Source of the DNA: Perkinsus olseni | Taxonomy: Eukaryota | Length of the DNA: 64,000 bases | NCBI GenBank assembly: GCA_013115125.1 | Contig: JABANN010000107.1 | Span: 1 to 64,000, forward strand | Reading direction: 5' to 3' | Shown: positions 1-64,000 of the stretch, piece after piece | Position numbering within the stretch: the stretch's first letter is position 1 | Layout of the letters: every line of letters begins with the position of its first letter | Made by a program: the position numbers and the translations under genes | The notes under the pieces: model-generated | The model's database searches: none | What the model was told of the DNA's origin: nothing | The model's input: only the letters and a program-made list of their open reading frames with translations

Positions 1-1235
1 TGAGTGATCCGCTGGTGCGCTCTTCTGCCCATGGTTCGAGATGTTGCCGACGGACACTAGGAAGAAGCTTTACGGGCGCCCTAAATTTGTCACGGATGTC
101 ACAAATATCCTGCGGTTGTCAATGAATTAATCAGTGATGTCACAAATCGCTTTCAAAGTTTTAAGAGGGTGTAAGCAAGGGCATGTTACTAAAAGTTAGT
201 AACTAACTGACTTTCAGCACAAGTGAAACTGTATTGCTGAGTCCAATCTCAACTGCAGGTTAAAACTAATTCGTAGGACAAATAAAGAAACGAAGGACTG
301 CGGGTGAGAGCTGAGGAAAGGGCAACTTGAAACCCCACCCGAAACCCGACAGGACAACCAGAAACCCGAACTGTTATCCAAGGACAAGCTGCTCCCAAGG
401 GAAGCAGAAACCCGAGCTGTTAGGTGGGTGAAGGCGGGAGAACAAATTTGGGGCAGGAGGTACAAAAAAGAGGCACGGACTAAAAAAGTTTTGACATCGT
501 GAACTTTTCCCTCTGCGAAGGCGCGTGCAATCACGGTAGATGTTAATAACAAAGTTGCATCGTTATTCTTGTGCTCGGAGCTACCCGGGGTGGAGTACAA
601 GAATGATTGCTGCCTGAGCTGGCATGAGGGTAATTACCTTTCCCTCTATGCTCAGCATTTACCCACCTAATCCTTGGGGACCAGCATCCTAATTTCGAAG
701 TCGCGGAATCAGCCTTGTGCTCGGAGTTATCCAGGAGTTGAGTGAACTTCACTCCACCCCATCCATTTTTTTCGAGTGCTGGAGATGATGCTGGTCGACG
801 ACCAGTGGTCGTGGCACATCGGGCGAGGCTTGTGCGATGGTCGTAGGCACAGCCCTCGGATGTGTAAGCGGATCCTGCCAGGAGGAAAGGAAGCCTTTCT
901 AGTTGAATGTACCCCTGAGGGGAGCTTATTGATTGATAATCTGTCTGATTGCACTGCATATCAACGCTACAGAGCGTCTCCAACTGTGCACATCGGCAAG
1001 AGTCTAACTAAGCCGGAACCGGCGTTGGACTATAAACTCACACACACCCCATCCAGTATTCAAAGTGACAACACTCTCAACCCGCGCTCGCAGAATCACA
1101 GTACTTCTCAAACAACTAGTTGGGGAGGCTTCAGCCAGCCGTTTCATCTCAGCACAACGAAACTGCTAGGCGGGACCCGCTCAGCGCATCACGAGCGCAG
1201 TAGTAGGGAGCATCAGCTCTACCGTAGTACTAGTG

Positions 1236-1355
1236 ACTAGTCACAGGACCACTAGTGGTAGTAGTACTAGTTACGGGACCACTAGTGGTAGTAGTACTAG
1301 TCACAGGACCACTGGTGGTAGTAGTACTAGTCACGGGACCACTAGTGGTAGTAGT
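1236..1355. repeat. 30-bp minisatellite, 4 tandem units (ACTAGTCACAGGACCACTAGTGGTAGTAGT consensus)
   Basis: Four consecutive units at 1236, 1266, 1296 and 1326 differ by 1-2 substitutions. Three units carry the internal palindrome ACCACTAGTGGT; the 1296 unit has one mismatch. Confidence 0.95.
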
Positions 1356-2218
1356 ATGAGGGTGGTTGACTTTTTCTCTATGCGCGCCCCCGAGTTCGCC
1401 GTATCCAGAGTACCATCGTTCTCAGTTGAAGCCTCAATGCCTGTTAGTACATCATCGGCCTCAAACCGCCTTGGAATATTCGATTCGAACACACCCACTG
1501 ATGAGGGAACGACACTCTGTGCTATTCTAAGGGTTCTACGACCATGGGAGGCTTCGTCACCGAGCGGCGCGATGCTGCCTTCTCACTTGACGGGCGCTGG
1601 GTTGGTGATACCTTGGGCGACGTCATTGGCGCAGTTATTGTGACGAGCATGATTGAGGTTCAGAGTTGAATAGCTTATTGCATTTCTAACGGTGTTGGAA
1701 TGGCTATGATCGGATGTGATCGGGACCGAGTAGCGTATTATCCATCATCTGGGAATAGTCCAGTCATCGCCTCTGGCTTGGTACTCATGTGCGGAGCCTC
1801 GAGATTATACCGGTAGACCGACAGGTTGGGTCGATATCTATTACGAATCGGGATCGCAGCGCATCGACACGCCGTCAGGAAGAAGTTGGAGCGAGCAGGG
1901 GTTGATATCACCGCCATCGATCCCGGCTCGAACGTCAGCGATTTCTAGAGGCCTCAAATTCTGAATGGCCGAACTTGCTCAGACCACCTCGTCCCACACG
2001 ATAAGGTGCCCGAAAACGAGATGATAGGCTAGGTTGTCGTCCAGAACACGTAGTCCAGCATGCATGAGTGAGATTACACATCCAAAGAATGACAGTCTGA
2101 CCGAGTCTGTCGATAAATTTCCAACCTCTATCCTCACCTTACTGCCAATTCAGCACGTTATTTGCAAACAGCATCAACATCATGCCACATTCCCATGATA
2201 CAACTGAGTCTGGCCTCA

Positions 2219-3091
2219 CTAGAAATGATTGTAGTTTTCTGCGCGAACCGTCTGACCCCTTCTCTTCACGCGTCGCATCATTCTACGCAATCCGCCCCAG
2301 AGTTTGCCCGAGCCCTCCCCGTGGCTCACACCCTCATTGATATCTTCGTAGTCCGACTCATCATGATCCCAGGACCCTAGATTTCTCCTTGTGATTGCAT
2401 CATACTGCAGAGGTAGCGCTCTCGACTCTGGTTCCAAGATGAGGGTACCATCCCTGCTTGTGTATTGTTTCCCGACCGTCACCGAAATAACGTGACCGAC
2501 TCCAAAATACGAAACTTCGCCCCCCTTTGTGACCGCGGGACCGGATGCCGTCAAGCGCTTGATTCTGCCGCCTTTCACGTCGGCCTCGAGTCTTATCGAA
2601 GAGTCCTTATCTCCCGAGTATGTGCCATCCTCAATCTCGGACGGATCAGAAGTGTTCAGAACTCGGAAACCCACAGTGTTGCAGATCTCGTTCAACTCAC
2701 GCAGTACATTCGGCATGTGCGGGTCGATAGACGAGAAGCACTCCCGAGTTGGGTTCTCGGTCTGCGCCGCTGCCACGTACGTCCCCTGTCTGTTAGTATC
2801 CTTATCAATTCTGTACACCCAGACGATGCTGATTGGGATGTCCTTGGATTCGGTAGTCAGCTGCTTCACAGGTCTGCATTGAAACCCATTGGTCATCGTG
2901 GGCCCGGGAGTGCTCACATCGTAGATCTTATTCATTCTCACCGGCTCGATATAGTAACGGTTATCGTTGGCGACGGGTGAGCCGAAGAGCCATTGCACAG
3001 GTCGAGCTTCTGGTAGGGATTGGCTACTGTGAGATGGGCCGATCGTCAGGTAGATGAGGACTATGCTGAGGTAGCCCATGGTCGTCGTCAT
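2219..3091 (-). CDS. Intronless putative secreted protein of unknown function (~290 aa)
   Basis: Part of the 391-aa ORF. The internal ATG gives MTTTMGYLSIVLIYLTIGPSHSSQS, a signal-peptide-like start, then a globular region and an acidic-then-basic C-terminus. No family recognised. Confidence 0.65.
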   Translation of the reverse strand: MTTTMGYLSIVLIYLTIGPSHSSQSLPEARPVQWLFGSPVANDNRYYIEPVRMNKIYDVSTPGPTMTNGFQCRPVKQLTTESKDIPISIVWVYRIDKDTNRQGTYVAAAQTENPTRECFSSIDPHMPNVLRELNEICNTVGFRVLNTSDPSEIEDGTYSGDKDSSIRLEADVKGGRIKRLTASGPAVTKGGEVSYFGVGHVISVTVGKQYTSRDGTLILEPESRALPLQYDAITRRNLGSWDHDESDYEDINEGVSHGEGSGKLWGGLRRMMRRVKRRGQTVRAENYNHF

Positions 3092-3941
3092 GTATAACGA
3101 GAACTGAAGGGTGGGAGGGCGAAGGGCTGTGCAATCGGTGAGATTCCAGGAGGGGAGGAAGCGGGGATTCATGGAATTCGGAACTCGCTCGACACAGAAG
3201 GCGAGCGAGGATGGGTACTTAACTTTCCTGCCAGGCAACCTCAATCCGTAGCCCAGGAATTTCAAGGTAGCGAGAGTGAAATCTCGGAGGATCAAGGAGT
3301 CGATGCGCACGAAATGGAATTTCAATGATGCAGAGGTTGGGAGTGTGAACAGCATGTGGTAGGGCCCTAACTGTGGAGTCCTCTGCTGCAGCAAGATCTC
3401 TGGTCATTTCCTCGATCGCATTGTCGGAGCCGCACCAAACTATGTTTGGTGCCTACCAGTGGCACTGAGAGTAGTGGTAGGCTCCTACCACTACTGTTCA
3501 GCAGTTGAAGTTCTACCAGTACTAGGTACCAGTACTGTTCAGCAAGGTAAGAGAGACTGCCTGACTCTGGGTCCACAACAGGCCAAGACAGCGGTCTCTG
3601 CTGCCTCCACATCCAGAGAACGGAAGGCTGGGTTTAGCATACTTCCGCACTACCCCCACTACTCCTCTTTAATTCCTTATGGTTGCAGTTCAGTAACACT
3701 GGCGCTATTGAAGCATCTCGTGGCGCGCTCCGTGCGCACGCACCTCCTCTGCTTACAAGTTGTCAACGGTGTGTACTGAGTCACGACGGATCCGATGCAA
3801 CTCGGCAGGGACGAGCAATGGACTCCCTATGGGTCATGGGCTGTGGCTGTCGGCCATTGGGCGGAACGCTTCCCTTCCAATGGGTGCTTTATAATGGGCT
3901 GTTGGGTCGACAAATAGAAAAACTTCTATCGCAAGTTGCGA

Positions 3942-3994
3942 GTGTCACATGGCAGATTGAACATGTTGCGCATGTTCAATCTGCCATGTGACAC
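3942..3994. repeat. Perfect 24-bp inverted repeat with 5-nt loop
   Basis: GTGTCACATGGCAGATTGAACATG-TTGCG-CATGTTCAATCTGCCATGTGACAC, read directly. Confidence 0.95.
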
Positions 3995-4054
3995 AAGACG
4001 ATGAATCAAGTGGCGATACTCCGAAGCAGGAAAATTTTTAGTAATTATACACTA

Positions 4055-5864
4055 ATGGCAGCATCCAGCCTTCTGGCGGTGTACAAGACCTTCACGGGTG
4101 GGCGGGAGAGTATCTTGGGTTGAACAACGCAGGATACAGAGTATGTCAAGAAGATATCAGCTGCCTAATTTAGGTGGAGATACATTGATGGACGGTCGGC
4201 AGTTTGCCAAATTCTGTAGGAGCTGCCAGCTCATCGATGACCAAGCCCTCACCTTGAACGATATTGATATCGTTTTCGCTAAAGTAGGCCCCGGCTCATC
4301 ACTCTGCAGATTCTGGTGGCCGCCAATAGTGTAGTAGGTTCGGTTCCGAGGAGAGCGAAAAATTGAATTTGGGCAGCTGATTGAAGCCTTAGCTGAGGTG
4401 AGGGTCGGAAGGTGTGGCAGGGAGCAGCGGTTTTTTACTTATTGCTCATCCATCGCGGATTCCATATCAGATAGCAGATCGTCTCCACCAACCGGTATCA
4501 TGGGTTGAAGAAAGAGTCCTGCACTTCAATGAACAAGTTACTCAGGGGAGAGCCGCCACAGCAGCAACGTCCCGACCCTTTACTAGTGAGCTTCCCTCTG
4601 CGGCATCTACTGCGGATTATTTCTCTCCGCCCAGTGGCGCTCTTCAGAATTGCGCACCCATGGGTCGCCTTCGGTCGCCGAGGCGTTGCCTTTCGCTAAG
4701 TCCATGCCCGATGCTAGCTCAGTTGAGAAGGTGAGATTGCTGGCTAGTGGTATGATCCTCGGCGAATATCGTCAAACTCCTTGATGCCCGGTGGGTGCCT
4801 CTCTGCCACCACTGGCTTCTTCTCAGCACGAGCGAGGCCCTGAGAGATTCTTCTACGACCAGTCCACGTACACCGGAGTAGACATCTCTCCGACTTGCTG
4901 CTTCGACCCTCCAAGCTCAGGTGTGGCGACATGGCGGACCCAAGACCTACGATGGGGACCATCTGAGTCTCAAGACGATGGTCAAGGTGGAAGCGATGCT
5001 GCCGGCTGTTCAGTCATCGTCGACCTCAGAATCGGACGGCCGCGCCGCCTCCTCGTCCGAGGGCTATGAGTGCCTATGGTTCCACGACTGGGACTATGGT
5101 ATATTCTGGGGCCGACCGAATCGTGACTCGGAGCCGTCCTGGTAGCGCCTTTAGCACCCCTCGTGGAGGTACCAATGGGAGCAGGCTCTCTGATGAAGGG
5201 CGAGAGAACCGGAAAATTTTTCTGGTGAGGGAAGCAACGATAATGCCAGTCACTTATCACGGTTGTCTTTGTGTAGACTCCGAACACCGCGTGGAGTAAA
5301 AGCACCGATGCCAGCACAGGAGCTTCGGATTGCCGGGTAGGTCATGAGAAGCTATTCGCAGGAAAAGCTGCCTTCCTAGGTACGCGGCCCGGAAAGGTTC
5401 TACTATGATACGTCTACCTACACTGGAGTAAGTTCTTCGGCAAAGCCATCAGTTTTTGAGGAGGCAGTTTTTTATAAACGAAAACTATCGGAGCTGCGCA
5501 GGTCCATAAGGTTGGTGGTCCCGAAGTCGTTGATGACCGTACCAAGGAGCTGAAAAACTTGGTCAAAGTGAGAATCCAATAGTGCGCCGGGCTCCGGTGC
5601 TTAGGGCGGCACTCGATGTCATCATTCAGCGGCGGACGACCACTGTCGCGGTAGCCGGAAGCGAGGAAGATGGCGAGAATGGTGCGCAGACGAGCGCCCG
5701 AAGCAGTCGCCGGAAAACCACCCCTGCAACCGAAGTAGGGCAGTTGTTGACTTGCTCACGAGCGCTCTATTACCTACACTGCGTGGCAGGCAGTCGGCCC
5801 TGAGCGATTCTTCCATGATCGTGGGACATACACTAGGATACATCTCGAGAAGGCCGCCCAATAG
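4055..5864 (+). CDS. p25alpha/TPPP-domain tubulin-binding protein with three extra partial-p25 motifs (multi-exon)
   Basis: Spliced N-terminus MAASSLLAVYKTFTGGDTLMDGRQFAKFCRSCQLIDDQALTLNDIDIVFAKVRFRGERKIEFGQLIEALAE matches the p25alpha core. Later exons read GPERFFYDQSTYTG..HGGP, GPERFYYDTSTYTG-VHKVGGP and GPERFFHDRGTYTRIH. Confidence 0.8.
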
Positions 5865-6032
5865 ATTCTCTCTGATCTGCATGCTACTCTCAGTCGCGAT
5901 CAGGATATATATAATAGTGCTCTGGTGCATGCCCAGGTGGAACACCAAATGGTTTGTCAGAGGAGCATACGTGTTGAGTGACTCAGTGAGTTACGCAGCT
6001 TCTACAGTTCTCGAGTTTGGTCTCTCAACCTC

Positions 6033-6909
6033 ATGAGTAGCCTGCAGTCTACACCAGTGTTCAACTCATCATTCGCTCTGCGTTCTGGTCCGTCGCCCTT
6101 CCAGCCCGAAACTGCGGCCTTGGCTGCCGCGGAGAGGGTGAGTTGAAACTTCTGGACATTCCTCACTGAACCCCCATCCCTCGGATGGGTCAAGTCTGTT
6201 GTAGGTCCTCAGCGCGGTCGCCCGCGGTGATATCGAGACGGTAGAGGAGGAAGTTAGCAATGAGGTGAGGGGATTCAGACGCTGAAATTCAGTGCAGGCT
6301 AATTTGATTAGAAGAGACCGCGATGTTCTGAGTTATTGCTAGGCCTCGCTGGGAGGTGTTCGTGGGGTATATAACTCCCGAGGGCAATCCTGCATGCATG
6401 TAGCAGCCGCCTATGGCAGTACAGAGATGATCGAATGGCTGTCCGACTCTGGATGCAAGTGAGCAACTCGCCTGGATCCGTCCTTCGTTGATGCTTTGTA
6501 TGCCGCTCCGTTAACATCCTTCAGTCCCTCGGAGGCTCTGGCGCAAGTAGGACTTACTCCTCTACACATAGCAGTGCTCAATGGGAGGCCTGATACTGTC
6601 AGAGTGAGGATCCAGAATTTATTGCAATATAGCAGCTCCTAGTTTCGATCTAGGGACCTTTGGGTTATGAGCCCAACACGCTATCCACTGCGCCAAGCTG
6701 CTTGATGATTTGCATAAGTTCACAATTGCTTTCAGGCGTTAATAAAGGCTGGTGCAAACATTAACGCGAAGGATTCTTCTGGAATGACTCCTCTCTCGTG
6801 CGCAGCTCTACTGACGGAGTCGAATGTGACAGAGATTGAGACGGCTAGAGCTACATGCACGAAGATACTCCTGGCAAATGGTGCTCAGACAATTCGGTCG
6901 ATTTCGTAG
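6033..6909 (+). CDS. Ankyrin-repeat protein (multi-exon)
   Basis: Exons encode RGQSCMHVAAAYGSTEMIEWL, VGLTPLHIAVLNGRPDTVR and ALIKAGANINAKDSSGMTPLSCAALL...KILLANGA, which fit the ankyrin consensus. Confidence 0.85.
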
Positions 6910-7199
6910 TCTGGTTTCAGTTTCGTCTTGAGTTCATGAGTTATCTCTATTCACCAACAAACCACTTCCGAAAATCGGTTGCAGAGAGCTATGTAGCAGG
7001 AGCATTGACGCACTACCTGGCGAGCTTGTTTGATTCCAACTTCGAGGCCTTGAGACTATGGGGACGTGTGTCTCGCCACGTGTGATCTACCTAGATATAC
7101 GTTCTACCCGCATCCGTGCCACGGTAGCAGTAAGACGGAATATATGGTCGAGGATAAGTAAGCAAGCGCACAACTCCACCACCATGGTCTCGAGGAGCG

Positions 7200-7600
7200 A
7201 TTGGGTTATCCTAAAACACCCCACTGGGAACCTCCCAGACTGGGAATCCCAGCCTCTAGGAACCTGCCAATCGCACATAACGCGCCCCAACCCCGATCGG
7301 CGATAACATTTGGGAAGTATCAGTTGGCCTTAAGGCTTTTGAAGAAAGCTGGTGACCTTCCAGTAGAGGGCTCGCGCCCGAAGGTTTGGGCAGTTAACTG
7401 GCAGGCGGTTAACTGGTGCACAACTCTGCGACCAATCGCCTTGGCGCCCTGTTTTCTTCGCATGACGGAGAACATACCCAATCAGAGACTCCCACCGTTT
7501 CAAGGGAGAAAGTAGCGTACAATTGTACGGCAGCGGCGTACCGAGGATGCTTCAGCGTGGGTACGGAAAATAACCGACAACGACCTTACAAGCCGATTGC
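7200..7600 (+). mobile_element. Degenerate non-LTR retrotransposon reverse-transcriptase fragment
   Basis: Translation ...LLKKAGD...TTLRPIALAPCFLRMTE resembles the LINE RT motif (RPI[SA]L....K..E). The surrounding frames are broken. Confidence 0.45.
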
Positions 7601-7912
7601 ACCTCGTGCACGATCCCTGGGTGCTCGAGATCGAGCCATCTATTGAGTAACCGCTATTCTATTAAGACTAACATGATGGCTGGCTGCAACGCGACACAGA
7701 CGTGATAATCAAACTGGGCAGTCATGCTTACCATCTCAGAACCCATTAGCTATGACTGAACACAACTTGCGAGTAACTTTCAAAGTGTATGTATGTATAA
7801 CATTGTTCAACAACTTGCCATTGAACGGAATTCCCGCATGGATGGTCTTCATGAATGCATGTGGTACCAAGGCATCAACAGACGCCACTTGGAAAATCGG
7901 GTAGCTCATAAG

Positions 7913-8506
7913 CTAGCCCTGGACTTGAAGGTACGGATGCTGCTTTCGGAGACTGGAACCAGCTTTCAGGCCAGAAGCAACAGCTCCGGCCGTTGGCTCG
8001 TAGTCGTACTCGTCATCACTTTCGTTGTCAGGTAGTCTGCTGACAGCGAAGTGCCTCAGGTTCTCGTGCAAAGCCTTGTGGAGCGAGGGAGGCTTGATAG
8101 AAGGCACTGCCGGGATAGAAGGCGTCGGCGGGAAGGTAATCTTGGGTACCGTGACTGACGGTAGCGTGATGGTCGGCATGGTGATTGTGCTAGTAGTACT
8201 CGATGTGGTAGTAGACGCCCTAGTAGTAGTGGATGTCGTAGAAGCGGTGGTGGTTGTCGTAGAGGCGGTGGTGGTACTGGTAGTGGTAGAAGGTGCCTTT
8301 GTGGTCGTCGGAGAAGGGCGAGCCGTAGTGGTACTGCTAGGGCTGACTGTCGTACTAGTCGTAGTAGCGGGAGTAGCGGGACGAGCCGTCGTGGTAGTCG
8401 TAACACTAGCCGGGCGGGCCGTTGTGGTGGGAGTCTTGCTGTTAGATCCACACCCCTGCAGGGCAATGGCAGCTAGGGCGCACGTGAAAGCAGCAGCGTA
8501 ATGCAT
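7913..8506 (-). CDS. Secreted Thr/Ser/Pro-rich mucin-like protein
   Basis: 197-aa ORF: hydrophobic signal ending in LQGC, then ~90 aa of Thr-rich low-complexity sequence, a Pro-rich spacer and an acidic patch (DNESDDEYDYE). Confidence 0.8.
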   Translation of the reverse strand: MHYAAAFTCALAAIALQGCGSNSKTPTTTARPASVTTTTTARPATPATTTSTTVSPSSTTTARPSPTTTKAPSTTTSTTTASTTTTTASTTSTTTRASTTTSSTTSTITMPTITLPSVTVPKITFPPTPSIPAVPSIKPPSLHKALHENLRHFAVSRLPDNESDDEYDYEPTAGAVASGLKAGSSLRKQHPYLQVQG

Positions 8507-9182
8507 GAGACGAAATGGAAAGATTAAAGAGGCCTACATCACAGGGGAGTAAGCAAATCTCGGGGTAAAGAGCTCCTGGCGATCGTCGAAGGTCCGTTCA
8601 TTTTAGGGCGAAAGCGAAATGATTTTGGGTGAACGCGAAGTAATTTCGGGCGCCGTCGAGATTTTTCATGGCGAGCGAGGACGCGGCCGTGGCGCGGGCA
8701 GGGTGACTGAACCTGGAAAAGAAAGTGAGCATCCGAACACGCCGAGTGTCGTGCTTGTAGTGTTTTAGGAGAGGCACCTCCTGAATAGAATGTATACAGC
8801 CAGTTGTATTACTTTCGACGACGAGGCATATCGGATGAGGGATCCCCTCAGACGTCGTGCCAGAGAACATCACCTTTACAATCGATGGCCATCTTTTGCC
8901 TGGACGCTCCGAAGTACTTTGGAAATCACCGCTGAATAATATTTCTCGCCGGTCTCCTCTCACGGCCCTTCTGCCGCGACCCCCGCCACCACGGATGACG
9001 TTGTGCACACTAGAGCCATCTCTGAGGAGTTCTGCTCAGCTCTAGGTTGACACATGTCCCCTGTGAAAAGTAAGATACGCCTTTCAGGAATGGCCACCGT
9101 GTCGTGATGATTATGATAGCGAACAGCCGCGTGAAGGAGCTATCCTCGTGAAAAATTCGCAGTTTTTCTTTCAACATCACCC

Positions 9183-10068
9183 ATGTCGGTCAAAAGTCGA
9201 ATCTCAATTGTCGTAGCGGATATAACCAAGCTGGAAGGCGTCCAGGCAATCGTCAATGCTGGTACTACAGAGGCGTCTGGCGACTCTAGGCCAGTTCCGA
9301 TCGCATTCTCTTCAGCCAACTCGTCCCTTCTGGGAGGCGGTGGCGTTGATGGTGCCATCCATCGGGCCGCCGGTCCCGAGCTCAATCGCTATTGTGAGCG
9401 TGAGTTCCAAGGCCCCAAGAGATGCCCAACAGGAGAGAGTAGAATCACTCCCGCCTTCAACCTGAAGCACTGCGAACAGTAGGAGATCTAGTGCCTGGTA
9501 GTAGTAGTAGTAGCAGTCCGTCGATTTCTCGCTCTGCTCAGTGTCATCCATACCGTTGGACCGGTGTGGCATGGCGGTAGCAGGAGGGAGCCGGAGTTGC
9601 TCAAGAGCTGCTATCAGACTTCACTGCAGCTTGCCACTGAGAATGATGTAGAGATGAGTCTGGGAAAGGCCCCTTGAGCGCTTTGCGATGTTCCGTGGAA
9701 TGAGATCTCCTGCCGGCCCGTCTCAGCCAGCCAAATCGGGTTTTTTCGGAAAACAGTCCTTCCAGTTCGTCTGGTGCATGAATTACCTTCCCGGTGTTTA
9801 GTTCTTGGTCTCAGATTGATTCGATAGCCTTCCCAGGCATATCAACCGGCATCTATGGCTATCCGTTGGACGCGGCATCAAAAGAAGCGGGTATCTTAGC
9901 TTGACGCGTGCATGATTCACGTCTTAGTCACTCTGGCTTCTCTGCTCAGTCGGCACCGTCGTAGATTATCTCAAGTCCTATCCAAAACCGTCAAAGGTCG
10001 TCTTCTGCGCCTTCGCCGAAGAGAACGCCGAGAGCCTGAAGAAGGCCCTCGATGCAATTGCTGACTGA
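9183..10068 (+). CDS. Macrodomain protein, MacroD/YmdB-type ADP-ribose hydrolase (5 exons)
   Basis: [74 protein letters not shown]: all hallmark MacroD motifs. Confidence 0.93.
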
Positions 10069-10580
10069 AGTGTACTGAGTTTTTCTGCACTCCCGCCCTT
10101 TTGCGTTCGCAGTTGATCATCTTCTATCGCGACAGGTCCTTGCATCCGTTGCTCCTGCAGATACGAATTCGAGTAGTTAAGTATTTTCTCTATCAGTCTG
10201 TTGATGAGAGCTCCTGATCGCCTGCCCTCACGCGGGGATCCTGCGTGTCACTTCGTTCCCGGTAGGATCGTGACGATGCGTCCGCGGTGGAGGTACTGCA
10301 ATAGTCGCTGAGGTGAATCGGTGTATAAAGTATGCCATCAAATCTTCCCTTTGAACGTGCTTATTCTAAACGAAGTTGATGCGAGCTGTATCGATGGAGC
10401 TCGTCGTTTCGCTAGATGGTCGGCAACGGTAGCGATTTGACTAATATGGTCCGTTGATCGAAGGTATGCATCCCCGCTCGCCGTGGATGTCCAGCCTGAG
10501 TGTTTCCAACCCTCACAGTTTTTGTTCGGGTATATCCTCAGTTGGATGAAGTTCCTGCCTGCGCAGGTATTTCACGTTGA

Positions 10581-11903
10581 ATGACTGAACTCAGATCGAC
10601 AGGCGACGTCTATAAGGACCCTACTGGTAGCACTGCTAGTGAGGCCCCCATCAACAGCAAGGATCAAATATCTTTCAGCGTCGAGAGAGAACGTCGTGGT
10701 ACGGTTCTCTCAGGATGGTCTGTCATGGCCAACTCCATGATCGGCACAGGTGTACTCGGTCTCGCTTCGGCTTTCGCCAGCGCCGGGTGGGTCCTGGGAT
10801 TCTCCCTCATGTTCATGGCTGGCTTCCTCGCCATTTTCAGCTTACACCTTCTGAACATATTAGCCATGAAGTTTCCGGATCGCGACGTGAGTTACTACAC
10901 CGTGGCCGAAGCTTATGCTCCCTGGTCGAGGTGGATTGTCGATATCACTATCGTTGTCAAGTGCTTCGGTGTGGCAGTCTCCTATCTGCAGGTGGCCGGG
11001 GACGTCTTGTCCTCTCTCATCGTCCACTGGACCTCTACCTCCGTCAGCCCCTTCCTCGTAAGGGCCCTAGTTATCGTTGGCTCTGGGCTACTCATGGCTC
11101 CAGTCTGCATGGCGAAGAGTGTTAAGAACACATTCATCACTAATGTGCTCGCTGTTGTGACCATTGGCTACTGCGTTATCCTAGGCATCATCTATGCAGA
11201 CCCGAGTGCCGGTGATGACAGTGCCGGTATCCCCGAAGGCTCGTCCGTAGCCTCAGTATTGGCCAAGCTGCCGATCTTCATCTTCGCCTTCACCTGTCAC
11301 CAGAACATGTTTCTCACCGCGAACGATCTCAGGCATCGGACTCGGAAGCACCTGGATATTATCATTGTGGCTGCGGAGTCCACGGCCATGTTGCTATACA
11401 TCCCGGCCGTCATTTTTCCTTATCTCACTTACGGCTCATCCGCCCGGGCCAACTTTATGCTCAACATCGACCTCGGTTATGTACCAGTACAGATTGGTTA
11501 CGTTGCGCTTGCCATTGGCGTATTATGCTCTTACACCCTTCAAGTCGTTCCCACCATCAGGTCGTTGATTGTTCTGGTAACTCGTGATAAGGAAGATAAA
11601 CTATCAGCAATAAAAAGGCGCATTCTCTTCTATTCAGTCGCCGCACTGTGTCAGCTGGCGCCTGTTGCAACCGCTGTAGCGGTGAGGTCATTGGGTGTTA
11701 CATTTTCTTTTGTTGGCATCATTGGTTCGAACACGATATCCTACATCATGCCGTCCTTTTTGTTCTGTACAATGTATCGTAAAACTAAGCTCCGTAAGGA
11801 TGCCAAGTATGTCATGTCTTCGCTACTACTGCTACTATCCCTAGTCCTTGTCCCCGTTTGCATCGGTTCGCTCATTCAGCAGATCATTACGGGGCAGATC
11901 TGA
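10581..11903 (+). CDS. Amino-acid transporter, Aa_trans/AAAP (SLC38/Avt-like) family, intronless
   Basis: 440-aa ORF with ~11 hydrophobic segments and motifs NSMIGTGVLGL and PIFIFAFTCHQN. Confidence 0.92.
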   Translation: MTELRSTGDVYKDPTGSTASEAPINSKDQISFSVERERRGTVLSGWSVMANSMIGTGVLGLASAFASAGWVLGFSLMFMAGFLAIFSLHLLNILAMKFPDRDVSYYTVAEAYAPWSRWIVDITIVVKCFGVAVSYLQVAGDVLSSLIVHWTSTSVSPFLVRALVIVGSGLLMAPVCMAKSVKNTFITNVLAVVTIGYCVILGIIYADPSAGDDSAGIPEGSSVASVLAKLPIFIFAFTCHQNMFLTANDLRHRTRKHLDIIIVAAESTAMLLYIPAVIFPYLTYGSSARANFMLNIDLGYVPVQIGYVALAIGVLCSYTLQVVPTIRSLIVLVTRDKEDKLSAIKRRILFYSVAALCQLAPVATAVAVRSLGVTFSFVGIIGSNTISYIMPSFLFCTMYRKTKLRKDAKYVMSSLLLLLSLVLVPVCIGSLIQQIITGQI

Positions 11904-13409
11904 TGATCCGAGTCTGATTTTCAAGTCGCTGAAAACGTCTGTCCTCCGGTGTGCCCTTCTGTTTCGCAAACCCAAAGCTGCGTCTTATATTCAGAGGCCT
12001 TGCACTATCTAGTCGACTCACTCCCTTGTCACACTAGCCCTCCGAGAGTATTGCTAAACCACGGGGGTGAAAGTTCTGTTATACTGCTACGTTGCGTCGT
12101 CAAAGGGCTTATTATCGCCCGCATACGATCCTTCCCTAGGGTTCCTTTCCCCTGGGAGGTTCCACCTCGACTGCCACTGCAATACTACCACTCTTGTCGA
12201 ATCGATTATCCGTGCTTGCTCAAGTAGCGGCGCAAAAGTCATGGCGAGTTTCGCAGTGTCCTCCCGTCCCGTGTTACGGTGACTCTTTCATGGAGTGTCT
12301 TGTCTGTGATGGTGATCATCGACAGTTGGAGACGGTGGACAATCACCCTGATCAGTCCTGCGCTATCAGTTCCTCCATTCTTACATGTCTCGTCATTGGG
12401 GGAGGATGCATGGTCTCTTCACAGTCTCTCATTTTTATTGCTTCGTTGCTGTTGTCTCACATAGCACGGTCAGTTGACGTTGTCGTACTGAATTTCAGAC
12501 GTGGACGATATGCCCGCTTCAGTGATCGTGGCCATTCTTACCGACGACAAGTGGCCCTGGCGGTGAACCCTCTCTACTGCCTGCGCCACAGGATGAGGTT
12601 TTGTAAAGGAACGAATTGTACCGTTTCCGTCTACTAATGTTGCTGCTACTACCGCTGCTGCTACCGCTACCTCCACTACTACGGTTATTAATACTACTAC
12701 TACGTTAACAGATAATCGTATCGGATCCGAATCTTGCAAGGGCCGCCTTGTTGCCGTCTATCTGTCGTCTATCATTCAGTTGGTCTGCTCCGCCAACCTA
12801 CGAGTTCCTCTGAACTATCGGGTAAGGCCACTTATGACTTTGGGAGAGCCTTGTCTCAAATTGCAACTCATGCTTGTCCGGTCGCAAGAGCTTCCTAAGG
12901 AAGCTACCGGTTCAAAGGGGCCATTCCTGTATCGGCAGTTGGTATCACCAATACCGTATTACTCGTACACGACCTTCTCCGTCCCAGAAAACTCCTATCG
13001 TGATGCCAACGGAGTGTTAGTGCTGTTTAGTATTTCCCATGCATGCGTTTTGTAGGCGCTGGAGCCTCATCCAGTTCTTTCGTTACATCCTCCACCCGGG
13101 TTACACTGTAACCCGAAGTTCTCCAGCAGGGAGTCTTCGTGATCGTCACTTGGAGGCGAGAAATTATTCTCCTCAGGGGTTATAGCTCTACCATCCTAAC
13201 GTTGTGTGACGGGGACAGAATGGACAGTCTTATCGCCGCGACGACCGTGATGGGCGTCGAAGGCCACCGACTTGATCCTTTGGCGGCCTAGGCTCTAGGA
13301 GTGTCGATCTTTCGAAGGAAATACGTCTCAACATGATTAGCTGTCAGTACACATGTGAGCTCAAATCAGTCGTCTCCGCCTTCGCAGTTGTTTCGCTTGT
13401 ACACTGCTT

Positions 13410-14726
13410 ATGTCCAGCGATGAAGCGCGCCAGCAGGACTTCCCTACGGTCTCCTCGGAGACTAGCTTTCAAGTAAGTATGAAGCCTCGGCTCAGTGAGG
13501 ATACCACTGCTGAGCCTACGGGGACCGTTCTCTCTGAGTGGTCAGTCATCGCCAACACGATGGTTGGCACTGGCGTCCTAGGCCTGGCCTCGGCCTTCAC
13601 GGCCACTGGTTGGGTCCTAGGCTTCTGTCTGATGACCGTGTCTGCCTTGATGGCAGTCTTTGCGTTACACCTGATGAACTGCCTGTCAATGAATTCCAAA
13701 ACCCGTCAGGTCAGCTGGTACACCGTCTCCGGGCTCTACTGTCCGTGGGCCAAACTAGTGGTCGACATAGTCGTGATCGTCAAGTGTGCCGGTGTGGCTG
13801 TCTCCTATCTGCAGGTCGCCGGTGATATGCTGTCAATGCTTCTCGTATTTTGGAGTGGTACTGACTTCAGCCAGTCCACAGTGAGATCCCTCATCATCGT
13901 GGCGGCAACGCTGATGATGGCTCCGACGTGTATGGCGAAGGAGTTGAAATCTACCACCCTGGTCAACGTACTCGCCTTGGTCACTATAAGTTACTGCGTT
14001 ATCCTGGGATGTGTTTATAGCGATGTTGATGCTGGCGACGACACTGTCGGTATACCACCCCAATCGTCATTCACTAACATTCTTGCTAAGCTGCCGGTTT
14101 TCATATTCGCCTTTACTTGTCACGAAAACATGTTCCCGTGTGCGACTGATATGAAGGAACGCACTCAAAAGAAGCTCGATCTTGTGGCCATCTCCGCCGA
14201 ACTCACCGGTTTCATTATTTTCTTACCCGCTGTGATTTGCCCCTATTTGACATTTGGTTCTCACGTTGAGCCGAACTATTTGCAGAACATTGACTTTGAG
14301 AACAACATTCCAGTCCAAGTAGGTTACGTAGCGCTTTCAATCGGTGTGCTATGCTCCTACGCCCTGCAAGTGGTTCCTATCGTGAGGTCGGCTATGGTCC
14401 TCGTCACGCGTGGTAAGACTATAAGTAGCCGCAGGAAGGCTAACATCATCTTCTACACAGTAGCTGCTGTGTGTCAGTTGGTCCCTATGGCATTGGCTAT
14501 CGCCGTCCACTCCCTCGGTGTGACCTTCTCATTTGTTGGTATTGTTGGCTCTAACACCATCGCGTACATAATGCCGTCTTTCCTCTACTTAATGATGGTC
14601 AGGAAGACTGGTTCCAAGAAGGGTGTAACCTTCTATTTGGCCTTCGCTCTTTGCGTAGTTGCAGTATGTCTTTTGCCACTCTGCATCGGATCCCTCATCC
14701 AACAGATCATAGCGGGTACTGAATGA
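13410..14726 (+). CDS. Amino-acid transporter, Aa_trans/AAAP family, intronless tandem paralogue
   Basis: 438-aa ORF with NTMVGTGVLGL and PVFIFAFTCHEN; collinear with the 10581-11903 protein. Confidence 0.92.
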   Translation: MSSDEARQQDFPTVSSETSFQVSMKPRLSEDTTAEPTGTVLSEWSVIANTMVGTGVLGLASAFTATGWVLGFCLMTVSALMAVFALHLMNCLSMNSKTRQVSWYTVSGLYCPWAKLVVDIVVIVKCAGVAVSYLQVAGDMLSMLLVFWSGTDFSQSTVRSLIIVAATLMMAPTCMAKELKSTTLVNVLALVTISYCVILGCVYSDVDAGDDTVGIPPQSSFTNILAKLPVFIFAFTCHENMFPCATDMKERTQKKLDLVAISAELTGFIIFLPAVICPYLTFGSHVEPNYLQNIDFENNIPVQVGYVALSIGVLCSYALQVVPIVRSAMVLVTRGKTISSRRKANIIFYTVAAVCQLVPMALAIAVHSLGVTFSFVGIVGSNTIAYIMPSFLYLMMVRKTGSKKGVTFYLAFALCVVAVCLLPLCIGSLIQQIIAGTE

Positions 14727-15620
14727 TCGATCGACCTAGAGCCGGAGTAGCCTGACTAGGTCAGGCTTCTGGGCTCAGACTAACGTACTTGTTCTATTCC
14801 TGCTGTTCTACCGCTCTCGTCAAGTCGTACACTAAGCGTATAGTCCTTGCCCCGAAAGGCCAATTTTCTGACCATTGCAATGGCTCCAGCTTCTCAAGTG
14901 CACAAGCATCTCATCTCCCTGTATTCTTATGAGTTCCTCTCAAAGCACCTCTGCCCTCAACTCCGGCTAGCGCAGTATCGTAAAGGTACCGCTGCTGGAC
15001 CATATGGTCATGGGGTGCTCGACTCCCTCTGGGAATTTCATTATTCGTAATTGTCTCCGTAAACGTTTATATTGCCATGTTGCAATACCGTCGTCGTAAA
15101 GGGCTCCGAGTAATAGCAAGTCAAGCTGTTTTTCCGAGATCGGAGATCCTAGACTCTGGGCTAGCCTTAGCCGCCCTGTCTGTATTTGTTGCTCCCCTCC
15201 CTAGCTCTTGCGTTCAATTACCTACGGATAAATTAACTACATGGCCCTTGGACAGCCGGGGAAGACGTCGGCGACATACCCAAGTGTATGAAAGAGCCAA
15301 GATGGCAAACCAAGCACAAACATCGAAGCGTATGACGTAACCGGAGGTACTCTGGTAGCTATAGCGTGCGCTAGGTAAAGGCTGTGGCTGTGTGCTGTAC
15401 CACAGCTAAGCGTTGGCTCCAGCTCTGAATGTTCGCCAAGTAGAGCTGTAGACTGGTACTTGGATGACGACAGGATCGGAGGGTAGTTTACGATAACGTA
15501 TGGGTCGGTGAAAGAGTTCACCCTCCCCCAGACGCACTGAATAAACACAGAACCCGTGGTTAAGAAACAGTGAACGTAGTGAGCTGGTAAGGGACGTGGA
15601 GATGTAGTACGTAGGAGGAT

Positions 15621-18600
15621 TCAAGCGTCGCCGGCACTCTTGGCGTTGGCCAAATACCTAACAGACCATCATAAAGTTCACCCAGAGCCCCGTCGAAGGT
15701 CATCGTACATCAAGGCATGGGTGTTGTCTCTCATCAAACAGCCAATGCTGTCGGCCGCCTTACGGTGGGCCAAGACCTGCTCCAGTAGGGCCACCAGGGC
15801 CACTCGAAGCGACGACCCAGCCTCCGTACCTAGCCAGCACTATGAGAAACACCGTAGCCGTTCTCGTTGCTTACCGCTGCCATCTGCGAAGTTCTGCAGC
15901 TCACGGTCCAAGTTCTGATACTGCATCTCGAGAGCCTGCATGAAAGGTTAGCTGATGAGTAGGCGTGGCCAGGATCTCACCAGTCGTGCCCACAGCATGT
16001 TGGCCTCTAAGTGAGGACTATCCCGCAGCCTTCGAGACAGGGTGGCGATCAACGTCGGCAACAAACGAAGACCGACAGATCCTATGCAGGCTGCGATGGA
16101 GTCCGGTGGGTCCATCGGTACGGCATCGAATACCTACGGAGGGTCGGTCGCTAGAGTGTGGCCAGTGGCGGCGGTTGGTGGTCTCACATAGTCGATGATC
16201 TTGGCGTCTCCGGTGACCAAGGCCATGACCACTGCAGCTGGCCAATTCTCATCCTTCACCATCTTCACTATCTGCTCGACGTTGACACGCTCCGTGAGGA
16301 GGCCCGTGACCGGGGTGAAGGCCAGAGCGGCGGTACTTGAGTCAGCACCAGGGGCGACTGAGGTACGGAGACGCTATTCCACACGAAGAGGCTCCGGGCC
16401 TACTATCACCTCTGTCACTTGAGAAGACGTGGGCTCCCAGACTAGTGGCCACACAAACCTGTCGGCCATCACCGGAAACTGTCAGTCCGTACACTCGCCT
16501 GAAGTGAGTACCATCAAAGGCTGTTGTCAATGGCGGCGCGGTCCCCCCCCTACCATAGTTGATAATCCTGCTTTGAGCCATAGCCGGCCTTAACACCAGG
16601 CAAGCGTTCAGCCTGGGTGATTCTCTTCCGTTTCCGGTCAGCTCCCTCGAGCTCTTCATACCTACCACGGAAGGATGATCCGGACACCGGGGAGAAAAAC
16701 TGCCTCACTCCTGGTCCTGCACGGCGATGGCTAGAGCAGCTCCGGTGTCCGTGCCACGGTCTAGCTTACTATTGAGGAACCTGAGAGCAGCGGCAACTGG
16801 CGCGAGAAGGGGCGGTTGCGGTGACTGACCTCTTGGTGCCGATAATGTTGCCTTGGGCGCAGGTCATAGTCGTACGGCACAACAGCACCCTCAGACGAGT
16901 ATCGTAGATCATCAGGTAACTGCCGATAACGAGTCCCGACGGGAAGCCGATCGTTCGACTTACGGTGATCTCGGGCAGACAGCGGCTAACCACTGGCCGT
17001 TGGGGCTGAAGCAAAGGTCTGTAAAGTACCTGCGGGAAGAACGCGCGCTCGAAAGATTCCTTGCCGCCGCCGTCAGCATGCTCACTGTGTGATATCGGCG
17101 AGGCCGCCACTACCATCCCTTCGTGCCTTCTTGCCACTGGTAAGACCACCAGTTGCTCGGCTACCTACAAACGGCGGCTGTCGACTAAACCGTGTGCCAC
17201 TCCAACTCACCCTGTCCGCGACCGGCCGCGATGTCCCTGCTGGCGTCGATGCTTCCACCCATCTCTCGGCCTTCCGTGGTGTCCCAGAAGTAGATATGGC
17301 CGGCCTGTGTGGCGGTGGCCAGTCTGGAAAGGAAGTTGCCAAGACCCTCTCCCGCGAGCTACTACATATTCTTCTCCGTGTTCCGTGCGAAGGCGCAGGC
17401 TGTTACTTGACCCTGGTGGATGAGGCTCTCACCGCTGCCTGCCTTCGTTTGCCTGCAAGCTCAACAGGATCCTTCCTAAGTCGACAGAGGAGGACCACTC
17501 ACCGTCCGTAGACGTCCCAAACCCGCAGTGTCCTATCCCAGGAGGTGGAGGCGAGGAGGGAAGAATCCCAACAGAAGTCCAGAGCCGAAACTCGGGCCTC
17601 GTGACCAGAGAGCACCTGACACCAACATCCACGGGCTAGCATACTGCGGAGATGAAGCGTCCATTCTCGTCGGAGCTTAAAAATCATATTAGCCGGAATG
17701 ATTTTATCTGGGGACTCAGATTATATAACTTTTTCTGTTTCTAAACCGGTTAGTTTGATCCAGTGGATGCGTCTACTGTACTCGGGAATCATCAGCTTCA
17801 GGAGGCTCGGGAGATGGGGTAGTGAGCGGTGGGAGAAATTGCGAGACCATCGATATCGACAGAGAATGTCATGCTTACGTCAATGCAATCACCAGTCTTG
17901 AGTGCCCACAGATAGACAGCCCCCGGTGCCTGGGCGCTGGTACCACCAGCGGCCACGACATCACCACCACCATCAACCGAGACTGTGGTGAATTGGACCA
18001 GGCCAGAGGAGGAGGGCGCCGTCATGACCTATCAGGGCATGCATGCGAGAGCATCCAGCCATGAGGGAGGGAGCTTACTCGGAAGTTGCGGTATCGGAGG
18101 GAGTCATAAGCCCGGACACTGCCATCCAAACTAGCTGAGATGACGGCGTTGCCAGTAGGGGTGAAGCAGACGCCCTCAACAGTGGAGGTGTGGTCAGCAA
18201 AAGTAGCGTAGCAGAAGCCGGAGACTGAGGGAGGGGACAGGTTGGACGAGGAGGCCAGCCGAGGAGTGGAGGACCTACCCGTGTCCCACAGCTTCACCTT
18301 CCCTTCCATGCCACCGGTGGCCAGCAGCTGCCTGTGGTTCTGACCAGCGGTGATGGTGCTGCCAGCCTTGGGCCTAGTGCTGCCGGCCAAGGGGGAGTAG
18401 GCCACACAACGGACCTAGAGTGAAGAGTAGGTGATCAGCGCTGTCCTGGTGAGCTTACCCCGTGATGGTGTCCCTGCTGCTTCAGTATCCAGGTCTCGCT
18501 CCGCCACTCGTAGACGAGGAGCTGCCTAGCGTGGGCTGAGCCAATGCAGATCCAGTCGCCACCAGGACCTACAGGGGAGGGGAAGCTGCACACCTCAAGG

Positions 18601-20152
18601 CACGATGAGGCGAGGCTTACTGATGTCAGCATGGGTGATGGAGCATCCGGCAGAGCCACCGAGTGTGGTGGCGCTGACTAGGGAGAGCTGCTGGAGGACG
18701 GCCATGGTCGTTACTTCGTACCTGCACACCATCTACCATCAACCTACCTACACTACTAACAGAGCTTACAGTGCGAAGATACCGTGACTAAGGCCGAGGA
18801 CCAGCATGTCGCTGAAGGCATCGAAGCCAACAGCAGTGACGGTGCCGCCCTGAGCATGATCAGTGATAGTAGACGAAGCTGAAGGGGACTCCTCGACCCA
18901 CCTTGACTGCCTCCAGGTGGTTCTTAGACTGGAGAGCCCAGGTGCCACTATCATCGACCATCCAATGCAGGAGGAAGCTGAAGGAGGAGAGGGTTAGAGG
19001 GGAAGGCGCTAGGAGGGATGGGGAGTACCCGTTCCGAGCGACGGAGTAGATGTCCTTGCCGCTCTTGCCAAAGTAGCTGCCTCGTACCGGCGCCTGATGC
19101 TCCACTAGACAGCCCGATGGTATGTCGCTTTTCGAATGGTCAAGGACCCAGACACGGACCTGGAGAGACTTTACGGCAACGGCGGCGGCCCGTACCACTC
19201 CTTCCCACCATCATGTCGTTGCCGCTGGAGATCAGCGCGTTAGAGTCGGCAGACCAGCTGAGGTGCATGACCTCATCGATGTGGCCAGCAAAGGTGTGCT
19301 TTATGACCTGACGATGATGCCAAGGCTTGACCGACTGATCGCCTCGTAGTCCTACCATCTGCCATCCAGTACCAGCTGAAGGTGCGTACCACACCACCAC
19401 CTTCCGACCGGAAGTAACGGCGATGTATCGACCGTCTACGACAGACACGATGGTAGAGGGGCTACAGAAGGGCAGCAGCAGCAGCAGCCTACTATACCTG
19501 GGGAGAACTCAGCAGCCCGGACGGTTTTTGTCTTTAGGTTCATACGGTGGAGCACCAGGCCGGTGCTCAGAGCCACGACCATCGCGAAGCCATCAGTATC
19601 GACGGTGAATAGCAGGGAGTTGTCAGGGGAGGCCTGAAGGATGCCGCTGCCCCGAGGCGAGTGAAGCAGACCTCCTACCGACATGGCAGCAATCGCCGAT
19701 CCGCGGACTTCCATAGGGAGACAGGCTGTGCGATTGGACCTGGACAGGTCGGTTACTTGCACCTGAGGGAGGGGAGGGTGGCACCGAGGGTGTAGTGGGG
19801 GGGGGTTGGGGTACCCTCGAGGATACTGTGGAGAGTAGCAGAGAAGGCGGCGGCTGGGCATCCTGGGATGAGGAGGTTCTTCCCGTCGAAAATCTGACCG
19901 GGCCACCTGATCGACCGGAGACCAACTGTCAAATGGCCGCATCTTAGGTCGATGCGAGCTTAAGGCAAGTAAGTAAGATACGCCCCAAGACACTAGCTTA
20001 CCACTGTAAGTAGGACCGATCAAGTTGGTGAACCCGAAGGACAGCCTCGTGGCCACGGAAGGCTCACCGCTGGTGACCTTGGCAGCAGTACCATCCGGAA
20101 GATCAGGCGAGGAGGGAGGCTCCGAGGATGATGACGGTGACGTTGCAGACAT
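15621..20152 (-). CDS. PWP2: Periodic tryptophan protein 2 (Utp1), WD40 small-subunit processome factor (multi-exon)
   Basis: Exons FGFTNLIGPTYSG, SPDNSLLFTVDTDG, QLLVYEWRSETWILKQQGH, LATGGMEGKVKLWD, SASLDGSVRAYDSLRYRNFR, LSGHEARVSALDF and LASTSWDRTLRVWDVY follow PWP2 in order. Spliced C-terminus ...ALMYLANAKSAGDA*. Confidence 0.9.
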
Positions 20153-20328
20153 AGATCTAGGCCCTAGGGAAGGGTCGTCGTGATGATCACCTGAGGGCAG
20201 CAGCTCTCCTCCTTGCTGGGCAGTACTCCAACGCAGCAACGTGGCACTAGAAACTATCAGTCGTACGTAGAGGAGAAGGGAAATCAAGAATAGCAAGTCA
20301 ATCTGGGAGGTGCTGATGGTGGCCATCA

Positions 20329-23300
20329 TCACGCCCCACTCATCTTAGCAATAGTAATCTTCACACACTGCAGCAGCGTCTCCCTCAACTGCGTGGGTGG
20401 CAGGGAGCCGTTGACCACTCCCTCATAGAACCGGGCCAGCTCCGGGCTCTCAGCCAGGCCGCTGCCCAGTGTGGTCTGCAGAACACTCTGCACTCGTCCT
20501 TGGGACTCCGGTGGAAGGACCTTCTGTGTGAGGCCCACATTCCGCAGCATTTGGCTCACTAAGAACACCGCCTTCACCGACTCGTAGTCATTCACGTTCA
20601 ACTGCCGCAGTGCGCCCACACAAATAGGGAGTAGCTCTGGTAGGTTCAACAGGTCCGCCAGCATCACTCTGACAAACTCCGGGTCGGTAGCCCGACTGGT
20701 AGCCTCCACCAGACGAGAGACTATCTGTATACTGGCTGTATACAGCTGCACTTCGCCCGGTGTACCAATACAGAGACGTATCAGGCCTAGCACGGCAGGA
20801 GTGCTGCGAAGGACCTCCACAAAGGCCTCGGTCTGCTTTGTCGCAGAGTCCCGCATGAGCGTCAGTATAGCCACTCCAAGCTCCAACTTCTCCCTTCTAG
20901 TCTCGGGAGAATCCACCGGCATCGCCTGCCATGCTGGGGCGAGGTCATTCACCAGCCCTGGTAGCTGTGAGGACACCAGACCCCGCCCAAGCTCAGCGTC
21001 CGACTGAGTGACCAGGTGGGAGACGAAGCCAAGGAACTCGGCCATATCCGCGCTCTGCGTGGTGGAGTTGGCCTTCACTACCGGTAGCACGTCGTTAAGG
21101 ACAGGCGCGAGGCGTTCAGAAGGCAGGGTTTGAAGCAGCTGGCGGCACAGCAGTATCATGCTCTGCCGTATAATCCGGTCCACTGCTACATGGGCGAAGC
21201 TGGCCCGCAGTTTCCCCAGAACCATGTCCCAGGCCTCCAGCCCCACCGAGCACTTCTCTATCGCCTTGGCCAGGGAGGCCAGCGCCAGCATGACTCTGTT
21301 GTAGAGACAGTCAGCTGTGGTCCCTCCCGGGGGTACCGCTACTAGGTCCGGGCCGGCTCTGTCCAGGACTGTTGAGAACTGCCCTAGCACAGCCAGCAGC
21401 GTCATAGCTTGGTCGTCTATGTCCTGGGAAAGTAGAGTGCCCACGGCTTCGTACAGGTTGTCCTGGTAGTCCCTGTCAGCCTGCCCAGGAGCTATGGTGA
21501 GACACGAGGACAGCTCGTTGACGAAGGGGCCAACCTTGGGGCCTACAGCTGCCTTGTGCTGCTTGCAAAACTTAACAAGTAGGAAAGAGGCCCGCTTGGC
21601 CACCTTAGGGTTCTTAGAACGGACACCACCGAGGAGGGCCGGCAAGCAGACGGTGTCGATGCATCGCGAAGCTGCACCAGAGTACTTGCACACCAGCTCC
21701 AGTGTTTGGAGCTGGACCAGCCAACTACGGTGCTGCATTATCCCAGGGCAATGGAGGATCTGGGTGGCCGTAGGACCAAGCTCATTCTCGTACGCTTTCT
21801 GTTCCCCACATACGTGTAGCATGGTTAGACCTGAGATACCCTAAGATACTCCTCGCTCCTGCCAGACCTTGCCGTCTTACATGCTTCCAGTTGGCTGTCG
21901 GCCAGGGCAGCAGCCTGATTGCCTTGCGTGATGGAGGACACTGTACTGCGGACGAACTCTAGGGCAGTCTAAAGAGGGCCATGACAGGTAGGAAGCTCAG
22001 GTGATGCTGCTACGTCTTTATCAACCGCCAACGCCTTCCGTATCAGCTTGCAGACATCAGACCGGAACTCGGTGAAAGCCACTTCCTGCTCAGTGCCGTC
22101 ATCAACGTCATCACCTGCAAGATGGAGACGGTCGACAGGCTCGAGAAGGGCCTCGGCTGATATATAAAATGAGCGAAAAATTGCACTGGCTGGGATTTGA
22201 ACCGGAGACCTGACGGGGCCACCCCACCAGGAAAGAGATGTTTAGGACGAAGTGTGTGTCTCGTTGTGGACTCCTCATCAGATGAGCTAGATTCATCCCC
22301 ATTGGATTGGCTAGATGCGGGTGACGAAGGACAGCGGGAATTGGTCCCGGAGACCACCGCCGACACCGCTGGACCTGCTCGAGGGTTCCTCTATGCTACG
22401 CCCCACCACCCACTACCTACCTTCATGGCTGAACCATTGAGGGTAGCACAAGTGTATCTAAAGCAACACACAAAGGGATTAAAAGGAACAAATCCTGAGG
22501 GAGAGGAGGTCCGACTTATTAAGGAGCAGCACTACGGACGCTACCATGCTGCAAGCAAAGGCCGCGGGGCGAGGCACTATGCTGACGTGGTATTACCAGG
22601 GACAGGCGCATGACCTCCGTTACAACGGGCTTCACCTCCTCCTTCAACGCCTTCCCCTCCCCTTCGCCACTACTACTTATCATCTGACCAACCACTCACG
22701 GTGCATCCCATAGATCAATCCCTCAACCGCCGCCCTACCTTCCGAACATTCCCGAGGAAGATCTGCAGGGAGTTGTCTACTGACGCCGCGATTTCGAATG
22801 AACTGTGGGCGTAGAATTGCTCTAGTAACGCCACCACCAGGTTTTGAACCTGCGTCCATGCCCACATCAACAGGACAGTAGGTAGTCATTCTGGGGCCTA
22901 CGCATCGCCACGCTGCCATAACCGTAGTGTCAGTAGCCTCTACGCTGTTTCGGATGAGCATCTGGGACTCCATCACATTTTCGGAGACCTTGTCATACCT
23001 GTCGAGACGTGAATTACTGGCTTGTCGCAGGCATGTGCCTCGCACGCCCGCACGACAAGCCAGATCGAGTCCTGTGGAGGTTTCGGTGTAAGAGAAAGAC
23101 GCCGCATCACAAATCAGCGCAATAACACGACGCCTTATGCGCCCCCTTTCTAAGTAGCCCCTCCCTGACTACATTTCCGAGACCTTAGCCAGCTTCCGCG
23201 AGTCAGCCTGGCATGCCTTAGTCATCCGCTCCATGTGCCTGTGTACGACAAGCAAGGGTGTGTAGCAGCAGAAGCGAAAGAAAAGTGGTATTGTAGATCA

Positions 23301-24758
23301 CACACTGGAATGCCAGGACAAAACGTGCAGCTGACACTAACTTTGGACCGCCACCGCGAAATGGAGCGTCCGTGAATAGTGAAAACCCCGGCACTGGTGA
23401 TACTACCCTAAGAGGTCCAACTCTAATACCATGGTGAGCCTTTTACCAGGTAGCATCTTCTTATGACACATGGCAGCTATGAAGGTACATACGTGTTGAC
23501 CTGAACACAAGAACCATGTCCTGCTACCAACACCCTCAACAGGGAATACGATTTGTGAATGGTGTGGTATGCACAGCTGTGCACCGTGGATTTGTATTTC
23601 GTGGCGCGCGACGAGCGTTCCCTTAGTACATTGCTCCAACGTGCATGTATTAGATTCCACAATCTTGGTGACCAGCTCTATGAAGTGGGCATTAGCAAAA
23701 AGCGTTATCTCGGCCCATGCCACGTATCTGGGGACGCGGAGAATCTTAGAGGTCACTCTGGTCACACACAGAATACCTTGACAAGACATTCAGGGAGAGC
23801 TCTGTGGACTTGCCAGCACTAAGGGAGTTGAAAAGGACCTCCACGATACGGTTGATGTCTCCTGATGTGACGCCGAGTGACTCGACCCATGCCTCATCCC
23901 ACACTATTACCACTTTCCCGCATAGTATCTTTCACGCGCATCGGCAACGAGCTCTCGCCACTACCGTGCATGTTCCTGATTTCATATCAAAGACGAGTAT
24001 CTTCAGTTAGCCTACCGGACGTCATCCCCTATTAACTCCTGGTCGAGCGAGACCAGTACTCGAAGCATGAAGTCCAGGCCTCGGTCACTGGCCGAGGACA
24101 GCTGGAGGAGATCCTTGATGGCTGTCGACCTGATCCATGATGAAAGATACGTCGCGCACGGCGAAGATTCCTGCTTACCAGACACCTGATTGGTAGTCGT
24201 TGCACATAAGCTGCATGTAGAGGACTGCTATCCGATTGACTATGGCCACGGGGACCTCGGCGCCCGGGACGAGTATTGCGGTGACATAGTGGCAAAGGGC
24301 TTGCCGTACTGAGACGGCATGGAAATCTACGGGGCGACTGTCTCTCAGAGGATACCTCCTTGCCGTTGGGCTTGATTCAGTCCGGGTGCTAGCTGAGATA
24401 GGGCTTGGAGACTCCAGAATTGGGCCTACCACGCGAGAGGTCGTCGGATCGGACCCCATGCAGGGCATTTTACCTCCATCGACACTCCACTAGGGGCGAA
24501 GGCGCATTTACAGATTATCTCCGAGGCGTCAGCCCTCTGTTTAACCTCTGAAAATAACCTCTCCCATACCATCTCTTCCACTACTCCCACTATTACCAGT
24601 GCAAAACTGCTCCGCCTTCTGCCGCGCCGCAGGGTCAGCCTAAGAGAAAATACAGTCTAGTAGGCAGACGAGAAAGACGGCCGTACCCGATAATTGAAAA
24701 GGACGTCAACGGCCTGGACAAGCACTGGGTCTGGGGCTCCTACCGAAGTGCTTGACAT
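20329..24758 (-). CDS. XPOT: Exportin-T (Los1/Xpo-t) tRNA exportin (multi-exon, long terminal exon)
   Basis: Exons ADPAARQKAEQFC, IVNRIAVLYMQLMCNDYQSGVW, MRVKDTMRES, YVAWAEITLFAN, MCHKKMLPGKRL, FLEFRSDVCKL and HRSWLVQLQTLELVCKY parallel conserved exportin-T blocks; HEAT-like helical composition. Confidence 0.75.
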
Positions 24759-25020
24759 ACTCAAACAACAAACAACACTGTGAAATGAGAAGGTAAGGGC
24801 GATTATATAAGTGCGCGAATATATCCGCAACTGCATAATCGTTTGACCTGTGACAGAAATCTTGAGATCTTGAAGTCTTGCATTTCCTCAACTCTAGTTG
24901 ACGACCGGTGTACCATTTTTACTAGCGCGCTGTTGTTCGACGTTTGCCCTCAGCATGCCAGTCAGGCCTTGTCCGATGTACTCCATCGCCCTTCAGTTGT
25001 GATACTGCAGTAACTCGTCA
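24759..25020. promoter_or_regulatory. Putative bidirectional promoter region between head-to-head exportin-T and PGM3
   Basis: Only ~260 bp separate the divergent start codons. Pyrimidine-rich tracts ending in AG precede both ATGs. Confidence 0.45.
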
Positions 25021-27386
25021 ATGTCCTCATCTCTTCTTCCCGACTGTTTTGAAGCCCTTGCCTCCCTACCGGAGCACCAGAAGACCTATTCGAAGTGCTT
25101 GAAATATGGTACTAACAGGGGCGCTGCGTATACTCATACCACTCCTTTCTCAACTTATCTTCAATTAAGGTACCGCTGGCTTCCGTGAGGTAGCCGATGA
25201 GTTGCCATTGGATGCGGTCTTTTTCCGCATGGGCGTGCTCGCCGCGGCCCGTTCTCGCGTCCTCGGCGGCAAAGTCATGGGCGTGATGATCACCGCTTCC
25301 CACAACCCTGAGCCGGTAGGCAGGAGGTCGGATGGGCGTATCTTTATGTGCATGCGTGCATCATCAGGATAACGGAGTTAAGATGATCGAGCCCAATGGT
25401 GGCATGCTCGTTACTGACTGGGAAGAGCTGTGCGAGAAGGTGGCCAATGCTGAGGATGTAGTATCCAAGGTTGATCCGTGTATCTGGCAGAACAACTCCC
25501 TCAGGTCGCGACCTTCCGTGCTCTCATCGAGAAGACTCTCGAGGGCTCCACTTGCAAGGCCGGCGTAGTGTTCGTCGGTTGCGATACCCGATCCAGCAGC
25601 AGACGCCTTCTTCGATGCGTACGCCTCTCGGTTCGCTTTCCCTATCTTACTATTTTTCTATCAATAGGTATGCCGAGGAGTAGCTGCTTGTGGTGGCTAC
25701 TGTGAAAACTGGGGAGAGCTCACCACCCCTGCCCTTCACCACATCGTCCGTCAAGCCAATGGCCTCGGTCACGAGGTCTCCTTGGCCAGCAAGGAGGGCT
25801 TCGTCCGCATGTTCAGCGAGGGCTTCCGCCGAGTGACCGCCGGCGTGTCGACTGACTCCCAGCTCTCTCGCGGCCCTGTACTGGTCGATGCCGCTGGTGG
25901 CGTCGGTTTTGAGATGGTTGAGAAGGTCGCCGAGACCATGTCTGACACCCTAGCCATTGAGCCTCGTAATGGTCCTGCCACCCCCGGTCTTATCCTCAAC
26001 CATGAATGCGGGGCTGAGTACGTCCAGAAGGGTCGGTGCCCTCCTAAGGGTAAGTCTAGTCGCTTCCATTCTGCTATGCTGCATGGTTCGGTCAGGTTCC
26101 TTCTCTGCCACGGCTGATGCTGGCCATAGGATAGCCTCCCTTGACGGTGATGCAGATAGGCTGGTCTACTCCTACTGGGATGTCGACATGAAGTAGTGGC
26201 GCTCTCAGGGGGTCGTGGTATGGCAACAACTCGATCCTTCCAGGTGGCATCTGCTCGATGGCGATAAGATCGCTGCTTTGCTAGCTGAGTTCATCCAGGC
26301 TCAGTTGACTTTGGCTGGGTTGAAGGATGATGAGGACTGCCAGTTTGCTGCCGTAAATCGCCGCGAAGTCGCCCTAATTTGTGTGAGATTTTTCCTGTAG
26401 GTCCAAACGGCCTACGCCAATGGCAACTCCGGTCGGTTCATCCGAGAGAAGCTCGGCGCCCGAGTCGAGATGGCGAAGACTGGCGTGAAATACGTAGGTC
26501 GATTGTGTGTAGGGGAAGGTGTGGTATTGTCTTGCTGTTTATCAGGTTGAAGCCGTTGCCCGCGACTACCCTATCGGCATGTACTTCGAGGCCAACGGTC
26601 ACGGCACTGTTGTCTTCAAGCCCCAGGCTCTGGCCAAATTCAACAGCGTTCTCGCTGATGAGAAGGGTAGTGCATGCGACTTCAAGGACTTCTTCAACTG
26701 TGTATACTTTCAGCTTCGGCCGCGGCTAGGGAGGCTGCCTCGAGGCTTATTGGCCTCTCCTGGCTCATCAACCAGGCCGTTGGTGATGCCATCTCCGACT
26801 TCCTAGCTGTCGAAGCGGTAGTAGTCGGTCGGATGTTTTGGGGGTGTTGCCATTGCTAGACAATAGTGATACTGATAGAATCCTGATCTTTATTAATACA
26901 GCTGGAACCACAGAGGGCTGCCTTAGGTACTCGCAGTGAACGGCTGGTCTATTGGAGAGTGGGACGCTATGTATGAGGACCTCCCTTCGAGACAGGGCAA
27001 GATCTTCGTCAAGGATCGCACTGTCGTCCAGTGTAGGAAGCAGGCTGCTGACTGCTAGAGTATAGTGACTTTGCTGTAGGTACCGATGACGAGACGGCAG
27101 CCATTGCCCCAGCGGAGCTTCAGCCTGCTATAGACGCTCTGGTAGCGAAGAGGGAGTGCGGTAGAGCTTTCGTCAGGCCTAGTGGCACTGAGGATGCGGT
27201 GAGGTAGTAATTCTGTTGTCGATCGTCGCTAGGGGAGTATCATCATGATCATTCAGGATTTATGCTGAAGCCAAGACTGAGAAGGACGCCAATGAGCTTG
27301 CCTTTGAGGTTGCTAAGGCCGCCTATGAGATCGTTGGAGGTGCCCCGGGCAAGCGGACCCCTGTTGCCGCTGACTACGGCCTGTGA
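25021..27386 (+). CDS. PGM3: Phosphoacetylglucosamine mutase (multi-exon)
   Basis: [29 protein letters not shown] (phosphoserine loop), [12 protein letters not shown] (metal loop), [46 protein letters not shown]. Confidence 0.96.
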
Positions 27387-27559
27387 TTGGTGCCACACTG
27401 TAATTGTTTAGAACAGGATTTACTACTCTTCCTCCTGTGCAGGGATTGCTATAAACTACGCATTTGTTTCTTCTTTCATGCAGCTTGTGTTGTCCCATTG
27501 TGGAGGCTGGATAGGTAGTCCTCAGCCGTATGTGGGTCATGATCTGCTCACGGGTTGGT

Positions 27560-28500
27560 ATTGAAGCATTTTTACCATGCTGGGCTTGGGAGCTTAATAT
27601 CGTAGTAGCCGTTTAGGAGGGTTGTTGGGTATGGTGTACCCCGTGAAATGTGATAGTGACTGTGTTCTTGCTTTGGATGATGGTGACAGCGTTGACTGCC
27701 AGTCGGTGGTGGAAGACTTCGCGATTGCTACCAAAGCGGCGTACGAGGGATGGTTACAGGAGGGTAGTAGTGGGGGACGAGGGGCGGCCGAGGATTATTG
27801 GTCAAATCTCTGGTCGAAGGTCGTGCCATTCGAATTCACTCTGTCATGTGTCGGCGCTTGGATGGGAATTCGGGTTGCAAGCATGTTCCTGGAGATTTTG
27901 TGAAGAAATGAAGCTGAACTTCATGAGCATTTTGACTTCCGCGTCGCCGATGAGTATCGGCCGGAAGCAGTAGTGAGGTCACTACATTGGGGATCATCCT
28001 CTGCTGTATATCATCTCCAGGAAAGGCCGTTGGCGCCGGCAGTAGGACATAAGGTCGGGCGTGCCGCAGCTGGGCAACGGAAGACAGCGGAAGGATCTTT
28101 CCGTGCTCCGTGCTTCAAAGTTGCGGCGATTGCCTGTCCGTGCTGGGTGCTTTGCCGATGATGATAACCTATTGCTGTTACTCGCTCGTGGCTCCGGCAC
28201 TTCAACCCAACGTCTCGGATGCGTCGGAAATCGGATGGGCTCAGCATGCAATTTTTGCCGTTCGCGTATCACCATGTAACGCTGATATGTTGGTCGATGT
28301 TTCTTCGTTTGAGTGTGAGGGCTTCTTCCTTCAGCGTGGATGTTATGGTTTTGTTGAGGGTCAGAGGGGCGACAGCGGCGGTCTTCAGTTTATTTATAAG
28401 AGATGTCAAATACTCCCGGGCCGAGCATTGACACTCCAAAGGGTGACGATGATAATCGCCAAAGCCAGACTGCTAGGACCACTGATACTATCTCCCCCAG
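27560..28500 (-). mobile_element. Degenerate non-LTR retrotransposon (RT N-terminal region)
   Basis: Minus-strand translation gives PTAGANGLSWR (APGPDG-like), then YCFRPILIGDAEVKMLMK (RPI...K..K RT motif), interrupted by stops and frameshifts. Confidence 0.55.
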
Positions 28501-28737
28501 ACCGATGTAGGCGGAGGGGAACTGGAATACTTGTGGGAATACCATAACTTTCGGATCTCCTCGAACTAGTGATATCCCTTTCACTGCAACGCAGCGCTCG
28601 AGTGTGGCAGCGTGTAGAGCGTTCATGTTAGGGCTCCCTTGCTGAACACAACGAGCGAGCAGCGTCAACCAAGCGATGATTTGTTAACCCCTTTGAGCCC
28701 TGGTCTGGGTGAGCTATCGAGGCGGCGGAGGTCCTTC

Positions 28738-31568
28738 ATGGAGAAGGCTAGGAGGAGGCCGTCGGGCTTCTACAGGCCGAGTGATGCGGAGGGGGAGCTG
28801 CCGATAAATGACTTCAATGTCCATGGGTGAGCCTGTGACGGGGGCCGGAGGACAGTCCTGCGCCCGGAGTATCCGCGATGGCGGGGTTGGACTATCGATT
28901 TTGAGAGGGGCACAGCTGTAGGAGTACTCATGATAGTCATTGGGAATAGAGAAAGCACTGGCCGAGAATAGGGGAGTTTGAAGATTAAAGATGAGCCGTG
29001 GGAGTGATGACGAACTTGGACAGGACTAGTGTTGTTGTTGATCTCAGTATGCCGTCGGAGTGGGCAGCGCTGAATCAAATATCGCTGAGGAGCCTCAACG
29101 ACTACACCTTCCACAGCAAACCTGGCATGGTTACACGACCCGGTCTGGAGATATTCGAGTAAGCCCGTGCCGGGGATTGAACCTGTGCCTTTCGAAGTTG
29201 GACTTTTTCAGTAACGCAGAAGATGCTGTGGGGGCATACGAGGATGACGCCACTAACATATCCTTCGAGAGGAAACATGGCTCAGTAACGCCAGTGCCCT
29301 CACCCGTTGTTGTCGTAGACTTTCCCATCAGGCCCCTATTTTACCTGGAGGCCATCGCCCTAAACCGGTCTTCCGGCTGCTCAATCGCGAGCGGCCGATG
29401 AAGCAGAGCAGCGATACCATGAAGATTGACAGGAAGAATCAGCTGCAGTCACTGTAGGCTGTGCTGCTGCAGGGGAGGTGGCAGTAGTCTGTGGTAATCA
29501 GATACATGAGCGACTTCTTTCACAGTGTATTGGATATCAACACGAATATGCTCATTGCAGGCATACTGTTCTTGTGAGTTGGGGCACGTGAGGAAGTAAA
29601 CGGCAGGACTGGGTATATGAATCCTTACTTACTTTCTGACGGCGGAGTCCTGCTGGTGCTGGCTATGAAGACAGAGTCTCCGGCTCAGGGTCTGAGTTTT
29701 CAGAATTTTTCTGGAAGTGGATACCGCTCCATGCGCTATAAATGTTGTAATGAGTACACTAGAAAGTGATAGAATTGAAACTAGACTCACTGGTCGAACC
29801 AGGCGATAAGAATATCAGTCTCTGTCTGATGGGGGCGTCCTCCCACCTACAACAGTGCCACACTTTCCCCTACTTCAGTTACATGATGGTAGTGGCCATG
29901 TTCGCAGCGTTGTGGCTGCTTATCGACGAGCCTTGCGGTGCCCAGTTTGGTGGTAGCTACCTCCGAGCCTTTTATCTCTCTATGGAGACTCAGGCGACGG
30001 TCGGGTTCGGCGCCCCAGACCAGTACGTCTGCGCTCCCTTAGTAGCTCTCCCCCCACGACCCCTATTCAGGTACTTCTCCGACTGCACCAGTGGCGTTGT
30101 CGTCCTGTCGATGCAGTGCTGCGTCACTGTGCTCATCAACGCTTCCATCATTGGCTTACTGTGGGTCATGGCGCCCGGGTGGAGGGAGGCAGCAGGCGAC
30201 GGCGGTCAGGTACACGAGATTGTCTCGGGGCGGCAAGCGGGCGGAGACGATATTGTTCTCGGACAAGGCAGTGATTCGGACGGGCTCGGATGGAAGGCCT
30301 TACTTCATGTTTCAAATAGTGGAGATGAGGAAGCATCAGCTCATTGAGGCCCACGTGCGATGCTACTTCTTCTCGCACCGCGGCCGATACCGTTTCGTAG
30401 GAGAGTAGGTCTCCTGCTGCTGGTGGCGTCGGGTCCGTGGCCAGGGCTGTCTCGCCAGGTACATGCGGTTGAACAGACCCAATGATGAGCTCGGGGCCTC
30501 GGTGCTGTTGGCTATGCCAACGCTAGTGATACACTCCATCGACCGCTACTCCCCTCTCATGCCACCATGTGGGTTATCCGCTCTCACAGTTGTTCTAGGA
30601 CGTGTGCTTGCTCAGCTCAACGTCACGATACGTTCCCCTTCCCGCCCCTGCGTGAGTGTGATGGTCTGCAAGGCTCTCGGGATGACTACAGCTGTCCGAC
30701 CTGTGGGGAGACCTTCCACACTAAAGTCGACTTGAGGTCAGTGGGGCACTCCAGCACACGATCCCTGCCCTTCCTGCGACTTCGCCGCTGGTGGTAGGAG
30801 GAGGAGCTGCCCTGTGAAGAATTTGAATAGTTTGCGTTAGGGCTGTCGGGTCGCGTGAGGGGAGCGCTGACGCTTCTGTGTTCAGAGCACATATCGTGTA
30901 CAATCAAGTCAACGACGAGATCAATGGTGTGCCACCAGAGCATTCGCATAGACTGCCACCCGAGGCCGAGACAGCGATCGAAGGGAGTAGGCTGCTGAGG
31001 TCCCGGGTTCGATCCCCGGATAAGGCGTTTCGATTGTAGGTGTGTCTGCACGGTCGGTGGGAGACCGTAGCCAAGCCGAGCGTATCTACGACTACCTTTC
31101 GCGATCCGGCTATTGGGAGGTTGTCGTCCTTGTCGAGGTAACCCCCTTCCCTGTTGTGCTCCCCTCTGATGGCCTCCGCTCAGGGCATCGAAGGCAACAC
31201 CAGCTCTACACTGCAGGCCAGGCATAGCTACACCATTGACGACCTTGTTGTTAATGCCGCCTTCGCACCTTGCGTGACTACTGGGGATGATGGTGAGCTC
31301 AAGGAATGCTCGGTTTATCGTGGATGATTCTACACAGCGGGAATGGCCCTTTCGCCATAGCTAGGCTTGGTTCACAGTGTTGTTATCAGGGGCCTGCCAT
31401 ATAGACTACTCGAAGATTAACGAGTTGTGGACGTCCACTGGCAGAGTGGCTGATGATGGCTGTACTTCGAACATGTCAGTGGCGGCAAGCTCGCTGCTGG
31501 CTAGAGAAGGCTCCTTCTCCTCGGAGGCTGATGACACCATAATGGACGACGTCCCGTGCAGAAATTAA
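28738..31568 (+). CDS. Inward-rectifier potassium channel (Kir family, multi-exon); start codon uncertain
   Basis: YMSDFFHSVLD slide helix, M1, AFYLSMETQATVGFG pore/filter, M2 (LINASIIGLL), RAETILFSDKAVI, PYFMFQIVEMRKHQLIEAHVR, VIHSIDRYSPL, EVVVLVEGIEGNTSSTLQARHSY. Confidence 0.92.
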
Positions 31569-31870
31569 GGAAATGCAAGGGAGCAAGATTCAGGTGCTTC
31601 GCGAAGTTTGTAGAGCATCAAGTTGATATAATAATTTCTGATTGAATTTTTGTAAAAATGACCGGCAGCACTGAGATGTCCCATTCATACCGTTGAGTAC
31701 TATTGCTCCTATCACTACTGGCTATAGAATTGCTATAATTCGTACCATTCTTTTAAGCTATCACAACTCTATTGGTTTCATCCCTTCCTGAGAGGCCATT
31801 TCCCATCGCACTAGAGTTGTTCAGAGGATCTACCCGGGACCGGTGGTATATTTTACAGTTTTTTCATCAA

Positions 31871-33628
31871 ATGGCATCATCGGCTGCCTCTGATCCGTTT
31901 TATGTAGCCCGAGATGAGGTGAGCGACTCCTGCTGCTGATAATACCACCAGCTCATACACAGCCTACCGGGTTCAGGTTCAAAGCTCAGTGGACGAGATG
32001 AGTGCACGGTATGAAGAGTGGCAGACTAAGCAGGCTTCGGGTGCCAACCTGGCTAGGTCAGCCAGGTTCGAGGAACTGCAACAGAAGCTGAAGGAGGATG
32101 TACGGGGACTCGTCGTTCTCACTCGGGGAGAATTGTGTCTGGATGCGCTCTTCGTCCACGAAAGGAAATTTCAGTTAGCCTTTTAGCCCATTGTGATGAG
32201 CTTACTGGGACGAGCTTCGGCCGCGGTCGCGCGCGATAGACGAAACCCTATATATCGTTCTTCGTCTCAAAGGCGTCTTACCGCGTTCCCGCTTACGAAG
32301 AATAAGGAGACTGCTGTGAGTAAATTCGTTGCAATGATGATCTCAGCGTGGTCGTTACGCCGTGGTGGTTACAGCTACAAGTCTTGCCTGCCATCCATCT
32401 TCCCGTTGTAGACCCATTCCCTCACGGCCGATTTGAGAGACGTAGATGCTAGCATTCGAGCTGTCGAGAAGCATCCGGAGCGCTTCCCGTAAAAGAACCG
32501 AACTGTGTTGCCCGAAGCCTCGGTGATGTCTTTGCTGGACTCAGGCACTGCACGCCAAGCGAGCTTGCTAATCGACGGGAATGGGCCACTCGAATGAGAC
32601 AGCAGGTCAGGTTGGCATAACCATTGCAAGTTGGGGAGGTGCTCCCAACCTCAGGTACGCGATGTGAAGAACGCGATGAGCTCGGAGGCGGCTCGGCAGA
32701 GGCTGACCAAGGATCGAGAGATGCTGCAGATGGAGGAGGGGGCTGCCAGGAAGGCGAATGCTGAGGAGGTATGAGGCTTGGAGCTCCGGTGGGTTATCGC
32801 TAGCAGGTCATCATGTCACAGACCTCCGGAAATATTCATTTTCCTCTCTGATAGAGACCCTCTTGGCGCTAACCGTCAAGTATGATCAAAAACAAGCAAC
32901 AAGCGCACGATAACAGAAATAACAACTGACGTGACATCAGCGGTCATCACTTGAGATTATCCGAGAACTCCGCTGGCTGTGCCTAGTCATAAGGATGTTG
33001 CGCCTTGCAACACCCTCATCACTAGGCAACTAGGTCTCAAGACTTTTCGCCACTTGCTATGCAGAATGAGACTCCTGTATGCTAACGCAAGGCTGTTGAG
33101 AAGCCAAGTTGGTTCAGCTCGCCTTTGTCTCGTGTAGAATTCGAGATTGTTGGGTACGAACAAGCAAGTCCAGGAGCAGATTGTCCAGGACCAGGATGAG
33201 CAGCTTGACGACCTCGCCAGGGTCACTCATCGGCTAGGGGAGGCAGCACAGGCGATCAACGTCGAACTCTACGTAAGTCTACAGGTCAAGCTCATGCGGC
33301 CGAGCGGGCAAAGCTATCTGCTGGGCTAGCCCCTCCCCCCCGCGGTTTCACGATTTGCCGCCCCTCGGCTCGGTGCTGATCGACAGTGGTAAAATTCAGG
33401 ACCAGCAGCGGATGCTCAGCGAGCTGGACGAAAATATCGATCGGCAGCAAGATCAGATGAACTTCGTTATGGGCGGTCTGTCGCGGCTGTTGAAGACCTC
33501 AGATCACAAGCAGCTCTGCACAGTCATCGTAGGTCTTCTCGAGGAGGGGGAGGGGCGTACTCTCAGCTCCTTGCCAGGTGCTGTTCCTAATTCTGATATT
33601 CCTGTTGATGTGGAACCTAAATCTTTGA
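31871..33628 (+). CDS. STX6: Syntaxin-6/Tlg1-like Qc-SNARE (multi-exon)
   Basis: N-terminal DPFYVARDEVQ and VEKHPERF..ELANRREW (Syntaxin-6_N); SNARE motif DQDEQLDDL...AINVELYDQQRMLSELDENID; C-terminal TM CTVIVLFLILIFLLMW. Confidence 0.9.
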
Positions 33629-33732
33629 TATCCGTGTGTTGCTCCCTGTACCATTAGCCTATCATTTCAAAGCTATAGCGCCAGTCGCCTTGAGTTGGAG
33701 AGAAGCGGAAGTTGTGGTACCAGCAGTTGACA

Positions 33733-36001
33733 ATGGCGAACGTCCCTCGGCTTCCTCCTGCAGTGGCAGCTCCGACAGCCTCGACAGCCTCGACTAACCT
33801 GGCTAGGCTGTTGGACTTGAGAGATCTGGGGAGACGCTACGACTCGAGGGTGCTGAGGCAATGGTTGATGGACCAGGAGATAGAGCAGGTGAGGACGGTG
33901 TCCAGGGTGTCTTCAAGACAGAGTTGGATACGCTTTCACACTTGTGAGTTTCCGCATGTGGCGCTCTCTCTGCGATCATTCCCTTGGACCTGCGTAGCAA
34001 ATGCCTCATGCTGAGCTTGGCCTCTCCAGAGACAAATACTCATCGTCCGCGTTGTCGGTTTTCCCGCTTCTTTCGTGGCTTCATAACACCTTGAATGTCC
34101 TACTGTAGGAGTTGGCGGGGTTAGAGGGCATACCCGGGAGGGACGAGGGTCGGCAGACCTACGTGCGGAGCTATGAGCATCACGACCTGCAGTCGACGGC
34201 CTACAGAGTCATAGGGGTGGGGATGCTCGCAGGTGGGCCCTCACTGCTCAGCTGTGGTCCATCCACAGCGTGGCCTCAGGCGTGCTGGGTACGGCAATAT
34301 CGCTGGTCGTGGCGGCCGTCTCCTTCAATGGCTCTGATGTCTGGGAAGGGCTGGATGACCCCCGGAAGCTTGTTGATATTTGCTGTAGGTTTGATTGCTC
34401 TTCCTTCTCGGTCATTCCGCTGCTATTTCAGCCACGACGCCATCCCTGGCCTCGGTCGCCCCTTGGTTGTCGAGCATGCTATTCTGCAGTGCCTTTGAGA
34501 TCTCAGCCATCATGTGGCTCGTACGGCAGAGTCATCTTGAGATATGGGACGTAAGCTATGGGCGATTCACTCGAGCACGCCTGGAATGAGCGCGACTCGG
34601 TTTCGGGTTCTCTGAGGTCCCTGGAGGGCGTAGCTATCAGGGCTTCTCCCGAGTAATCCTGTTTTCTTGCGCAACCTATGGTGGCGTGAAGAGGCAGTTA
34701 GCGCGCGCCCGAAATTCATGAGACATGGAGACGGCTGTGCCGGCGAGTTGAGTACCCACCGGAGGATCTGGTGTTGCTCCGCCTCCGCTCCCTCCTGCCT
34801 CCGTCCGCTCATCGTTCGTCCACTGGCTTCAGTTCATCGCTCTGGCATGCGGAGTTGGATCTCGGATAGTGATACTGACGGACGTCCTGTGTCTGGTGAG
34901 TTGAACCTCCTCCTCCTCCTCGCCCGGGCTCACCAGCATCCTCGTCAGGTGCTCTTCAGCCGGTGTACCGGCGCCCTGTTTCTGACGTATGTCATAGTAT
35001 GGTCATTGAGCGTTGGAGTGGGCCAACTACTACCTATGATAAGGGTACGCCCCACCATCAGCATCAACGCCAGCGATTTCTTCCCGCGGGCTCAACTCAC
35101 TGGGATTTTACGAGGCTACGGAAGCCTTCTACGGCAGCTGCCTGGGCTGCTACGGGCCTTCTGCCGTCTTCAATAGCCGCTGGAATTATCTTCATCGCTC
35201 TCTCGCTATAACTCGCCCAACGTGACCACGAGTTCATCTCATTTCTGACGCCCCAAGTTTCAGAGCCTCTGTGCGTTGCTGCGGCGTCGGGACCTCTACT
35301 CGCTGACGGAGTCCTCTGCTTGTGGCCCAGTGAGCCTACTATGGCCAGGCACCTGGTGTAGAGCCGTGACTAGCCCAACAGGGGTAAGAGAACAAGAGAA
35401 CCATTGCTCTTGTCGTACCCGTCTCCTCAGCACACGCCCGTTCGAGGAGGCAGCGGGTCGAGCCGTGATGTCGACGCTGCTGCTGCTGCCACGCCAAGCC
35501 GCACTGTCTCCATGCAAGGGACCACCCTTTCCGCCGGATGGTGTGAGTGTCTCTAAGCTACCGCCCGTCTCCTGTTCCAAGGTCTTCCTCAGATTCGACC
35601 AAGCTGTGGCATGCAGCTCAGTACTCGGGTTGGCATTGCCTCTCGGGTGTCCTCCTCAGACTCTACGTACCGATCTCGGCCTTGGACGGCTGTGAATTCG
35701 GTCGGAGCGTTCAAAGCTACATGAGATGCTACTCGGCCACGCTGGTACGCCTGTCGATGGTCACTCGCCGTTGACCAGCCTTCAGGTCTTCACCGTCCTG
35801 AGAGTATATTTTCTCCTGGACTATTCTCCCAATCTTATGGTATTCATCACTCTAGTGTACTCGCTGCTGACCGAGTGCCTTTCCTGCCTCTATGTGATAG
35901 CGCCTAGGGCGGACGAGATTGTGAGCCTCTCCGACCGGGGCTTGGTCTGTTCATATTGGTGTGCTCAGGAAGACGAAGAAGACTGGTGGGACGCCCTGTG
36001 A
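33733..36001 (+). CDS. Multi-pass membrane protein of unknown function (multi-exon)
   Basis: A chain of GT-AG-bounded exons encodes many hydrophobic segments (VASGVLGTAISLVVAAV, WLSSMLFCSAFEISAIMWLV, LFLTYVIVWSLSVGVG, LMVFITLVYSLLTECL) and ends EDEEDWWDAL*. Family not recognised. Confidence 0.6.
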
Positions 36002-36172
36002 CTCATGGAAAATTGCCGATAGTTTAAAGTTTTATTAGATCTAGCTTCTAGCTGCAACTCCTCAGCTCAGTGTTGCGGTGGGGACTTCGGGGTACCTGTC
36101 GACGCCGAGTCGAGCTTGGGTCCGTTCTTCTCAGCGCATCCTTGCTTCTGATAGCTCGTCGTAGACTTCCTT

Positions 36173-36706
36173 ATGGTGCTTCGTACTCTTTGCGGCTTCG
36201 TCGGTCTGGCGACCGTGTTGGGCCGCTCGGGCAAGAGAGTGACGAGACCAGAACTGCTGTAGCAGCCTACCTTGGGGACGGGAAGGAGAGGAAGTTTGAT
36301 ACCTGTGGTGACAGCAAAGAGGACAGGCTGTACATGTCGGAAGCCTGTGCCGAGTTCAAAAAAATTGAGGGAAAAACTCGCGTGAAGTTCACCATGACTC
36401 TCGGCGAGGAAGCCAAGGATCCTGGAACAGAGCTCGAGACTCCGTGGCCGATGTACGCTGAGTCCTCAGGGGGCGAAGGGAATGATCTTGGGGCCTGTGC
36501 CTGGGGAGGAAGCGGCGTTCAAAGCGTTCGAGGCTATGGCAGCTGAACAGACGAGAACTGATGGCAGCTTCAGAGCGTTTGTAATAAAGCCAGGCGTAAC
36601 ATACGACGTGGAGATCGGCATAGAAGGACAGAGCATCTGGACCGCCATTATCAAGCTTAAGAAGGCGTCTCTGAGGCGAAGAGTATTCTGCTGCCTCCCT
36701 GGTTAG
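36173..36706 (+). pseudogene. Small secreted protein family copy 1, two frameshifts
   Basis: Signal MVLRTLCGFVGLATVLG, middle part (YLGDGKERKFDTCG..TPWPMY) in another frame, tail (EAAFKAFEAMAAE..FRAFV..IWTA) back in the first frame. Aligns with 37165-37704. Confidence 0.75.
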
Positions 36707-37164
36707 AGAGACCCCGAGCGTCCCCACTCGATTTATGTGCAGATGGTGTTGATGTATTTGATTGATGATGCCGTAGTTGAGTCTGGGAAGGTCGGTTGGA
36801 GGTTCCTCTAGGTAATGCCGGAGCACTAGTCGAACGGTTCACCTTCCATCATCTTCCTGTGTGCCCGACGTCCCTGCATGCCGGCTGTAGAGAGCTGCAG
36901 TCTCGGGGTTGCATCGTGTAGGGCGTGAGAGCTCATGAGGTCCTGTGAGGGTGGCATGTGAATGACGGTTGGGAATATATTGCCGAACCTCGCTTCTAGC
37001 CACGACCCTGTGATGCTGCCGCTTTTGCGTTAGGGGAGGAGCCGTGGGAGGGCCCTCCAGCGGCAATCGACGGAGTTGCGGTATTAGTCGGTCGGAATTC
37101 CTCTATCCGTGTCACATAAACGCCGGACGAGTTTTGTCCTGACAGCTCATCACAGGCTTCCCTT

Positions 37165-37704
37165 ATGGTTCGTCGCATCATCGCTCTCTGCAGCTTCGCC
37201 GTGGCTCTGGTGTCCGCTGCTACGGACACCAAAATAGTATCTTTAACTCAACTCAATGACTACCTTCTGGAGGACAAAGGGAAGGAGTTCGCCTCCTGTG
37301 GGCTCTATGAGGAGGACAAGCTTTATATCCCGAGAGCTTCCGCTGAGTTCGCTAAGGTGAATGGGAAAAGCCGCGTTAAGTTCGCTGTGGAACTGGGCAA
37401 GAGATCCAAGACCCCTGGCAAGGTCATTACCACACCGTGGCTCATTTACAAGCTCGGTATCACTGCCAAAAATCAGGGGATGATCGTGAAAGCAGTTCCA
37501 GAGGGGAAAGAGGCGTTCGAAGAGTTCAAGAAAGTGGCTGCTGAGGAAACTAATACTAACGGCGACTTCAGAGCCTTCGTGACCAAGACTGGGAACGTTG
37601 GTTTCGGTGCACTGCTGGCCATCGGGGGTGATAAGACCATCTGGACTGCGAGGGTGAACTTCGAGAAGGGAAACTTCTTCCAGAAGAGACGCTGTAAGCC
37701 TTAA
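37165..37704 (+). CDS. Small secreted protein family copy 2 (179 aa, intact, intronless)
   Basis: Clear signal peptide MVRRIIALCSFAVALVSA; paralogous to its neighbours. Confidence 0.85.
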   Translation: MVRRIIALCSFAVALVSAATDTKIVSLTQLNDYLLEDKGKEFASCGLYEEDKLYIPRASAEFAKVNGKSRVKFAVELGKRSKTPGKVITTPWLIYKLGITAKNQGMIVKAVPEGKEAFEEFKKVAAEETNTNGDFRAFVTKTGNVGFGALLAIGGDKTIWTARVNFEKGNFFQKRRCKP

Positions 37705-38065
37705 AGAAACGTTACCGCCGGATAATGCCCTACCATCTAATTACATGCATGGGATGTTGATGTACATGATTGGTATGATAGTCTCGTGTTCATCCCTCTA
37801 GCAGCCATTGGTGGATACGCCCGTTATGCTTTGAAGGGGGTCTCGGCTAGATGGGTTTAGAGAGAATCCTGCCCTCTTGACCAGCTGGTCGTACGACTTT
37901 CTAGGCGAAGTACTGTCATGTGGGGTAAGTTTGAAACATGTGTCAGTAGGGAAATGTCCGGCAACTCTCTTGAAGGGTTGTTCTTTCCAGACACTCTGTG
38001 CGAGTTCACCGGCGGGAGGGCACCTCATCTCCGAGGATTCCCCTGTCAGCCCTGTTCTCTCCCCT

Positions 38066-38560
38066 ATGTCCATCGCTCGTGCTTGCTTGCTCTACCTCCT
38101 GTGTGTTGTGCCAACCTCAGCAAGCTGGTTCAAGCGCCGTGACGACCGCCCTCAGCCATCAACTGACCAGGAGTTTTCTCGGTATGTTGCATCTCGGGAG
38201 TTCGAGTCCTCCAAGACCAGCTACTTTATCCGCAGCATCTGTATCGAGTTCGATGACTCGGGTCTGAGGGCCCAGTTGAGCATCAGAATGTCGTGGAAGG
38301 CGGCGCGTCCATAACGCAAGGACACGTCTCCCTGGTTGAATGTGAAGTACCCTCCCGCCGTCCGTGGCGTAGTGACGGTCACGGCGAGCGAAGATGAGGC
38401 GGCGGTCTACGAGGAGTTCAAGCAGAACGTTGCCGATGAGAGTCGCGGTGAACCCGTCCTCGTAGTTGTCATTTTTCGTCTTTTAGATGGCAGTTATAGT
38501 TTCCATGTCTGTGCTGGTGGTAACAGAGGGAAACATTGCAGTACCGTACCAGTAAAATAG
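38066..38560 (+). pseudogene. Small secreted protein family copy 3, in-frame TAA at 38312-38314
   Basis: MSIARACLLYLLCVVPTSA...KAARP*RKDTSPWL...HVCAGGNRGKHCSTVPVK* in one frame. Aligns with 39199-39693, where the stop position is Gly (NPGRS). Confidence 0.8.
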
Positions 38561-39198
38561 ACGCAACCCAGTTGTAAGAGCACCTTTGTCATGATGAGCC
38601 CACCTCACTGTATAGAGGGAGTGCCCCTTCGAGCTGATCGTTGTTTTCGATCTTCTGCCAGGGCTACTATCTTTCGTTAACGTGTGAACGTGTGCGAGTA
38701 AGGAATAGATTTTTCTCATCTGCGTGGTTTGCTACGCGGCGACCCGACCTTCGCGGCTGTCGTTTCTACAGCTGCAGACGCAGCGTCAGTTCGAGGTCCT
38801 TAGCTGTGGTTGCGTTCACCTCCTGGAGCAAGCCCAAAGGGGGCTCAGGCCTCGGTGGCCTTTGGGCTTGGCCTCAGTCCAGTCCAAGAGCGGCCCATCC
38901 ATTCTTACTGGGGATGAGGCGAGCATGCGAACCATGAATATAAATCGTTCCAACTCACTCTCAGCGAGTAGCCGGAATCGCGAGGCGGGGAAGGAGCGTT
39001 GCTGCTGTGCCTAGCATTCGGGCTCGCCGCTGCCGTCCCCTTGTCAAGAATACATCGCTTCGCTCTTCGGAGCTACTGTCATTCATTTCCTCTAGGACCG
39101 CCGTGCATGCCATCAGGGTTTTCAGTACGAGTGGCCATCAGCCGTTGTAGCTGCAAATTTTACTTCAAGTGCCTCTATCAGCCTTGTTCCGTCTACTC

Positions 39199-39693
39199 AT
39201 GTTTTTCACCCGTGTCAGTCTGATCTGCACCTTCTGCATTCTCGCTACCGGCCTAGAGTATTTCAGAAGGCGTGGCGGCTACTCGCCTCTGCCGTTCAAC
39301 GACATCGAGCTTGCAAGCTACGTGGCTTCCCGGAAGATATCCTCTTCGGGGACGGCTGTGTATGTGTCAAAGATATCTGTAAAGTTCGATGACTCCGGAC
39401 AGAAGGCCGAGTTCAAGCTGCAGATGTCGTCGAGGGCGGCCAATCCGGGCAGGAGCTACACATCCCCTTGGTTGAAGATTGGGTTCTCTCCCTCCTGCGT
39501 CGGTAAAGTGTCGCTAAGGGCAAGCAACAAGGCGGCCTACGATGAGTTCAAGAGAAGCCTCGCCAGTGAGGTCGGTGGCGAAGCGGTCTTCAACGCGTTC
39601 GTCCTCCACTCTGGCGGAGACACCGAGTACAGTCTGCATGTCTGTGCTGGGGGTACTCTAGGCAAATACTGCAGCGAAATACCCATACACTAG
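39199..39693 (+). CDS. Small secreted protein family copy 4 (164 aa, intact, intronless)
   Basis: Signal MFFTRVSLICTFCILATG. Shares YVASR, FDDSG, TSPWL, Y(D/E)EFK and HVCAGG..GK.CS with copy 3. Confidence 0.85.
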   Translation: MFFTRVSLICTFCILATGLEYFRRRGGYSPLPFNDIELASYVASRKISSSGTAVYVSKISVKFDDSGQKAEFKLQMSSRAANPGRSYTSPWLKIGFSPSCVGKVSLRASNKAAYDEFKRSLASEVGGEAVFNAFVLHSGGDTEYSLHVCAGGTLGKYCSEIPIH

Positions 39694-40173
39694 ACTAGTC
39701 TTATGAGACCTGCGTCGGTCAGGTTGGTGTTAATTCGCGTCCTCCTCTGTACCGTAACGGGAGGCGAGGCTCGCCATAGTCCGCACGGTAATTTCTCCCA
39801 GTGGGCGCAACCGCCCTTTTTTCAAGTCCACGTACGTCGAATCGCGATGACACTACCATCTCTACTTATGTAGCTCGTACCATTGGTTCGATTTTTCCAT
39901 CGACCTTGCTCACTGGTTTCAGCTCCTATGCCTCCCTTGTTGTGCGTGTCTTGGCGGGAGGGGTCATCGCTCCATGCTCATCCTAGTATCATTTCTGTTC
40001 AACTCAGCGAGGCCCTCGTAGTCTGGTTCGAATTATTGTACTCGAGCTGCTCTGGTCCTTGATAGAGCGGTATTGTGGTATTTATGCTACAATGCCACCT
40101 TCAGCCGGGTTTTGCATCGCACCGCTGGCTGTTGACGAGTCGACCCTCCTCAGCTAATACCTTTTGTTGGACC

Positions 40174-43100
40174 ATGCCAGGGTTTCTGGGTCGGCTCCTC
40201 CTCTTTGCCGACCTGCTGGCTACGGTTCGGAGCCGGGAGGAGAAATTCTACTTCTCAGACGACGACGATTATGACTCGACGGACGGTAAGATGCGAATCT
40301 TTTCTGTGCGTATCTTGAGCTCACTCAGCCGACACGTCTCTTGGCGAGCCTGCATCAGCTGCCGCGGTCGCCGACCCCGATGGTCTGGGCTATAAGGTTG
40401 GATCTCACTTCCACCTCAACTTAGAAGACAATTTAAAGACGACACGGCCGCCGCCGACTACGGCCCAACTCCCAGAATATCCATCATGGCGTGCTGGAGG
40501 TGGGCCTTCGGTCCTCCCCGCCGTGGGATCGTCTGTGGGAGGCCGGCGACGTCCTGAGCTGTAGACGCTACTATGTTCTCAGATGCTCCGATCGAAACTA
40601 CGACAGGCGACTTGCCTTGGGGGGCCACGCCGTCTTCAGCGTTGTTTGACGTTGACACTGGCGACTCAAACTTGAAGGAGAGGAGTAGCATTCGGCCTGA
40701 GACGAGTCCCCATGCCGAGAGTAGTTCCACCACTACAGTGACTTCAACGACCACCACCGCCACCACTACGAAACCGAGTGAGGCTTTGAGTGCTTGAGCC
40801 ATAGTGGTACTGATCTTGCCTGTCCAGCATACACGCCCGCGTCCAGAATACAGGAGACTAGCACGTCGCTGGACATGGACTGTCCTGATGGTTACGAAGC
40901 CCGGGGCCTCTGGGTACTCATCAATGACCCCACGCGGGGGTATAGGAAAGGTGGGAGGCCCCTTCTCTTCAGCCCCATCAGTGCACCTCCTCAGGCAAGC
41001 ACGAGTCTATCGCGGCGGTGTCTCTCATCTGTGACGACCATCTTGAGCAACTCAAGAGCTCGGTAGGCCTGTGGCATCACCCGCTCCCCCTTCGCTTCCA
41101 AGGTTTGTGTTGCAGCCTTCGACACCTAAGGCTTCAAGTCAACAGCAGTGGACCAGACTGGCCTGCATGGACAGACCCGACGGCCAGCGGGTGAGGCCTC
41201 CTCTAGCCGTGCTCACTGTGATGCACGTCAGCAGGTGGTGATTTCGGCCATCAGCACAGCGGCAGAGTCGGAGTCGAGCGAGGCGCCTTTGATGGAGCTC
41301 AGGCTCCAATGTTCTGACGGTACGCTGACGCGGGAAAAGCGTCGGCTGCTGGCGACTCGGTCTCCTACCCCAGGCATCACAGTGTATGGCTACGCCCCCA
41401 CTGAGAGCCGTCGCATGTGGCGAGAAGGGGAACCATGCAAGGAGGGAATGACGGCTAAGGGCGTGAGTGAGAGCCCTCTCGCCTTTTCCCACCGTCTGCG
41501 TGTAAGGTTCGAATGGCCATGAAGGAGGGAGAGATGATGAGCATATCGACTCAGTGTGCCACGGCCTGCACCCGCCACGACTGTGGCTTCCAGGAGTTGA
41601 GGGGCTCATCCTCTGCTGACCATTTCACCAGCGTTTGCGGGTGGAGACCAAACTGTCATTGTGATTGTGGCGCGGTAGGCCAAGATACTTTCGTCGCACT
41701 AGGAAGGATATCGCTTATCAGACATCTTTCGTGGCGACCTCCCAATCCCTTTCGAGGATACCTCTGCCGTCCGTGCCTGAGGTGGTGGCTGAAACGGCTC
41801 CTGCTCCTCTATTTCCACCGCAACCGAGCTTGATGTCTCGGCAGATCCAGCAACAGACTGAAGTCGCTCAGCAGGTAGAGGCGCGGGTTCGATCCTCGGC
41901 GGCGGTACTTTGCATTTTACAGGCGAACCTGCAAGCCATTGACGAGCAGCGCATATCACAGATAGAGCGACAGGAGAATAAGCTGGATGCCGGCATGGGA
42001 GAGCTGGTACGATAAGGACGCTCGACCCGTCCCCGACCGTCACTCCTGCAGACCGCCACTCTTGACCTATCCCGGAAGAATCTTACGTCGATCAAGGGTG
42101 CTCTCACGGAGGGGTTGAAACAGAATGCGAAGACCATCATGTCCCTTGTTGGGGACATTGCGTCTCTTATTGGAACGGGTAGGAGGGGATGGCGAGTCGA
42201 TGGGGGGCTGCCTGTATATGTTCCCTCTAGCGATACCAACCCCGAGCAAGGACGAGGACCCCATGGCGATCCTGAACCGAGCTGAAGAGGTGACTTCGAG
42301 ATCTAAGGATTCGGTCGCCCTACCCTCACCCTCGTAGATGCTTCGTCAGCAAGTTGTCACGGCAAGGGCTAACGGCTCCTTCCCTCCGGTGCCTCCACAG
42401 GAGCAAGAGAAAGTGAAAGCGCTGTCTGATGCTGTGGGTAACATCATACGGGCCGAGACTCTCAATAGGAATAGGATAGACCAGGTGAGTCTGCCGTGGT
42501 GTGGTACTGGCGGCAGCTTCACCTTCTGCAGTTGTCGAAGGCCTTCGAGAGCCTCCACACGGAGCTGAGTGAAGCAGGCCATTTAAAAGACAATCACCTG
42601 GTTGCTGACTCTGACTAGTAACTTTCACGACTGAGAACGCCCTGATGAACGCCTGGGCTCTCTCAGCGTGTCTCTATTGAGTGCCGACCTCAACAGCGTC
42701 CGGGAGGGGATGGACGAGGACATCAACAGCCTGCATCACATTTCTGATGTTCAGGCTAGATCCATGCAGGTGAGCTCTTCGGTTGGTTGTGGCGCTTCTT
42801 GCCCTCTACTGGGAGCCCACTGGAGCTGTGGCACTTGCTCGATGATCTCAGGCACTGCGATCTTCCCTGCGAGCTCTCTCTAAGAAGGTCGACTCGATGG
42901 TCGATAAGGAAGAAAAAGATACCGAGGAGAATAGTAGTAAGGAGGAGACTGACGCGGAGGAGGTGGACGAGGAGCTCACGGCAAGACGTAAGAGGCGCCT
43001 GATGCGAGGCCGGCAGGGAGTCCGACCTTCATCGTTCTCAGTTGAGAGTCTCGAGGCCAAAGTGCGCTTCCTGCAGAACCCAGCAAACCGCCATATATTC

Positions 43101-43880
43101 AACCCGGAGGATCGAGTGGAGGTAGAATCGCGTCATTCTGACACCTCTAGCGTTCCGCCGACTTGTAGTCGCTTACAAGAGTCAGTGAGGTGCAGGAGGA
43201 GAAGATAGGGCTGATCGAGAAGCAGCTGCGGACGATGGTTCAGCGGACTTCAGCGGTACTGTGTCCAGTTCGCTCTGATGGGAGGAGGTTCCTGCTGATG
43301 TCGTCAGAGCACCATCCGAGCTCATGTTGATGATGCAATAGAGGAGTCAAAGCAGGCCTACGGCAGCACAGCTCTCTCCACGCCTCCCGGCTACGTGGCC
43401 ATCGCTGGCCTCCTCCTCGCCTTGGCTGCTGTCGGCATGGGGTAAGTCGATATTCTCGGGAGTCCTTTTTCTCGAGCTGTGGATGGTATGTACGGGTAGA
43501 ACTCAGAGACGGTCGGGTCCGGTTCCGTCGGTGATGGCGGGTGGCTCATCCTCTAGTGGCTGCCTATATTCTCAAACCGTCTTCTCTCGTTCGCAGTTAC
43601 GTCGGCTTCGAACGGTCGGACAAACAACTGCAGGACATCACCTACCTCAACGAGCAAGTGTCCGAGATCATCCAGCGGATATGGCCAGAGGGGGAGGTAA
43701 GTCGAGCAACTCAATAGCGCCTTCAAGGCTGGGTTCATCCAGGAGGAATACTATGGCGAAGAGGCGGCCGAGGAGTATGCAGAGGAGGAACAAGACGTTG
43801 GGGAGGTTGCGCAGGTAGGCCAGGACGCTGGTGGTGTGTGGCCAAGAAAAGTTGGCTATTAGGCATCCGAAGATGCCTGA
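40174..43880 (+). CDS. Putative type-I membrane protein: signal peptide, Thr-rich linker, Cys-rich ectodomain, coiled coil, C-terminal TM (multi-exon)
   Basis: MPGFLGRLLLFADLLATVRS signal, SSSTTTVTSTTTTATTT, Cys-containing exons (CPAY, CPDGYEARG, CKEGMTAK, CATACTRHDC), Q/E-rich helices, YVAIAGLLLALAAVGMG TM and an acidic tail. Could be more than one gene. Confidence 0.55.
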
Positions 43881-44021
43881 CCGCTGCTGGTGCAGCATCC
43901 CTGAGCCTCTGCTATGTAGACATCATGCTGATATTGTGCCGCCATGGGCCATCTGTTGTGCTGCTGTTGTGGGTTGCGTTGATACCGAGTTCGATGGGTG
44001 GTACAGATTTCTCGCTCGCCG

Positions 44022-45202
44022 ATGACGATACCTCGGTCCCGTGCGGAGCGGCAGCTGATGAAGGACCGCGATGCTGTGGAGAAACAGCGACTGAGGAACA
44101 GAACGGGGGGCTATCATCGGTGAGGGCGCATCTTTAATGCGGGCAACTACAAGGTGGTTCGGCCCTGTAGGTACGAACCTTTCAACAGCGTTACCGGTGT
44201 AGCGGAGGGCTGCCCTGCTGATGCCGGCCCTGTCGAACGGTTCGTAACCACAAGTGATCTTGGACAGGACGTAAGGGGAGGGAGGGACCGGATTTTTGTG
44301 GAAGGCGCTTGTTTTTGGCTTCAGCTGAATAGGGCGGAGCACGAGGCCTTTGTGAGGCGACGAGCTGAATGTGCTGAGAGCTTGCGGAAGGAAAGGTAGG
44401 CACTTGATTGGAGGGATTGGAGTTCTCTTGTGACGGCTGTCCCAAGCCGCAGTCGGGGGTCTGACCAGTGTTGGGTATAGGTTCGATCGAGAGGCGGAGC
44501 GATGGAGCGCGATAGAGAAGAATGAACAGGAGGAGAAAGAAAGGCAACAGCGGCTGCAAGTGGGCTCACACTGCTGGACTGTGGCTAAGGCTCCTCTCAG
44601 GCGGACCCTATACTGGGTCGGAAGAACACCTCGGGACAGGCCTATGACATCGTTGGTCTCGGCTATCATGACACTGAAGTAAAGTAGTACTGATGGCTGC
44701 TCTGCCGTAGGCTTCGTTTCAGGAGGGAAGACGGCTAAAGTACCATGACGAGCTTATCAAGTGGCGTGGCAAACTGAGAGCCAACCATCTTGCCGCTCGG
44801 AATCATCTCGGGTAATAGAAAAGCGTGAACCCTGGTGTGTCTAGTTTCGACTTTTCTTCTTTCGGTTCGCTGCATCGGTGCGTGGATTGTGTGCTTTCTT
44901 ACAATTACATGCCTTCAATCACGCCGCCCTGCGAAGTAGCTGGTGGGTCCTCCATGATGCTCCTCCGGCTCGTTTCCATTAATCTCATGGTTAATGAACG
45001 TAGCCTGACTCCGATCTTCAATTCGGTCCGTGAACGTTAATAAACCCGAAATTCCGGAAGCAAGGACCGCCTTGTACGACCGTGACGGCCTTCTAGATGT
45101 TCTCCGTGATGTGACCTCAGGTTCAACCCCATCACAGGGGAATCCTCATTTCAGCTGCAGCATCCTCGAAAGCCCGACCCTGAAACCGCCAAGGGCGAGT
45201 AG
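44022..45202 (+). CDS. Hypothetical charged/coiled-coil protein (multi-exon)
   Basis: Spliced MTIPRSRAERQLMKDRDAVEKQRLRNRTGGYHRYEPF...RFDREAERWSAIEKNEQEEKERQQRLQ...EGRRLKYHDELIKWRGKLRANHL..GFNPITGE...KGE*; exon phases are consistent. Confidence 0.6.
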
Positions 45203-45359
45203 AGTTCGGAGACTGTAGACAGCTGCTCCACATACCATGAACACTCGTACACTAAAGTTGTGACTGTATCATCGGGGAGTTGCGCAGGGCATTTTTGTCC
45301 ATACCAACTTTTGGCGAGCTTCCGGAAGTCGCAGTTGTTGTTGAGGGGCCTTCTGCGAG

Positions 45360-45960
45360 ATGTCGGCATCGTCCACACGACAATGGTCCATCAACGCCAG
45401 CTTCGCCGACATGTTCAAGAAGAGCCAGGAGGAGCAACAACAAGAGGGAGTGGAAACCATCGAAGAACTTCAGCCGAGCGTCGAGGCAGCGCCGCCCGGT
45501 AAGCTCATGCAACTGCGACTCGTGCCCACCACCACTCTCTGTTTCCTGTCAGTAACAGTACCATCGACAGTCTCGTGGCTTGCTTCTCTGGGGAAGAAGC
45601 CCGCTGCCGCTGCTGCAGTAGAGGAGGAAGAAGCTGAATCGGTTATGACTGGTGATGAAGCAAAGGCCCCAAAGAGAAAATACCGGTTCCTGCTGCCTTC
45701 TATGGACCGGCGGAAAATTCCCAAGGCTCGGCCTTTCTATCGACGAGGCACTGACGAGGAGATCCGCCGGGAGTGGCTGTCGACCAGGAAGGTTCGTGTG
45801 GGTGGTGGGCCTTCGGTGACAGTGTGGCTTACCTCAGGCCCTCACTGAAGGTTGGAAGAGGAAGCGGAGAGATGCTCTTCGACGTGTGAAGCGATGGCAG
45901 CAAAGCACAGGGCAGTTTCGAGCGGCTGAACAGCTGTACTTCGACGAGCAACAGCACTAA
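45360..45960 (+). CDS. Small protein with NOL8-like C-terminal motif (3 exons)
   Basis: PFYRRGTDEEIRREWLSTRKALTEGWKRKRRDALRR resembles the C-terminal motif of nucleolar protein NOL8 (from memory, not searched). Confidence 0.5.
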
Positions 45961-47045
45961 CGTCTAACTCAACACTTACTCTGCTCAGTGCCTAGTTACT
46001 GGTCAATAGGAGCTGGATGGGAAGGCCACCGCCTCATCGCCGTGCTGGGCAGTCTACCTTCCACCGAGGCTGTCCGCGGAGTTCAGTTTGAATAAGGCTA
46101 CGGCGCTGTTAGAATTGTTGATGCCATCTAAGGCAGCGAACCCTAGGCGATTATACACTTCCTGTGGCTTGAAAGTGGAGTTCTTGAGGAAGTTGCGACC
46201 TTTAAAGAATTCAAGAGAAGCCTGGCCAGAAGTCGGCAGCGGCCCGTGTTTGATGTTCTCGTCTATCCTTAAGATAGACGAGAAGAGTCCATACAGTATG
46301 TAGAATAGTATCTTACAACTAAAGACCCCTCCCAAGTCTCTTCATATCGCGCGTGCTCGCTGGTGTCCACAGTTACACAAGGTTTTCCGGCGAGATATCC
46401 ATAACCTTTGCGAAACCTTCGACTATAACGTCCCACACCCAAATGGCGATCCTCCTTCCTACCTTCAGCGTCGTAGTGAACGAAGGCTCATCATTCTCGG
46501 GAGGCTTATTTTCCCCTGGACGCACTCGTTTCTTGGACGGGCTGTAAATTACAGCTACGCAAGCCAGTCAACTCAGATTGTTGAAACCTTGTAGCCGCCG
46601 ATTTGCCTAGTGATGAACCCTTCTAAACTGCTCTCTTTGCGTTCATAATAGTACGGATAGTGGAGGCGTTGTTTCTCTCGTACGGTTGCGAGCGCTGCTA
46701 GAAGAGCTCCCAGTTGATTCTCGATTTGGGTGTCTTGGGCTGCCGATATGCTTCCATGTGTTGCTAGAAATGCTGTAGTTTTAGTGGGCTAGTTTATACC
46801 CCACCTGTTAACTGCGGCCTGGATAAAGAGGAGAAATTCTCAGTCCTACATGATGGCGAATACAATCCGGTCCGGAGCTCTTGAGTTCATAATGTGAACG
46901 TCTCGTTATGAACGTCCCCAGCTTTCTTCGGCTCAGGGACAGGGACTAAATTCGCAGCACTTCCACAGCTAGTTACTAGCCGATGTCGCCTAGCGTCTTT
47001 GCATCCCTATCGGCCTCTCCCCTCTCAGTTGATTGTCAGTCTACC

Positions 47046-47650
47046 ATGTTCTTCCACCTCGGCAACAAGCAGGATGGTTCACCCATAGACCTGTACCGAG
47101 ATACTCCCGTGAGACTGTTGGGCTATGCCAATGAGCTCGGAGAGTCTTTCAAATACCTCATCTCAAGGCCCGCGTATCTCACCACCTACGGGGTCGCCAT
47201 AGCATATGTAACGACGACGTGGCGGTTCCGCGGAAATTACCTGTCTTAGCAGGTTCTCGCCGACACCTTCGACAAGACCAAGCGAGCAGAACGGCGACAG
47301 CAATGGAAGGTCGCCCTCGACACGCTAGGGTGGCAAATGCTGGCCAGCGTAGCCATCCCGGGTTTGGTCATCAATAGAGTGGTATGGACTACTAGAAGAG
47401 TCATGCAGGAGAGACAACTTACAAGTACCCGCTGTAGAATGATAGGCGTTCTGCACACAGTTGCCCTCAGATAAGCTCCTCCCGACGTACTTGGGCTTAG
47501 CATGCATCCCCTTGATAGTAGCAGCTACTCTCAACTTCACTGGAAGCAGCTTTGCACATTCAGGTGACCCCTATCGACAGAACCATCGATTGGCTTTTCG
47601 ATAATACAATACGGAAACAACGAGATTGGCCTAAATCTGATCCACATTGA
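47046..47650 (+). CDS. MTFP1: Mitochondrial fission process protein 1 (MTP18) (multi-exon)
   Basis: DLYRDTPVRLLGYANELGESF, YVLADTFDK, DTLGWQMLASVAIPGLVINR, PTYLGLACIPLIVTPID are diagnostic MTP18 blocks. Confidence 0.93.
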
Positions 47651-47871
47651 GTGCTCTAGCCCAATCCGTCCTGTTGCGTTAGTAGTTTCCTCTATGAAGT
47701 AGCTGAGAAGCACTGCAATTCAGCACTGTAAAGGGAGAGAATTGATGATACTCAACACAACATAAGTGAGGAGAATGCTCCAAAGTCTCGAGTCCTTGAA
47801 ACGTCAACCAATCAGCATCATCATCACCGAAGCGACGACGACTAGATCAATCGAAGCAGTAGTTGCAGCCT

Positions 47872-48243
47872 TTACTCAGACTTCTTCTGGTGCTGGCAGC
47901 CCTTAAGAGCGTACTTGGCGTTACGAAGGAACTTAGGGCACATACCGCGAGTGGACATCTTCTTGTAGGTGGGGGCCTGACAACACACAGCAGTCCAAGT
48001 TAGCCCAAGAGGCAATGACGATAAGTGGGCCGAGAATATACTACGCCCTCCTCCAGTGAACGTTCTTGCATACACACAGGCAAACTAAGGCGTCAAACGA
48101 GTCTATTTTACCGGTGCCAATGACGCGATTTTACGAGGGATTCAGTAGAGAGGAAACGCGGATCGACGTTGTACCTTCTTGATGCCGTTGCGGTGGGCCT
48201 TCTTGATCTGGTTGTGGTTGGTATGGTTCTTGGACTTGGCCAT
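47872..48243 (-). CDS. RPL29: 60S ribosomal protein L29 (2 exons)
   Basis: MAKSKNHTNHNQIKKAHRNGIKK | APTYKKMSTRGMCPKFLRNAKYALKG. Confidence 0.97.
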
Positions 48244-48397
48244 GGTGACTGATTCTCAGAGACTCGAGAGGTAAGAGCACGTCAATTAGGCAAATCGATT
48301 AAGCTACCGCCTTGAGGAAATGCAAGATAGCAAGATTCTCATTATTTTGTGGGGTTAGCGTCGGTCGCAGAACGTAAATTTTTATCACCGATTCCTT

Positions 48398-49541
48398 ATG
48401 AAATCTCCTGCCCATGTGATGGCCCTCGAGGTGAAGATGTTTGAAGGCCTGATGAGTGAACGAGGTAAAAATGGGAATTTGCCGGAGATTCTTGGCGACT
48501 TCTGTGCGGGGTTGAAGAGGAAGAGAAAGTGCGACTTGGTGGTGGCGGAGAATGAGTTGGTGTTAAACCCACCACCATCATACATCTTCGTTATGAATGA
48601 GGATCTGTGTGGTGTCTATCCCACCCCTACTGGTGTATATATTAGGAAACCATTAGAACGTGGGGAGGAGGTCATGGTACTACAGCCAGGCTTTCAAGGT
48701 ACCAAGGCTGTCTACTATCATCATAACAACAACAAATCACAACTATCGTATTGTGTGAGGATAATCGTAAGTTGATTATTTATGACCTGAGTGCCTCACC
48801 AGAGCGGCCCGGAGTTACCTCGGAGGTCCTCGGCCTGCCCGGACTGGCGACGTGTTATAGTCGTAAGATGGGCATGGTCAGCAACGATGACTACATCTTC
48901 ATCCTCATAGCCACTGGCCATCTCTTCTACATCAACCGTAGGGACATTCGAGACACCGTCCAGGCATACCTAGGCTGGTCAACAGACGGTTCCAGCGGGC
49001 GCTGCGACCATCTCCTATTAGACCCCAAGAGGGCCTCTTCAGTAAAGGTGATCATGCTCGAGCGTTTCTCTTTCAATATAGCTGAGATCGCTCTGGCTAG
49101 TTACAGAGGTCGTCCCGGCAGGGCTCACTTCATGGGACTTCGCACAACCCAGAAGCGTCCCTCTTTCGGATTATCGACAAAGCTGGTCACCATCGTCCCC
49201 GTAGAGCACGGGATGTTCGGGTTGGTGACTCGCGAGAGTCATACTGGGGCTAGTAAAAAGAAGGCCAAACTGCATCTGATAGGCGCTTCAGACCCCTCTG
49301 TGATGATCATGTGACCATCGCTGACGATTACAAAGAAGCGTACCACTTGCAAGTTCTTAGCGGGCCTGGGGATGCTCTCTACGTACTAAGAAGGGATATG
49401 TCGTTTGCCGTTCAACCTCATTTCAACGTCCCTGACGACCGGTCGGACCGTACCGCATCTTCATCGGACAGTGTAATATCCGATGCTTGCCCCACTGATG
49501 ACCCTAAAAGATTGACAATCTACAATTCATGGTGGTGGTGA
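48398..49541 (+). pseudogene. Tandem family (shared-core, F-box-like N-terminus) copy 1, frameshifted
   Basis: Three overlapping ORFs (48398-48775, 48751-49314, 49311-49541) together align with copies 2-5. A 1-nt deletion is visible in the core (CAACTATCGTATTG vs CAACTATTCGTATTG in the other copies). Confidence 0.85.
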
Positions 49542-49745
49542 TACCCTTCGTGATAGATTATGCTGATTCCACGGCTGTTTGAGTCACTGGCGAGGCTCTG
49601 TGTTCTAAGGTGAGTAAAGGAGAGGATGCTTCCATCGTACTCCACGGGATGCGGATAAGGTTGATAACGTGGAAGTTGCATAAAATCGGACAGTATTATT
49701 TAAGTGGTGCGTTTGTCAGTTGGGTCGTACAATAGAATCTCTTAA

Positions 49746-50888
49746 ATGAAGTCCCCATCGCATGTGACAGCGTTAGAGCTCCGACTGTTTGAGACTGTGC
49801 TGGAGGGTCGGGGGAGGGCGGTCGCACCACCCGAGCTGGTGGGCGAGTTAGCACTCTTTCTGGGCACTCGACCGTGTACGCTGGATTGCCCTCGAGAGGA
49901 GGTCCTAGTGAACCCACCACCATCATACATCTTCGTTATGAATGAGGATCTGTGTGGTGTCTATCCCACCCCTACTGGTGTATATATTAGGAAACCATTA
50001 GAACGTGGGGAGGAGGTCATGGTACTACAGCCAGGCTTTCAAGGTACCAAGGCTGTCTACTATTATAATAATAATAACAACAAATCACAACTATTCGTAT
50101 TGTGTGAGCGCAACAGACGTCTCATCGTCTACTCCCTGTCCCCTGCAGGCCGTAAACAAGGCCATGTGGTGAGGGTGCTAGGCCTTCCCAGGGCAGTGAG
50201 GTCGATCACCGACATGGTCTCCCACGGGCCATTCCTCTTTGTCCTTCTCTCCCGTGGGCATCTCTTCTGTATAGATCAGTCCCATCTCACTACGACGGTC
50301 CAGGCAAAGCTAATATGGTCCAACTCCTTCTATGGCCGATCAGAGGGGTTGTTGGTGGACCCTAGGGAGCCAAAGTGGGTAAATGTATTGGTGAGGGGCG
50401 ACCACGAGATATTCAAGGTACGATTGAGGATGGAGTCCCGCCGGGCACCGCTCTATTTCCAACCCCTTATGGTGGATACGGCACCCATCACTGATGACGA
50501 GCCGGGTGGGCCCAGGCTAGTCGCGGTACGGCCGGTCGACCACAGGCTCTTCGCCCTGGTCTTGCGTCGCTTGGAGGACTCGGAACCTCGTGATTGCTGG
50601 GTTGAGATATGTGACAGGGACTTTGAGACTGTGATGGACGAGTGCAAGGTTAGTCAGGAGTACACGGAGGGGCGGTATATGCAGATCGTGTCGTCTGGCC
50701 ATGGAGACGTCGTTTACATTCTTCGAGATGATACATCGTTCTCACCGCCTTACTCGAGGGAGTGGAGCTCCGATAGTGATGACAGCTCTGAGAGGTCGAG
50801 CGAGTTTGATGATGAGGGGGCAATTAGGCGCCTCTATTTTGGCTGTCCGCGTCGAATCAGCGCGTACTACGTGTACGCTCGTGATTAG
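49746..50888 (+). CDS. Tandem family copy 2 (380 aa, intronless)
   Basis: Intact ORF with the shared core PPPSYIFVMNEDLCGVYPTPTGVYIRKPLERGEEVMVLQPGFQGTKAVYYY. Confidence 0.88.
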   Translation: MKSPSHVTALELRLFETVLEGRGRAVAPPELVGELALFLGTRPCTLDCPREEVLVNPPPSYIFVMNEDLCGVYPTPTGVYIRKPLERGEEVMVLQPGFQGTKAVYYYNNNNNKSQLFVLCERNRRLIVYSLSPAGRKQGHVVRVLGLPRAVRSITDMVSHGPFLFVLLSRGHLFCIDQSHLTTTVQAKLIWSNSFYGRSEGLLVDPREPKWVNVLVRGDHEIFKVRLRMESRRAPLYFQPLMVDTAPITDDEPGGPRLVAVRPVDHRLFALVLRRLEDSEPRDCWVEICDRDFETVMDECKVSQEYTEGRYMQIVSSGHGDVVYILRDDTSFSPPYSREWSSDSDDSSERSSEFDDEGAIRRLYFGCPRRISAYYVYARD

Positions 50889-51848
50889 TTATGTTGGGGA
50901 TTGTCGGGCTTATGTCTTAACGTGGAGTATCTTTTTGAACCTCGTATTGGAGTTGAGTCAAGTTCGAGTAATACCGCACAGTCCCACCATCAGTCTATCA
51001 GAAGGTGCTTCTCAAGTCTGGACCCCTTCAACTCGGGTTCAGCGCGGCAGTCGTCGGTTACGGCCAGCTGGAGAGGCTTTGGTTCGAGGATGACAGATAG
51101 ATGAATGGTAGTAGTGGGATGTGGCACTCGCCCCCTAGCATACGCCTTGTCGACTGACCGACCATCATCATTGCATCTACGGCGCACTGGAAAGATGCAA
51201 CACGGGAAAAGGAGGCCACTATGGCGCGCGGCGTGGGTAGGGGGGTTGAACTATCAAAGCACTGGGCCAGTATTCGCTAACCGCTGTCTGCTGCTACGTG
51301 TTATAGTGACCTCATTTTGAATTTTTCCCGTTACAAGAGCCAGCATCATTTCCCTGATCATCGTCTCCTGGTGCAGCTCTGAGGGGCCACTGCTCTGCGG
51401 TCCACAGGTTGTGGATGACCGTCCTCTCAGTCCTTGAATGGTTGTGGGTAGCTGGATGGAGCTTCTCTGTCGGGCTTACCCACTCTTCCTACACTCCTGT
51501 ACTACCGGCCGGGCGGTTAGGGGTCGTGGGCGGCTCTCATGTGCCGCCGCAGCCTGTAGGAGAATTCGACTTGTATCTAGGGCTTGTTGCTCGACTGGGG
51601 CCGAGTCTTGGCATCAAGATTAGCGTCAAGACTCAAGCTAGGCCTGCTCAGCAGGCCGTACCTCTGGCCCGTCTCATGACGAAAAGAGTCTCGGCGATGC
51701 TCCCAACAAAGCAGAGGGAGTGTCAACAGCTGACTCCGTGCGGGGATCTATTATTGAACAGAAGGGGAATTTTTGGCGTTGAGTTCCCAGGGTGGCTGAG
51801 CAGAGTGGATCGCTCTAGGGTGTCGATATTCGGGCAGTTTATTCCCCC

Positions 51849-52946
51849 ATGAAGAGCTTCCTCCAAATCCTCGCTTTGGAGTCTCGTCTCTTCGAGACCC
51901 TACTGAAGAGGAGGAGCGGTCAAGCAGAGTGCAGCGGGGGGCTCTTGTTCGTTTTCTCGAGCCTGGTGCCACAGAAGCGATACACACTGGACTGCCCTCG
52001 AGAGGAGATTCTAGTGAGTCCACCACCATCATACATCTTCGTTATGAATGAGGATCTGTGTGGTGTCTATCCCACCCCTACTGGTGTATATATTAGGAAA
52101 CCATTAGAACGTGGGGAGGAGGTCATGGTACTGCAGCCAGGCTTTCAAGGTACCAAGGCTGTCTACTATTACCATAATGACAAATCACAACTATTCGTAT
52201 TGTGTGAGGATAATCGTAAGTTGATTATTTATGACCTGATAACGGAGAAGAGTGTGGCGTACTCCATTCTCGGACTCCCTGGTAACGGCTCCCGCAGCAG
52301 CAAGAACGCCGACCTCGTCTGCAATCCGCTCTTCGCCTTCTTCCTGGCTGCCACTGGACACCTCTTCTGTATCGACTTGCGTACGGTGGACGATGATGCC
52401 TTGCAAGCCAAGCTGATATGGACCAGTCCTCACTCAGCCTCGCCGGAGAGTTCCTACGGGACGGTCAGATGCATGACAGGTGCGCCCGAGGCGGTGATGG
52501 TGACCATGGCTCATGTTGGTGACATCACTACCTATTTTCTCGGTATTGAGCATCCCGAGAAGCCGCCGCTGTATTTCACCGAGCTTTGTAAAACGGTCAA
52601 TAGCCTCGGTCTCCACTTGCCCTCGGATCATGCCGTTATTATACCTTTTGATGACCATCTCAATGGCTTCGTGATGAGGACCTATGAGCATGGCTGCTCC
52701 TATAGACTGTCACTCCTGAGCGACCTCGGTCACTCTATTGACATCGGCTACCGATTGCCGACTCGCCAGAGCCTGCAGATTGTGATTGGTGCCAAGGACG
52801 TTATATACATGATGAGGCAGGACACCTCAATGGTGTCCGCTGCCTACGAGTCATCTGATGGAGGTACTGCTTTGAATGGGGCGGCCAAGCGTAGGCGGAC
52901 CGTTCAGGCCCCCTGCTGGATCTCCACACACTACGTCTTTCTTTGA
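51849..52946 (+). CDS. Tandem family copy 3 (365 aa, intronless)
   Basis: Intact ORF with the same shared core. Confidence 0.88.
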   Translation: MKSFLQILALESRLFETLLKRRSGQAECSGGLLFVFSSLVPQKRYTLDCPREEILVSPPPSYIFVMNEDLCGVYPTPTGVYIRKPLERGEEVMVLQPGFQGTKAVYYYHNDKSQLFVLCEDNRKLIIYDLITEKSVAYSILGLPGNGSRSSKNADLVCNPLFAFFLAATGHLFCIDLRTVDDDALQAKLIWTSPHSASPESSYGTVRCMTGAPEAVMVTMAHVGDITTYFLGIEHPEKPPLYFTELCKTVNSLGLHLPSDHAVIIPFDDHLNGFVMRTYEHGCSYRLSLLSDLGHSIDIGYRLPTRQSLQIVIGAKDVIYMMRQDTSMVSAAYESSDGGTALNGAAKRRRTVQAPCWISTHYVFL

Positions 52947-53186
52947 TTGCTTCATTCTCTTTCGGCTTCCCTCTCCTGAACTTAATTCGTGATGGTGACC
53001 CCTTTGTCGTGGCATCACCATGTGAACCATTTCCTAGCATCTCTCTCAATTTCTTATCCGGTAATGGACTTGAGTTGCCTGGGAAGCTACAAGACAATCC
53101 AGACTGTCTTCGTCTGGAATCGTCGGCTTCGTCACTGGGTGGCAAAGTATCCCTTTCGCATAGTTACTGTAGAGTTGTTTCCGTGA

Positions 53187-54302
53187 ATGAGGCTGCCTGC
53201 AGAGATTATGGCTTTGGAGCTTCGAGTGCTCGAGACCATGCTGGAGAAGTCGGGCAGGTCGGGGACGCTACCCGAGGTTGGGAAGGCATACATGGATTTC
53301 TTGGGCACTCGACCGTGTACGCTGGACTGCCCTCGAGAGGAGGTCCTAGCGAACCCACCACCATCATACATCTTCGTTATGAACGAGGATCTGTGTGGTG
53401 TCTATCCCACCCCTACTGGTGTATATATTAGGAAACCATTAGAACGTGGGGAGGAGGTCATGGTACTACAGCCAGGCTTTCAAGGTACCAAGGCTGTCTA
53501 CTATTATAATAATAACAACAAATCACAACTATTCGTATTGTGTGAGGATAATCGTAAGTTGATACAGTACAACCTTTCCGACTCGCCCGTAGGCCAAGGC
53601 GTGACCACTGAAGTCCTAGGCCTACCAAAAGCTACTGCCCTCAATAAGACCGCATCACAGCTCCTCTACACCGATGACTTCGTCTTTATCATTTTCCCTA
53701 CCGGCCACCTCTTCTGCATCGACCGACTCGATATACGGGACGCGGCCCAGGCGAAGCTCATCTCCGCGGACCGACTCGATGCAGGGAGCACGCGGAGCCT
53801 GCTTTCGGTTCCTGGCGATTCGAAGGCGGTCAAGCTAGCAGTGTTGGGCTACCGAAGATTTAAGATGATTACTCTCAAATTAAAACAGAGGAGAAGCCCG
53901 TTGTACTTTGAAGAGGATACTGAGGAGCTTGACGTGGCATCGAAGCTCGGTGAGACTAACAGTGAGATGATGCTAGTCCAGGATGTAGCCGGCCAGTGTC
54001 TCGCCGTGATGGCCAGGTCCGGCGGAGTTAGCGGGTGCCGAATTTTCCTTTGCAGCAGATCCCTGAGGCCTCTGGGGAAGGCTCTGGTGTTCTCTAATGA
54101 GTACCAGCCAGTGCGCAACCTGCAGGTTGTCTTTGGCGCGGATGATTTGGTATACGTTCTCCGCGAAGATAATACTCTGGTCGAGCGCTTCTTAGAGGAG
54201 GACTATGATCCCGAGTCGGTTCATGAGTCGGAGTTGCGTGGCGACTCAGACGCTGACTACTCGAGAGCCTGCAGGCTGGCCACTTACTACATTTATAGGT
54301 GA
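53187..54302 (+). CDS. Tandem family copy 4 (371 aa, intronless)
   Basis: Intact ORF with the same shared core. Confidence 0.88.
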   Translation: MRLPAEIMALELRVLETMLEKSGRSGTLPEVGKAYMDFLGTRPCTLDCPREEVLANPPPSYIFVMNEDLCGVYPTPTGVYIRKPLERGEEVMVLQPGFQGTKAVYYYNNNNKSQLFVLCEDNRKLIQYNLSDSPVGQGVTTEVLGLPKATALNKTASQLLYTDDFVFIIFPTGHLFCIDRLDIRDAAQAKLISADRLDAGSTRSLLSVPGDSKAVKLAVLGYRRFKMITLKLKQRRSPLYFEEDTEELDVASKLGETNSEMMLVQDVAGQCLAVMARSGGVSGCRIFLCSRSLRPLGKALVFSNEYQPVRNLQVVFGADDLVYVLREDNTLVERFLEEDYDPESVHESELRGDSDADYSRACRLATYYIYR

Positions 54303-55250
54303 ATGCTGTTGATAATTAGAAGTTGAAGAATGGTTGTGAGTGGCGATACCAATTTTTACATTGTCTCATTTGCTGCCACTGGCGTTGTGTCATCAAACTC
54401 GGAGGAGGTGGAGAAGTTGAGGACGGTGTGGTATGGAATCAGTCACGGGGGTTGTAGTTGTCTTGCTCTGAATAAATTTTCTACTTTGATCTGCACGAGT
54501 TGCTAGTTCGCTGGTACTCGGTATCTCGATGGTTCTCTCAGGTCACGCTCACGAGTCAGGCATGTCTCTTTCTCTTGCAGGGGACAGGAGACTCGCCAGC
54601 TCGTTGTTGGAATGGTGCTAAGATGCAATATCAAGTAAACTGAATCAGGTGTATTCCCACCCCTAAGCCCCCATAGTGAACCCTCTAGTTCCCTAGTCTA
54701 CGCGTGGACAGGAACGGGCACTCCGTGCTGTGCACGCTGCTGCGTTGTCGGTAGCGAGTTCCCCGGCCCTGATTAGCGGCCTCGACGCCGTACGTTCTGT
54801 CTCGCTATAGCACCGGTACCTGGACACCGTCCTGGTCTCAGTGCCCGACTGACGGGGTCTTTCCCGTGGATAGCGCCGTAGTTGCTCGCCGAGCTATCAT
54901 TCACACCTCAGAGTTATCCCGTGTTCATTTCATGTGTTACCGTGTCACGAAAATCTGGGCCATCCGTATGAGAATTCTTACCCCCTCTCTTCTCATAACC
55001 ATGCCCACTTGGCCTGCGCCTCAGGTTGCTACTAGTGACAGCCACGGTAATGGGCTGCAACGAGAAGTGAATCCTACTTCAGGTCTAGTGCAATAGTTGT
55101 CCTAGAAGATACCCTAGACAGTGAGGCGTCAGCCCTACTTGGCGCCTCATGACTAGGGGCCACTGGTTGAACTGTTGTGAGATGTGGCCATTGGTTGTCC
55201 GAGTATATCCCTCAACCTTCAGTTCTTTCCCTCTGTGATTTTTCCTCGAT

Positions 55251-56387
55251 ATGAAATTGCCGCCCCACGCCATGGCCTTGGATTTACACCTCTTCGAGTC
55301 GGTGGTGCAGAAGTCTGCCGGTATGGGCTCCTTGCCTGAGTTGATGTGCGAGTTCGCCCCTTACATCGGGAAGAGGGAGCTTACGCTGGACTGCCCTCAA
55401 GAGGAGGTCCTAGTGAACCCACCACCATCATACATCTTTGTTCTGAATGAGGATCTGTGTGGTGTCTATCCCACCCTTACTGGTGTATATATTAGGAAAC
55501 CATTAGAACGTTGGGAGGAGGTCATGGTACTACAGCCAGGCTTTCAAGATACCAAGGCTGTCTACTATTATCATAATAACGAATCACAACTATTCGTATT
55601 GTGTGAGGATAATCGTAGGTTGATTATTTATGACCTGAAAAGCAGCCCCAAGCCAACCAGCATCGTAGTTGAGGTCCTGGGCTTGCCCGGTTCCAAGAGT
55701 AGCTATATGGATGAAAGTGGCGTGGAATTAGCTTGCACTGACGACTTTGTCTTTGTCCTCTCCGGTGCCCAGCGTATCTTCTGCATCGATCGACTTGGGG
55801 TCGTTGATAGCGCCCAAGCTAAGCTCATTTGGTCTGCCCGCTTCACGATGGTTGAGAACAGCCATCTGATGATAGATCCTCGGGAACCTCGGGCTGCGCA
55901 GCTGATATTATCATGTTCTTCCGAGTCACAGCATCCGTGGGTCCTCCTCGCGCTGCAGTTGAAAACCCGCCGAGAGCCTCTTTACTTCAGCAAGGCCTTC
56001 AGCGCGATTACCCCACAGGTGAGTAGAGATGAGGATGAAGATGAGGAGGCTACTGCTGTATACGACATTCAACCTGTTGGTCATCACGTCTTGGCAGTGC
56101 ACCACGCTGCCCCCTTCGTCGGAGAAGAGGCGATCACGCTTTGCAATCGGCAAATGTATGCCCTAGGCCCACCGATGCCTCTGTTGGACCTCTACGAGTA
56201 TCATGAACCACAGAGGAAGCAGCTAGTTTGTGGGGAGAGAGACCTCATCTACACCATTGGTGACGCCTCCTTTGATGCCGCTGACATAAACAATGCCAGC
56301 GCGAGAGTCGGGAATAAGAAAAGAAGAGTCGCCCGAAGACCGGGATCGGCGTCTCTAATTGGATCTTATTACGTTTCTAAGAAGTGA
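55251..56387 (+). CDS. Tandem family copy 5 (378 aa, intronless)
   Basis: Intact ORF; its core carries a few private substitutions (M>L, P>L, G>W, G>D). Confidence 0.88.
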   Translation: MKLPPHAMALDLHLFESVVQKSAGMGSLPELMCEFAPYIGKRELTLDCPQEEVLVNPPPSYIFVLNEDLCGVYPTLTGVYIRKPLERWEEVMVLQPGFQDTKAVYYYHNNESQLFVLCEDNRRLIIYDLKSSPKPTSIVVEVLGLPGSKSSYMDESGVELACTDDFVFVLSGAQRIFCIDRLGVVDSAQAKLIWSARFTMVENSHLMIDPREPRAAQLILSCSSESQHPWVLLALQLKTRREPLYFSKAFSAITPQVSRDEDEDEEATAVYDIQPVGHHVLAVHHAAPFVGEEAITLCNRQMYALGPPMPLLDLYEYHEPQRKQLVCGERDLIYTIGDASFDAADINNASARVGNKKRRVARRPGSASLIGSYYVSKK

Positions 56388-56723
56388 ACGTTACTTCGCT
56401 TTCGTCAACCAATCTCATCTGTCATGAGGGTGCTCCGGGGTCGCGTTCCACAGGTCTGGGCTACTGGGCCAATGCCACAGTGATGTGATCCGGATTCTAG
56501 TAACAGTCTCAGGGTCGAAGTCACAGGCCTCGGTGGGGCGGAGTGCCTCCTCGTCTTTTGAAGTACAGCTGCCGTGACTCCGTGCTTACTTACCAGGTCT
56601 CGCCTCCGGTCGGGTACTGGGCAACTGTCCTGGGGTCCCGGAGGCCTGGGATGAGCGCTGGTACAGGCGTGATGGTCCACCAGAGCTTCTCGGGCCGTCT
56701 CAGATTTGTTCCTCTCCTGTGTC

Positions 56724-58835
56724 ATGTGTAATACAACTGTTCCCAGCGGCCGGGATGAAGCAGCGTCATCTGCTGCCAGCACAACCTCCTCATCGGAATC
56801 GACTTGTTCTGGGGAGCCCAGGCTACCACTGCAAATGGAGATCTCTCTGCGCAGCAAGGTGGGACTGAGTGGGCTTAGAGGATCCTCCCCTGAGACTCCA
56901 GTGGGCGGCACTTCCCCGTTCTTCAGTCCTTAGTAACCATGATGAGTGTACGAAGCAAGGAGTGGTCAGTCATGGACGACCTATGGCGAACCTCTTCTAT
57001 GCTCAACAGACGGGAGAGGCGACCAGGGGTCAACATGGACGTAACGATCGGACTGAGGGACCGATCAATGTCTGACCGATCCTTATCGTCACAGTAGGTT
57101 GACACGCTCCGTGTGGAGAACATGACTTGGCGAATGAGAAACAAGTGGAAGAACCATGTGCCCTCCGAGATAGACTACGAGGATGATGCTAGTGTAAGAA
57201 GAATGCAATTTCGTGGCGCGCGACAAAGCTTGGGTGATCTCAGCCGGACTCTGCAGGCATCGACGAGTCTTGCAAAGGCCTTCTTGACGTTATCAAGGAC
57301 CACAATGAAGATATTGAAGTCGAGACTAGCCGGTAAAATAATGCGGCGGAGCGAAGTTTTTTCTGCTATCTTTGACTGAGCCCATTGCCTCTAGGATCCT
57401 AGCTGGAGCTCCCTTCGCCAGTACCTCTCTGAGCAGCGTCTTCCGTCACGAGTAAGGCAGGCGCCTACCGATCGGGAATCATGCGCAGCTTTCAGTCACT
57501 ACCACGGCTTCCTGCTGGACATGGATGGTGTCCTTCACCAGTTCGGCAAGGCTATCCCTGGCGCCAGTGAGTTCATGACCACACTCAACGCTGGGCAGGT
57601 AGCCGCCTCCTTGGGTCGAGGCTTCTTCTTCACACTTCCATAGGTGCCGTACATGCTGCTGACCAACGAGTGTCGGTACACTACGGAGGAGTTGAGTCGG
57701 AATCTATTGAGCATACTGGGGGTTAGCATACCCGCCAACCAGATCTACACGGCGGCTAACAGTAGGTCGCCACCTGCTCGGCCTCCCGCCGCTACTACGA
57801 TCTCTCAGGTGCTGCGGACTTCTTCTGTCGGCTGATGGCTAACGGCTGGACGGGCGTGGTCTACATCGTCGGTGAGGTGCGTCACGGCTGGGATGAACCG
57901 TCACCCCTGCTAGCATTTGTGTGATCAGATTGGTCTGGTCTCTACGGTGAGGCAGGCCTTTGTCAAACATGGGCTGCCGGAAGACTCGGTTGTCACGGGT
58001 GATACCAGGAGAAGTCGATCGCCGAAAGAAATTGATTACGTCCTCATCGGCTCGGTAACCAGCAATCTCGGTGAACAGAGAAACGCCGCAGCCAGGGATC
58101 GAACCGGCGTGATGCTACGTCCTCCGCCAGGTCCACTCTGACAACACTCGGTACGTCGAGTACGCCTGCTCCTGCGTACAGGAAGGAGCTCGGCTCCTCT
58201 TCACCTGTCCTGATTACTACGAGGTAGACCCTCTCCCCGTCCCTCCACCACATCCACTCCTTAGGTGACGTCGGATGGCAGCTACAAATTCGGCATGCCG
58301 ATGCCGGCGGTTGAGACCATATCCAAAGTAGACGGCCGCCACTACTACTGCTGCTGCTGCTGCTGGGCTTCATAACCGCCTTCAGGTTACTCATGCGTCC
58401 TCGTACAACCTGGGCAAGCCCAACCCACATATGCTCCGAATGGCTCGGCAGCGGTTGCTGTCACAGTATTCCCGTGGCCGCACCCCAGGGCTGGGGCCAG
58501 TCCTTTTTGTTGGCGACTCTCTAGGTGCTTGCTCACCACTGGTGTGTCACCTGTCACCACCCATCTCACAGGTACGGACATCCGTACGGCTATTGAGAAC
58601 GGCATAGACTGCGCCTTGGTCATGAGCGGGTGCACGGATGAACAACAGTTGAAGAGAAGCCCACTCCTCCCAAACTTCGTACCAAATTTCGCCCTATTCA
58701 TCTGCGCTGTTTACCCTCCGTCAGGTTTTTGTGAGTATCAAAGAGCTCATGGCCGCCTATGGGAGCGGCTCGCTGGTGCCTTGCGTCCCCGACCTCCCAA
58801 GCAGCGCTGGGGTGGCCGCAGCAGCAGTGCACTGA
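56724..58835 (+). CDS. HAD-superfamily class IIA (NagD-like) phosphatase with N-terminal extension (multi-exon)
   Basis: Motif I GFLLDMDGVL, motif II MLLTN, motif III NLGKPNPHML, motif IV LFVGDSLGTDIRTAIENGIDCALVMSG. The 5' exons from 56724 splice in plausible phase. Confidence 0.85.
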
Positions 58836-59510
58836 TAACGCTTCACACCCTGTCTATAATGAAGCTTCCTCAGCGTACACGTTACGCGAGGTGTCAATTT
58901 TTTGACGGGCTCGAGTCCTCGGAGAGGATCGTCAATGGTCACTCCCCTCGATCGGTTCCTGTGGATCATCTGATGCTACTCGCGAGATGAGCCAACTAAT
59001 GTGTCCTTATAGACTTAACGGCAGTCTCGCGTTAGTGAATTCATATGAGGAGGCACACGGACATTAGGGAACGTTTCTGGGGGAGTCCGCATGACTGCCT
59101 GTGAGAGTGATGCAGAACAAGAGGACTGGCGAGAGTTTCAGAGAGCGACTTCACCCAGCGAACACTGTGCGGCACCTGACGCGGGCTTGCTGCCCGGACG
59201 TGCAGCTGTCCGTAGGTGCGGGCTCTAAGGAAGACGGGCTAGGTGGCGGTGAAGAAATGGAAGCGATCGCACAGAGGCAGCATGCTACCACTCGGGATAG
59301 CGCTGTGCAGGAAATACAAGCCGGGAGGGGTGACTGTGTGGTCCCAGAGCGCACCAAGAATGGCCAAGTGGGGCCCACTGCGGCCCAGGGTTCAGCTCCG
59401 GGAAAGAGCCGGAGCACTCACGACCTACCCCGGCTCGAGGAACTGATAGAAAAAGCAGTAAACAGGCGATCGGGCATGAAGGTGGTGTAATTGTCATTCC
59501 GGCTGCTCAG

Positions 59511-61759
59511 ATGGAAGACGCCGGGCCGAGTCCAACCCATGAGACCACATCCACTCCGATCTCAGAGTCTAGCAGATCACCCTCTGTCGTGTCCGAGGAC
59601 TTTCACGAGATACGGGTACGAGAAATCTCCTTCGCGGTGCTAGCGTTGGCTCCAGGCTTGCGCGCCCGTCCTCACGGACTACGACCTGGAGGACCAAGAA
59701 GCCAGCAAGATGCGGATCTTCGTCCACTCGGAGTACCGCCGTCTCAGTTATCACACCGAGCCTGCACCTTCAGAGCTCAGGCACGGTCGGCACGCAGTTG
59801 GCTGGTTCACTGATATCTCCTCCCCAGCGGACATACGGGAGTGTATATTCGCCGCGGTGGACAGCATCGTCGATGATGGCGCGAAGGTGTTCAAATTACG
59901 CTCCCGGAAGTCGGGTAAACTACTCTTGTGAGAGTCAGGGCGTTCCGCTCCGCTAAGGTACGATCATCGGCCTGGACTCGGACGAAGATCTCCCCAAACT
60001 CACCAAAGGCGAACACTACGACCTGCTGGTCGGCGACCGCCTGGCCAGCCTTGGTCATGACAATGATGATGCAGCAAGTGTGGGGACGGGCTTCTGCCGC
60101 GGCACTCAACTGTGTATGCTGCAGATGACTCGAGATGGCGGAGGTTGAGGGTATCAATCGACCCCATGAAGCATATGGAGACCACCAAGGCCTTGGAGAG
60201 GTGGCCATGGTCCCACTCATGACTGCCAGGGGTTCGACCATCTGGAATCACTGTCTAGGCGCCTCTATTCGAGTTCGTGATGCTCAATAGCCGAGCCTGC
60301 TCCTGTCTCGGCACTCTTTCATCAGTGCATCAGGATGTGCCGCGGCACCAACCTTCTAAAACACACGGACCATGGCCACCCACACTTGCGGCAATTCCAG
60401 CTCTCGACTGACCACCAAAGGCTGCTGTGGTGAGCTCGTCCTGACTGGTCCACCTTTCGCGCAACTGATTATTATTGATGAGGGTGTTGTGGTTCTCTTG
60501 CTGTTGCCCTGTTCATCGAATGCCGCACACGCTGCAATGCGTAGATGTGGACTCAACCCATCTCCCCATGCGGCAACTTCTCCCCGGCTAGAGCCTATCT
60601 GCAGGTACTCAGCAGGTCAAGACCGCAAGGAGTCCATAATGTCTCTTGCTGACGTGTGTGAGCTCAGGCTCGGACAGCAAACCCCCACTTTCCTCAAGTG
60701 AACCGTCCAAACCTCCCATCACAGTCGAGCGACTTGTTGGCTAGGTATCGGCTGCCTATGCTCCAGCATCTCTCCTTCTCACTCATCTACAAGCCTAGCG
60801 GCAGCGAGAAGGTCACAGCACTGGACCTCACTTGCAAGGACGAATTCGAGTTAGGATTCGGGGAGCACTCGCTCTCACCGGGGTGATATCGTCAGGTACG
60901 ACATCTGGCTGACTGGCCTCAAGGCCCTCCTCTGCGCCCAGCGGAATAGTAGGCGTTGCCTCTAGGCTTAGCCAGGGCAAGCCAGCGGCTAGGCACAATA
61001 TCGAAGGAACAGCTCTTGGCACACTCGAGGAGGTTCAGGGACGCCTTGGAGAAGCAAAAAGTTCGAGTGAAGGTGTGCCCCATTCTATCGTCCTGCTTGA
61101 TCACGACTTTTCAACTCGTAGTTGCTTGAGATGGATGAAGTGAAGGAGCGTGGCACAGTTGGTCTCTATGACTGTGTGAAAGTGTCAGAAAGTGAGGAGG
61201 CCGATATGGTATAATCAGCTCGAGTGTATTGCAGGTGCTTCTCCCAAGCAGCTCCGTGCTAAGCTCGAACGTTTACGAGATCGTCTTAAACACGTCAGGG
61301 CCGCACTCAATCGAGTCTTGGAGAACCGAGGTCCTTCGGAATACCTCGAAGTGCAGCTTTCCGCTACATCATCCTTAGGAGACGAAGAAGCTGTGCGTGA
61401 CCAGGATGGGTCGGCCCCACTCACCGGCGTGGAATGGACGATTTCCTCGGCCGCAGAACCGGCGTACGAACGTGTTAAATCTTCTTCACTCCGGTGATTG
61501 ACACCACTGCTTCAGCTACTCATCACTCCTGTCGGACGTGACTGATGTTGAGGATGAGGAAATGGAGGCCTCGCGTGCGGTTGAGCTCACCGACGGTGTA
61601 CTCTTATCCTCATTTGCTCGTGGCGCCCGAGTACCCAAGCCTCAGGTATCTTATATACTGGATCGAGTCAGCTCCGACCTGCTTACCTTGGAAGGTGAGT
61701 CATTCAGGCGACCACTCGCTGTTTGTGATCATCCTTAACCTGCTCCGCAAGACGACTGA
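59511..61759 (+). CDS. PLC-type PH-domain protein with C-terminal coiled coil (multi-exon)
   Basis: MCRGTNLLKHTDHGHPHLRQFQLSTDHQRLLW-YS...LADVCELRLGQQTPTF..LSFSLIY...LDLTCKDEFEYDIWLTGLKALL matches PLC/PRAF-like PH domains. Confidence 0.8.
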
Positions 61760-62905
61760 GCGGACTTAGGTCGAGGCACACAACCGGCAGGCGACAGGGG
61801 AACTCGACTCCGAGGGCTAGACCAGTCACTTTGGAAAGCCGAGGTCGACATCGAAAATGTCGAGGACATGTAGCTAAGCGATGCTCATTGCAATGCGGGT
61901 CGCGCTGAGCAACGCGAAGCAGGCTGGTGCCATCTCTTCTCAGGCGCCAACGTCTCCTCGAGGCCCGGGATAGGGATTCCGGTAGGGCAATAGGTCTGTT
62001 GCAGAGTCTTTGTCGGGAACACCGGTCACAGGTGCACTGTTCGGCGTACTGCCAGCTCCCCTGGTCGCGGATATGCGCTCTTCCCTGGACGTTATCGGTA
62101 ACCAAGCAGAAGAGACTTTATTCAGCGGTGTAGAAGCCTTGAAGGAGTGAGTACTGCTTCTGAGTCATATCCTTATCGCAGCTCGAGCATTCAGGTTGTT
62201 TGGGAAGGGAAAGCTGGAGGAGAGAGTACAGCTGCCGCCCGGTCCATGACGAGCAATCAGTTTATCGTTCAAATCCGGCTCGTGTTGGCAAGTTGTGCTT
62301 CTTCGGTGGAGGAATCCGCTTGCGATAGTTAGCCGTATAGGAACACGCAAGATACCAAACTACATCCAGGCCACGCCACCTGCCGTCTGTCTCTCGCCGA
62401 GCGCATAGTTGCTGTAGTGGTCGAAGTTGCTGCTTCGTACAGTGCTAGTAGCATGCTAGTAGCACGCTAGAGCCTATGTATTGCTAGAGTTCGAAACGTC
62501 CGTGAGAGGGTGCTGGATTGCACGGCAATAGCAGCAAGTAGGATGTCAACACTCTACCGAAAGCAGAAGTGCGCTTGCTGATTGTGTACCACGGAAGGTC
62601 TCATCCGAGTGATTGAAAAATTGTTGATCGACCGCTGTCGAAGGACGCAAGCAACGGCTTATGACCAGTCACAGGAAGACTAAGCTCGAATCCCGGGACC
62701 CGTCGTAACTAAACTCGGAGTCATCGAGGCTTGAAAATCAAACCATTCGGCTAAGATAAGCCAGAAAACAAATGCTCCAATAATGAAGGAAAGTCACCCC
62801 CTGTTAAGCGGGAGAGAGTCCAGTCAGGACTAGGCAACCCACAGGCGAGCTGAAGAATGGCCTTGAAGGTTTCAGACGGAAACAACTGGACTCCAACAGT
62901 CCGAC

Positions 62906-64000
62906 TCATGGCATTGAGGGAAACGTTGGCCTCCTGGACATCGATATTTCCAACTTGGCGGGCCCATAGGTCAACCTAGCTTTGACTTCAACCTCGGATA
63001 TATCAGAACTGTGCTTTATGTCTGAGGAGATTACATCGTGGGTGGAGCCAAGTGGATTGAATAAAGAGACTCAAATTATTCAGCGTAAATCACGCCTAAC
63101 TGCCGTAGGTCTGAAGCGATCTATTTGTAGGCCCGTATGCCGAACAGTATGTCAGCAAGCAAGAAGGCACTTCTTAGAGCCGAACGTTGGTTCTGATGTG
63201 CACGAAAGAAGTGCGTTAGGAAAGCTGTGCTCGTGGCACCATGCGACTCCGTCTTCTGAATTTAATCTCGATGATGGTTCGTCATCCGAGATCGGGGCAC
63301 AATGTTCAAGTCGCGAGGGCATCCCCGTCTACGACCCTCAAAGGACGCACCTGAACGAGCTGCCGCCCTCAGCGTTGCTGCGCATCTGTTTTCCTGTGAG
63401 GGTAACTATCCAAGTCCCCTCTGGCACTTCATGCCCTCGAACTGACACGTTGGCTGTGGTTTCGTTTACGAGCAGCGGAACCGGTGATTTAAGCTGACGT
63501 GAGTGTGTTAAGAGGGGGCGCACGAAGTGGAGAGCAGCTTACGCGTAGGGTTTCCAGAATACAGCTCTCCACGAAGGGGAGTTGGTCAAGATCGTCGTTG
63601 GTCTCCGGATCGTGGCCGAGAATGTCCACTTCTTCCCGAGCTCTCGCTTGTGCATCAGGATAGAGACAGAGGTAGTAGAGGCACCAGGAGAGAGCGGCAG
63701 ATGTGGTCTCACTGCCAGCGAAGAACAGCCTGAACAACAATAAGATCAGTCGCTCGAACATCGTAGGAACGGTCAGCTCACGTCACAATATTCCCCTCGA
63801 AGTCGTGCTTGTCCAATTGCAGGAGCCCGCTGAGTAGATCCGATCTTTCACGTCCTTCCCATTCTGCCCTCCTCTGCACGGCGAGATCATCCGCGAACTT
63901 GTTCAGTCGATCGATACTTGCATAGAACTGGGCGGAGAAGAACGACACTGCCTGTCATCCTCGACACGCAATTCACCTTCTTTATTATCGGGTTCAGATT
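62906..64000 (-). CDS. Cytochrome P450, 3' part (5' end beyond window); possibly defective
   Basis: I-helix LFFAGSETTSAALSWCLYYL, K-helix ILETLR (ExxR), then LKSPVPLLVNETT..VRGHEVPEGTWI. I could not find the heme-binding FxxGxRxCxG. Confidence 0.8.

What the first reader, a model, noticed from the sequence alone, without database searches (positions are those of the whole stretch)
48398..56387. Five-gene tandem array of divergent paralogues sharing one near-identical internal cassette
Seen: five co-oriented intronless ~370-aa genes whose N- and C-terminal regions are alignable only at protein level. Each contains a ~230-260 nt in-frame block that is nearly identical in nucleotide sequence, including synonymous sites (about 48566-48789, 49861-50108, 51987-52239, 53302-53562, 55383-55638). 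The identity tracts end at different positions: copies 2 and 4 share an extra 5' stretch (TGGGCACTCGACCGTGTACGCTGGA), copy 2 stops early at TGTGTGAG, and copies 1, 3 and 5 run to TATGACCTGA. Inference: synonymous-site identity with staggered ends points to recurrent local gene conversion or cassette exchange rather than protein-level selection. The result is a constant module joined to freely diverging variable regions, as in diversifying parasite gene families. I recognise no described family.
Basis: partly seen in the sequence, partly recalled or inferred. Interest (0 to 1): 0.8.

Follow-up and report, generated by a model that had tools for sequence, protein, structure and literature searches.

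The report
Gene-converted patch in Perkinsus propeller genes
Five old, very different sister genes of the shellfish parasite Perkinsus olseni keep one 200-base stretch almost identical, most likely because the copies keep overwriting each other there; this is a clear case of a known process (local gene conversion), in an undescribed family of beta-propeller proteins.

Summary
The cassette is real. Across the five copies and a sixth on another contig, silent-site difference is 0.00-0.10 inside it and 0.55-0.85 outside. Contigs from independent DNA runs break exactly at the cores, so it is not a polishing artefact. Trees of 27 Perkinsus proteins sort by species inside the cassette and by paralogue outside it: long-running regional gene conversion, as in TLR1/TLR6.

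The flanks are old, stable paralogues with orthologues in P. chesapeaki, not fast-varying antigens, and show no signal or membrane segment.

New points: copy 5 is a hybrid of two genes, joined inside the cassette. The cassette is AT-rich at third positions (GC3s 0.36-0.41 against about 0.6). The proteins fold as two N-terminal helices plus a beta-propeller (pLDDT 83.7). They may be ubiquitin-ligase substrate adaptors, but the F-box resemblance is weak.

Sister arrays of this family carry homogenised patches elsewhere in the gene, and this scan earlier noted the same pattern in a MATH-gene array of this genome. Verdict: new member of a known kind.

The parts
48398..49541 (+). Copy 1 (c1): broken gene with two frame breaks (near 48748 and near 49280); an intact counterpart exists in another P. 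olseni assembly (P0007)
48566..48790 (+). Cassette in c1; identity with the unlinked copy c6 runs on to 48978 (396/408)
49746..50888 (+). Copy 2 (c2), 380 aa; orthologue P. chesapeaki FOL47_009594 (P0009) by pairwise identity
49861..50108 (+). Cassette in c2, including the 5' extension shared with c4; shortest 3' end
51849..52946 (+). Copy 3 (c3), 365 aa; orthologue P0017 from an unnamed Logan assembly
51987..52239 (+). Cassette in c3
53187..54302 (+). Copy 4 (c4), 371 aa; predicted helices 4-21 and 28-39 followed by a beta-propeller; orthologue P. chesapeaki FOL47_009593 (P0002)
53302..53563 (+). Cassette in c4; the part shared by all copies encodes about residues 56-125, seven consecutive predicted beta-strands (about the first two blades, by strand count)
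55251..56387 (+). Copy 5 (c5), 378 aa; hybrid of the 5' part of gene 5A and the 3' part of gene 5B, which are two tandem genes in another assembly (P0083)
55382..55638 (+). Cassette in c5
55478..55511 (+). Interval of the 5A/5B crossover, between the last 5A-type and the first 5B-type site, inside the cassette
   Evidence: (protein differences), placed on the DNA

Best explanation
An ancient tandem array of Perkinsus-specific genes (two N-terminal helices plus a probably six-bladed beta-propeller) whose members diverged before P. olseni and P. chesapeaki split. Only the segment coding for about the first two blades stayed similar enough for homologous pairing, because it is the most constrained part of the protein. 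Ectopic recombination therefore keeps working there and nowhere else. Non-crossover outcomes copy 200-260 nt tracts between copies, including a copy on another contig, with tract ends that vary with how far homology reaches in each pair. This homogenises the patch separately in each species. Occasional crossover or deletion outcomes in the same patch join one gene's front to another's back and change copy number (copy 5). SHOWN: silent-site identity, species-sorted core, paralogue-sorted flanks, shared polymorphism, hybrid copy 5. INFERRED: non-reciprocal conversion as the mechanism, lock-in by purifying selection, and the blade assignment. Protein function, held more loosely (about 0.4): cytosolic substrate receptors of a cullin ubiquitin ligase, with the N-terminal helices as a truncated F-box-like adaptor grip and the divergent blades choosing different substrates.
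For: Silent-site contrast and permutation test. Core tree needs 5 species-label changes (shuffled mean 10.3; 0 of 200 shuffles as low); the C-terminal tree needs 11 (200 of 200 as low). c2 and c4 are 1.00 identical in the core and 0.24 C-terminally, while each is 0.76 in the core to its P. chesapeaki orthologue. Three of the five named P. chesapeaki paralogues (P0002, P0009, P0085) share their own version of the 5' part of the core. An H/N dimorphism at one core position occurs in both states in 5 of 7 paralogue types seen in two assemblies. Window c5 differs from 5A only from alignment column 95 on, and from 5B only up to column 83. Runs X1 and X7 show 5B-type differences (11 sites listed) at the start of c5, and X1 lists the extra 1594-nt unit; X2 shows neither; the 5A C-terminal part is not found in G000. 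Read-derived contigs end about 30 nt inside the cores with no mismatches. Fold: pLDDT 83.7, propeller matches at Z 13-15. For the adaptor idea: residues 27-43 align to helix 1 of this genome's own F-boxes (E 0.004, best of 14 windows; reversed control E 0.21); Atlas look-alikes are DCAF17 at 0.92 for c4 and NHL/Kelch clusters with F-box at 0.77-0.85 for a sister protein; FBXO42 is the only one of 50 rows aligned from model residue 1; three Skp1 loci are present.
Against: The cross-species evidence is protein only; no DNA from other Perkinsus species could be fetched. The core tree has 63 columns and only 2 of 20 inner branches well supported, and the P. olseni rows do not form one supported clade. 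In P. chesapeaki homogenisation is partial: core identity among the three sharing paralogues is only 0.76-0.82, no higher than to P. olseni, and P0015 and P0016 are outside it. The core is AT-rich at third positions (GC3s 22-25 of 61-63 against about 0.6 elsewhere; 4 of 468 overlapping control windows as low), the opposite of GC-biased conversion, and this model does not explain it. Alleles are not more divergent in the core than in the flanks (22/414 against 57/1311, p = 0.42). The H/N site lies beside a slippage-prone AAT/AAC run. For function: no Pfam family passes its cut-off for any of 32 members; the F-box match has HH probability 7.8% and lacks the second half of the motif; the Atlas recognition score of c4 is low (1589); propeller matches are generic and include enzymes and lectins.
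Confidence: 0.85

Rival explanations
1. The cassette is a cis-acting recombination hub. An AT-rich, breakage-prone or open-chromatin site inside these genes initiates exchange, so tracts centre on it with staggered ends, and it is kept because it reshuffles front and back modules and copy number. This is compatible with the best explanation but makes the DNA site the cause rather than protein constraint.
For: All 15 pairwise tracts include the same central ~190 nt. GC3s and CpG are low only in the core. The c5 crossover lies inside it. P0003 joins a c4 front (0.97) to a c2-type back. A repeated element with a sharp end sits at the start of the core in c7.
Against: Homogenised patches in sister arrays lie at the 5' end of the gene and are not AT-rich (GC3s 0.59-0.73). 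Nested tracts are also what homology-limited conversion gives. Only two hybrids are seen, one (P0003) on a 3.2-kb contig that could be mis-joined across the repeat. The six cores are effectively one sequence, so the AT-richness is a single observation.
Confidence: 0.2
2. Nucleotide-level purifying selection on an embedded element (structured RNA, small-RNA target, protein-binding site) keeps the block identical without conversion.
For: Silent sites are nearly invariant and composition differs from the flanks.
Against: No Rfam match at E <= 1 in 47500-57500. Folding z-score -1.06. The block differs between species in a species-shared way. Tract ends differ pair by pair, and the c1-c6 tract runs about 190 nt further. 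The broken copy c1 carries the same block.
Confidence: 0.05
3. Assembly or polishing artefact: one consensus written over several divergent loci.
For: No raw or long reads were available (all four runs were contigs). The assembly is fragmented (3353 contigs). Collapse of the 5A/5B unit in this assembly alone is not fully excluded, and X2 may be the source sample.
Against: Two DNA runs from different studies give unique spacer contigs with 0 mismatches that end about 30 nt inside the cores, and a core contig at depth 346 against 73-86 for unique parts in X2. The same core peptide appears in paralogues annotated in four other P. olseni assemblies. Copies carry private variants, four of which recur in P0083.
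Confidence: 0.03
4. One recent event: a single donor segment was inserted into, or swept once through, otherwise unrelated genes (exon-shuffling or mobile cassette).
For: Sharp tract ends; the odd base composition could reflect one donor.
Against: The segment is the family's own homologous region, alignable in place in all Perkinsus relatives and in distant sister subfamilies. The core DNA occurs only in these six genes among the candidates scored in G000. Parallel homogenisation in P. chesapeaki and polymorphism shared among paralogues need repeated exchange.
Confidence: 0.05

Closest known systems
Regional gene conversion between mammalian TLR1 and TLR6 (PMC2077338; abstract and results section 6 read)
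   Same: Old tandem paralogues; one internal region groups by species and the rest by orthologue; identical codon use for conserved residues is 96.3% inside against 56-65% outside, compared with 96.0% against 35-40% here.
   Different: Here six or more genes rather than a pair, a 200-260 nt tract rather than about 900 nt, saturated flanks, pair-specific tract ends, a hybrid gene with loss of one unit, and an AT-rich tract.
Tandem arrays of Trypanosoma brucei with mixed dynamics (PMC1855330; abstract and section 9 read)
   Same: Protist tandem arrays in which homogenisation and divergence occur within one locus, by conversion and unequal crossing-over.
   Different: That survey reports GC3 raised or unchanged in such arrays relative to single genes; here the homogenised tract has lower GC3 than its own flanks. 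Members here are only about 40% identical overall.
Plasmodium falciparum DBLMSP/DBLMSP2 non-allelic conversion in the DBL domain (PMC10919680; abstract and outline only)
   Same: An alveolate parasite; conversion between diverged paralogues confined to one domain.
   Different: There it creates deep allelic diversity in a surface antigen; here it produces uniformity, in proteins without a signal or membrane segment.
Long-lasting segmental concerted evolution in mammalian gene pairs (PMC2720389) and in prokaryotes (PMC6053082); abstracts only; review PMC3924837, passages only
   Same: Homogenisation of specific segments persisting across speciation; conversion ends where divergence or insertions break pairing; shared polymorphism as a sign of conversion.
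   Different: Gene pairs of known function rather than a lineage-specific multi-gene array.
F-box/Kelch and related cullin substrate receptors (FBXO42, PDB 9o04_G, Z 14.0, rmsd 5.6, 284 aligned; KLHDC10, 9d8p_A, Z 14.8, rmsd 4.0, 263 aligned)
   Same: Short helical module plus propeller, cytosolic, expanded in tandem.
   Different: No complete F-box, no Kelch/NHL/WD40 Pfam signature, 6-16% identity; non-ligase propellers (RAG2, CyRPA, sialidases) score equally well.

Membership tests
Regional concerted evolution by interlocus gene conversion (TLR1/TLR6 type) | Silent-site identity between paralogues confined to a bounded tract | tested here: met
   pS 0.00-0.10 against 0.55-0.85; 0 of 10,000 permutations in 15 of 15 pairs
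Regional concerted evolution by interlocus gene conversion (TLR1/TLR6 type) | Tract groups by species, flanks group by orthologue | tested here: met
   Protein trees of 27 rows: 5 label changes in the core, 11 C-terminally. The core tree is short and weakly resolved, and homogenisation in P. chesapeaki is partial.
Regional concerted evolution by interlocus gene conversion (TLR1/TLR6 type) | Polymorphisms shared between paralogues within a species | tested here: met
   H/N dimorphism in 5 of 7 paralogue types; protein level, one site, next to a slippage-prone run
Regional concerted evolution by interlocus gene conversion (TLR1/TLR6 type) | Non-reciprocal transfer seen directly (donor unchanged) | not testable with these tools
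   Needs phased reads from clones or many isolates
F-box proteins (SCF substrate receptors) | Complete F-box motif (Pfam PF00646/PF12937) | tested here: not met
   No F-box family among hits for 32 members; none of the family's loci among 16 F-box-like matches in G000; only a helix-1-like 17-column match, probability 7.8%
F-box proteins (SCF substrate receptors) | Binding to Skp1 | not testable with these tools
F-box proteins (SCF substrate receptors) | C-terminal repeat domain able to bind substrates | tested here: met
   Beta-propeller, residues 43-371
F-box proteins (SCF substrate receptors) | N-terminal helices adopt the F-box fold | not tested
   N-terminal pLDDT 59-78 in the whole model; a separate model of this part could not be obtained
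Kelch / NHL / WD40 propeller families | Family-specific repeat signature | tested here: inconclusive
   Fold matches tie across propeller families; no Pfam hit over cut-off; profile positions about 105-150 hit repeat proteins that look NHL-like by eye
Variant surface-antigen families of parasites | Signal peptide or membrane anchor | tested here: not met
   Maximum 19-residue hydropathy 1.27-1.70 in c2-c6; a hydropathy scan only, no dedicated predictor
Variant surface-antigen families of parasites | Hypervariable alleles and rapid loss of orthology | tested here: not met
   57 of 1311 flank positions differ over five allele pairs; orthologues persist in other species

The most novel reading that the evidence does not exclude
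Perkinsus keeps an AT-rich intragenic recombination hub in this array. It holds the adaptor-proximal blades uniform and acts as a standing crossover point that recombines adaptor ends with substrate-binding ends and changes gene number between isolates. Together with the 5' patches of the sister arrays and the MATH-array exon noted earlier by this scan, 'one frozen patch per array' would be a genome-wide way of diversifying ubiquitin-ligase receptors, with conversion that is not GC-biased.
Probability: 0.15. Interest if true: 0.7.

Novelty: new member of a known kind. Interest (0 to 1): 0.4.

Why it matters
It is an unusually clean multi-copy example of conversion surviving in one small island while the rest of the gene is saturated, in a lineage (Perkinsozoa) where my searches found no such description. 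The island has practical effects: it has produced a hybrid gene and a copy-number difference between isolates, and it breaks short-read assemblies, so gene counts and models here are unreliable without long reads. The AT-rich tract is a ready test of whether ectopic conversion is GC-biased in this group. If the proteins are ubiquitin-ligase receptors, this is a previously unannotated, expanded receptor family of a shellfish parasite. The mechanism itself is textbook.

Tried and rejected
Pfam scans of four copies and of 32 family members: nothing over cut-off. PDB sequence searches with the family profile and the N-terminal profile: best E = 1, and no hit. Rfam at E <= 1: none. RNA folding of the c4 core: z -1.06. 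Relatives with DNA in viral, prokaryotic and metagenome contigs: none confirmed among 110, 42 and 58 pattern matches, so no cross-species DNA test. Viral fold library: generic propellers only. 'Low GC3 marks all homogenised patches in this genome': rejected, sister patches have 0.59-0.73 (three short reading frames were left out of the window control). 'The core is more polymorphic between alleles than the flanks': not supported (p = 0.42). 'New core variants are AT-biased': not evident by eye among the 15 variable positions listed. BC-box/VHL-box reading of the two helices (motif recalled): no Elongin-C-like locus beyond the three Skp1 loci in an exon-wise search, weak either way. The c5-front/c4-back join in RNA run X16 was not used, because short-read contigs cannot phase across a 200-nt repeat. 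Absence of the extra unit in X2 is only suggestive, since a filter drops some records. P0008 was not counted as independent because it matches c6. Cluster-member look-up, Skp1 complex prediction and a separate N-terminal model could not be run. Literature searches for Perkinsus with gene conversion, tandem paralogues, F-box or beta-propeller listed no paper on this array; I saw listings only. The Perkinsus genome papers (recalled) did not appear in those listings, and their text or supplements may bear on gene-family annotation and ploidy.
Full report
1. What is there. The window is from Perkinsus olseni, by the names of its closest protein relatives. Four intact intronless ORFs of 365-380 aa lie at 49746-56387. 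The first copy (48398-49541) has two frame breaks, near 48748 and near 49280; an intact counterpart (P0007) is annotated in another assembly. A DNA search of the genome with the core returned 6 of 6 scored candidates: the five window copies and c6 on contig C548. Next to c6, a seventh relative has an intact front end but loses the core at its first bases to a ~300-nt piece of a repeated element.

2. The cassette is far beyond chance. On a codon alignment of c1-c6 (c1 read with X at its breaks), the silent-site proportion pS is 0.00-0.10 in the core in 15 of 15 pairs, 0.55-0.85 N-terminally and 0.59-0.82 C-terminally. For codons that encode the same amino acid (10 pairs of c1-c5), 554/577 are identical in the core, 54/135 before it and 214/604 after it. 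Shuffling only such codons, which holds protein-level selection fixed, never reached the observed run score (0 of 10,000 in 15 of 15 pairs). All tracts include the same ~190 nt; c2/c4 extend 5', and c1/c6 extend about 190 nt 3'.

3. It is not an assembly artefact. I laid 4 of the 20 listed runs; all were contigs, not raw reads. In two DNA runs from different studies, each spacer is one contig with no mismatch or gap, and it ends about 30 nt inside the cores (for example 50079-52049, 52210-53380, 53534-55429). In X2 a core contig has depth 346 against 73-86 for the unique parts. X2 may be the source sample; X1 is from another study. The same core peptide is found in paralogues annotated in four other P. 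olseni assemblies (FOZ60-FOZ63). In the RNA run X16 the listed contigs lie on c2, c3, c4 and the start of c5, and the long spacers are mostly uncovered: a hint of expression, not proof.

4. It is concerted evolution of one region. P. chesapeaki has the same array (FOL47_009590-009595; five of these were retrieved by name). In trees of 27 proteins the core needs 5 changes of the species label (shuffled mean 10.3; 0 of 200 as low), and the C-terminal part needs 11 (200 of 200) and groups orthologues across species. c2 and c4 are identical in the core and 0.24 identical C-terminally; each is 0.76 in the core and 0.41-0.43 C-terminally to its P. chesapeaki orthologue. Three P. chesapeaki paralogues share their own version of the 5' part of the core. 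Against this: the core tree has only 63 columns and 2 of 20 well-supported branches; whole-core identity among those three paralogues (0.76-0.82) is about the same as to P. olseni; and two P. chesapeaki genes stand apart. An H/N dimorphism in the core occurs in both states in 5 of 7 paralogue types, the shared polymorphism expected of ongoing conversion (PMC3924837, passages), though it lies beside a slippage-prone run. Alleles are not more divergent in the core than outside it (22/414 against 57/1311, p = 0.42).

5. The cassette is also a crossover point. P0083 is a fused annotation of two tandem c5-type genes, 5A and 5B. Window c5 matches 5A up to alignment column 83 and 5B from column 95 on, with no difference from 5B after column 150. 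The switch lies at 55478-55511. Runs X1 and X7 carry 5B-type differences at the start of c5, and X1 lists an extra single-copy 1594-nt contig running from one core to the next; X2 shows neither. The 5A back half is not found in G000. 5A and 5B are only 0.34 identical C-terminally, so the pair is old and the window lineage has lost one unit. A collapse in this assembly alone is less likely but not excluded. P0003 (c4 front, c2-type back) may be a second hybrid, on a short contig.

6. An unexplained feature. The core has GC3s 0.36-0.41 and CpG o/e 0.22-0.46, against about 0.6 and 0.83-0.95 in the C-terminal parts. Only 4 of 468 overlapping control windows from 17 coding stretches are as low. The six cores are in effect one sequence, so this is a single observation. 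It runs against GC-biased conversion; Trypanosoma arrays show raised or unchanged GC3 (PMC1855330, section 9). No RNA family or unusual fold was found.

7. The wider family. Distant paralogues occur on at least eight other contigs. Several form tandem groups with their own homogenised patch, but at the 5' end of the gene: four genes on C1671 plus one on C1182 are 88-97% identical over 110-206 nt, and three genes on C1769 are 89-91% identical over about 380-390 nt in two of three pairs. These patches are not AT-rich. Local homogenisation therefore looks common in Perkinsus arrays, and its position varies. This fits conversion persisting wherever similarity stayed high.

8. The protein. AlphaFold2 with 32 sequences gives pLDDT 83.7 and pTM 0.79: helices 4-21 and 28-39 (pLDDT 59-78), then an all-beta domain closed by a C-terminal strand. 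Fold searches return propellers at Z 13-15 with no clear winner (RAG2, Kelch, NHL, CyRPA, sialidases); that these are six-bladed is recalled. The cassette covers seven strands, about the first two blades. There is no signal-like or membrane segment. Full-length hits that carry a name are all Perkinsus. The second helix resembles F-box helix 1 (E 0.004, probability 7.8%), but the rest of the motif is missing, and Pfam finds nothing. Atlas look-alikes are cullin substrate receptors or F-box propellers, at lead level only. The genome has three Skp1 loci. I put a ubiquitin-ligase receptor role at about 0.4. Binding could not be modelled.

9. How it most likely works. Ancient duplication; divergence of most blades; stronger constraint on the adaptor-proximal blades (0.76 between species); continued ectopic pairing only there; repeated conversion with homology-limited tract ends; occasional crossover or deletion giving hybrids and copy-number change. 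The patterns are shown; the causal order is inferred.

10. Comparison and verdict. It works like, and meets the testable criteria of, regional concerted evolution of the TLR1/TLR6 kind (PMC2077338, abstract and section 6: 96.3% identical codons inside against 56-65% outside). It differs in copy number, tract size, saturated flanks, the hybrid gene and the AT-rich tract. It is not a variant surface-antigen system and is not shown to be an F-box family. Searches for a description of this array or family found none (listings only). Real, well supported, mechanistically ordinary, with two points worth following: the AT-rich hub and the recurrence across Perkinsus arrays. Interest 0.4.

Noticed in passing
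L007:7131-6500 (G000:C548, minus strand): Seventh family member. Its core and middle are replaced, from the first bases of the core, by a ~300-nt piece of a repeat that has a sharp end and short subterminal repeats (4 matches in G000), followed by a 15-nt direct duplication. It looks like a hAT-type transposon end (recalled, no library test). Loose ends of matching sequence occur in runs X1 and X2.
   Followed up: partly
L040:4407-10000 (G000:C1671) and L042:7680-6255 (G000:C1182): Sister-subfamily array of four genes plus one on another contig, with an 88-97% identical 5' patch (about 55 codons) and divergent propellers; several members look frameshifted or truncated.
   Followed up: partly
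L046:3177-8402 (G000:C1769): Three tandem family members; the first shares about 390 nt at its 5' end with the other two at 89-91% identity.
   Followed up: partly
window 55414-55624: The c5 core carries five private amino-acid changes, some at otherwise near-invariant Gly/Pro positions; the same changes occur in the two genes of P0083, suggesting relaxed constraint on the 5A/5B genes.
   Followed up: partly
window 56960-58990: Gene downstream of the array; fused annotations of it with the last array member (P0018, P0085) carry Pfam PF13344/PF13242. The last array member differs between assemblies (type 5B here, type 5C in P0018).
   Followed up: partly
window 51106-51430: Run X7 shows a GT..AG joint skipping 323 nt in the c2-c3 spacer, suggesting a spliced untranslated leader or another transcript; a 145-aa ORF (51415-51852) ends at the c3 start.
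   Followed up: no
window 47880-48243 (minus strand): Ribosomal protein L29e gene, divergent from the array (first 24 codons match PF01779); very high depth in run X7.
   Followed up: partly
window 10581-11903 and 13410-14726: Two tandem amino-acid transporter paralogues (PF01490) without a long identical patch; the only repeat found between them is 44 nt at 75%. An internal control that not every tandem pair is homogenised.
   Followed up: partly
window 1206-1385: Five copies of a 30-nt tandem unit, related to a stretch at 8339-8398 within a Thr-rich ORF (7913-8506, minus strand).
   Followed up: no
L056, L058, L060, L061 (G000:C2514, C3135): A group of F-box-like proteins with nearly identical F-box regions and diverging downstream parts; possibly another homogenised adaptor module.
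   Followed up: no
L048-L050 (G000:C3068, C91): Three Skp1 loci, two in tandem and one divergent.
   Followed up: partly
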